A stretch of 45,454 nucleotides of DNA, the filler included, from Sphacelaria rigidula (Eukaryota): assembly GCA_964200075.2 (NCBI GenBank). It is 2 parts of 2 records of this genome, joined end to end, with 100 filler letters (N's around TTAATTAATTAA, not from the genome) between each part and the next. Parts side by side here need not be neighbours in the genome. Positions count along the whole stretch, not along the records: positions 1 to 22,680 come from CAXNAA020000319.1; 1 more part is not named here. One strand, given 5' to 3'. Shown in pieces: positions 1 to 45,454 of the stretch. Positions within the stretch are counted from its first letter, which is position 1. Each line of letters starts with the position of its first letter. The position numbers were made by a program, and so were the translations under genes. The notes below the pieces were generated by a model that worked only from the letters and a program-made list of their open reading frames with translations, made no database searches and was not told the origin of the DNA.

Positions 1-119
1 GTTTCTTCCCTATGACTTTACTCGCTGTGTTCTTGACCACCTGCTCCCATCCTCCTACAATCTTTATCTGCTCCCATGATTTGTTTTTCAGCTTATTCAT
101 TTTTTGCACCCTGAACTCC

Positions 120-330
120 TGCCGTCTTTCGGGACGAGTCTGTTGTCTCAAGGAAGGGATCAGCCCATCTCTTGCATGTTGATCTCGCTGATCATGACAA
201 ACACTCCCACACGGCATCAACTCTCGTCGGACCAACCCAGTCAAGTACGTTTTGTCTACTCATGTACTCACGCTTTCGATGGTGGAAATTAGATACTGGG
301 GAGAACACTATACCTAATGAATCGGGACCC
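120..330 (-). mobile_element. Dispersed SINE-like repeat, family B copy 1
   Basis: Aligns by eye with 33290-33530 (gtctcaagg...cccatctct...tcatgac...tcaac.ctcgtcg...cacgcttt.ga.ggtggaaat). Confidence 0.5.
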
Positions 331-2870
331 CAACTCACGATCTCTCCACCCCAGTGATGACAATCGGACTTTTTTCCCTCCACACCACCGACCGGGGCGC
401 GGCGGCTACAAATGGTGCACACCGCTACCATAAAAGGCACTTACTACGGTAGCCCCCCCCAAACCAGCCCAAAACTGTCACGCAGCAAATGGTCACACAG
501 CCCCTGATGTTTGGTTTCAGGCTGCATGAAGCGCCTCATATGGGCGATATGGGTGAAAACGAACCCGAGCGCGGGATTTCCCAGCTGCTCGTTGTGCTCG
601 ACTTTCTTCATTTCGATTCACGTGTAGAGCTTTCATCCCCAAACCAGCCACTTTTTTCGGGTGTGCTATCGTCGAAATTGTCAGGATTACTCAATACAAA
701 ACAGGAGCCGCCCTCTTTTTTTTCCCGAATATTGAAGGGCATAGCCGATGAAAAGACGCGAGCACCGCAGACATCATCCTCGCGGGTTAGCGAACAACAA
801 GTAGTTCGTGGGTCCTTTTTCCCCTTTCGTATCCTCCGAGGTCGGGTGGAAACCTTCCGATGATGCGCCAAGCGCTTGGGGAAAAATACAAGGATGAACT
901 TGAATAATGCTTTCCTCTTCCGTCTGTGAAAATAAAGTTGACGTTGAGGAACGCTTCATGTCTCGTAGCTAATGTTGGGCATCAATCGTTGAAGGTACCA
1001 TATTAGTCACTATATAATGTAGTGTGTAAATACCACTCGTGTGGACATGCTGCTGCTACTACCACAACTAAAACGCTGGTGACAACCAAGCACTCTACAC
1101 ACGGGACATCAGACAGCTGACGCAAGAGTGTAACTCTCTTGTGCGATCCTGTGTGCTAGACTGCAGAGCGCCGCTTTCTCTCGCAAGTATGCAACACGCC
1201 GCCCTCACAAGCTCATCACTCACCATGATTACAATTATGGTATCAAGTTCGGCGCAGTGCGTCTCGAGTACCAACCAGTAGTCTGGGCAAGCTTGGCGAG
1301 GCGTGTGAGATAGCGTTGCTACTTTGGTGGCAGGCTATCGTTACCGTGCGCTCGTGTGCATACATGTGTACGGTATGAGCGTGGTCTGCATCCGAGGTCA
1401 TCGAGACAGAGCGGGCGAGGAGCAAAAGCAAATATACGAACCTCGCGAAGCCCACCAGACTCTTCGGCTTTTGTCAATGCTTCTAGATCGATTTCTGCAA
1501 CAATATCAACAAAAAATAAAACAAAATCATGACAACCTTCGAAAAATTGCGCCCCTGGGAGGGGAGGGAAGGGCAGCGAAAGGGAGGGGAGGGAAGGGGA
1601 GGGGGGGGGGCTCCGTGTCCGGAAATCTTCTCCTGACAGACCCCTGGTTGCACAACTCTTTTTTTCAGCTCTCCTCATGCTACTGACCTGGGCTGTAGCA
1701 ATCTAACAGAGGGGAATGACGTCTAGCCCAAGTCCGAACAACATGTAAGCAAACGGTGCAACCTTCTCGACCTCTCTGCGGCATATGAGGTTTGAGTAGC
1801 GCACGCGTCCCCAGCAAATATCCCGACAAGAGTAATGGCAAACAACGAACAAATCGCTGTTTTCAGTTTGATTATTTCATCACAATCCGTACCTATGAAC
1901 TCGGTGCCGTACTCGGATGATTACCCACCGCCTGCCTGCTCTTCGGCATCTCTAGTACCCGATACAGACTCAAGTGGAACATGACTGTCCGTATACAAAA
2001 CTATTCAAAGAATCTGTGAGACTATAAAACGGTCCCCATGGATCTTTCGCACGTACGAGCTCCTCGATTTTGACAGATTGAGGTCTCCATAGAATCGAGA
2101 TTCGTCGCCAACAACTAGTCCAACACAGCCGATTTGCACCAATCTTTGCATCCGCGAATGCCGTGGACATACTCAATCATGGCAACATGAAAGTAATGTA
2201 CCACAGAACAGCACGCCAATTAGCTTCATTGGAACCGTACTTGCAAATAATCCAGATGCATGTCTTCATAATCAAAGTCATGAAACGCGCAGGATTACCT
2301 TCCTTTGACACGAGGGTGTTGCAGGTTGACACCCAGTTCTCGAATCCACAGCATGAAGTTGCAACTTTGCGCCTCGGATCAGGAATTGACAGGCCCAAAT
2401 AAAATGTCCTCCTTATCGGTACAGGCTTCTACGGGCTGTTCCAACCGAAGGGAGAAGAAGTGGCTGTTCCAACCGAAGGTAGAAGAAGTGCGACCCTGTC
2501 CAGGTCCTGCTCACGGTGCGTCGCACCGATACAGGAATAACCAACACGTTAAAATCGATTGAGATCGATCAAACCCTTTTGCTGTCCCAACGAGGACAAG
2601 AGAGAGCGGAGAATGGAGCAGTAGGAACGAGGGATGCTGCACGGATGACATACCCCATCCCAACCGCGGAAATAATGTTCAAGCTGTATCGACTCGGTCA
2701 CGAATCGTTTGCAATTCTTGCCGTATAGATTTGCCACTCACGCCGAAAGCGTACTGTAAATGCCTTCCTCTCCGATCCGCCATGCCACGATTACACGCTT
2801 CGCTCGGCCGTCTGGCACCTTTGATTCTCATGTGCACTGTCAAGTGTTCGGGGTCGGCGAGTGCGCGCCT

Positions 2871-3030
2871 CACACGTTTTCTTCCGAACATGTGACATCC
2901 TCCACAAGCCGGTTGTTCCCTTGGTGATGCACGACCTATTCCCAGCGAGAATGGACACAACAGTAATGCTACAGTGCTCACAGCAAAGCAGCATCTGACG
3001 CATGAACGTTCTGCAGTACGCTGTGCTAGT
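2871..3030 (-). pseudogene. Possible highly diverged relic EsV-1-7 unit downstream of the gene
   Basis: CCEHCS-x7-AGNR-x12-MSHVRKKTC has the same spacing as the array unit CS-x7-AGNR-x12-MVNVARKKC. A frameshifted YC..HASD motif precedes it. Confidence 0.4.
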
Positions 3031-3329
3031 GTCAACCAACAGGACAGACATAACAGCGTTCATGCTCGCTACAATAATAAAAGCACCCCTATGCCAACTG
3101 CTTTTTCCAAGAAGCCCTTGGTTGAACAAACAGCAGAATCCCGCCGCAGGCATCATCACAGTCACACAAGAATAGCTAGACCCTGTCGCAACGGCACGCA
3201 CGAAAACCGGGGCTGCGGTGGTGCATTTGAATATACCGCCTAACTCTTTAGTAAAAACGGGCGCTGAGCTACTGATGGGCGTGCGACGAACATGTCATTA
3301 TCACTGACTCGCGTTCGTGTTGGGTACAC

Positions 3330-5636
3330 TTACGCAGGGGGGGGAAACGGAGCCGAAACTGCCAGCTCCATCTTCATGCCTTCCTTTTCACCATAAAACA
3401 CCACTGAAGAAGCATCTACAGCAGCGTCTCCTGCCCGAAGGTGTTCACGAATCATGGACGGCGTCGTGCGAATCCGCTTCTTCATTCTTTCATCACAACT
3501 ACCGCTGGAGTTACTCTCAATTCTGCAACTCCCACCTTCATCAGAGGAGGTGGCCACGCCAACTCTCCTTCGCAAGCTCTGCATGGAACGCTGAAGGGGA
3601 GCACACTCTTCCACTTTCACCCTTGTGTGCGGATTTGTCCCCGAAGGTATGCCTTTGGCACCCTTGGCAGGCTGCGACGGCGCGGTACCAACACGTTCAC
3701 AACTTCCGAGCAAAACAGGCCCGAACCCGACGTCACCCCCACCACCCCTGTGACAGGTAGAATATTCGGGTTGTCTGTCCTGGGTGGAATTTTCATACAA
3801 GATGTCTGCATGTTGCCCTCGCCTGGTTAGTTGGCATACGTTACCCTGTTCGACGCCATCAACGCGATATACGAGCCGATTCGAGCAGCCCTCGTTGCCG
3901 TACCTGTTGCTCATTACATTGACCATCCCCAGCCTGGCGTGATCGGCACAGAACTCCGCCAACCGACTTCCCGCTACGCCGTACGATGGATGTTTAGAGC
4001 AGCCCTCGTTGCTGCACTTCTTGCTCGCCACATTGACCATCCCCAGCCTGGCGTGGTCGGCATAGAACTTTGCCATCCCATTTCCCGCTACACCGTGCGA
4101 TGGTTTCTTGGAGCAAACCTCGTTGCCGCACTTACTGCTCACTACATTAACCATCCCCACCCTCGCATGATCGGCACAGAACTGCGCCTTCCGACTGCCC
4201 GCTACACCGTGCGATGGTTGTTTGGAGCAACCCTCGTTGTCGCACTTCTTTCTCGCTACATTAACCATCCCCAGCCTGGCGTGGTCGGCACAGAACTGCG
4301 CCTTCCGACTACCCGCTACACCGTACGATGGTTGTTTGGAGCAACCCTCGTTGCCGCACTTCTTTCTCGCTACATTAACCATCCCCGCCCTGGCGTGATC
4401 GGCACAGAACTCCGCCCTCCGATTTCCCGCTACACCATACGACGGTTGTCTGGAGCAGCCCTCGTTGCCGCACTTTTTGCTCGCTACATTAACCATCCCC
4501 GCCCTGGCGTGATCGGCACAGAACTCCGCCTTCCGATTTCCCGCTACACCGTACGATGGTTGTTTGGAGCAGCCCTCGTTGCCGCACCTCTTGCTCACCA
4601 CATTGACCATCCCCGCCCTGGAGTGATCAACACAGAACTCCGCCCTCCGGCTTCCCGCAACACCGTACGATGGTTTCTTGGAGCAGCCCTCGTTGCCGCA
4701 CTTCCTGCTGATTACATTGACCATCCCCGACCTGGCATGGTCGGCACAGAACTCTGCCTTCCGGCTTCCCGTTACACCGTACGATGCTCGTTTGGAGCAG
4801 CCCTCTTTGCAGCACTTCTTCCTCGATACATTAACCATTCTCGCCCTGGCGTGGTCGGTATAGACCTCCGCCTCGCGGCTTCCCGCTACACCGTCCAATG
4901 GTCCTACGGGGGGGGGCTTTTTGCCACACTCCTTGCTCGCTACATTGACCATTCCCGATCCTGCGTGGTCGCCACAGAAGAGTCTTTCCCTGCTTCCCGC
5001 TACACCGTACGATGGATATTTGGAGCAGCCCTCGAAGCCGCACCTCTTGCCCACTACATTAACCATCCCTGCCCTCGCGTGATCGGGACAGAATTCCGCC
5101 TTCCGACTTCCCGCTACTCCGTGAGATCGATGTTTCGAGCAGCCCTCGTTGCCGCACTTCCTGCTCACGACATCGACCATCCCCACCCTGGCGTGGGTGG
5201 CACAGAACTCCGGCGTCCGGCTTCCCGCAACACCGTACGATGGAACTTTGGAGCAACCCTCGTTGCCGCACTTCCGGCTCACGACATTGACCATCCCAAG
5301 ACTTGCGTGGCCAACACAGAACTCCGGCTTCCGGCTTCCCGCTACACCGAACGATGGTCGTTTGGAGCAGCCCTCTTCGCCACACTTTTCACTTCTCACA
5401 TTGACCATCCCCACCCTTGCATGGTGAGCACAGAACTCCGTTTTCCGGCTTCCCGCTACACCATACGATGGTTTTTTGTAGCAGCCCTCATAGCCGCATT
5501 TCTTGCTCACAACATTGATCATCCCAGGACTTGCGTGGTCAGCACAGAATTCCGCCTTGCGGCTTCCTGCTATACCGTACGATCTTTGTTTGGAGCAGCC
5601 CTCGTTGCCGCACTGTTTGCTCCTTGGATTAGCCAT
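3330..5636 (-). CDS. EsV-1-7 cysteine-rich repeat protein (768 aa, single exon), putative multi-zinc-finger nucleic-acid-binding protein
   Basis: Uninterrupted 768-aa ORF. It has 15 full 38-aa units of consensus KKCGNEGCSKQPSYGVAGSRKAEFCADHARAGMVNVVS (C-x4-C-x16-C-x2-H) plus a partial 16th, matching the EsV-1-7 repeat family of brown algae and phaeoviruses. A non-repetitive tail of about 175 aa follows. The start codon is uncertain because a decayed unit lies upstream. Confidence 0.88.
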   Translation of the reverse strand: MANPRSKQCGNEGCSKQRSYGIAGSRKAEFCADHASPGMINVVSKKCGYEGCYKKPSYGVAGSRKTEFCAHHARVGMVNVRSEKCGEEGCSKRPSFGVAGSRKPEFCVGHASLGMVNVVSRKCGNEGCSKVPSYGVAGSRTPEFCATHARVGMVDVVSRKCGNEGCSKHRSHGVAGSRKAEFCPDHARAGMVNVVGKRCGFEGCSKYPSYGVAGSRERLFCGDHAGSGMVNVASKECGKKPPPVGPLDGVAGSREAEVYTDHARARMVNVSRKKCCKEGCSKRASYGVTGSRKAEFCADHARSGMVNVISRKCGNEGCSKKPSYGVAGSRRAEFCVDHSRAGMVNVVSKRCGNEGCSKQPSYGVAGNRKAEFCADHARAGMVNVASKKCGNEGCSRQPSYGVAGNRRAEFCADHARAGMVNVARKKCGNEGCSKQPSYGVAGSRKAQFCADHARLGMVNVARKKCDNEGCSKQPSHGVAGSRKAQFCADHARVGMVNVVSSKCGNEVCSKKPSHGVAGNGMAKFYADHARLGMVNVASKKCSNEGCSKHPSYGVAGSRLAEFCADHARLGMVNVMSNRYGNEGCSNRLVYRVDGVEQGNVCQLTRRGQHADILYENSTQDRQPEYSTCHRGGGGDVGFGPVLLGSCERVGTAPSQPAKGAKGIPSGTNPHTRVKVEECAPLQRSMQSLRRRVGVATSSDEGGSCRIESNSSGSCDERMKKRIRTTPSMIREHLRAGDAAVDASSVVFYGEKEGMKMELAVSAPFPPPA
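3855..5618 (-). repeat. Coding tandem array of 114-bp units (EsV-1-7 repeats)
   Basis: 114-bp periodicity is visible directly, e.g. recurrent cacagaactccgcc, ccgtacgatgg and ggagcagccctcgttgccgcac on the + strand. Confidence 0.95.
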
Positions 5637-5720
5637 CCCTACACCGTACGATGGTCGTTTGGCGATGTCCTCGTTAACCGCACAATTTGTTTACTTAATT
5701 GACCATCGGCACCTCCACGA
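5637..5720 (-). pseudogene. Decayed EsV-1-7 unit immediately upstream of the ORF start
   Basis: Minus strand reads MVN*VNKLCG/NEDIAKRPSYGV then GMANP. This is a repeat unit with a stop, a frameshift and an internal deletion. Confidence 0.65.
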
Positions 5721-6234
5721 CGATGACGCCCGTCATGCCATGTGGTGATCATTTCAAGCAGCCATTCAGGGCGCACTGCCAAGCGAGCGCCGACGCTACG
5801 TCGGCAAAACGGGAGCTCTCGCGCACACGATTTCAGCCGCTTCTAGCAGTCCCACTGTCAAATTGCCGAACAAGAGAGGCAGGCTGTCCCTCCCAATGCT
5901 GCCTGAGAATATTGAATGAATTCAAAGACAGGGTCAAATATTCTCAAGTGTTTGTCGAGGTAGGCATACAGTATTTCGAGGGGAAATGATAAATACGGGC
6001 GGCTCATATCTTGCGTGGGTCTTCACTATGTGATACGATCGGGTAGGCCGTTGCTCTGTCAGAAGTTCCATTTCCAATACATGACGTAGTGCTCCCGATT
6101 CCTCTGGTGGAGAACTTGGCAAAATCCTACATGTTTTCCCCACTGAGTTTTCCATGGGATTGCGCAGCCCACGCAAAAAAACGACACACAAACACATACC
6201 ACACACTACAGCAAAAATCCAGCAGTATGGGATG

Positions 6235-6605
6235 GTGTGTGTGCGTGCGTGCGTGCGTGTGTGTTGTCGTCCCATTTATTCTGGACGCCGGTCTAAACCT
6301 TCCCGTATATGTGGCTCATCGCGCTGGGGTCACACAGGAGGAAGGTCAACACAGGAGCTTCTTTATGGTTTGTTTCTAGTACCCTACATTCCTTTTGCGG
6401 TGCTTGCCTTCATTTTTCATTGCGAGAGGAGTTCACCAGTTCCTTTCCCTCGTCGACCATCAAGTCGAGTTTTGTGTACCCACAACATAATTGCTCTTCA
6501 CTGTTTGGGCACGGTGTGAGAAAAAAACCATGTCGCTGCGAGATTCGAACCCACGACCCAACCGTCAGAGGGTTTCGAGGTTACCAAGTGAACCACCGGG
6601 GCGAC
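6235..6605 (-). mobile_element. tRNA-derived SINE, family A, full-length copy
   Basis: Minus-strand head has Pol III box A (TGGTTCACTTGG) and box B (GGTTCGAATC) and ends in a (CA)n-type tail. The body is homologous to 22385-22680 and 22781-22990. Confidence 0.8.
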
Positions 6606-6638
6606 TGGTCGGTATCGATCGCAAAAAACACCACCAAA

Positions 6639-6667
6639 TGTGTGTGTATATATATATATATATATAT
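6639..6667. repeat. (TG)n(TA)n microsatellite
   Basis: Seen directly. Confidence 0.9.
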
Positions 6668-6769
6668 CCCTCTTAAAAGTTGTAAGATCCCAAGCCTTCA
6701 CAAAACGTTTATAGCCCACCCTCTGTCGTCGTCTGTTGTCATGTAGAAAGCTTGACAAAATTCAAATGT

Positions 6770-7920
6770 ATGCACACCACAAATGTCTCGGCCTCAGGAA
6801 ACTGCATTCAACTTGAACCATTTGCGCGGATGAAGTGGCATGATTGAGAGGATGTTAGCATCCTCGTCATGAGTACCGTCCGGCCAATTTCGGCGTTGGT
6901 ACGTGCTCTAGCTGTAGTTGTTCGTATTGACACAACTGGTCGAGGACTCCAGGCCACAAAAGGCAGGCAAGTTTCTCGGCGATTGATGGCTACAAACCTT
7001 CAGTTTACGCAACACGCATGGACATGCATGTGACAAAGGAGTACTGAAAATTATACAACAAGCATATGGAACTACACCACAAAAACCGGGAGTAAACAAC
7101 CCAAGTTGATCTTTTCATGACTGAGTCGGGAATTTTACCAAACCTCAACGGAATCCTACTGTATTCTCGGTCAAGATCGACCCATCTTCCAAGCGATAGC
7201 TCAGAAACACGACATACTGAAGGGAAGGCAACTGGAACGACTGGTTATCACAACTAAAGCAACAAACACGAGCATTTCTGCTGCTTTATGCGAGAACCGA
7301 GAGTCAGTGCCTTGCAGAATGCTGGACCTACTCAGCAAACTTATAATCAACGTGTATTAACCAGGAGACACGAGATGGGTGGGTCAACCACACAATTCGA
7401 AATATAGGACAATGAAACTCCTCAGGTTTACTCATTAGAAAAGGAGTAGTAGGTATCGGTGTCTACCGACTACGCAGTGTCCATTCCGTAGGGGAGTCAC
7501 AAAGCCACGGTATGGCTGGAGCGGTGAAGACCATGCTTGAAGACATCAAGTTCGCGTTGGTTGGCGTATATAAAAGCTCAGGTCCCGCCTCAACACCGGT
7601 ACATGACAATCTCGAAGTATTCCGGAAGAGACCCCATAACTAATACATGGCTACATCAATGATGCTCAACGAATACACGATTCTCGACGAACCTGTGATG
7701 GACTGCGCCATTTCCTTGAAGGTCCTCCACAGTATGCCTGGAGAGTTGATGCAGAGTTTGCGAATACATCTGGCTTCACATGTGTAGGTAGATACGCAAT
7801 CCGCTTCCCGTGTTTGTCACGACAAATCAAAACCAACTACTGTGCGATTGGGACACCCCATTGTATGTGGTTATGGTAAACTTGGATCCTTTGGTATGGA
7901 CTGGAACCGGGGCGTTGGAG
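6770..7920 (+). mobile_element. Degenerate Helitron/Helentron-like relic: Pif1 helicase C-terminus followed by an apurinic-type (EEP) endonuclease
   Basis: Colinear decayed motifs across stops and frameshifts. Helicase: VSRRLMATNLQFTQHAWTC..QRST (motif V, cf. RxQFPLxLAWAxTIHKSQG) and QPKLIFS*LSR..NLNGILL (motif VI, cf. YVALSRxxxLxGL). Endonuclease: CLAECW (cf. CLxETW), GVVGIGVY, FALVGVYKS, LIHGYIND (cf. GDFN) and PTT..TPLYVVMVN. Confidence 0.55.
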
Positions 7921-9454
7921 CAAAAAAGCAAGAGTCGGCAGAACGGACCTCAAATGCAGCAAATTTTGCACCAGCACATTGGACACGATAGCTGCTGAAA
8001 AATGGTGCTTCGGGTAGACGAGAATATCGACACATAGTAGCACTTTTGAGTCATAAAATCTTAGTGCACAGGGCGTGTGAACGTTACTCTAGGAGCGAAT
8101 CACACCCAGCCCCCAACACAAGACCGGGGGTAATGTTTGGGAGGCATTTACTTCAGCAGGTCGACATACTTGAATTCTTGTGGCCTCGGCGTTTTGTTCA
8201 TGATTACCTTGTTCATGTCGTGGCATCTGTTACTTCATTCTTGGTGTCGTACATGAGTTCTCGGTGTTGTTTGACTATCGCACACTAGGTGATCTCCAAT
8301 AAATCGAGGCATGGGTAAAAGGTAGACGCACTCGAGGTGAACAAAACGTCATCACTCGCCACTGATGATGGAAACTTGAGCGAGGGGAAAGATTTACAAA
8401 GGTATGATAAAAATAGCCCACCCACAATCGGTTGTATACACAAGTGCTACAAACCTACCATCATCACACAGACCGCGCTTGTTCTTCCTCTTGTTCAACG
8501 TGACTGACACCGACTGCAATCCCGTCTGATTCCTTGCTCCCACGCCGATGACACAATGTTACATGTCTTTGTTAACAGTGATACAGCATTACGGCTTCGG
8601 TGTAATCAGTTCTTCTGATGACATCACGCAGAAGCGCTTCTCCGAGGTTAGTTTCCTACTTGAGAGGGGGAAAATTCTCAGAAAAAATTAACTTCGAACA
8701 AACTTCAACACTAACACCACCACCAACCTTAACCCAACGAAGGCACACCGAGAACCCTCGGGCGAGAGAGTGGAGAGTGTTGTCTAGGCAAAGAGCGCGT
8801 TGCCAGGCCTCAAATCGGCGCCCCAGGCGCCGGTATCCACAAAACCGCGGGATGTGCAAGCTAGGAGCACGCTTGGAGGATAGCCCCAATAAAGATCCGG
8901 ATTTGGATGTTTACCCTAAAGTCAAGTCGAACTATCTGAGAAATTTCTTACCCTCCCAAGTGGTGAACTATACTGGCTTCTCCACAGACAGCAACCTTGC
9001 AACCTCCCCTCCCCATGTCATGTCCTCCCAACTTGCCCTCGGAAGGAACGACATGGTGAGTAGGAGCCTCACTCTAGACCAGTAGGTGAGGTTTCCGATA
9101 CATGTCGATACTTTGCAGGGGACAGCACCCAATCGGATCTTGACGTGTGCTCTAATTGGGAGTATCGAGGTCATACCGTACGTTAGGTTCATGTCGCCAT
9201 GTGTTGGACACAAGATTGGCCCCCGCGCAACATGCTCAAGCCTTAGACGGCGATGCAGGTAGTCCATCTCGATCACGCATATTTTCCTCGAGTGAAGTTG
9301 ATGCCGATTCATCGGGTGACCTACCGTCGCGGTCAAAGGGTTACACATGTACTTACCCCGCCGGCTATGGAGATGCCGACATATCGGTATACCGAGTCAG
9401 GAGAATAGATAGAAAATAGTGAAGAGTCCCACCGCGAATGATGACGGTCATTCG

Positions 9455-9823
9455 TACGTTTCACGACGGCATTCGAGCTCGGGTAAAGCTAGATAGTGGT
9501 GGGCTATCAGCGTGGTTCCACATCTGCGAGGGATTCAGACAAGGCTGTTGTGCAACATCTTCGGAGCAGCCTTGGGCGACGTGATGGTTGAGCGGTTCGC
9601 GGCGGACCCAGTGATCGTATCAGACTCAGTCTTTCTAGATGATGTGCCAAAAGGTGACGGTGGTGCCCCCGTGGAAGAAACACTGCTGGAAAAGGTGGGA
9701 CGCGCGGTGTGGGCAATATTCTTTGCGGACGACGCCGGCATAGTCTCGAGGACCTCAGACCGTGATAGTGGTAACCTGCCAGGAATTCGGCCTGATGGTC
9801 TCCGAGAGCAAGACAGAGTATAT
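9455..9823 (+). mobile_element. RTE-like LINE reverse transcriptase relic, 5' part
   Basis: FHDGIRARVKLDSGGLSAWF..GFRQGC..., VERFAADPVIVSD, AVWAIFFADDAGIVSRT (YADD-equivalent) and FGLMVSESKTE. Confidence 0.85.
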
Positions 9824-10107
9824 CACGGGTGGCCACTGGTGCACGTTACGGGAGGTTATTTCACTATATAACCTGGGCTATACCCATCATCTGATGTAAG
9901 GTCGGGTAACCCACGTTACAGGAGGTTACACAGCAACATAAACTAGATTATTTTCAGCACCTCATGCAACGTCGCGAGATCCACATTACAGGAGGTGATA
10001 CAGCAAGCATAACCTGGACTACTTTCAGCACCTGATGTGAGGTCGCGTAATCCACGCTCCAGGAGGCTACATGACACTATTACCTTGATTATTTGCAGCA
10101 CTTTAGA

Positions 10108-10537
10108 ACACGTTATTTCACAAATTGGGGATGGATTGTTTATTGGGGATGACAACCCGGAGAGTCCAAATCTTCGTATCCACACCAAATCTTCGGAATA
10201 TCGTTCCATTTCTTCACTTGCCGGTAGTTTTTGACAACTACTACAAGTCATACATATTTGGATTTCGATCACCGAAATGTTGGGGCCCTAAGTGAAAAAC
10301 GATTTTCGGGGAATTTTGGTGATCCGATCGGACCTCAAAATTGGTTTTTCAACTAGGACTCCAACATTTCGGTTGTCGGGATCCAAATTTGTATGGCGTG
10401 GAATAGTTGTCAATCGCTACCAGAGAGTGAAGAAATGGAACCATATTTCGGAGATTTGATGTGGATAGGAAGACTGTAATTCTCCGGGTTCTCATCCGCC
10501 AAAAAAAAAACAGCCCAAATTTGTAAAATCACGTAGT
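10108..10537. mobile_element. Fold-back MITE, family F copy 1
   Basis: About 200-bp imperfect inverted arms. Homologous to 23349-23762 and 43005-43405 (atcttcgtatccacaccaaatcttcg / tgtggatacga). Confidence 0.8.
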
Positions 10538-10779
10538 TCATGAAAGGTCAGAGAACCTCGGAGGGAACGTGCCGCGAGCCGAACACGCAGCCTTCCTTAC
10601 AGAGCGCCCCCTCCCCTCTTTTTTCATCGTCAGCTCAGCTCATGTATTTGAAGCAGCAGTCAAAAAATTGCAGGGTGTTCCTCGGAATATACCATACCAC
10701 CAACGGCTGGTATTCTTGTATGTGACGCCGCATCAGCATTGCGGAATTTACAAAAATAAAGTTGGAAAATAAAATAAAA

Positions 10780-10846
10780 CCGGGTGCGGCGGGAATCGAA
10801 CCCGCCTGGAAGGGTCCGGAATCCATTACTCGCCAGACGATGGCCA
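10780..10846 (-). mobile_element. tRNA-like SINE head or tRNA pseudogene
   Basis: Minus strand has box B GGTTCGATTCCC in a T-arm (GGCGGGTTCGATTCCCGCC) followed by T-runs. The cloverleaf is incomplete. Confidence 0.45.
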
Positions 10847-10859
10847 ATAAAAAAGTAAC

Positions 10860-11110
10860 GCACCTTGGAAGTCCTAGTATACCTGAACACGACTAAAAAC
10901 TACGGTCTGACGTTCAGTTCAGAGGGACGTGTGCTCTCAGTCTTTTGTGATGCTGACTACGCGAAGAAAGAGACAAACCGGCAATCAGTTTCCGGGGTAG
11001 CGGTGATGTACGGAGGGGTAGCAGTATCGAGCATATTAGTCGAACGCAACACTGCGTTACCCTGTCACCTGTCAACCACCGGGGCCGAGTACGTAGCTAT
11101 GGCCGAAGGG
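10860..11110 (+). mobile_element. Ty1/copia RT-RNase H junction fragment
   Basis: LVYLNTTKNYGLTF...LSVFCDADYAKKETNRQSVSGVAVMYGG...LSTTGAEYVAMAEG matches the copia RNase H N-terminus. Confidence 0.85.
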
Positions 11111-11129
11111 CCCCCGGAGATCACTGATG

Positions 11130-11380
11130 CGTCATGCCGGGACGGACCACGCACAGCATATCTTTGGTTCAGGAAGCGAACAGTTTACCCATTGAAGAAG
11201 TGAACGCTCACTGGTGGCTCAATGGTCAAATGCCCGCTTGCGAAATAAGAGGTCGGGGGTTCCAGACCCCAGACGATCGATTGTTGGTGGAATTTGAAAT
11301 ATGGACAGCGAGGCATCACTAAAGTGTCTTGCCGGGACAGGGCACAAATCTATCTCTTGTTCAGGACGTGAACAGGCACC
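11130..11380 (+). mobile_element. tRNA-derived SINE-like pieces in tandem
   Basis: Box A-like TGGCTCAATGG at about 11214 and a degenerate box B. The gccgggac...ttgttcagga..gaacag segment is duplicated, and the same segment recurs at about 29670-29705. Confidence 0.45.
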
Positions 11381-11498
11381 TTCCATAACCTTCCACCTTG
11401 TGGTTGCGAACGGTACGTAACCTCAGACGTTACGCGGGTACGTTACAGAACCTTCCAGGTTCCAAAAAAGATCCGCCGTAACCTCTTGGCCACCCGTG

Positions 11499-12310
11499 AT
11501 GCGCCTGTCGTCAGTACCCAGTTCCACGGAGGCCGCCCTGCACATCAAAGCTGCCGGTCAACGGTATAAGCAGACGGGGAAGTTTGTCTTCCTTGGAGCT
11601 ATCAGCGCGGATGCGAAAATGTCCATCGAAACCAACCGCTGGATCAGCGCTGCGTGGGTACGTATCCGAAAATATAGCTCCCAACTCCACGACCGACCCA
11701 ACGCCGAGCTGTCCTTGAAAGTTCGGCTGCTTAAAGCGGAGGTAGTGGAAGCTCTGTTGTACGGACGTACCACACGGACGTCATGTTCTGAGGACTTCGA
11801 CAGTCTGCCGACGGCCCACGACAAGCACTTGTTGCGAGTGGTTGGATTCCGCAGGAAAGATCGAAATGGCTACAAGACTCTTCCGTACACAGCGGTGCTC
11901 GAGATCACCAACTGCGAACGCATCGAGACAGCTATACCGGAAAACGTCAATTATGGTTCGCGGGAGCCCTTGTCCGGCAGAAGGAAACACGTCTTCCGAA
12001 ACGCGTGTCATGAACGGATGCACAACCACACGAGGGCCCGAGGAGGCCGGCCGCCTCCCGAGCAATGAGGGGAAAACCTCCAGGAGAACCTACGTGCACT
12101 GCCGGCTGTCTCGCGCAAATGAGCACGACGGAAAATGATTCGTATACGGTGTAGAGGTTAACGATACATAAGATTGGGGTCACTGCAGCGAAGAAGATAG
12201 GCAAACGGCATATTGGAGTCGAAAAAGGAGCGTAAGAGTTTGAGGACACGTGGCGACGCACGGACAAACGAGAATCAGAATGCCGTCACAAGCGAGAGGC
12301 TGCTGCATCG
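11499..12310 (+). mobile_element. RTE-like LINE relic, 3' part (continuation of 9455-9823)
   Basis: AAGQRYKQTGKFVFLG...LSLKVRLLKAEVVEALLYG...DWVTAAKKIG..GVEKGA. A T-rich 3' region continues to about 12770. Confidence 0.85.
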
Positions 12311-12884
12311 ACCGCCGCCAATCGAAGTACCCCATCTGCTCATATTGGTTCTTGATCGTGTCCTGAGTCGGTGGCTCTGCGGTGCCCCGTGGTATGTCTG
12401 TATTCACTCTGCTGCCCTGATGGTTTGCGCTGCACTTCTGTAGTCTCTTCCCCCTGTTCTCCTCGCTATATGTGTTCTTCCCTGCCGGTATACGGTAGAG
12501 CAGTGTGGTACCTCGCTTCTTCTTTTTGCCGATTGTTTTCTACGACTAGGTATGAGTGTGGTTCTACGCCAGAGTTTGTACGCCGAAGCCATGTGGCAGA
12601 GACCGGCCATTTCTTTCTTCGCTTTCCTTTTCTCTTCTTTTTTATTTATCGCTCTTCTTTTCTTTTCACGTCTTAGCCTACAATGTTTTTTCTGTTCTGT
12701 TCTACTTTTCCTGCTTCTTTTTTTTCTGCAGCGAGTGGTTCGGGTTTGTTTCTTCTTGGAAACGTATGTCATGTGACCACGGTTGGATCGCTGGGGGGTC
12801 ACTTCAAGTGCGACAATCAATCGATGAATCAAAAATCGAAGTCAACGAGAAAATGTCTGGGTTCCAACGGCAATATCCTCCGTG

Positions 12885-13060
12885 ATGCTTGTTGTCGGGA
12901 AAACGATTTTTGCTAGGGCCCTTTACGAGAAAATGGGGCAAGAAAAAATTTCCGTGGCATGAAAAACGACGAGACGGGGAAGAAATCACGCCCCTGAAAG
13001 CACGACGGGACGGCAAAGGATGGGACGAAAATTTCAAGTCCCGTCCTGTACGGTCTTGTG
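12885..13060. mobile_element. Fragment of GGGAC-repeat TIR element family
   Basis: gacgggacgg and tcccgtcc motifs shared with 27765-28618. Confidence 0.45.
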
Positions 13061-14544
13061 AAGGGGCGTTAGTGGGCGCGACCCCCACTCTGCCTTGAGC
13101 GATGCTCGCGAACGCTCGAGGTGCCTGCTCCACAAGACTGCCGCGAGGCGGTCTAGCTGAGCCTCCGGGAAATCGGCGCACGAAGCCACTCGCGGGGTAG
13201 TAAGCGTTGGGTTGGGTTTCCTCGTTCCGTCACGGAAAAAGAGACAAAACATAATCAAGTGTCGAAAGAGTACTGCATGGCGCGTACGACTGAAAAAAAA
13301 ACATCTACAATACGTTGGTGATGTCTCTTGTGGAGATCTGGTCCATTGTTTCACCAGGGATAGGAAGCCGTTCCCGGGGGGAGTTTCCACCGTTCTGCCT
13401 TGTCTCAAGCAGACGGTGGTTCTCCTGCCTTGCATAGGGGTACATGGTAAGGGTGCCCATATTTTGAGAATTCGTGTTATGCGTTCAGAAGCATCATGTA
13501 ATCCGCCCGCAAACGACCAACGCGTCAAGCAACACCCACTCCGGGTGAGGGCGTTTGGGGAGAAGGGACGATACAGGCTGATTCACGGTCATAATTTACC
13601 CTAAAAATATCCATCTGTAAACTTCACGCCAAGTTTCTGTAGCGATTACCTGAATATTTGCGCAAGTGTGCGATCAGTCACTACAATTATTCTGTGGTCA
13701 AGTTTTTTTCTACTTGATATTTCGCCGTTTTTCGGGGGTCCCAGCAAGGACCCCGTGGGACCCCCGGAAACCAGTAAAAAATTCAGTAATCAACGACACG
13801 TGGTCCATCAAAAGTGTTGCAATAAACCATCGTACATGTGTCCAAAATTGTATTGTCTGAATCCTCAAAACGTCGTGAAAGCTCGCGTTTTTGTGCGATG
13901 AGTGAGCATGAAACGCGCAAACTCCCAACTTCCTCATTTGAGTATCAACACGTCTTTGTCGCTATGTTGAAACGCTCATGCCAGGAAAACTGAGAGATTT
14001 TCGGGTTTCGCTACCAAACTCTGTACATGTGTTCCTTGAACTGCCCCGGCGCTCACGAGTGCGATTTTCTTCTTTTCTTGGGGCATTCTGTGCCGCCTTC
14101 CGGAAGTCTTGAAGCTTGTACCTCTAGAAGCCGGGAAAAAGAGCGGAGAAGAATTGATATATTGACATCAATACATTGGTACCATTTGGATAATCAACAC
14201 CTGCGGAACTGCCGAGTTTAAGCGCGACCTGAGCTCCCCTACGACGGATATAAGCGGAACCCTCGGGATACTTGTGGGCTCTCTATTGGTACCGGTCACG
14301 TGTTCAGACTCAATGTTGTCCCGCCGCAAATGACTCACACGTCGGATAACACCCCCTTTGCGCTGAGATTCGTTCGGGGAGGGGATGCGTTTGGGATGCG
14401 TTGATTTCACGCCCGGAAAAGGATATTGGCGGAGGAGGGTGTCGCACGGGAATAATATGTGGACACGTTCTGGCGATGCCCTCCTCGTCCTCGGGAGCAT
14501 CGTCACTCGCGCGTTCAAATTCCTGTGTAACTGACGAGAACAAT

Positions 14545-14925
14545 ACATCACGCCCACCCCATGAGGAAGTAGATGCACGACATTGCTCCTGTGGTGACGC
14601 AATAAAGAGCGTAAGTCATACAGTGGCCGAAAGTGAACTACACAAGGAGGAACGGGAAGTGCTGGAAATACGGGACGCAAACGAAGATGGCATGAAATCG
14701 TTTAATGCATTAGACAAGACAGTACAGTAGCGAGGAAACACTCGCTATACTAGGGGATAGATGGTGGCCACAGACGGCGAAACAGGACGCGGATAACACA
14801 TGTAAAAAGGTTCATGTGTAATGTATGGAGGAAGCGTAATGAGCGCCCAAACATAGGAGATTTCAAACGGTGCTTCGCCTCGAAAGGGGTGCGTGGTCAA
14901 TGGGTAAACGACTAAGGCAAACAAC
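14545..14925 (+). mobile_element. LINE ORF2 3' end (CCHC-like zinc finger region), 5'-truncated copy
   Basis: EEVDARHCSCGDAIKSVSHTVAESELHKEEREVLE...TLAILGDRWWPQTAKQDAD...WRKRNERPN...RKGCVVNG, with stops and frameshifts. Confidence 0.75.
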
Positions 14926-16607
14926 AAGTGAGTACACCCCCCCTCTCCCTCATCGTGTCTGGGGAAGGGATGGAGCGATTTCATCCCCGGTGGAAAGAAA
15001 CGGGGGGGCGGGGTCAAGTCTAGTTTTGATGGCGACACAACGCTACATCTGTACGCAGGTCGAGGAAAATCAGATTCGGGAGTCATCTATGGGCAAAAGT
15101 GACCTTCAATCAAAGGGAAGCTTAATCCGAAAAAAAGTATAGGTGAAGCTAAAACGAGTTTAATGGCATTAATATAGTCTTTTGTCAAACACCCGAAACC
15201 GGTTGATCTAAGCTTGAGCGGGAGTCATATGTTATGAACCCAAGATGGCCCAGATCGGGGGAGCATAGATCGGGATTTTCGACTTTCGCACCAAAATCCT
15301 CAGTCTGCAATACATATCGGGAGAAAGTGGAGCACCCCCCAGTTTGTGAGAAGGTGGCGTATGCACAGTGACATACGATGATAGGACAAGAAGCTTTCCA
15401 TCTTCTTGATACCGCAGCACTGGAGTCTTGTGTGACGGCACAGACCGTGCCTACCTGCGCCAGATGCTGGGGTAGCTTCGTAGCACAGGTAGTGCACAGG
15501 GGATTTGACAGGCAGATAATAAGTGTTGATGCCGTGCCCTGGGGCGATGGTAACATACTGCACTACATGACCGCACGTATCACCGTAACAGACGGTTCCG
15601 TGCCATCCTACTGTTTGCTGTCGCTGTACTTGCAGGGTGATGCACGGTACTGCATTCGTACTGCACTCTTTGCGCACACTGTCCTCTTAGTACTGACTGT
15701 ACCATCATGTATTTCCGCGCGGCATTATCGTGTACTGGGATAATACCACGGGGTACAGTGCTCGACTGTATTATACTCGACGGTACCACGGTACGACCCT
15801 GTACTCGGAGGATGGTTCACCGCCTGCCTGTTCTTCGACTTCACTAGAAAGCGATACCCCGCACCTGCGGAGAATAGACCCCGTATACAGGATTATATTC
15901 ACCAAATTCGTTAAACCATGATGGGGTTCCTGCCACATGATTTTTGCTAGTAAGACACCCCGATTCTGCACAGATCGAGGTCTCTGAAGATTCGGGGTGT
16001 GTTCCCATGAAATGCCGACTAGATAGTGATTGCTTACAGTGAGCGTGTTTGTGCGTTTCAGTTGCACCGCCATTCGTGTGCAACTCTGCAAAACGGTAGA
16101 TATCACCCGTGTGAATTTGGCGAGGGGTGAGATGTGTAGATGAAATCTCCGCAACAGGAATTATATCTTCTTTGCCATGTCAATATTTCAAGTATATCGA
16201 AAAAAAATCAGGTCATCCAGGCCAAAACGGTGGATACCACCCCTGACATCACGGTACAAAGCACCCTCCGGAACGTCCATTTCCTCGTCTCCTGCGCTCC
16301 CATGCGCTTCACGCCCAAATCCGACTTCACCCATGTTATTCACGTACTATTGTTCGACATCTGTCAAATTTTAGGCTCTTGGTGACTTTCCTCATGTATT
16401 GGACTCAGATATCGTTAAGGGCCCGTACAAATTTAGGTACCTTTACTTTTGGGACAGAGGAAATATATGCTCCGCTTTTCGCCGATTATGCCACCTCTTT
16501 CATGCCTGTTTTTTTCGGATTATGCCCCAAAAAAGGTGAACTATGGTACAGTCATGCTTCATTATGATTTTATGACACCTCACATAAAACGATGGTATGC
16601 TCCTTTT

Positions 16608-18042
16608 CACACGTCGGACAGATCAGCTGCCTATAGCTCGAGCTAGCTCTTTTTTAGCGTAGCTCTCTAGTGAGCTATGAGAGCTACATGAGCTACGCAT
16701 GTTTTCCTTGGGTGAGCTATGAGAGCTGTATGAGCTACGCACGTTTACCGTACGTGAGCTACCAACCCGTAGCTTATCAGCTCATATTCGTCCTGAGTGA
16801 GCTATGGGATCTGTATGAGCTACGCACGTTTGCGATAGGTGAGCTACCAACCCGTAGCTCATCAACTCAGATTCGTCCTGGGCGAGCTATGAGAGCTGCA
16901 TGAGCTACGCATGTTTCCCCTGGATGAGCTACCAACCGGTGGCTCATCAGCTCATATTCGCCGTCGGTGAGCTATGAGAGCTGCATGAGCTGCACCTGTT
17001 TGCCCTGGATGAGCTGCGAGAGATGCATGAGCTACACCTGTTTGCCCTGGATGAGCTGCGAGAGATGCATGAGCTACACATGTTTGCCCTGAATGAACTG
17101 TGAGAGCTACGGGAGCTACGCATGATTGCACTGGGTGAGCTTAAGAGCTACGGGAGCTACGCCGATCTTGGACTTGTTTCTGTTCCGATGCTCATGCACG
17201 TTGATATTGTACGTACGTGACAACGGTTGGATGTGCACACACCTGTTCCGTTTCGTGTAACGATGGATTTGCTTCTTGTCAACACCAAAAATCAACATGG
17301 CTGCATCAGAAGTCATCCGCATCATAGCCACCACATACACACACAACCACAGACGCACACACGACCACACACACACACAAAATTCGCCCTGCATGGCGAC
17401 CGCGGGGGGCAGCAGCTCTAGCCGCGCTTCAGTCGTACATGATGTGGTGCAACTGGACCCTTCGCAACAGGCGATCAATGTGGAAGACGGGAGTGCACTT
17501 ACCCACATCAGCACATGTTTGCCTTGGGGGAGCTGTCGAGCGTAACTCATCCGCATACGTTTTCCGTGGGCGAGCTGTAAGAAGTGCGTGAGCTACACAT
17601 GTTTTTCCGCGGTGAGCTTTAAGAGCTAGGTGAGCTACGCATGTTTGCCGTGGGTGAGCTACCGAACATAGCTCATCCGCGCATGATTTATCTGGGTGAG
17701 CTGTGAGAGCTACATGACCCGCACATGTTTGCCCTGAGTGAGCTATGGGATCTGTATGAGCTACGCACGTTTGCGATAGGTGAGCTATGAGAGTTGCACG
17801 AGCTGCGCGTGTTTACCCTGGGTGAGCTACCAACCCGTAGCTCATCAGCGCATATTCGCCCTGGGTGAGCTATGAGAGCTGCATGAGATACGCATGTTTG
17901 TCATGGGTGAGCTACCAACTCGTCGCTCACCAGCGCACGTTTGCTTTGTGTTGAGCTGTAGGACGTAGCTCACATGTACATGTTTGACTACAAGTGAACT
18001 ACCGCCCGCAGATGAGCTAGCTCATGAGCTGTCCTACGTGTG
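16608..18042. mobile_element. Non-autonomous hAT/P-like TIR element built from a 42/43-bp GAGCT minisatellite
   Basis: TIR CACACGTCGGACAGATCA vs TGAGCTGTCCTACGTGTG (16/18 match) and a perfect 8-bp TSD CTCCTTTT (16600-16607, 18043-18050). Same-orientation tandem units fill about 16660-17160 and 17520-18020. Confidence 0.85.
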
Positions 18043-18804
18043 CTCCTTTTATGCTGGCCACCAAGCAGAAATATGCATCACATGCTTCGCAAACATCGCT
18101 GTCGTGTATCCGCGGGGCAGTGCACGCCGTGTGCCATGCGTTCGTAGTGCAATTGGTTGTCATTGTGTCACAAGTCTTACGCCAACATGAAAAAAAACAA
18201 ATTATCGGAACAGAAACTGACCTCTTTTCGGCCCCTTGCGTGCTGCTGCAAGCCGCAAGCCCAGATTCAGCAATGTGGCTTGTTTTGTGTGCTACTTCAC
18301 GTGACATGTGGGTGAAGTTTCAGCGCGATGCAGCGCCGACAGCGAATGTACGGTCGTATCTGCCAAACTGAGTATGTCTACAGGCGATGTGTATCCGAGA
18401 TTTCTTCAAATGGTCATTATCCACAGGGTATGGCAGCACGAGTCGAGGCAGTTTGCAAGCCAATCAGCCACTCGAAACCAGGCGCATCATCGCTGGCTGG
18501 CGCCTGTGCCATACCCAGTACCTCTGTACCTCTGTGTCCTCTGTATTGTACGCTGTATGTTTTGTGTTTGGTTGTAGAGATCATGCTCTACAATCAAAAT
18601 AGCCGGTAACGATTTTTATGCTACAGGTGTATGCCGCTAAACGGGGGATTATGCTAGCTCAGCCCTGATTATGCTGGCATTATGCTCGTACGCTAATTTG
18701 GGCGAAACAGACCAATTATGATAAAAATCTTGCCCGCACAAAGGACTCAGGCCTAGAGAAAACTACCCAAATTTGGTGATTCTCTGCACGTTGACATCTG
18801 TGAG

Positions 18805-18927
18805 GTCACCTTTTTGCTCAAATCAAGACACTCCCGAATATGCGTGCACAACAAACATATTTGCCGCCCAACTCTGTCCCTCGCGCACACACATTCGGGG
18901 GTACCTCGATTCGAGCAAAGAGGTGAC
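18805..18927. repeat. Imperfect inverted repeat (about 45-bp arms, about 33-nt loop)
   Basis: gtcacctttttgctcaaatc...cccgaatatgcgtgcac pairs with gcgcacacacattcgggg...gattcgagcaaagaggtgac. Confidence 0.7.
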
Positions 18928-20011
18928 GTGCCAAAGCTCAACGTCCAGACAATCGAAGAATTAATCGGTTTCGTCATAGCTTGCCGAGACATTTTGACCA
19001 GCGAGCTGGGGTCCGAAAAATCAATCCGCGGGAGAAAATCGTCTGCAGACGGGTTGAAATCCTCAGATTTGTGCAAGCACAGATTTGCCCCTCTCCAAAG
19101 CGGTCTAGATGCACAGTCTTCACGTTGACCGAGAGCTTCTATGATAGCATCAACTACTTGTGCGAACCTGGGTATAGAGTTTCACTTAGGTATGACCCCA
19201 ATACTATACCCAAATGTTTGGTAGATTGGGTAACATGTCATTCATCTACCCGTATACAGGGAAAACCTCTGGAAGTGGCGATATCAGAAAATAAAGCAAC
19301 TCATTATAGCCTGTCTTTGAAATGCAAGATAATCAGCGGGCTTCGGGCTGAACAATCTAAGCAGGATGAAACCTGGCAGCACATCATTCTTCGATCGAAA
19401 GAAAAGGTTGATGGAATTGATTTGAGCGAATTCGTTTATTCCTAGCGAGTTGGGTCCAAGTGAATTCGCGAGCTTACGAACGAAAAAAGACAGTGAACTT
19501 TGAAAAGCGGTAATTGTTCGCTTTTCTACAACACAGTGCTGTACTGTCTGCGCTGTATGCGTACTGTGTGCCCAAGTGTGTGTTTGTGGGTGTTTCGTAC
19601 AGTAGGTACAGTAGGATATGAGAGAGCGCATGACTATCCGTACTTCCTGGTCAGGGTGCGACGTGAAAAGCACTTGCACAACGTGCAGCTTTGTACCACC
19701 TGCACTGTCCATGAGGGTACGCAAGTCGATCGTTCACCGTACCATGCAGTTCTGTCGCCGATCTTCACCATGGGAGAAGGTGCTCAAGTTTTCGACAAGA
19801 ACAACAAAAACAAGTCATACTCAACTACTGGAGAATGTCCATCCCTGTACCTTGCTCGGGCTCCATGATGCAGGGTTGCGGTACTGACTGAGAATGAGTT
19901 GCGTGGGGGTTGCATTGTTCTGTGAACGGGTGGTATCTGGCGTGGTGGTCCGCAAGACAGGTGTCAGGTGCCCCTTCGCACCTTTCCTCCGCATGTTTTC
20001 GATCGACGAGG

Positions 20012-21608
20012 CCGAGGGCAGGTCGGGTAGGATATGTTCTTCTAAATACTCGGTTAAAAAACTCGCGTACTTATTCCACCCAAGGTTTGGGTAGACTGGG
20101 AATGGCTTCAAATATTCTACCCAATTTTTGGGAACATTGGGCAGGATCTCAAATACTCCAACCAAATTTCGGGTAAGCACTCTCAGCAATACCTGGGTAC
20201 AGAATATCACTTGGATGTTACCTCAACACTCAACCCAAATTTTGGATATGTTGGGGGTAAGACATCCAACACTCGACCCAAATTTTGGGTACATGGCGAA
20301 TGATTTCAATACTCTACCCAAACTATGGGCAAGTAATCTCAGCAATACCTGGGTATAGAGCATCACTTGGCTTATTACAATAATGACCTCGATACTCTAC
20401 TTCAACCTTTCGGGACCGGACCCCCACTAACACAGGGCTGACCCTGTGTTCGTGGAATAATAACAAACAAGTCTCCGAGCGACCTGCCCTATCACGGCGA
20501 TGCGAAATTTATCGACCAGACCCGAACGACCAGCACGGGGATTGTTGTCGAGTGTGATGCCACTGCAGAGATCGTGTGGGGGCCCTATCCCTGGCCCAGA
20601 TAAGCCTCCCTAGGTTTCTAAGTGCAGGGTTATCGCAGCTTATTTTTATGATATTACTTGCACTTAGTATAGCGTTCCCGAGTTTCTCCAAAGTGTTTTT
20701 TGGGTCCCAATTATATACTGAAACGTAGTAATTGATACTAACACAGGATGGATCGTGAAAAAACGGGAAGGAGTGTACATGCTACAATGTGGTCATTTTC
20801 ACGAGGCACTAAACCCAGATGGGCCGTGGAAAGACGAAATGAGCTACCGTCATGAGATCTGCTGATCCCTATGCCGATGGCTTGCAGTGTTCAGTTAACA
20901 TGTACGGAGTATGTCGTAGGCGGGGATGAAGAAGCGATATAGAGAGTTGATCTCAGTGGCTGAGAATTGCCCAGAACGTGCAATGGAGTATGCAACGGCA
21001 GCTGCTGCTGCCGTCGGGGAGGCGTACTGCACTGTACTCATACTGAACGATACTGTACGTATGCGCGCCGCAAAGCTGATATACCATTTGAAGAGAATTT
21101 GCCGCATGCAAAAAAGAGGGAAATGGCGGCCCACCCTGACCACAAAGGGCTGTGTTGCAAGGTGATCGGGACTAAAATACCATCCAAAGCCACAAGTGGT
21201 GGGCGGCCCGTGGGTCGCCGTATCCTGTTGGAAGCCCACTACCGTGACTTGTCCTGCTTCCTACATCAGATGTACACTACCTAATGCGCACCCCGCACCT
21301 GAAAATATATTGGATGAAGCTTTACGTCTTCGTCAAAACCCTACGGTTACATACGCGAATGTTCACACGCCCTTGTCTATTTTCGTGCAGACGCCAGACA
21401 CTTCATTCCTAACCAGCCTTATTGGTCGTTCTCGAGGCCCGGTCCCAAAATGATTAAAAATTGGGTAATTTGGGTACGATCTACAATACTGTACTGATAT
21501 TTTCGGTAGATTTAGTATGATTTCAATAATTTACCCAAATGTTCGGGCACTAAGAGTATGACTTTTCGAAAGACTGAGTATCGGGCGTACCGTACTCGAC
21601 TCGCCATT
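20012..21608. mobile_element. Possible degraded TIR element with ACCCAAATTTT/ACTC subterminal repeats
   Basis: Dense actc.acccaaattt.ggg repeats at 20040-20400, related motifs at 21450-21600 and degenerate terminal similarity (ggcaggtcgggta vs tactcgactcgcc). No TSD found. Confidence 0.4.
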
Positions 21609-22384
21609 GCAATAGTCGTGCTCATGTCAGAATCTGTTCTGCCTGCGGATGGGAAACATCGTCAGCTTGTGCGCTGCGATGTGTGCAATTGAGCTGGAGT
21701 TCTTGTATGACGAAGAAACGGATATTTCCTGTACCTTGAGGCCAGTATTACTGTGAATTTATGCTCCATCGAGCCTGCTGATCCCATCATGCATTGATTT
21801 TGGTAGGGGTGATGAAGAACGTGACACTAAACCATAAGCCGCACTGGGTGCTGGGGCTGATACGAGTGCTGGTATTTTCACAACAGTATTTTACCGTGAT
21901 ATGCTCGTAGTCCATGTGTGTCGCGGGACACTAGACGACTAGCTTTAAGACCACCTAAATGATAGCGCAGGAGCAGTGTCCAAAACAATGTCCGTGCAGT
22001 ATGATAGGGCGACTTGGTCTAGAGCGACAGCGTGCACTATGTACGACCCTGCTGGGGCTACAATCCATATACGGGGTTTTGACAACTGCGGATCATCTGC
22101 ACCGGACCGGGTACTGTACTGACTGTACTGTTGTAATGTGCCGTCTGTGATATGCAGTAGTTCCTCCGATAGGTCGGACAAGTGAGTGCTGGTCCTAGCT
22201 CGACGGATCCCTTGCCTGCCATCCTTCTTTGACGGTACACGAGCCCTGTAAGTATTTCGTTTCTGCACTGCCTTCCTGCTGCGCTCGCACAAACGTTGAG
22301 AACGACGAATATTTGAACACAGCCGACCAGGTGCCGACAGACTACCACAGACTGTCTGTGGAGCATATCACAACTCCGCCTATA

Positions 22385-22680
22385 CTGTGTGTGTGTGTGT
22401 GTATGTTGTGTTGTCGTCCCATTTATTCTGGGCGCCAGTCTACCCCTTTCGAGATATGTGGGCGCATCAGCCGGGGTCACACAACAGGAGGAAGGTCAAC
22501 ACAGGAGCTTTTTCTTTTTTATTTCTTTTTAGTACCCTACCTTCCTTCTGCGCTGCTTTTATTTTTTATCGCGAGAGGGGTTCAGCAGTCCCTTTCCCTC
22601 GTCGACCGTTGAGTCGAATTTTGTGTACCCACGACATAGTCGCTCTCCGCTGTTGAGCACGGTACAAGAAAAAATCCCAG
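22385..22680 (-). mobile_element. SINE family A copy (head lost in gap)
   Basis: Colinear with 6235-6530 (gtcgtcccatttattctgg...caggaggaaggtcaacacagg...ttccctcgtcgacc). Confidence 0.85.
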
Positions 22681-22780
22681 NNNNNNNNNNNNNNNNNNNN
22701 NNNNNNNNNNNNNNNNNNNNNNNNTTAATTAATTAANNNNNNNNNNNNNNNNNNNNNNNNNNNNNNNNNNNNNNNNNNNN
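22681..22780. other. Artificial scaffold gap/linker
   Basis: 44 N + TTAATTAATTAA + 44 N = exactly 100 bp. The 12-mer is a self-complementary all-frame stop linker. Confidence 0.95.
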
Positions 22781-22990
22781 GGGAAAGGGATTGCTGGGCC
22801 CCTCTCGTGATTAAAATAAAAAGGCAAGCATCGCAGAAGGAAGGTGGGATACTAAACACAAATAAAAAACAAGGAAGGTTCTGTGTTGACCTTCCTCCTG
22901 TGTGACCCCGGCTGATGCACCCACATACACCGAAAGGTGGAGACTGGTGCCCAGAATAAAGGGGACGACAATGCACAACACACACGCACG
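22781..22990 (+). mobile_element. SINE family A copy, opposite orientation (head lost in gap)
   Basis: Reverse complement of the family A body (ctgtgttgaccttcctcctgtgtgaccccggctg...cagaataaaggggacgac) ending in a CA-rich tail. Confidence 0.8.
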
Positions 22991-23348
22991 AGTAGGTGTG
23001 CGGGACTTGTTTTTCGTGATCCCCTAGTGAATATCGTATTAATGTTCGACCTAATTTTCGAAGATGATCTCTTGCGAGATGAAGCCCATGGCCCCTCCTC
23101 GACGCGCAAAGCCAAGCAACAATAAACCGAGAATAATAAAAGCACAGATCACTTGTCATCACAATGAAAATCGCAAGGTTCTATCCTTGCACCCACACTA
23201 GGCCGGGGTGTATTCCCCATCGGATTCACGAAGGACGCACCCTTTCCCGACACACAGGGGTGAAGGTTCTCATAATTAAGACACACATGGTACTTTTATA
23301 GTGTATAGTCCATTCCTCCAAGACAAAAACAAGATATCCCACATCCAA

Positions 23349-23762
23349 CACGAGATTTTACAACTTGGGGGTGTTTTTTTTTAATTAAGGAGAAGAAACC
23401 CGGAGAATTGAGATCTTCGTACCCATACCAAATCTTCGGAATATGGTTCAATTTCTTCACCTGCTGGTAAAGATTGACAAATACTACACGCCACACAAAT
23501 TTGGAATTCGACAACCGAAATGTTGGGGTCCTAGGTGAAGAACCAATTCTGGGGGAGTTTGGCAATCTGATCCCATCATCGTAATTCCCCAAAATTGTTT
23601 CTTCACCTAGGACCCCAATATGTCGTGTAGTAGGTGTCAATAGCTACCAGTAGGTGAAGGAGTGGAACTCTATTTCGAAGATTTGGTGTGGATACGAAGA
23701 TTTTAATTCTCCGGGCTGTCATTCTCAATGAAAAATCCACCCCCAATTTGTAAAATCCCGTG
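23349..23762. mobile_element. Fold-back MITE, family F copy 2
   Basis: Termini CACGAGATTTTACAACTTGGGGG / CCCCCAATTTGTAAAATCCCGTG with long inverted arms. Confidence 0.85.
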
Positions 23763-24109
23763 TCATCCCCGCCAAGGTGGAATTTTCCATGTCGGGTTCT
23801 CACCTACCTGGCACCCCCCCGCCGTAAGCAGACAATTATGAGACAGTATGTATCAATATACTGAACACCGAAACGCACTTTCCCCCAGATGATTCAGTAC
23901 AACCACTACGTCGGATGGAACTTTTGAGGACTATTGCTGCCTAATTTTAGTGGGAAAAAAGGTCCTCGGGTCTTCACATCGTAGTGGAGGAGCTGGTAGT
24001 TTCGCCGTGCCCCTCATGTGCGCACGACAACGCGTTTTTGTCCAAATCCGCGTTGCAGGCGCCAATTTGTGCTCTGCCAACGTACTTTTTGCCTGGGGCC
24101 CTCTCTGCG

Positions 24110-24400
24110 CCCCCCCTGCTAACCTTCACCCCGACCCCAACCCCAACCTAAGACCTTGCGAGAACCCTCGGGCAACCACTGTCTCAGAAGAAGGCACCCT
24201 CGACAACGCGCGAAGCAGCTACCTCCGCTGTCCGCGACAGAGCGCTCGACCGATTGGAGATGGGTCCGGTGGTGGCACTGGGGGGGAAGAGGTGATGTCG
24301 CAGTAAGAGTTTCCAGCGGCAGACAGTGGTTTCCCGAAGTTTCTCGGTATATCTTGGGTTGGGGTTGGGGTTCGCGTAAGCGCCGTTTCGGAATCGGGAC
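24110..24400. repeat. Inverted-repeat element with degenerate telomere-like (CCCCAA/CCCGA) runs
   Basis: accccaacctaag...cgagaaccctcgggcaaccactgtct pairs with agacagtggtttcccgaagtttctcgg...ttgggttggggttgggg. A related arm lies at about 8690-8765. Confidence 0.6.
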
Positions 24401-24501
24401 TTTCCGAGTTTTTTTTTTTCAAGTCATTCGATCAAGTTGTAGGGTTTCATTGGGGGTGTTATTAACCCTTATACAGCGAGCGTAGCATCCTAACAGTTTC
24501 A

Positions 24502-24885
24502 TAGGCTGACAGTCCGGGGACATCCGGGGGTTTCCAACGGGCAGGAGATATATGGTTTTTGACGGGGGGGTGGGGGTCTGTTCGCAGAACAGCCGAAAAG
24601 CTCTCCAAGTCAACCATGTGCGTTTGGAAATTTCCCACAGGAAATTATAAGCCAGGAAGTAGGCCCGAGACGTGCGGAGTGATCATTCTGACCAATCATG
24701 GCTATCAAAATGGTCACTTTGCTCACCTATAGATGGACTACTGCGCTGTCTAGTCGTATTTCTCATTTTGGTCACGAAAGTTCAACCATAGATTACAGGG
24801 GCACAAATAACGTGTTCATTCATTCTGATCGTGAACTGTGGTATCCTTAGCCTGCCTGATGCGACCCTTCATGTGTTGCAGCATG
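24502..24885. mobile_element. Dispersed repeat, family G copy 1
   Basis: Colinear with 37320-38052 (aggctgacagtcc.gggacatcc...gcagaacagccgaaaagctc...gatggactactg...ctgcctgatgcgac). Confidence 0.75.
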
Positions 24886-25411
24886 TCTTCACACTATCTG
24901 TAACGTGGTTGTCGAGCACTTAGCAGAGGCATCAGCAGTATGCAGTAGATTATGTTCAGTTGAGCACGTATGGAAATGTGTAATTTGTGCATATAAGCCA
25001 AGCGATAGGGAGGAAAAGAGGAAAAAGGGAGCGGAAAATAATGAAACACATTAAATAAGCCCCAACACAAGGTAGTACGTGTACATGAACGCAGTTAGGG
25101 AACATCACTAAGATAACATTGCAAGGAAAGAAGTCAACAGCCGATAAGATAACACAGGGGTGTATTAGTTTCCGTCTAGCCGCCGCCAACCCCCCTCATC
25201 CCTGGTCAGGTGCACAGCGAGTCACTCTCTTGACCAATTCCCTCTCGGACCTGCGCGAGATGTTGCTGTTGTCGTGTCAGCGGCGTCGCCTCTCCTGTTT
25301 GCGATTCTCAGCGCAGCAGCCTCGTTCTTGTCTAGCGAAATAGGTCGGATTATCGTACGGATCTTCCCGTTGCCACGCGTCCTCAAACTCCTGCCTAGAA
25401 TACTTGATGAA

Positions 25412-25542
25412 ATGAGGTTCAGACTTCAAATGAGGTTCAGCCCATCGAACTGAGTTTCAGCCCCCCAAACGAGGTTCAGCCCCCCGACTGAGGTTCAGCC
25501 CCCCGAATGAGGTTCTGCAGGAAATGGGGTTCAGCCCCGAAA
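25412..25542. repeat. Short tandem repeat, about 7 copies of (T)GAGGTTCAGCCCCC(GAA)
   Basis: Seen directly; the same motif recurs near 45414-45445. Confidence 0.8.
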
Positions 25543-26669
25543 CAACGCCTTCTCCTACCTGAAACGGATTCTGAACAACGACGTTCTGTGAGACCCAATG
25601 CCCCTCGGCTGCGTGAATACCTCTTTATCGGCCTTCACTAACTTTGTACCCGCACAGCGCTGCGCGAAAGTGACTTTCAGTGATGAAGACATTGCCTCGA
25701 GATTAAAAAAACGTACGTTTTTGCCCAGCTCGATGAGCATGCAGACTTGAGATGAAAGCCGGTGAACGAGTATCGACGCGATCGAGAGGCATGAGGTCGT
25801 CAAGTGCGCCATTGGTTATGGTTAGTGTAAGTTAGGGAACGCATGGACTCTGGCAATTGCGGGTCATGACCCATTCCCTCGATTGTGTAAGAAGTCACAC
25901 GGGCGAGGTCTTATGGAGGGGGGGAGCGCGCAGGGGGGGTACACACGTTTTACGGGGATCGCCTGCTAGATACCAGAGAATGCTGATAGCAAGCTCTGTA
26001 CAGTAGCAACAGTGCACGCGCGTACTGCATAGAAGCACGGGAAGGTTTGCGGTACCGCACAGGGGTTGAGTAAGAGCCGAACATGTTGCAGAGGCAGGGA
26101 ATTGCGGTTCAAGCGGTGAGGGTGCTGAGCCGCATATACCAGAAGTGTTTCAACAGCTGAGCGTCTGCTAACCTGACGCTTGAAGCGCATCAAGATATAC
26201 ACCTGCGTTTGCCCGTCATTTTTTCAATTAGAGTAATGCCGAATGAACGTGTACAGTATTTACACTTCTGGCCAGTGAAGGGTTAATCTAGATTGTGTCT
26301 CATAACTGCTACTTGTTGACTAATTTGTTTCAGTGCAGTCATGACACCATCTTCTTTGCACATGTGTTATTGTCGTTCTGCAGCATTACGACATTTTAAG
26401 TGAGTACATGTAAGCTGCCGGAAAGCAGGCGAAGGTAGTCATATATTATTGTTGAGTTAATAAAGCACAGAACATATGCCGGTTGATATTACAGGGTGTA
26501 CATCTAGTCCAACAAATAGAACAACACAGCCCTCATCAACATGGTAACCGTAGCAGTGTTGGTAACGACCACGGTTGGGCACTAATTTTGCGCGTGCGTG
26601 GGTGTGCTGGGGCAGGAGTTGGGACAAGTGCAACGTTCGAACTATTTTTCGATCCACTCACTGCACGAC

Positions 26670-27175
26670 TTGTAGATCACATCGAGAAGTGCTGCGACGA
26701 AGATGTTGAACAGCAACGGGGACGACCACCCTTGCCTGAGTTCTGGCAGGCGTGACACTACTCTGATAATTCGCCGTCATCCACCTGTATCCAATCTTGC
26801 ATGTCGTCTCGAAAGGTACACGTGACCTTGATAATCCGCGGCGGAGTCCGACACTAACCCTAACCCTACCCTTAAAACCCTAACCCTAACCCTAACCCTA
26901 ATCCTAACCCTAAGAAATACTTCCCGCAACGGCGTGCAGTCTACGGAGCCTTCGACCTTCGGCTGGTCAATGAAGCGCGGTTTCAGTGGGGTATTCCTCG
27001 CCCATCCCAACTTTTGCTGTCGGCGTAGTGCAAACATCATGTCGATGGTCGATTGTTTCGCCGCAAATCCAACCTGTTCTTGCGGGGGAAAATCCATGCT
27101 TCCTCGCAGAAGTACCGATTCTCCCAGCTACAGTTTTGAGAAGTTTTCCCACCTGCGCTACCAAAAGAACGAACG
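26670..27175 (-). mobile_element. RTE-like LINE reverse transcriptase relic
   Basis: LLVAQVGKLLK...QEQVGFAAKQSTIDMMFALRR...FIDQPK..GSVD...PPRIIKV..FRDDMQ...LRQGWSSPLLFNIF. Confidence 0.85.
26854..26913. repeat. Interstitial telomeric tract (CCCTAA)n inside the LINE relic
   Basis: About 10 hexamers, mostly perfect CCCTAA. Confidence 0.9.
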
Positions 27176-27764
27176 TACATATACATACACGAGTTGCACT
27201 CATTGATTTATTGAGTGATTGGCTTTGATTGTCGCACTTTATCTGTAAAGTATTCCGGTACTTCATAGATTTGTGTAGGACCACGTACATGTATGTAGAA
27301 ACCAAATCTGTGCTTCAAAGCGAGTTTGATGGAACTCTGTTATACAGGTTTACGAGTGTAGAGCAAAAAAAAAGGCGCGATGTGGTGACGTATCCAGCTC
27401 AAGGTCTAGAGAGCCGGACAAATGCCCTTATTTCTTCTCAGTGAGCCAATGAACTCCACACCATATGTAATGACTTCAACTGGGTGTGCAGGTGTTTGTA
27501 GGAACGTCTCGGGTGGAGGTGACGTGCAACTACGAATTTATTTATAGTTACTGAAAACGAGAAGTTATGCAAGTAGTTGCCGTTGCCTGAGCACAACTAC
27601 TGCATGGAAATCCTACACAACTATTTGGCTGTGGGCAACGTTTGGGTGAGGGGTCCGTGCAACTGGTTGCTTGTAGACCATTTTTGCATTCGAACTACTC
27701 TCGCTTGGCCGAAAATTTCGCGCGAGTACTTGAGTGTAAAACGACTCTCTCGGCCTTAGATCAT

Positions 27765-28618
27765 ATTTTGTCACGGGATTTCGGAACGGGATTTCCCGTT
27801 CCCCCGAAGGCGCGAGACAGGACGGGGACGGTTGCCCATCGCGAAAAAAGCGACAACATGAGACGGGAACGGTTTCTCGTCGCCTAAAAATGACGGGACG
27901 GGATGGGAAATTTGGGAACTGACGGGACGGGACAGAGACGGAATTCCCGTCCCGTTCCGTCGTTAAGGGAGCATTCCCGTGGATCTTCTCGTCCAGTCCG
28001 ATTTCGTCCCGTCCCCAAGGAAATATGTCGAGAACTCCTCGAAAACAAGCACGATGACGCCAATATATACCGCAGCGATGTTTTGGTACGATCTCTCGGG
28101 GATATCGGCCGATTTCGAGGTACAACACCCGATAACAACAGTTGAATCGGCTCATAATAGCGACAGGAAAACAGTCCCGTCCTGTCCCATGACCTTCGAG
28201 GGAAACGGGAATTGCCCTGCCGTCTCGTGACAAGCCCTGGTGACGACAGCAGGTAGTCGTGATTGTTTATCAATTCATGTGAAGTGTGAGAAAAAGCCGT
28301 GGAAAGAACGGGGCCCCCGCAAATAAAGAAAATGTTCCCCCGTCCGACATGTGCAAATATACACCGAAATTCCCGTTGGGATGACAGGAATTTCGGTCCC
28401 ATTGAGGAAAAGCCTGGTTTAATCTGACAGGAATTACCGTGAAAAAGATAGGGAATCGTCCCGTGAGGGAACGGGACGGGCACAGGGGGTTAGGACGGGA
28501 CGGGCACAGGGGGTCAGGACGGGATGGGAACGTTTTCCCCTCGCCAAAACAAGATGAAACGGGACGGGAATGCGGGAGTTCCCGTTCCGTCCCGTACGGT
28601 TTCCCGTGACAAACCCTG
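27765..28618. mobile_element. Two adjacent hAT-like MITE copies/fragments rich in GGGAC/GTCCC repeats
   Basis: The left end ttgtcacggga is inverted relative to right ends cgtgacaagccctg (about 28238) and cccgtgacaaaccctg (28618). Many GGGACGG subterminal motifs. Confidence 0.7.
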
Positions 28619-31600
28619 AAATATTTCGGGCATGTAGTTGCCTGTGGGCAGCATGTAGATGGAAAGCTGGTGAACCTAGCTTTGTAGCAACATCTACGGC
28701 CTAATACCTGCCCAACTAGGCATCGCTGGTCTAAATATGTATTGGTTATACATGGTTTAAAACTTCTCAGGTAGAACTCCGGCCAAAGAGTCCCACCCGT
28801 CTGGTCAAAATCACCAGCTAAGGTGCTGGACTCTGCAGATTTGAATGCACGCAGTTTGGTCTCCCGCAAAGGATGGTGTCAATGATGCTTGCACCCGAGG
28901 CGACACAGTTGGCCGACCGCATGCGACTATCAGCAGCGTAGAACACATGAAGAAAACAACTTCACGTCAACGTCCTGCCACGGAAGTCCGGGTGAATGAA
29001 CCCGTTGCATACTTCCCGTACCAACGCAACACAGCATAAAGACTAGAGCTCTGACGTAGGGCGCAAATACCTCGGCATAAGGCACGCCATGCATCTGACC
29101 TGTTCGAACAATTTACGACCGGAATATCAAAATATACAAATGGTTCGAATGTACACCACACCCCCCCGGGAGTCCGAGATGTCACACTTGTAGCTCTCGA
29201 CGTACCCCACCCCTAGCTCCACTCTACTTCTATACGAGCAAGCTATAACGCATGCACTCCCCCTGACCCAGTCCCCCTGACCAGAACGTCTCAGCATCCA
29301 CACTTCGTGGTGAAGTTCGGCCGGCGTTCGTACGATATTACTGTAAGTAAGGAAGAGGCACAGGCCTTGACGTCACAGACGCTGTGCTGGGGATATAAAA
29401 GCGATGCTCGCTTGCATATTTGGTACGCATAGCAGGAGAAAATTAGCTCGCCAAGCGGTGAGCATTTTAAAGCAGCTTTACGACCTCCTTCAATGCTAAA
29501 AAAAAGTGGAGATTGAGAAGTGAATCGCTTGCTTGGAGGAGGCCAAAATCGTATTCCTCGGGCGCCATAGACCCCCCCTCCACCCTGCCCCCCCCCCAAT
29601 CTTTGAGGGAAAATAGCGGGTATACCTGTGGCCTTTCCCGCAAACAAGTGTGCTGCGGTTTCGGCCTACACTTTGTTCAGGAAGCGAACAGTTTGCCCAT
29701 TGAACCCGTGAGCGTTAAGGTATACCTAGATGTGAGGTTAACCCTCGAAAGAATCCCCAAAATTAAGGAGGCACAGAAAAATCGAGAAGTTGCTGGAGGA
29801 CGAGAAGAGTAAGCAGTCACGGACAAGTATTGTACGGACACCATGGGCCTGATAACCCAAAACATGCAGGAGATACGTCGGAGAAGGTAGAGGTGGAACA
29901 CATTTTCTCATTTTACTGGTGGTCGGCGAAAACCGCTATCTCGACAAACCTCCTCCCGTCGAATAACGTATGAACATACCCTCAAAAGCGGGGATGATGT
30001 GGATACTACTCACGAGAGAAATATCTCGAGCGTCATTACAGACCAATCACCTTTTCATAGGAGGCAAGTAAGCACCAGGGTAGAGACGGCTTTATTCCTT
30101 GGGATTAGGTAATCATCCCGGGAAGGGGAGGTGGTGACAGGGTCACAAAAACATCGAAAGCGACATTTTCCCTTCAATCATCACTCGCACGATAAGGAGT
30201 ATGGTTCGCAGTGACTGCTGTCGGCACGAGTGTCCCAGGTTTCCTAACGTGTGGCACGAACCCACCGTTATGCCTCCCTTCGGGGAAGTCGAGCAGTGGG
30301 TCCCGAGAAGTTTTCATCGTCGGAGTCGTGGCCGTACACTGGCTCGAAACACGGTGAGGCATGGTGTGGTTGGCTGCACGGTGGGGCTGCCCTTTCACTA
30401 AGATGGCAGTACAATGGACCTCTCAGTCATGGATGAGCACTCGCTATATTGACAATTATATATACTTTGGGGCCAACTTGGCCTACAGATGAAGATCGCT
30501 CTGTTACCGTCAATATGCGTTTGAGTTTCGTTTTTGTTGGGTACGTCTATCAAGAGACCACGGCTGAACCCCGGGGGGATCACTTAAAGTACGACAATCA
30601 AAATCAAATAATCAATCATGCGTGAAAACTCGTCAACGTACACATATGGTTGCGTCTTGAAACCGACACCGGGGCTGTTTATCTTATATTCCAACAGTCT
30701 GCAATGCTCGTGAATTTGCTATACTTTATCCGTGTTCATGGCTCTCAGCAAAATGGTTGCAGGTTTGTTTGTGTTGTGGTCATCGGACGAAACGAAAATG
30801 ATCAACCATTTCACGAATCAAATGATCATGTTCCACAGGTTAAACGGAACACACTATTTCGCGTACCGATCTGTAGCGGCTGCCGGGGTCGTGTTCCGTA
30901 CGCCATAGATTACAATGTGGCCATGGTCAATATACTCAAGAAGATACCGCACCGAAATATTTACGCACTGTTGCCATAGACTTGATCAGTCCACCGTACA
31001 GTACATGATAGTACACTCTTGCATTTCATGTCCAGTGCATACATTGTTTTGCACCCACAAAGCTCACACTCATACGGTGAGTGGTGACCGTAATACAGTC
31101 GTTGTCTCCGACAATGCTTAGCGGATCAGTCGACCACTCGGTCAATCAATACAAAGCCTCCACTCCGCTATTTGAACCCGTCACTCAGTCCGTCGGCAGA
31201 ACGACTGACCGGTGGGTAGTAATGCAAACATACACTCAAGGGGCGCCTTGTGCTCGCTGGGGCAGAGTGGCACAGGCTACTCTGAAAGGGGTGATCACCA
31301 CTGATACTCTGGAACAGGACCTGCACGCGTACAATGACCAGAGCTTGATGTTCCAAATCGTACGACAGGGCCAAATTCACTGGCGGGGTCAGGGACAGGC
31401 CTGCCGCCTCACGTGTGTCGCTCGGCACTACTAACCGTTTTTTCAACTTCCCGGCGTGAAGGGGGGACGGGAATGCTTTTTGAGGGCTGCATGCTTCGCT
31501 CCTATTTGCAAACTTATTGCATGATGAAATCGCTAAACGTCGACCTAGGTTTTTCTCCTCGTGGTTCACGACTGCACATGGTGGTCGTCGGCAACGAGGC

Positions 31601-32263
31601 ACTTCTTGTGTCTGTGATTGTTCAAATGCGTCATTTTTCAGTAGCCAACATTACAGTGCACAGGCAGCCTCACCGGTTGGCGTAGCTCCCAGCGTTTTCC
31701 TAATCATTCAATTCATGCAGTGTTGCACGACAAATGGGCTAGTGGACTAGCGAGGAAATCTGAACGAGCGGGGCGTACTTCGTCTCCCATGCCACCATGT
31801 CTCGGTTGTAACTATTTTTCAGGTATCTTGCTCGTTAAATGCACGTCACGTGTCGATATCACTGCATAGCAACTACTGTTGGGCGTCGTCACATATCGAG
31901 AGCGCACCTCGGACAGATACACGACATTTGTTTCACTCAATACCGGCGTTGCGCAGTGCTGCTCTATACCACCAGCCCATATCTTTGGAATATGAAACGC
32001 GCAACGCATAGCGATGTACACAGCCATGTGTAACAGCGCGAGTTCGCTTTAGGTTCGGATATAAGTGTACACTGGTCAAAGCGATGTTGCCAACTTACCG
32101 TAGCTTGAAATACGGCCGAGTCAGCTCTTTGATTTTGTATTCTGACGCTCCACGGGATTGCGTTTGCTCTGCTGGACGGCCGTCGCCGTGCTCATTTGCT
32201 ACTGTGTATCCTGTACTTGCTGCGCCGCTTAAATGTCTGCGGGATATCGTACGGTACGCTTAG

Positions 32264-32382
32264 GTGGAATCGGAAGGTGACTTTGAGGCGGCGACCAAGG
32301 ATATAGCCTCTTTGGTGTACCTTTGCAAACCGGAGGAGGGTTGCCTTCCTGACAAAGACTGGGAGACATCATCTTCACACAA
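32264..32382 (+). CDS. Exon: N-terminal DUF442-like domain ([26 protein letters not shown]...)
   Basis: Acceptor cttag, donor gtgaga. Its phase 2 end matches the next exon. SLVYLC.PEE resembles the S(V/I)INLR..E strand of DUF442/PTP-like folds. Confidence 0.7.
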
Positions 32383-35300
32383 GTGAGAGTTTCGAGAAAT
32401 AAAAAATGCTCAACGAAGGTGTAGCTGAACGACAACTGCCCAGTAAGTTTAAGATTTACTAACATCTACCGTGCGCACAGCGTTGGGTACTGCTGCGGTT
32501 CACAATGGACCAGACTTGCACTTTACCGCGGAGGTGTTCCACCGTGTAGCCACTCACACGCCGCGCTTGTCGTGCGTAGCGACACGACGCGACTCGCGCC
32601 ATTCGTACTCACTTACGGTGCTCTTCGTTTGCTCGCACACGGGGTAATTATGTCGACGAAGTCGCTAAGATAAGAAAGGTGCTTGATCACCTGCAGTTCA
32701 ACGCCTGCAACCGCCCAGCCCAGCTGCATTATCGTCGAATGAGATTGTGAACCTATTGTGTTTAATGACGCGGGCATGGTGGCGCTCACGTGCGCTCACG
32801 TACCATACCGTGTGATCCCCGCTCCGTATAGGGGGTGGCGTTGCCTCACCGAGGTGTTGTGACATTTCATAGCACAATGAAGACATGCGTACTCGCTTTA
32901 CTGTGGAAGCTCATCGTACGAATACTGCGTTGAACTATAGGTACGACAAAAGGCTAATATACAATGTACTTCCCGGCGTATGTATGCAAATGCAATGTTC
33001 AGGCAACGACTCGACCTCGCCCTTGGTCCCGGTCTGTTTGAGGTACGATCGGGCCTCAAAGCCGTGGAAGAGATGAACAAGATGGCGAAGCCAATTCTCT
33101 TCATGTGCAAGAGCGCAAACAGAGCAGGTAGGTATTCACAGTAGACGCAGTCGGCATCGTGAAAGGAGGAGACACCCTCACCCGCCGACTTGAACATTTG
33201 ATGGTGAATGCCGACTTCGCCGTAGTGTTGTCCATCAGAAGCCAAAAGTGAATAAAAATGGCCCTTCTTTTTATCACACTTTTAACCCCTCTCCTTCCTC
33301 GGGTTGAGGCCGTCGTCTCAAGGGATTAACCCATCTCTCCCCCGTATACGCCGTACATTCGAATCTCGTGGGTTGAATCATGACTATCAGCATTCCCGCA
33401 CCGCGTCAACCCTCGTCGAACAAACTCCGTCAACTACTCCTGTTTATTCACGTGCGCACGCTTTAGACGGTGGAAATCAATTTCTTCGAAGAAAACCTCA
33501 ACGCGCCGGGAATCGAACCAATGTTCTCTCCAGCATAATGGTGACAGTCGGACCATGAGAGCAGTATGGACAACAAAATTGAAAACATTGAGTACCAATC
33601 GCCCTTAGATTATTGAGGTTCGAATAAAGAGTATCATGCATTTAGTGTTCCCTTTACTCGGTTAATTTTATCTCTTCTCGACCTCGTTCCCCTTCCTCGA
33701 GCTTCCTCAGAGAGTTTTCCCTTTTTCTACCACCTGGTGTATGTCTACCTTTCGACCAGTGCTGGACCCCGGGGATCGTTTGACGCGCAATGATCGAATA
33801 TAAAAGAGCAATACTGAATGGGAAGTATTGACTACATAGGCAGCCATGACCACGCATTTGAAAATATTCTGTCGCTTTGCGTCAGTCGAACGTTTCGTCA
33901 GGACTGTGTTGGTCTGTACTCTTTTGAGTAGAATTTGACATTTGCCCTTTGACCCTTTGGCCGCGAGCATAGGTGATCTATTAATTCAGCATGAAGTTCA
34001 CTTGCAAAATTGATGCATGATCAGATGATCTCTTCTCGCGGTCAAAGGGTTATTTCCTTAATAATCTTCATTTTTTTTTTTTTCTCCGGTAGGGTAGGGT
34101 ACGGTACGGTACGGTACGGTACGGCACGGTACTGCATGCGTATATGGCGCACTGCTTTCAAACCCGTTGTGCTTGAATTTCATCTGTAATTTAGCGTCTC
34201 ATAACGCATTCAAAACCATTAGAATCATCCATGAACGGTGGGCGCCCCCAGAATGGCACTCATAATGGAAATTCAAAATATGTCGACTTTGGTGGGCTGT
34301 TCCTTTTTGAAGAATAGCACGGTGAGAAACAAGACGAACCGCGGCCAACTACCAGTTGGTCTGCATAGCGCGTATAGAGAAATCAATGACCACCACGCTG
34401 CCCTGGCCAAGCACTGCCTTCGCTGGAGCGGCTTTATCCACCGTTCCCAGTCAGTATGGGTAGCAACGTCTAGCTTCAGCCAACATGAGTTGCGCACGCT
34501 AGCGGTGGCAGTTGTGGCTAGCGAGTACTGCATTATTCTATCTCCAAGAATGACTCCAAAGTGCTCTGTGCTATGGCTCTGGTGCTAGTGCATTGTGCTG
34601 TATGTACGGCAGTGTTCGTAGTCAACCTCCCATAGAGTGTCTTGGACGACCTCCACTTCGTTCCTCACGCACCCAGTACGTACAGTACAAAACTTGGATG
34701 CACGCGTGACGGATGTAGTCCTCCTCATAAGATTTCCAACCGTGCGCAGGAGATCAGACGTTATGTTTGCCGCTTGTTGTATTTCGCATGCACGTTGTGG
34801 GTTGGATCTTGCGAAGGAGATTGTGTTGTGATAATGTCTACAATAAGGTCATATCTGTGCGGTCACCTGTTATCTCAAAATAGCGGCAGGCCGAGGATAG
34901 GTTGTGGTACCCATAGGCTCGTGCCGTGTTGGTTTTCCTTCTTGATGCACCGTGCCGTACCGCACAGCATGTGTACACAGCTTGCTGCGTTTCCCGTAAC
35001 CCAGTTCCTTACATACTTCGAGAAAAAACATGCCGTACAAACGTGCTTTCACGCGTACGACACACCGTACCTACTGAACATGACACTCACATACGCTGAC
35101 CCGCATGAAGGCGGCATATGTTTTGCACGCATCCCACAGACCATCCTTCCGCTACCGCTCTTATTATGGATATGTTAGTGCGTAACGGGTGGTATCCACT
35201 GTATGTGTACAGCATCCAGTATTTCCCCCTTTGCCGGCTTGATGGGGTCACCACGACCAACCCGTGGCATTGTCAGCCATGGCTCGAGTTGATATCGAAG

Positions 35301-38300
35301 AAGATGATTCCTTTTTTCAAGTTCCGTTTTGGAAAAGGGATTGCCCCCACAACGTCCAATTTGCGTGTTCTCGAGAAACAGATTGTTTCCAGCTCGACGT
35401 CCAGATGTGCATACCGGATCACACAAGTTTTAGAAATTCGTCGGTTCTTGAAGTGGTCGTTAGTCCAACATCTCTGTATTACCACAGAAAAGACGCAACA
35501 AGGCTACACGAAACCTACCCACCGAACCCCGAAGGAACACGCACAGTCACCCTCTACTCACGCGCGTAAGGTGCAGCGCAAGTCGTTGCCGATCTCCACG
35601 CGGCAATGCCTGCTTGACGAAAATTCATTCTGTATTATTGGATGAAAGGCGGTCGCGTGCGTGTGACATTTCAATCAAAAACGTGCCATTTTCGGCCGTT
35701 TGTGAGCGTGTACTTGCGTCTCACAAGTAATGGTTTCTCATGGAGTTCGCGAGAAATTTGAGGAAGGTCAAGCACAATGTGCAGAGCTATTTAGCAGCTA
35801 CGGCGTGGCCTGTGTTTTCGGTTTGCAGGGGCAGTGCGTTTTTCAGGCTCTTCTCTGGTTGCGTTGTGTTGTGTGAACCTTTGCATGTGCCCCTGTCAAT
35901 GGGACATCCATGTTCTCGCTGGAGATGTTCACAATTGTCCTAATCATTCTTGTAGCGACTGCAGGAGGTGTTTTTTCACGCCCTGAGACCGGTTCTCACG
36001 GTTGGTTTAAGGGGCGGGGGGCGTACTTAATCACTTGTGGGACATCTGACATGTTTTTTTTGCCGCTGACAACCATTGTGTTTCTCCCCAAAATAAGAAA
36101 ATTGATCTTTCGACTGAACTGGATAATAAATCTGCCCTCACACATCATATGCCGGGAGAAGTAACAACGGTCAGAAACTGCTCGAGAACTTGTCTAAGAA
36201 AGAAGTCAAACTCGCCGTCTAGAGCAGTCACGCAGTGATCCTGTTCGCCCCGATAGCAAATATACTTCTTTTGTCGGGTTCTCTTGGACCGCGGCCCGTT
36301 GGACTCCGTTGGGATCTATACAACAGCTGCAGGTCAATACCGTGTGAGAAACCATCGTAGGTCTATATTGTTGTGCCGCGAGGTAGCAGCCAGCTAGACA
36401 TCCCTATGGGGTCTCGTTTGTGTGCGGGGGATTCTCGAGGCCGCGGAAAGATACGGTGGAAATTTTCTAGGTCCTGTCATATTCTGCCGTGCGGTGGCGT
36501 CGAGGATGAGGTTTGACCGGCGGAGTGCGCTCGACAGTGGGCATATTATTAGGCAAAAAGCGGGTCGAGAAATAGGAAAACAGGGGGGCGGGACGGAAAT
36601 AGTAGATGGCGCTTGGTCGTTCCACCCCAACCTCGGACGACAGGTGGGCTCCTCCGCAGATCTTTCTGCCCGCGGCACTGTTTGGCCCATAGGCGCGCCC
36701 GAAAGTTCGTGAAAGTTGGTTCCTGTGCTTTGGTTAGGCCGTGGTGGACTTGCCTTCTCGTCAGGGTTGGATTTAGATCGATTTCAGAGAAGCACGGACA
36801 GACCCCGTACCTGCCTTTTGCCGCTACCCCGTTTTGGCTGGGGTGGGTCGACCCACTGTTCTCTTTTACTCTTTTTTATTGCGCGAGTTGTCACAAAATG
36901 AAATCTGTCGCATGCCCGTTGTGGCGAATGAATATTGCACGGTTTCGGGAATTCGATGTACCAATACAAGGATTTTTGATGCGATGACGCCACTCTGCGT
37001 TCGCTGCAGCTCACGATGACATCGCCGGTTGGTATTTGGTTTACAGCGACCTTATACGAATATACAGGTGCCATGGCAGCTGTGTTTCATGGGAGCCGCT
37101 CTGGCTGGAACGCTAAACAAACTTTGGAATGGGCTCAACCACTAGGCCTCAAGTTCCTGTCGTCTGCCCCTATGGTGGACTGGGTTTCTGCTTGCGTGCA
37201 GTCTCGGAAACCGAAAGGGGATTTGATATTCAGGTATGAGGGTTGTCTATTTCCTCGATGGTCATTCGGATCATTGATGTTAACCCTCAGACAGTGACCG
37301 TCGCTTCGGAACAGTTCCACAGGCTGACAGTCCAGGGACATCCAAGGGTTTCCAGGGGACAGGGGGTGATTTTTGACAGCGGGGGGTGGGGGCCTGTTAG
37401 CAGAACAGCCGAAAAGCTCACCATGTCAACCATGTGTGTTTGGATTTTTCGCACGGGAAATTGGTAGATGATACACGACCGAGACCCGAGAGGAGTGGAG
37501 AGATCATTTTTGATCGATCACGGCTATTAGAAAGGTTCACGTTGTTCCCCTACGGATGGACTACTGTACTACAGGTGAACTCCTTCGCTGTCTAGCCGTA
37601 TTTATCATTTTGGTCATAACAACCCAACCATAGATGCCATGGACATAAAGAACGCTCACGCGGCCATTTGGCTACCCCCGAAATTCCCCCAGGTGGGTAA
37701 AGTTTTCGAGACTCCAGAGGAATTAAACGCCTCCGGAGGGGTGAGCGGCCCTCCAGAGGAGATTTTTTGATTACCTCCAGAGGGAGTGAACGCTTACGGC
37801 GGCTTGTTTTTGCTTCTGGAGGGCCGCGCATTGGTCTAAATTCCTCCGGAGGGGTTTGCGGCCCTCCAGGCCGGTCATGTTTGGTTTTCTCCAGAGGGGT
37901 TGAAGGCCTCCGGAGGCTTGTTTTGCCTCTGGAGGGCCGCGCATCTCTCCGGAGGCATTTTGGGGCGTAGCCAAATGGCCGCGTGTGCGTGCTTTTTGCT
38001 CTGCTCGTGGTCTATGTCGTCTGCCTGATGCGACTCCTCATGTTTTGCCAGCGAAGCTTTCACACTGTGCAGTGTTGTTGAGAAACACTGAGCTCATCGG
38101 TAAATGTGTGCATGTGTCGAAAAAAGACTTTGGTTTATCTCAACATTCAAGTCACGCCTGCTCACATCTATGCGTATTGCTGGTCACCGTACGATGATCA
38201 TCAACCCCAATACGTATAGTGTACCGGAGAGACCTCGTAGCACAACGGCTGCCCGGCATGTAGAGCGCGTCCCGCCGTAGCAACAGCAGACGTCACTTAC

Positions 38301-41300
38301 AGGCATCCCCCACTTGCCTGCTAGTATGGATTCACAGCCTTCGAGCTCCCGTCATCTCGTTTCTCCTTGTGATGCGATGGCCATGAACCCGTGACGCGCC
38401 AGGCAGTTGTTCGAGAAGGAGTCGTCGACGTTCACGTACATCCTTGGAGATTCGGAGACCAAAGAGGCACGTTTATCATGCCGTATTTATGCTCTTGATA
38501 CTGCTGTGCAGACATACGAGTGACTACGTGACAGAAAAACTTGGTAATACTGTGCAGGCGTACTACTGTAACTTTTTAAAAGCTCGATCATGGATTCTGC
38601 TCAGAGCTTTAGTCCGCTGACTGTCCCGCGAGGTTTTAGGGGATTTTTCTGAAGGTGTAGATGGATACCAAAAGGACACGGGTGCTTGACAGAAGTGATG
38701 TAGAAGAAAGTGTATCCCATAGGCGTGCAACAGCTTTTTGTCATGGTTGAGAGAGGCGGGTGCACTTTTTTTGCTCTTGAGGATTATTCAGCTGTGAATA
38801 CTGCCGGATTCAGCAGCGCTGGGGCGATAGATACCCCCGCCACACATTTGATAGCCATCACGGCTATTTCCCACATATTAAACGATGGAGACCCGAGTGA
38901 TATCAACAAGCTGTTGCTTGTGGTGTTCCTCTGCCGCCTTTTCAACAGGCCATCCTAATTGACCCCGTGGATGTCACCGCCGAGCGTGACGCGGAGATGG
39001 TGGCGCAGATGGGTCTCGAGCTGAAGATGGCGCTCAACACGCACGTACATGCCGACCATGTGACTGGAACAGGAAAGCTCAAGACCATCGTGCCTGGCAC
39101 CAAGAGCGTTCTGTCAGAGGCGTCTGGGGGACGGGCGGATGTCAAGATTTCGGACGGAGACACTATTGTTTTCGGCTCGAGGTAAGGTTGGCATCGGTGG
39201 AACTTGGCGTTTTGATCTGCGTGCTTCGTCTTCCAGATAATGGAAAGAACTTTGAACAGCAGCAGTGTTCTTGCCTTGCTTCCTTTGCGCTCGTGAGTGA
39301 GAGCTCATGCCTACTAGCGTGGTTCCGACATAGCTGAGCCGCAATCTACTTCCACGGCTTCTGGGTTCGTTTTGTTCATGGGCATATCTGCGTCTTTGTT
39401 TCGCACACGTTTTTTTTTCCCCTGAGGCTATGCTCCGGAGCCCCGCCATTTCTAGGATAATTTCGTTATTCCCATTGGTACCTTTTTTTCGTTGTCGTTT
39501 TCGTTTTCGTTTTTTCCTGCTTTGTTATTTTTGCTCTGACGTTGTTTCCTCCCCATTTGTCTTCATCGAGTGTTTCTGATCCGTTTATCTTCGGTACGTC
39601 TATCTTGTGACCGCGGCTGGGTCCCTCGGGGGATAAGTTCACGTGCGACGACCAATCAATCAATCAATCGATCAATCAATCAATCGATCAATCGTGTATC
39701 GTATTGAGGCCTACCACGCCATTATGGTACGGGTTCGTGCTGCGGTTGCGACGCCTTTTAGTAGTTGAATAAGTGACGGAATGCGCCGGACTTTCGATCT
39801 CAACCGCCCGAGCTATTTTCGGATTTAATAGTCGGACGTTGGTGTACTGGTGTTGATATCATTATCCATTACTCTGACAAACCATGTAAACGCTTTTGCA
39901 GCGAATGCATCGGAACAGATACTGAGACGACAGCCATCGTGATCTGCATACCAAAGTTGTCCTCCATTCCAGTTTCTACTTGTTCTGGACACTCGTACGA
40001 GTTCGACCGCTTACGTGGTCACTCTTTAATGTTCACAACAGTTTTCTAATCACCCAATGCTCAAAGTTTCGACCGCGCTCTGAGTATAGGCCTCCTTGCA
40101 CATACACGCTTGGGCAGGTTCGTTGAGGCACGCACCACTCCTGGGCATACCGCCGGCTGCATGACATTTGTGCTGGATGACAAGAGCGCTTGCTTTACCG
40201 GAGATACGCTGCTCATTCGTGGATGCGGCAGAACTGATTTCCAGGTGTGGTTCCAAAGTCCATCGGCTTTTATGAGCGACCTGGCCAAATATTCCTAGAA
40301 TAGTTTGAGTGCGGGAGTCGTGTCCTCCTAGTAGTTCTGGGTTTGTGACCTGTTCAACGGTTAATGGTTCCTCTCCATTCTCTGATGAATGTCGTGCGTG
40401 TTGCCGACGCTTGCTGTGTTCTCAACGGTGAGGAGTGGTCGAATCTACTGTACGCCCAGGCACGTTTTGCGAAGAATACGTAACGTACGTGACTCGTGGT
40501 AACGTACATGACTCGTGTGTTCAACGGCCGATCATGTCTGTGGTGCAGAGGTGGGGGTTGCACAATATCCACCACATGCCGCCATTGCGTACGTTTGGGG
40601 ACTGTCGTCCGGTAGTCGCTGTGTTTGCTGGTGACCGAGTGTGTTTTGAAGACGAAAATGCTCGTGATGGCCCTCCGGATCGCGTTATTTCTACACAGCT
40701 AGCTCTCTAGATCCACCTCGGTGCCTTCGCTCACAGGCAGTGTTCCTCCTCTCACGAACCCAACATATCTGTGTGCTCGCACGATAGCTAAGCCCACGAC
40801 CAGGAAAACACTGATGAACGCCGCGGCGAAGGGCGCCGCACGTAGTGTCGAATGATTACCTTCGTTATTTGAACAACGTTCATGCTCACTGCAATGGGGG
40901 TACAGACGTGAAGTATAAAATAGTGCGTTGGGCAAATCGGCAACACCGTTCACTGGGATTATCTCATGGCAGGCCCCGGCACACGGGACGGGTTGCTGGC
41001 TTGACACGTTGCAGCTTTACTTGTCCTCAATCTCGCCTTGTTGGTCCTGCATCGTGCGACGTGTCGCTTCCCTCAGGGCGGCTCCAGCGAAACCCTCTAC
41101 GAGTCGGTGCACAGCAAGATTTTCACACTTCCGAACGACTGCAAAGTCTACCCCGCCCACGATTACAAGGTCGGTACCCTTGCTAATTTACTGGTTGTAG
41201 CGACTTTTAGGTAAGATGGCCGTGGCCTTTGTTAACGTCGATCATTTCGTGGTGGGAAGAACACAGCATGCTATTGTTGTTGAAATGCACCCAAACAAGA

Positions 41301-42128
41301 GATTCATGTAGCTTCACACGGGAAGGCGCACGTGCGATCATGCGATGTGATGATGGGAAGATGTCGTAGTTCACGTTGTTGGCACCAGCTTTAACATTTT
41401 GGTATCCTGTAATGGCTACTCCACCATTGCTCATACCAGCAACGATTGTGACCAATTTCCCCTTCACCCTAAACACACCAAGACTTTGTGAGTTGTCCGC
41501 ATTTCAGTGTTATCGCCTGGAAGTGTACGCCATGCGATTATCAATCCATTTTCGTAGACTATGTCTACGGTACTATAGGGTGTGTGAGGTCCACGCGTAC
41601 GTATTAAGATGCCTTCTTACGTGTGGACCGGCAGCTATCTTTGTCCGGGAGTAGTGATCTCGTCATGTTACCCAGCGTTTTTCGACAGCATATACTAGAT
41701 CTGGAGTGTTGGGCCACTAACTTTACTCGAGTGCTGTCCTCGGCCAAACGTTTCTGCCGCGCGACTATTTTATGCCGACATATTTGTACAAGCGTTGAGT
41801 TAGTCAGATGAAGTCGCCGTGTGCTGCTGTAATGACTCATTGCTGTTATCACTTCATTTTATTGTTGTGAACTGTCGACGGCACAAGGGAACCCTTTGAA
41901 GGGAAATATACTCAGTGACTTATTTCACCTGCTATCATTTGTCGGACGTTTGCCTCGCAGGGGCGGCACAACAGCACCGTGGGAGAGGAGAAAGCATACA
42001 ACTCCCGCCTCACGAAGTCAGTCGAAGAGTTTTGCGGAATCATGGGGGATCTTAGCCTGCCCTACCCCAAGATGATGGACAAGGCTGTACCGGCAAACAT
42101 GGCGTGCGGCTTTTGTGACGACCTGTGA
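32264..42128 (+). CDS. ETHE1: DUF442/Blh-like sulfurtransferase fused to ETHE1-type persulfide dioxygenase; 8 identified exons, 5' exon(s) not located
   Basis: Exons 32264-32382, 33003-33127, 37068-37233, 38403-38466, 38949-39181, 40118-40244, 41077-41169 and 41961-42128 splice in phase to 364 aa plus stop. MBL/ETHE1 motifs present: [75 protein letters not shown]. Confidence 0.9.
33003..33127 (+). CDS. Exon: DUF442-like active-site loop ([14 protein letters not shown])
   Basis: Acceptor gttcag, donor gtaggt. Contains a P-x4-C-x-S-x2-R (Cx4R) motif. Phases fit both neighbours. Confidence 0.82.
33290..33530 (-). mobile_element. SINE-like repeat, family B copy 2 (intronic)
   Basis: Homologous to 120-330. 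The minus strand carries box B GGTTCGATTCCC at about 33508-33519. Confidence 0.55.
34088..34132. repeat. (GGTAG)/(GGTAC)n pentanucleotide microsatellite
   Basis: Seen directly. Confidence 0.85.
37068..37233 (+). CDS. ETHE1: Exon: end of DUF442-like domain, linker and start of ETHE1 domain (...KPKGDLIFR)
   Basis: Acceptor tacag, donor gtatga. Ends with LIFR, which joins QLFE of the next exon. Confidence 0.88.
37320..38052. mobile_element. Dispersed repeat, family G copy 2 (intronic, interrupted by a MITE)
   Basis: Homology to 24502-24885 stops at about 37656 and resumes after 37985. Confidence 0.75.
37657..37985. mobile_element. MITE with 19-bp perfect TIR and CTCC(A/G)GAGG internal repeats
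   Basis: CACGCGGCCATTTGGCTAC / GTAGCCAAATGGCCGCGTG. Absent from the paralogous family G copy. Confidence 0.85.
38403..38466 (+). CDS. ETHE1: ETHE1 exon ([21 protein letters not shown]), GC donor
   Basis: Acceptor gccag. The only nearby in-phase donor is GAG|gcacgt. Confidence 0.9.
38949..39181 (+). CDS. ETHE1: ETHE1 exon with THxHxDH metal-binding motif
   Basis: AILIDPVD...[14 protein letters not shown]...VFGSR; caacag / gtaagg boundaries. Confidence 0.95.
39653..39693. repeat. (CAAT/CGAT)n microsatellite
   Basis: Seen directly. Confidence 0.9.
40118..40244 (+). CDS. ETHE1: ETHE1 exon ([18 protein letters not shown])
   Basis: Canonical motifs; ggcag / gtgtgg boundaries. Confidence 0.95.
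41077..41169 (+). CDS. ETHE1: ETHE1 exon ([19 protein letters not shown]...YPAHDYK)
   Basis: cctcag / gtcggt boundaries, phase 0-0. Confidence 0.95.
41961..42128 (+). CDS. ETHE1: ETHE1 terminal exon ([11 protein letters not shown]...[14 protein letters not shown])
   Basis: cgcag acceptor; ends in TGA. Confidence 0.93.
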
Positions 42129-43004
42129 TCTACTAGAGGGTAGTGCCGTGAACTTGATATTACGATTCGGTTAGGTTCTTCCACCTCTAAGTGTATTGAA
42201 CTTCAGGTTTTCATAGACGAAAAGGATACTGGTGATTCTGATGGTGCCCAGCTGGGAGTTGAATTTGATTGCTGCCCCAAATTGTAAATACAGCGATTCT
42301 TTCTGATACCCATGTAACGATTGTTTCTATCCTTGTCCTTCTACGTTATGGAATGGGCAGTGCTGTGGTTGTTTCCTCTCTGTGGAATCACTCCCTCTAC
42401 GAACATGCGAGACAATCGGTTCACATACGTTGGGTTCACGTAGCTAGAGGACGCTAGAGTGATACGCACATCCTCAGCAGCAGTTCTTCGTCGATTGACC
42501 GGTGCACTTATTATCGCAATTTGACTGGTCCTTTTTGAATCCAGCCATGGTCACAATAATACACATGTACCCGAGGTAGATCAACAGAGGCACTTGTTCA
42601 AGGGACCTTGATCTCGAGAAAAGGGTAGAAACGCAAGATGAAGGAGAAAAATTACCGCACAACCTGACGTGAACGTCAAGCTATGAACTTACCACGATCC
42701 CAGGGAACCTAGGCAAGTCCTGGCAGGGCTTCAGATGAGAAGCCTTGAGATGTCGAAAAGCAAGCCGTGGAGGCAGGTAGCGACTCGCCTATCTGAAGAC
42801 CGGTATTGAGGGGCCTGCATATTCGTGCAAACTCCATTTGTCATCTCATGCAGTATCTGTCCTATTGTAAAACGGTGATTTCTTGACTCGTCCATTCTAT
42901 GTGGTGGTTCCCACATCACTCCCCCCCTCTCGTGAACCTCCTGGAGGTTTTTTGTGAGAAACCTTTTACGCCGGCTAGCGGTTGAAATGTTGCCTTTTAA
43001 TTGA

Positions 43005-43405
43005 ATTTTTCATTGGGGATGAGAACGCGGATAATTGAAATCTTCGTATCCACACCAAATCTTCGTAATATGGTTCCATTTCTTCATCTGCTGGTAGCTA
43101 TTGGAAGCTACTGCACACTATACAAATTTTGATTTCGATAACCCAAATGTTGGGGGCCTAGGTGAAAAACCAGTTTTGGGGTCCGATCGGATCACCAAAT
43201 TTTCCCAAAATGGGTTTTTCCCCTAGGACCTCAACATTTCGGTTATCAAAACCAAAATTTGCATGGCGTGTAGGTTTTGTCAATAGCCACCAGCAAGTGA
43301 AGAATGGAACCACATTTCGAATATTTGGTGTGGATACGAGGATTTTGATTCTCCGGGTTGCTCTCATTCTCAATAAAAAACCATCCCCAATTTGTAAAAT
43401 CCCCA
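43005..43405. mobile_element. Fold-back MITE, family F copy 3
   Basis: Same arms and centre (gtccgatcggatcacc) as copy 1 in reverse orientation; left terminus eroded. Confidence 0.8.
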
Positions 43406-44399
43406 CACGTGGACAGATAGCACCCTGTAGGACGTGCTGCACAGAGTTCTTCACAGTCTTTGTGAGAACTCCGGTACAGCATTTGCAAATGCAAACCCTA
43501 GTACCTCTACCAGCGTCTGGTATAGCGTTTTTCTCGACACACTCACTGTGAGCAACCCTGTGGAGTCACTCCCAATTTGAAAAATCCAAATTATTTTGTT
43601 ACAAGATCTGTCGAGTTATTTACTCAGCAGAAGCTGATCAAAATAAATCCTCTTTATGCCCAATTTACTATACTGGGCAAGAAAAGCATTTATTTCGGAC
43701 AGCTTTTGCTGTACAAATCCCATACGCTGGCAGAGTTGAAATTTTCCAATTTCAGCATGAAAAATGGTGTTGTCTTGGGCATTTTCTCATGTCATATTGT
43801 TTTCTTGTGACAGGAAACTTGTGACAGAAAAGTTTGATTTTTTTTTCAAAACTCTGGTTCCAACGCAGTCGTACAGCATCATAGATAGTACAACATGTTA
43901 CACTTAACACAAGACAGAAGTCCAACAGTGTGTAGTCCAATAGTGCACTACAGGTCCCCAACGCAGAGCACCAGAGGGGATGTCGCAGCAGGTGGCTGCT
44001 TGTGACGAAATTTTAGCATGGGACTGACCGTTGGCTTCCCGTCACTAGCAGCAGCTATGCTGGGTTCAATGCCATCACTAGCAGTAGCTCCGAAAGTGAA
44101 CCCTTGGGAGTGCACGGTGGGTCATCTGGGTCCTGTTTATATTTCGAGTTTTATATTCGTATGCCAATTCAATATATGCCAACGTAACACTGAAGGTTCG
44201 TGGCAGTGTGGGGATGATATACAGACGGCAGGCCGCATGTGGTGGTAGAAGTAGACTGCATAACCAAGAAACGGAAGAGCACAAGACAGTCACCATGGTG
44301 CTGTGTGTTCTAGTACACACCACACTCTCTCACGTGGCCTAGAACGGCTGAGTATACAGCAGCAATGCTTTTCTATTACCTATTTGTCGGAGTGCATTT

Positions 44400-45400
44400 T
44401 GTTGTGAGGTTGATGCCTGCCCTGGGCAGCTTGTTCACAATGAGTAAAGTACAAGTTGATTATGGGAAACAAAACGAGTGATCGTCGAAGGGATCAACCA
44501 ATCTCATCCGCAGCCTCGAGAACCACACACCAAGCCAATGTCCCGCGGGTTATCCTCTCTTTCGCTCGGGGTAGCGTTCCTTCCTACTGAAACTTCATAA
44601 GAAACGTATCTGACTACAATACTTCAATAATCCGAAACACATCCTACAATACTCCGAAAGACATGTGCAGATGCAGAACTGACCAACAAACTAATACCCT
44701 CCCTTGGGCATCTGCTACATCAACAAGTAGTCTTCTTTGATCAACTCTCAGAACTCTTGGCGAATATATCTTGCTTTATGCAACACCCAACAAACATTTT
44801 CGGTGTCGAGTAAAACCCCGACGAGGTAACGCTTTGGTCAAAATATCAGCGTGTTGCTCGTCACCCCGTTCATGATCCAACGTTATCCTCGATTTGTCCA
44901 CCAACTCCCTAGGAAAATGATGACGAAGATATATGTGCTTACTGTTTGACGAGCTTAATGGATTTTCAGCTAAAGCAATCGTACCCTCGTTGTCTTCCAA
45001 TGCCCTAATGGCCTCTGCTTTCCTATTGGGTAAGAGAAAATCCACAATTCCGTCTACAAACAGAGCTTCTTTCACACCATCCCCCATACTCTGCTTCCGT
45101 GGTCGAAAGTGTAACACTTTTCTGCATCCTAGAGTACCATGCTACTGGTTGTAATGCGTGAGAGGACCGCGTGCTTAGAGGACCGCGTCGTAGTTCAAAA
45201 TACCTCAGGATCGGCGTTTTTTAAAACCAATCGGGTCCCTCCCTGCAGGTACCACGCCCCCGACCCTAACCCCGACCCTAACCCTAACCCTAACCCTAAC
45301 CCTTACCATAGGGGTGTTCAAATCCCAATGCGGTCCTCTAAGCACGCGGTCCTCTCACGCATTACACTGGTGATCTATCACACAAAACTGCACCAAACAA
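44400..45400 (-). mobile_element. Ty1/copia LTR retrotransposon 3' end: RNase H, PPT and probable 3' LTR
   Basis: GAVLCDRSPVAWYSRMQKSVTLSTTEAEY/GDGVKEALF...EDNEGTIALAENP...SKHI..RHHF.RE...QHADILTKAL, with stop at 44776. Polypurine tract AAGGGAGGG (about 44697-44705) is followed by TATTAG; a possible LTR end ...ACAACA lies at 44400. Confidence 0.85.
45150..45366. mobile_element. Young MITE (TGT...ACA termini, Ginger-like) carrying telomeric repeats
   Basis: Perfect 37-bp TIRs (45150-45186, 45330-45366), perfect 5-bp TSD CTGGT and an internal (CCCTAA)n tract at about 45260-45305. Excision restores the copia frame S-P-V-A-W. Confidence 0.92.
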
Positions 45401-45454
45401 CAAATTGTGCGAATTGAGGTTTAACTCCGAGATGAGGTTCAAGCCTAAAACAGT

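Follow-up and report, generated by a model that had tools for sequence, protein, structure and literature searches.

An intact fifteen-unit EsV-1-7 gene in the brown alga Sphacelaria rigidula with three candidate specificity columns

Does the residue that differs most between the units of a tandem EsV-1-7 array spell out a target, one base or short word at a time, as in TALE and PPR proteins? The question is raised by a locus of Sphacelaria rigidula (GenBank assembly GCA_964200075.2) that lies in the stretch of DNA analysed here (the window; 45,454 nucleotides, two genomic parts joined by filler), in which a first-pass annotation had noted an array of 38-residue units and proposed such a code. 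Few gene families have expanded as far in brown algae as EsV-1-7, which includes the developmental regulator IMM; one brown-algal source, in its available part, gives a total of 2018 members for 31 genomes, with up to 335 in one species, and that of a second ranks the family as the largest orthogroup. If its arrays were modular nucleic-acid readers, this would supply a mechanism for the family and possibly a new programmable binding scaffold.

The array is encoded on the minus strand by a complete open reading frame (Table 1) that matches Pfam family EsV_1_7_cys (PF19114) in 14 stretches with 703.4 bits (cut-off 25) and an E-value of 1.6e-217, which bears out the family assignment made in the first pass. 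The same comparison gave no TALE, PPR, PUF or zf-C2H2 match. A match to DUF1490 (62.8 bits, with no single stretch passing) was rejected as a sum over repeats, and a plus-strand ORF of 623 aa that overlaps the array DNA had no Pfam match. The initiator methionine is the conserved Met of the G-M-V-N-V segment of the repeat, left from a truncated unit 0, and a stop codon lies directly upstream of it. The resulting protein start, MANPRSKQC, resembles the start MVNV..KxC of annotated Sphacelaria homologues, with which a C-terminal motif is also shared. Contigs of four sequencing runs contain no canonical intron joints inside the ORF, and the joints that they do contain within the array are unit-to-unit skips rather than introns. 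This is a host gene of the brown alga, intact and contained in a single exon, and it is an ordinary further member of the known EsV-1-7 family.

Table 1. Features of the EsV-1-7 gene, in positions of the window.
Feature	Position	Strand	Basis or remark
Complete single-exon ORF (P0001), 768 aa	3330..5636	minus	ORF list, translation, Pfam PF19114
Layout of the 768-aa ORF: 8-aa N-terminus, 15 EsV-1-7 units, decayed unit 16, 152-aa conserved tail, stop		minus	
Unit 0, truncated, spanning the start codon	5613..5675	minus	two-unit tblastn query reaches 5675; upstream translation
Fifteen in-register 38-aa (114-nt) units, no spacers	3903..5612	minus	
Unit 1	5499..5612	minus	
Unit 7, decayed yet in frame	4815..4928	minus	Cys6 to Pro, Cys23 to Tyr
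Units 10-13, youngest block, all Gln (CAA) at column 9	4131..4586	minus	nucleotide identity matrix, 85-95%
Unit 14	4017..4130	minus	Cys23 to Tyr, Gly5 to Val
Unit 15	3903..4016	minus	
Unit 16, decayed	3789..3902	minus	29% identity to unit 10
Fifteen column-9 codons, one per 114 nt	5586-5588, 5472-5474, ... 3990-3992 (span 3990..5588)	minus	
Conserved non-repeat, low-complexity tail	3333..3788	minus	phmmer relatives
Basic cluster K-K-R-I-R in tail	3468..3482	minus	
C-terminal motif M-K-M-E-L-A-V-S-A-P-F	3345..3377	minus	occurs in Sphacelaria homologues too

Tandem Repeats Finder reports a single array (3883..5622; period 114, 15.3 copies, 81% matches, 0% indels), and a separate repeat search recovered 15 copies at an exact spacing of 114 nt. 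The span initially given for the array, 3855..5618, does cover it, while cutting into decayed unit 16 and naming no strand. A full C-x4-C-x16-C-x2-H ligand set recurs at 38-aa spacing in thirteen of the fifteen units, ligands having been lost in units 7 and 14; unit 7 also contains an eight-G run on the plus strand, which encodes PPP. Decayed unit 16 is kept in that form in a relative of the tail (P0122). The array as a whole is basic, with a pI of 9.48 and a net charge of +48, and the net charge of single units ranges from 0 to +5.

The unit-to-unit differences described in the first pass are all present. The residue after C-S-K, column 9 of the unit, reads Q,K,R,V,H,Y,G,R,K,Q,Q,Q,Q,K,H from unit 1 to unit 15, where the G belongs to decayed unit 7 (codon GGA) and the other codons are CAA, AAA, CGA, GTT, CAT and TAT. 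The secondary variation likewise agrees, column 10 being P in twelve units, R in two and A in one, and column 12 being Y in ten, H in three, and F and D in one each. That variation peaks after C-S-K is correct in rank, since the amino-acid entropy of column 9 (2.55 bits, or 2.35 without unit 7) is the highest of the 38 columns, yet columns 29 (2.15 bits), 35 (2.10) and 19 (2.04) are close behind, followed by column 37 (1.69). We further note that 19 of the 38 columns hold at least three residue types and that DNA identity among units spans 66-95%, so the array is not a constant backbone with one variable site.

These hot spots were compared across the family by computing within-array entropy per column in 73 arrays of at least five units, drawn from 120 homologues. 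Mean entropy is highest at column 9 (1.84 bits), then at the linker columns 35 (1.78) and 36 (1.75). In Wilcoxon tests, whose p values are too small because the arrays are related to one another, column 9 is tied with columns 35 and 36 (p 0.43 and 0.23) and lies above every other tested column (p < 0.003). It is the top within-array column in 21 of the 73 arrays, and the nuclease-fused subfamily has the same hot spots, columns 9, 35 and 36, as the other subfamily. The strongest couplings are those of the same column in adjacent units (columns 27, 13, 17, 21, 4 and others). The coupling of column 9 with column 9 of the neighbouring unit is weak (0.144), which places it among the few variable columns that are not homogenised, and covariation of columns 35 and 36 with column 9 of the next unit is also weak (0.09-0.10) and swamped by the same-column couplings.

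An AlphaFold2 model of units 8-12, computed without metal, has a mean pLDDT of 89.6 and an identical strand and turn pattern in each unit; its pTM is only 0.52, so that the relative placement of the units is uncertain. DSSP assigns to each 38-aa unit of the model short strands and a three-residue helical turn. The predicted unit is thus a small beta/zinc module and not a helical hairpin. Zinc binding by the EsV-1-7 motif is a proposal of the literature, in the part of it available to us. A Foldseek search of the PDB with the array model gave no match at E <= 0.001 (best SARS-CoV-2 nsp13, E 0.94, probability 0.2), VIA-align against 48,161 chains gave a RING as its sole match (Z 2.2), and neither search recognised a DNA-binding fold for the array. 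Profile searches of PDB sequences with multi-unit and single-unit alignments returned nothing meaningful. A Pfam match to the nsp13 zinc-binding domain in three of 63 homologues (E 3.3e-4) was taken as noise or a general likeness of zinc modules.

The window gene has the repeat and the C-x4-C-x16-C-x2-H pattern of the EsV-1-7 family (PF19114; Ectocarpus IMMEDIATE UPRIGHT, EsV-1 gene 7) and, like the Ectocarpus members as far as the available source text describes them, no other Pfam domain; its 15-17 units compare with five repeats given there for IMM. It also differs in a conserved tail of its own, with only five relatives in 1.84 billion representatives. In its general design the array resembles C2H2 poly-zinc-finger arrays such as those of KRAB-ZNF proteins, in which small zinc modules follow one another without spacers, few surface positions vary and growth is by duplication. 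This likeness is one of working principle, and comprises a constant scaffold, conserved basic linker residues, few variable positions and unit duplication. The ligand pattern differs from C-x2-4-C-x12-H-x3-5-H, the units repeat every 38 aa and not every 28 aa, the model has no beta-beta-alpha fold with a recognition helix, and zf-C2H2 is not matched.

A second zinc-based comparison is offered by the SBP domain, whose C3H finger has the spacing C-x4-C-x16-C-x2-H. A fragment of units 8-12 matches positions 1-35 of the SBP profile, the first C3H finger, with 33.3 bits and an E-value of 6.1e-8 (cut-off 27), a match that is a sum of sub-threshold pieces and appears in only one of 63 proteins scanned. 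In the available part of the source, the SBP domain of plant SPL transcription factors has two fingers, C3H and C2HC, and binds to a core of GTAC (PMC8281205). Of this domain of about 76 aa, the window array matches only profile positions 1-35/41 of 75; it has neither a second (C2HC) finger nor the SBP nuclear-localisation part, and no SBP structure was listed among the matches of Foldseek, VIA-align (five-unit model) or the PDB sequence searches.

A further pointer to function comes from the relatives. A C-terminal domain with the motifs R-P-D ... E-x-D-E-x-x-H ... N-P-D is present in 59 of the 120 homologues; no protein with a brown-algal name is among these 59. A model of this fused domain (pLDDT 88.6, pTM 0.81) has only PD-(D/E)xK nucleases as top Foldseek matches, the best being Hjc 2eo0_B (E 1.5e-3, probability 0.98), and VIA-align places it near the homing endonuclease I-Bth0305I (3r3p_B; Z 7.8, rmsd 3.4, 95 of 98 residues aligned), the RAP domain of FASTKD4 (Z 7.9), NGO0050 (Z 7.3) and Vsr (Z 6.6), all of these nuclease-fold matches lying below Z 8 and above E 0.001. 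I-Bth0305I is described, in the portion of the source at hand, as a homing endonuclease for DNA whose catalytic domain is Vsr-like (PMC3239194). The giant-virus and metagenomic proteins that join an array to such a Vsr/I-Bth0305I-like nuclease share with the window gene the repeat, the period and the hot-spot columns 9, 35 and 36, with column 11 in addition. Fusion to a nuclease in 59 of 120 homologues makes nucleic-acid targeting by the array plausible. The window gene has its low-complexity conserved tail in place of this domain, which was found nowhere in the 45-kb window by tblastn with the 59 domains (best E 0.049) or by an HMM against the six frames (best E 0.63). The named brown-algal homologues also lack it, so that the argument from fusion is indirect and comes from relatives at 26-40% identity.

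We tentatively favour, at somewhat less than an even chance, the reading that the array is a nuclear nucleic-acid-binding module, most likely for DNA, in which a small patch of each unit rather than one residue takes part in recognition. The analysis itself establishes the anatomy and family of the gene, the purifying selection on its scaffold, the hot-spot columns and the nuclease fusions of relatives; that the units bind zinc, that the protein is nuclear and binds nucleic acid, and that column 9 has any part in specificity is what we infer. Each 38-aa unit would hold one zinc ion, most likely through Cys1, Cys6, Cys23 and His26, and would fold into a zinc knuckle together with a beta-hairpin, one turn of helix and the strand G-M-V-N-V; set end to end without spacers, fifteen of these modules would form a strongly basic rod. 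The candidate recognition patch comprises column 9 after the knuckle and the linker columns 35 and 36, perhaps with column 11, and each of these columns adjoins a conserved basic position (K8, K37, R/K38). The array probably grew by duplication of units, with units 10-13 the most recent, and diverged by point mutation. A multi-residue recognition surface like that of zinc-finger arrays is plausible. Against it weighs that a scaffold which binds protein or RNA would show basic charge and surface variability just as readily. The accessible parts of the literature on EsV-1-7 proteins state no binding data, ligand or molecular function.

Evidence on how column 9 has evolved bears on this reading and on a rival one, in which the array serves as a scaffold, stabilised by zinc, for contacts with proteins or with other partners that are not nucleic acids, and its columns 9, 29, 35 and 36 are least constrained and drift after duplication without any code. 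Pairwise Nei-Gojobori counts per column, set against pS of the whole array, give ratios of 1.39 for column 9, 1.64 for column 29 and 1.33 for column 35, near neutrality as drift would have it, and below 1 for all other columns. In a neutral forward simulation on a FastTree topology, column 9 exceeds expectation in pairwise differences (p 0.011) and entropy (p 0.032), which speaks against mere drift, and is unremarkable in its number of residue types (p 0.17), which speaks for it; these p values are nominal, column 9 having been picked as the top of 38 columns. The excess of non-synonymous change on which the proposed code would depend is therefore present nominally in two of these measures, missing in the third, and smaller in ratio than at column 29, and a loop residue under almost no constraint could diverge as column 9 does. 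Drift is also suggested by the codons of column 9, which, GTT aside, all lie a single step from CAA or from one another, and by the way in which shared column-9 residues follow backbone similarity (permutation p 0.02), an effect that is gone once units 10-13, the young ones, are counted as one (p 0.36). The RING as sole VIA-align match of the array and the lack of a recognised DNA-binding fold fit a scaffold as well, as many small treble-clef-like zinc modules (RING, LIM, PHD) bind proteins. Against it stand the nuclease fusions, which call for a partner that targets nucleic acid, the recurrence of the same three hot-spot columns in both subfamilies and the uniformly basic character of the array. 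We regard a scaffold without a code as a serious possibility, if a doubtful one.

The code proposed in the first pass, in which the single residue after C-S-K reads one base or short word and QKRVHY-RKQQQQKH spells the target, is far harder to sustain, and we consider it highly improbable. Column 9 does lead in entropy here and as the top within-array column of the family, escapes homogenisation between neighbours and shows the nominal excess over neutrality; across the family about 57% of its residues are R, Q, H or K, which often contact bases. The family-wide alphabet is broad, however (3.51 bits, with 14% I/L, and only fourth of the 38 columns), and columns 35 and 36 equal column 9 in variability. 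The four consecutive Gln residues lie in the youngest units and are identical by descent. TALE and PPR units are metal-free helical hairpins, and variation in TALEs is confined to two adjacent residues of near-identical units. The likeness of the window array to TALE, PPR and PUF proteins lies in tandem units of fixed length with one position differing between neighbours. It departs from the TALE unit of about 34 aa in its predicted non-helical beta/zinc module and in having at least three equally variable columns, with half of all columns varying, and from PPR and PUF proteins in the non-helical predicted fold and the absence of either Pfam match. The remaining reading, of a copy in decay or without function whose frame is open only through youth, in a tandem family with fast turnover, would draw on the loss of two zinc ligands in unit 7 and one in unit 14, on the decay of units 0 and 16, on the size and clustering of the family in the genomes of the partly available source, and on the finding that none of the 11 sequencing runs containing the stretch or part of it is on record as RNA. 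Yet 768 codons without stop or frameshift persist despite a pS between units of 0.37, array-wide pairwise pN/pS is 0.40 (Nei-Gojobori), and change is strictly synonymous at many scaffold columns, for example 13, 16, 26, 30 and 34. The array scaffold is under purifying selection. Decayed unit 16 and the tail are, moreover, kept in relatives at 52-64% identity, and the start and end of the protein are common to annotated Sphacelaria genes, and we judge decay to be quite improbable.

Returning to the nucleic-acid-binding reading, a broader version of it can be drawn for the whole family, which we think unlikely as a whole. EsV-1-7 units would be modular nucleic-acid readers of a new fold, with a patch of column 9 and columns 35 and 36 framed by basic residues; in giant viruses such arrays would direct Vsr-like homing nucleases to their targets, and brown algae would have co-opted them, minus the nuclease, to serve by the hundred as nuclear regulators that can be retargeted and that gain diversity through point change and the duplication of units. 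On this view the 15 units of the window gene would together read a target of 15-45 nt. To this question the window adds modestly, with a clean 15-unit example and three candidate specificity columns (9, 35 and 36) instead of one, and with a conserved tail that bears a basic cluster.

In the collections searched, the closest match to the protein has 47-56% identity over 37-55% of its length, with no close orthologue, and Sphacelaria, Ectocarpus and Pylaiella supply the nearest homologues that bear a name. A word-based search with the tail gave no match. The five relatives that phmmer found for it among the 1.84 billion representatives (E 9.3e-49 to 1.3e-10, 44-64% identity) are fragments or lack the array, so that no orthologue with an array is among them. 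Exact contigs over the unique tail (3669..3960) reach depths of 115-190 in all four runs, the kind of which is unknown or guessed, and contigs of the same runs at 7086..7354, 7479..7697 and 8185..8467 have depths of 2-4. This difference hints at transcription weakly at most, as copy number could also explain it. We also observe that the C-terminal motif of the tail has the form psi-K-x-E-L.

The longest open reading frame of the window by far, 768 codons on the minus strand, encodes a protein (P0001) that matches the Pfam model EsV_1_7_cys (PF19114) in 14 stretches with an E-value of 1.6e-217. The surrounding DNA is eukaryote-like, with a G+C content of about 50%, and holds only six ORFs of at least 180 residues in 45 kb. 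Tandem Repeats Finder reports a single indel-free array of period 114 with 15.3 copies and 81% matches, and a second repeat search finds 15 copies spaced by exactly 114 nt. Cutting P0001 at 38-residue steps starting with Cys9 gives 15 units, with columns numbered 1-38 from the first Cys of each. Thirteen of the 15 retain the exact C-x4-C-x16-C-x2-H spacing; the exceptions are unit 7, which lacks Cys6 and Cys23, and unit 14, which lacks Cys23. A truncated unit 0 spans the start codon, so that the initiator Met of P0001 is the conserved Met of G-M-V-N-V; a stop lies a few codons upstream, and the same type of start (M-V-N-V-x-x-K-x-C) is found in annotated Sphacelaria rigidula homologues.

Features of the window and their coordinates
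Feature	Coordinates	Strand	Remarks
Longest ORF (P0001)	3330..5636	-	768 codons
Tandem repeat array	3883..5622		Tandem Repeats Finder
Unit 1	5499..5612	-	38-residue cutting of P0001
Unit 15	3903..4016	-	38-residue cutting of P0001
Unit 16, decayed	3789..3902	-	29% identity to unit 10
Non-repeat tail, residues 617-768	3333..3788	-	small conserved domain
Basic cluster, K-K-R-I-R in P0001	3468..3482	-	common to tail relatives
C-terminal [VLM]-K-[VLM]-E-L-x-V-S-A-P motif	3345..3377	-	common to tail relatives
Antisense open frame, 623 aa	3831..5702	+	overlies the whole repeat array
Run of eight G	4905..4912	+	within decayed unit 7
Minisatellite	16670..17937		two blocks
Telomere-like hexamer tracts	26854..26913 and 45263..45307		
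Inverted-repeat pair and further copies	10110..10534, 23375..23554, 43002..43304		
High contig depth	10001..10400		sequencing runs

Pairwise Nei-Gojobori counts over 14 units (unit 7 excluded) give a pN/pS of 0.40 (pN 0.145, pS 0.366), and many scaffold columns carry synonymous changes only, which together indicate purifying selection on the gene rather than a dead copy. The window gene is an intact, unusually long but ordinary member of the known EsV-1-7 family. A search of 5.8 billion proteins returned 240 matches at E <= 0.001, and the best 120 of these were used for comparison; the closest named homologues among them come from Sphacelaria rigidula, Ectocarpus and Pylaiella. None of these 120 is near-identical, the top matches having 47-56% identity over 37-55% of the query. 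No Pfam model matches the frame antisense to the array, which we take for a by-product of the repeat, most likely open only for want of stops in the repeat unit when read in that frame. The G run in unit 7, which encodes Pro-Pro-Pro, places a slippage-prone tract in mid-ORF.

The non-repeat tail of P0001 has five relatives among 1.84 billion representatives (E-values of 9.3e-49 to 1.3e-10, 44-64% identity), which have in common an S-D-E-G-G ... C-D-E-R stretch. The basic cluster K-K-R-I-R may serve as a nuclear-localisation signal, and the psi-K-x-E of the tail appears to resemble a SUMOylation consensus. Several Sphacelaria EsV-1-7 proteins end in the C-terminal motif as well.

The first-pass annotation had read the array as a fixed scaffold that varies most strongly at the residue after C-S-K (column 9), and proposed a TALE/PPR-style code in which that residue specifies recognition. 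The residues it listed are indeed there, namely Q, K, R, V, H, Y, G, R, K, Q, Q, Q, Q, K and H in units 1-15 (G in unit 7, entered there as decayed), as are the codons CAA, AAA, CGA, GTT, CAT and TAT, along with GGA. Column 9 is also the most variable column of the window array, with an entropy of 2.55 bits (2.35 without unit 7), followed by columns 29 (2.15), 35 (2.10), 19 (2.04) and 37 (1.69). The fixity of the scaffold was overstated, however, as 19 of the 38 columns hold at least three residue types (16 without unit 7) and the units share 66-95% DNA identity. Unit pairs with the same column-9 residue are 84.0% identical in nucleotides elsewhere, versus 80.8% for other pairs (permutation p 0.02); collapsing units 10-13 brings this to p 0.36. 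Because the association rests entirely on this young block, the QQQQ run reflects identity by descent.

Across the family as a whole, column 9 is one variable column among many. In 571 strict units from the best 120 of 240 homologues, column 9 has an entropy of 3.51 bits, rank four of 38 (maximum 3.65 at column 7), and consists of R (23%), Q (22%), I (9%), H (7%), K (5%) and L (5%). The result is different within arrays: in the 73 arrays of that set with at least five strict units, mean within-array entropy is led by columns 9 (1.84 bits), 35 (1.78) and 36 (1.75), and column 9 ranks first in 21 of them. The subsets agree: 34 nuclease-type arrays point to columns 9, 11, 35 and 36, and the 39 others to columns 9, 36 and 35. 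Column 9 exceeds every other column tested (Wilcoxon p < 0.003, values that are too optimistic because the arrays are mutually related) except columns 35 (p 0.43) and 36 (p 0.23). Mutual information over 341 two-unit windows indicates that most variable columns are common to neighbouring units, the top couplings being with the same column of the next unit (columns 27, 13, 17, 21, 4, 28, 25, 2 and 15); for column 9 this coupling is only 0.144. Together, the entropy and mutual information results separate columns 9, 35 and 36, which differ from unit to unit, from the other variable columns, which are array-specific. What holds of the proposal is this unit-to-unit variability, and it involves three columns rather than one.

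Whether this variability is selected was addressed by the column-wise ratio of pN to the pS of the array, which exceeds 1 at columns 29 (1.64), 9 (1.39) and 35 (1.33), and by neutral forward simulation at omega = 1 on a FastTree topology scaled to the observed pS, with a tree based on 114 sites and an assumed root codon. For column 9 the simulation gives P = 0.011 for the pairwise non-synonymous difference, P = 0.032 for the entropy and P = 0.17 for its six residue types, and these values are nominal, column 9 having been picked as the top one of 38. Column 29, with the higher ratio, gives P values of 0.035, 0.068 and 0.43, respectively. We read these nominal values as neutral or mildly diversifying evolution, not as a demonstration of positive selection.

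An AlphaFold2 model of units 8-12, from an alignment of 62 homologues (mean pLDDT 89.6, pTM 0.52), predicts the same pattern in every unit: strands at columns 12-14 and 31-33, a bridge at column 22 and a three-residue helical turn at columns 24-26, corresponding to C-x-x-H. We read this fold as possibly treble-clef-like. Column 9 is placed in the loop joining the C-x4-C knuckle to the first strand. Foldseek found no solved relative of the array model (best E 0.94), VIA-align against 48,161 chains returned a single match (Z 2.2), and profile searches against PDB sequences found no relative of the array. Coronavirus nsp13 chains head the Foldseek list (E about 1) and, independently, Pfam CoV_NSP13_ZBD, the nsp13 zinc-binding domain, matches three of 63 homologues (E 3.3e-4); this is probably a general likeness between zinc modules. 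The land-plant zinc-finger model Zf_WRKY19 (PF24906) is matched by three of 63 homologues (P0052, P0024 and one other), which hints at distant land-plant relatives of a family said to be absent there.

Several indirect observations make nucleic-acid targeting by the repeat plausible. The window array has a pI of 9.48 and a net charge of +48 (0 to +5 per unit), and the conserved basic residues K8, K37 and R/K38 directly adjoin variable columns 9 and 35/36. Among the best 120 of 240 homologues, 59 carry after the array a conserved C-terminal domain with the motifs R-P-D ... E-x-D-E-x-x-H ... C-x-C-E-x-x-R ... R-[YWF]-N-P-D; its invariant residues, in the numbering of the tail of homologue P0035, are P71, D72, E85, D87, E88, H91, R102, R119, N121, P122 and D123. 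The model of that tail (pLDDT 88.6, pTM 0.81) has only PD-(D/E)xK nucleases as top structural matches. Foldseek places Hjc (2eo0_B) first (E 1.5e-3, probability 0.98), with further matches to SfsA, a restriction-endonuclease-like protein, McrC, Cas4-family proteins, Bax1 and R2 endonuclease. VIA-align gives the FASTKD4 RAP domain (Z 7.9, rmsd 3.5, 110 aligned), the homing endonuclease I-Bth0305I (Z 7.8, rmsd 3.4, 95 aligned of 98), NGO0050 (Z 7.3) and Vsr (Z 6.6). With middling scores and a coherent list, the model suggests a Vsr/I-Bth0305I-like PD-(D/E)xK domain; I-Bth0305I is a DNA homing endonuclease whose catalytic domain resembles Vsr (PMC3239194). In the 59 carriers, which fall within P0003-P0121, a C-x2-C ... 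C-x2-C segment precedes the nuclease-like domain. These carriers, none of which is named as brown-algal, derive from metagenomes, from some green algae and from sources without a name, and the 45-kb window holds no such domain (best tblastn E 0.049, best HMM E 0.63). A 2026 preprint (10.64898/2026.04.27.720984) reports no Ectocarpus EsV-1-7 gene with a further Pfam domain and makes a case for a viral origin; a 2026 review treats IMMEDIATE UPRIGHT as a possible case of co-option (PMC12993054). Units 8-12 also match positions 1-35 of the SBP-domain profile, its first C3H finger, at 33.3 bits (E 6.1e-8, cut-off 27), a score that sums sub-threshold pieces and occurs in one of 63 scanned proteins only; SBP is described in PMC8281205 as a DNA-binding domain with C3H and C2HC fingers.

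The proposed TALE/PPR-style code thus retains a reproducible unit-to-unit variable position and a plausible nucleic-acid target, but a single specifying residue fits worse than either a multi-residue surface like that of zinc-finger arrays, formed by columns 9, 35 and 36, or mere loop drift. The available portions of Denoeud et al., 10.64898/2026.04.27.720984 and PMC12993054 give no EsV-1-7 ligand or code.

Elsewhere in the window, telomere-like tracts of (CTAACC) x9.7 and (ACCCTA) x7.5 occur, and the two minisatellite blocks, about 350 bp apart, consist of 42/85-bp units of the GTGAGCTATGAGAGCTGCATGAGCTAC... type. An inverted-repeat pair of about 200 nt, separated by a gap of 21 nt, recurs at distances of 13 and 33 kb, in the manner of a short, dispersed foldback (MITE-like) element, and contig depth in the sequencing runs is high in the region of this pair.

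Follow-up and report, generated by a model that had tools for sequence, protein, structure and literature searches.

In the brown alga Sphacelaria rigidula, one gene encodes a C-terminal, eukaryotic type I ETHE1 whose mono-iron site is intact, preceded at the N-terminus by a PTP-fold domain that belongs to the DUF442 (Rhd442) lineage and falls below the curated PF04273 and TIGR01244 cut-offs. We consider it probable that the 380-aa product is a single two-domain enzyme of sulfane-sulfur disposal, in which a sulfurtransferase is coupled to a persulfide dioxygenase; it would resemble the bacterial enzyme Blh in its working and have been assembled separately, its activity being predicted from characterised bacterial relatives. 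It would add a third case, apparently of independent origin, to the fusions that link a sulfurtransferase with a persulfide dioxygenase.

Gene structure and transcription

The sequence-only reading of the window (the whole 45,454-nucleotide stretch of DNA analysed, filler included) had proposed that three upstream exons splice in phase onto ETHE1. These three exons have AG/GT ends and splice in phase (2, 1, 2) to five ETHE1 exons, and the joined frame runs stop-free for 364 codons within the window, where all exons lie on the plus strand. Coding exon 2 (32264..32382) encodes residues 17-56, including the SLVYLC strand of the N-domain, and exon 3 (33003..33127) the part of that domain with the active-site loop; both are seen in the sequence and in RNA-type contigs. 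The loop itself, Cys91-Lys-Ser-Ala-Asn-Arg96 (33106..33123, plus strand), is the predicted persulfide-carrying site, judged from sequence and conservation. Exon 4 (37068..37233) holds the final N-domain helices, a linker about four residues long and the first part of ETHE1 (LIF), and the border between the two domains falls inside it, not at an intron. The rest of ETHE1 is spread over exon 5 (38403..38466), directly followed by the GC donor of a GC-AG intron (38467-38948); exon 6 (38949..39181), with THVHADH and the His206 codon at 39042-39044; exon 7 (40118..40244), with the iron ligands His262 and Asp281 and the motif RGCGRTDFQ (Cys288, Arg290); exon 8 (41077..41169), with HDY, in which Tyr324 corresponds to human Tyr197; and exon 9 (41961..42128), with Arg341 and Cys374 (human Arg214 and Cys247) and the stop codon. 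A 3' untranslated stretch follows (42129..42590, plus strand), RNA-type contigs of three runs ending at 42278, 42297 and 42590.

All seven junctions in the window, among them the three that the sequence-only reading had singled out for a check in RNA (32382-33003, 33127-37068 and 37233-38403), are carried by one contig of run X1 (1477 nt) and again by one of run X2 (1754 nt). Run X3 has six of the seven, spread over three pieces, and the genomic run X5 has none. Runs X1-X3, all of one study, are presumed to be RNA, none being recorded as such; their contigs skip exactly the introns. A transcript start at or after 37068 had been named as evidence against the fusion, and the RNA-type contigs instead extend 195-211 nt 5' of 32262. 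Together with full-length homologues, these contigs rule out chance splice sites as an artefact.

There is no match to exon 1 inside the window; its 16 codons (residues 1-16) lie on another contig (G000:C466:18637-18684), and the N-domain is therefore about 146 aa long. Upstream of the ATG, an in-frame TAA lies at a distance of 9 nt and no other ATG occurs in 165 nt; 30 letters of the 5' UTR were read from RNA. The main transcript thus appears to lack a targeting presequence in Sphacelaria rigidula, and the algal enzyme is therefore likely to be cytosolic, whereas relatives have mitochondrial-type presequences. A search of the same genome for a second ETHE1 locus, which gives a lower bound, matched only the contig that carries this gene (C320).

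An ETHE1-type dioxygenase

The iron ligands of the C-terminal domain (His/His/Asp) are H206, H262 and D281, His206 being equivalent to human His79, and the residues C288, R290, Y324, R341 and C374 match human C161, R163, Y197, R214 and C247 (human numbering from PMC4383860). The GCGRTDFQ motif is likewise present. In the joined frame, [46 protein letters not shown] and also AVPANMACG can all be read. The domain matches human ETHE1 with an E value of 1e-89, and in Foldseek the model of the homologue P0001 matches 4chl with a TM score of 0.97. Overall, the algal dioxygenase shares its fold (TM 0.92-0.97), 58-59% of its sequence, and the equivalents of H79, H135, D154, C161, R163, Y197, R214 and C247 with human (4CHL) and Arabidopsis (2GCU) ETHE1. 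Human and plant ETHE1 are single-domain, mitochondrial proteins, whereas the algal protein has a catalytic-looking N-domain of 146 aa and no presequence that we could see.

The protein has the architecture of Blh from Xylella fastidiosa and Agrobacterium (NF040641; PMC5823870), in which a DUF442-type Cx4R domain likewise lies N-terminal to a persulfide dioxygenase and an association with YeeE/YedE is also found, YeeE/YedE adjoining blh at all five bacterial loci read. However, the algal dioxygenase belongs with ETHE1 (type I): on the Blh equivalog it scores 97 bits, far below the cut-off of 625 (80-122 bits across all 12 fused proteins), and its identity to five Blh proteins is 26-29%, as against 51.5% to one bacterial enzyme of type I in which GCGRTDFQ occurs. 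Where the algal protein has that motif, the five Blh proteins read SGTARADFP. The algal gene also differs in being spliced and nuclear, with no BigR operon. A type I dioxygenase fused to a sulfurtransferase is found in PRF of Burkholderia phytofirmans (5VE3; E 3e-75), whose sulfurtransferase makes GSSH from thiosulfate (as described in PMC9163753). In PRF, as in S. aureus CstB, the sulfurtransferase has the classical rhodanese fold and is C-terminal, whereas the predicted algal one has a PTP fold and is N-terminal; the C-terminal rhodanese domain PF00581 is absent from the brown-algal homologues, and the algal protein ends with its ETHE1 domain.

A PTP-fold domain of the DUF442 lineage

Residues 1-146 adopt a PTP-like fold in the model of P0001, an 81%-identical homologue (pLDDT 90.8) that stood in for the spliced protein of the window in all fold computations. 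The absence of such a DUF442/PTP-like fold had been named as a second ground for giving up the fusion, and the fold is present. DUF442-type structures (3gxh, 2f46 and 3gxg) take ranks 2, 3 and 7 among the Foldseek matches to the N-domain model, and 3gxg, at rank 7, aligns with Z 14.9 and an rmsd of 2.5 over 135 residues (VIA-align). Sequence profiles place the domain in the same lineage, at its margin. Pfam gave no N-domain match on the exon pieces, PF04273 did not directly match any of 12 homologues, TIGR01244 reached at most 17.2 bits in 12 fused proteins (cut-off 85.85), a sequence search of the PDB with the N-domain profile gave weak matches alone (TpbA, E 0.24), and the leads of an Atlas feature search were all under 0.9. 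Nevertheless, the profile recruited 439 representatives at E<=0.001, and 16 of the 78 matches scanned passed the PF04273 cut-off; by hhalign, it matches the Agrobacterium Blh N-domain with a probability of 76.5% (E 2e-5). The tests by RNA, profile and fold thus all bear out the proposed architecture, a DUF442-type, PTP-fold Cx4R domain joined to an ETHE1-type dioxygenase.

Of 118 fused relatives, 117 retain the Cx4R loop, and among 101 aligned relatives C91 is invariant and R96 is found in at least 90%. The six-residue loop CKSANR is spaced like CRTGTR in DUF442 of C. pinatubonensis, where Cys94 and Arg99 are needed (PMC8533005), and is unlike the Cx5R P-loop of classical Cys-based phosphatases. 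Fold, loop and profile linkage are shared with DUF442/Rhd442 proteins (PF04273, TIGR01244) such as the C. pinatubonensis SQR domain, Hyphomicrobium Rhd442 and NMA1982; the algal domain differs as a divergent eukaryotic subfamily below both cut-offs, with the loop C[KRS][ST]xxR instead of CRTGTR.

The fold might also suggest a regulatory Cx4R phosphatase resembling NMA1982, a reading that we regard as very improbable. The best structural alignments are indeed with true Cx5R phosphatases (Tk-PTP, Z 16.7; NMA1982 ranks 40), and with phosphatases as the top matches, fold does not decide function. Some matches of the N-domain profile also exceed the cut-offs for PTP-NADK or Y_phosphatase3, and NMA1982 dephosphorylates DiFMUP by means of C95 and R100 (PMC10716126). 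However, the kcat of NMA1982 is 4.4e-5/s, five orders below the rhodanese kcat of DUF442, and its general-acid Asp is found in only 4 of the 117 eukaryotic rows (5 when one column of leeway is given, the loop alignment being approximate); at the column of NMA1982 D71, the algal protein has Leu. The other fusion partners of this type of N-domain, moreover, are mostly sulfur- or thiol-handling proteins: besides ETHE1, it is found joined to YeeE/YedE transporters (P0298), to a class-V PLP enzyme (P0226) and to a redoxin (P0261), and P0396 and P0419 are triple YeeE-DUF442-ETHE1 fusions. We therefore favour a sulfurtransferase as the predicted function of the N-domain.

A proposed reaction sequence

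By analogy with the bacterial enzymes, Cys91 would take sulfur from thiosulfate or polysulfide, with Arg96 binding the donor, and the Cys91 persulfide so formed would be handed to glutathione. The ETHE1 domain, predicted to carry out O2-dependent GSSH oxidation, would then convert GSSH to sulfite and release GSH. The fusion would keep both steps together, and diffusing GSSH would be enough for their coupling; the direct channelling of persulfide between domains suggested by the sequence-only reading is conjectural. In Blh, free GSSH already links the two activities when the domains have been purified apart (PMC5823870), and a coupled reaction is likely to be common to Blh and the algal protein.

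The same chemistry could serve another job, with the N-domain acting mainly as a sulfane-sulfur buffer, as an activator of the dioxygenase (PDO) or as a maker of thiosulfate from GSSH and sulfite, rather than feeding in thiosulfate. We hold this to be the less likely use, at perhaps one chance in four. A standalone DUF442 protein raises PDO activity several-fold and speeds thiosulfate formation from GSSH and sulfite, and DUF442 fused to SQR modulates its partner (PMC9163753); thiosulfate:GSH transfer by DUF442 is also slow, with a kcat of 0.078/s as against 4.89/s with cyanide (PMC8533005). On the other hand, Blh (PMC5823870) and the YeeE triple fusions point to uptake and use of thiosulfate. 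A weak argument of the same direction is that one bacterial query found no SQR in the alga's own genome. Searches of that genome for PF04273, NF040641 and PF00581 likewise gave nothing; working exon by exon, which missed even this gene's own N-domain, is insensitive, and these negatives do not demonstrate absence.

Origin of the fusion

The earlier reading had left the origin between independent assembly and ancient transfer, and of these separate assembly, with a eukaryotic ETHE1 as partner, is the better fit, ahead of a transfer of blh. Most likely, the fusion is old and arose apart from bacterial Blh, by the joining of a standalone DUF442-type gene to the ETHE1 that the eukaryote already had. 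In a quick tree, all 52 eukaryotic ETHE1 rows stand apart from bacterial type I enzymes and Blh (SH-aLRT 90), and in a second quick tree the N-domains stand apart from Blh- and SQR-type DUF442 (SH-aLRT 99); in the free LG+G4 tree, two bacterial rows fall among the eukaryotes. Descent from a transferred bacterial two-domain gene, be it blh or an unsampled fusion of DUF442 to a type I PDO, seems improbable to us. It would account for the domain order, which is that of Blh, and a better-optimised AU test (LG+G4) rejected none of the constrained trees, giving p=0.070 when fused proteins and Blh are constrained to a common group (a rough, under-optimised run had given p=0.036). Against it stand the low identity of the dioxygenase to Blh given above, the branch of about four changes per site that bears Blh, and the nearest relatives of the N-domain, which are standalone DUF442 proteins and not Blh. 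Among bacterial type I loci, the 80 nearest all lack an in-frame N-terminal DUF442, and 73 of them have a C-terminal extension; this survey took in the best 80 of at least 575 relatives.

We also asked whether the fusion arose once and passed on by descent, or several times in eukaryotes, or spread among algae by endosymbiotic or lateral transfer. Repeated or lateral origin is the less favoured account, if a serious one: fused and single-domain ETHE1 interleave, with six changes for the label 'fused', unfused relatives of the N-domain occur among fused ones, and the distribution is patchy. However, a single fused clade is not rejected (AU p=0.109), the starred branches force just one change, some 'unfused' rows may be fragments, and all fused N-domains fall together (SH-aLRT 90), their domain order being the same and their linker short. 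A bolder reading, which we put forward tentatively and think rather doubtful, is that ETHE1 was ancestrally fused to DUF442 across much of the eukaryotes (in stramenopiles, alveolates and green algae at the least, the fusion being possibly older still), the domain having been lost in land plants and perhaps animals; algae and protists would then use a third, PTP-fold class of sulfurtransferase, so far unrecognised in eukaryotes, for thiosulfate oxidation, some lineages as a transporter-transferase-dioxygenase polypeptide.

Distribution and significance

The eukaryotic sulfide-oxidation pathway has been drawn from animals and land plants, in which ETHE1 needs separate rhodaneses. In many algae and protists, seaweeds and abundant picophytoplankton among them, a candidate sulfurtransferase is instead part of the ETHE1 protein; the papers that we found characterise its family in bacteria only. 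The fusion names a candidate enzyme for algal handling of thiosulfate and persulfide, in which a single Cys-to-Ser exchange is expected to part the two activities. As chemistry, this is familiar from Blh and PRF. Our literature search, outside which most subscription journals lie, found no paper on a eukaryotic DUF442-ETHE1 fusion. The fusion is widespread and extends beyond marine algae: besides brown algae, we found it in xanthophytes, eustigmatophytes, chrysophytes, prasinophytes, a trebouxiophyte and Colponema. The prediction that annotation would easily miss the upstream exons proved partly true. Among gene models, CBN77410.1 of Ectocarpus siliculosus (390 aa) clusters at full length with the fused form, whereas truncated models, flagged here, stand for Ostreococcus lucimarinus (258 aa), Choristocarpus (304) and Discosporangium (305); the domain call itself is missed by standard annotation. 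The proteins P0004 and P0005, which join a PCI domain to ETHE1, were taken as probable merged gene models; C466 and the window yielded no PCI gene.

The fusion gene and its transcripts

The fusion gene is real. Its eight coding exons in the window, drawn from the sequence together with RNA-type contigs, lie on the plus strand at 32264-32382, 33003-33127, 37068-37233, 38403-38466, 38949-39181, 40118-40244, 41077-41169 and 41961-42128, and join into 364 codons plus a stop. Eight sequencing runs were available, four of which contain 8-9% of the window's words, approximately the exon share; we compared three of these, and one of the other four, with the window. The RNA label of a run is the tool's guess, and the three RNA-type runs, X1 to X3, all come from one study. 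Their contigs skip exactly the predicted introns. All seven junctions lie on one single contig in X1, and likewise in X2, whereas the genomic run X5 covers the introns and has none of the seven. X3 has six, spread over three pieces, the 33127/37068 junction being absent. The proposal of the sequence-only reading that upstream exons splice in phase onto ETHE1 is therefore borne out, and the junctions 32382-33003, 33127-37068 and 37233-38403 are each present in the X1 and X2 contigs. The introns are GT-AG, except for one GC-AG intron (38467-38948, plus strand) that agrees with the RNA-type contigs.

RNA-type contigs also extend 195-211 letters 5' of 32262 that are unplaced in the window. The last letters of this overhang match nothing anywhere in the window and match the genome once, on contig C466, where they define a first exon of 16 codons with a GT donor at its end (G000:C466:18637-18684). 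With it, the full protein has 380 aa and is 81% identical to P0001, the homologue used for structure models, and 73-77% identical to proteins of named brown algae. Intron 1 spans at least 11.9 kb, since 2.4 kb separate exon 1 from the end of C466 and a further 9.5 kb of C320, the window's second contig, precede exon 2. The placement of exon 1 on C466 also means that the join of C319 and C320 is either wrong or inside intron 1; the scaffold order with C319 upstream (window 22681-22780) is a probable mis-join, the alternative being a first intron that swallows C319.

On C466, an in-frame TAA stands 9 nt before the ATG, and the 165 nt upstream of the start codon contain no ATG. Assuming an unspliced UTR, the RNA ends that reach furthest, at 211 letters in two runs, coincide with a TCAGT element that we take to be an initiator motif; the evidence from contig ends is weak. 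The transcript has no predicted presequence. Over about 200 nt upstream of 18637 run 65 in-frame codons before a stop, Ser/Arg/His-rich and without Asp, Glu or Met, possibly a decayed presequence and possibly the product of base composition alone. By eye, a mitochondrial-type extension is typical in one Tribonema isoform and absent in another, and chrysophyte-like, Ostreococcus and one Ectocarpus entries also have N-terminal extensions. P0375, one of two fused paralogues of Nannochloropsis gaditana, has a signal-peptide-like start and then what we assume to be an ASAF-like site, suggesting plastid targeting.

Two domains in one polypeptide

Both domains and their catalytic residues are intact in a single open frame. 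On sequence and model comparison, the C-terminal domain is assigned to type I ETHE1: P0001 matches human ETHE1 at E 1e-89, Arabidopsis at 7e-87, the Burkholderia persulfide dioxygenase-rhodanese fusion BpPRF at 3e-75 and SdoA at just 1e-18, and its model fits 4chl with TM 0.97. Counterparts of the active-site residues named for the human enzyme (PMC4383860) are all kept (H206, H262, D281, C288, R290, Y324, R341 and C374). Among the matches listed in a genome search for ETHE1, the fusion locus stands alone.

A Pfam scan of the exons and 12 homologues named no domain over the N-terminal part. A profile was built from 12 N-terminal parts and, at E<=0.001, retrieved 439 cluster representatives; a dioxygenase follows in 47 of the best 150, and fragments are frequent among the rest. 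Among 78 scanned from these 150, the PF04273 (DUF442) cut-off was passed by 16, with nine more matching below it, the DSPc cut-off by none, and those of PTP-NADK or Y_phosphatase3 by several. The AlphaFold model of the P0001 N-domain (pLDDT 90.8) has a Cys-phosphatase fold; together with the profile, this upholds the earlier likening to a DUF442/PTP-like fold. The model of whole P0001 (pLDDT 92.7, pTM 0.84) gives a hint that the two domains pack against each other in a defined way.

Foldseek ranked Tk-PTP first and the DUF442-type structures 3gxh and 2f46 second and third; VIA-align placed phosphatases on top (Z 16.7) and 3gxg seventh (Z 14.9, rmsd 2.5, 135 residues). Since phosphatases and DUF442-type structures are both among the top matches, the fold does not decide the function. 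The Cx4R loop helps more. Cys91 is invariant across 101 aligned relatives, and the loop is present in 117 of 118 fused relatives, with the spacing of CRTGTR in the C. pinatubonensis DUF442. The rhodanese activity of that protein (kcat 4.89/s) requires its loop Cys and Arg (PMC8533005), and Hyphomicrobium Rhd442 is likewise active (PMC11094781). A counterexample is NMA1982, a Cx4R phosphatase, albeit with a kcat of 4.4e-5/s (PMC10716126). At the position of its general-acid Asp, 4 of 117 eukaryotic rows have Asp and the window's protein has Leu.

By analogy with Blh, the bacterial DUF442-dioxygenase fusion, thiosulfate or polysulfide would yield a persulfide on Cys91, which would give GSSH and then sulfite. 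Blh couples its two activities, and so do its domains when purified one by one (PMC5823870). The main rival is a buffering or thiosulfate-forming role for the N-domain, of the kind reported for other DUF442 forms (PMC9163753). Sulfur channelling between the domains, which the sequence-only reading proposed, is purely hypothetical. The algal fusion would work like both Blh and PRF, and falls outside each family as defined.

The partners of the N-domain family point to sulfur. They include a YeeE/YedE transporter in P0298, a class-V PLP enzyme in P0226, which we take to resemble Moco sulfurase, and a redoxin in P0261; an F-box and a methyltransferase occur once each. Triple YeeE-DUF442-ETHE1 fusions are seen in P0419 and in P0396, the latter a cluster of six. 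A YeeE/YedE thiosulfate-transporter-like domain, a DUF442-type domain and ETHE1 share a single polypeptide in P0396, P0419, P0284 and P0298, a parallel to the bacterial blh-bigR-yeeE operon; YeeE/YedE lies downstream of blh in all five loci read. The brown alga's own genome has a separate YeeE/YedE-like (PF04143) exon (G000:C3507:9299-9421, L096). Tandem repetition of the N-domain, as well as PLP-enzyme or redoxin fusion, is seen among P0226, P0261, P0153, P0154 and P0177.

Distribution and origin

Fused proteins are already in public databases, without a call for the N-domain, and none of the papers listed in our literature search describes a DUF442-ETHE1 fusion in eukaryotes. With a full-length profile, 118 of the 120 best matches have both domains; no prokaryote is among the named ones, most being without an organism name. 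The fused form occurs in the brown algae Ectocarpus, Pylaiella, Ascophyllum, Laminaria, Choristocarpus and Discosporangium, and in Tribonema, Nannochloropsis (two paralogues), Mallomonas, Ochromonas, Ostreococcus, Bathycoccus, Myrmecia and Colponema. Animal, land-plant, red-algal and cryptophyte named matches in one homologue search are short forms. In the best 80 of at least 575 bacterial relatives, none has an in-frame N-terminal DUF442; 73 of the 80 have a C-terminal extension of more than 70 aa, with a rhodanese-like loop in 65 of 74 motif-complete frames.

Identity to five annotated Blh proteins is 26-29%; all five have SGTARADFP where the window's protein has RGCGRTDFQ, and each of the 12 fused proteins scanned reaches 80-122 bits on the Blh equivalog, whose cut-off is 625. 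A quick mixture-model tree, built from 71 dioxygenase domains, separates the 52 eukaryotic rows from the others by a branch with SH-aLRT 90 (unstarred) and places Blh about four changes per site away. The N-domain tree has 55 rows, the DUF442 rows being picked by our own profile and one row without a readable loop dropped; fused domains and some unfused relatives form one group (90), which adjoins standalone DUF442, apart from Blh/SQR-type domains (99). AU tests (LG+G4) rejected none of the constrained groupings (fused plus Blh, p=0.070; fused alone, 0.109; single-domain eukaryotes, 0.217; all eukaryotes, 0.376), and a rougher run gave p=0.036 for fused plus Blh. The case for independence from Blh is therefore based on identity, sequence motifs and the survey of bacterial relatives. 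These suggest that the fusion was assembled independently on a eukaryotic ETHE1, one of the two origins first proposed; for the other, ancient transfer, the fused plus Blh tree stands at p=0.070. Fused and single forms are interleaved in the dioxygenase tree, with a mostly open backbone, and the fused form may go back either to one old fusion followed by losses or to several separate fusions.

P0082, with ETHE1 and a C-terminal classical rhodanese, is placed among eukaryotic rows and may be a second type of eukaryotic fusion. Two brown-algal gene sets join a PCI-domain protein to the fusion (P0004, P0005), probably through merging of adjacent genes; neither C466 nor the window yielded a PCI gene.

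Repeats around the gene

High-copy repeats occupy introns and flanks at window 29536-30769, 33238-33854, 36940-38173 and 42493-43100, where the depth in run X5 exceeds that of single-copy sequence by a factor of 40 to 2000. A degenerate tandem array, whose units measure roughly 135 bases by eye, lies at about 3870-5650, and CCCTAA runs occur at about 26855-26910 and near 45300. Broken reading frames on the minus strand at 44776-45220 resemble the RNase H end of a Ty1/copia retrotransposon.
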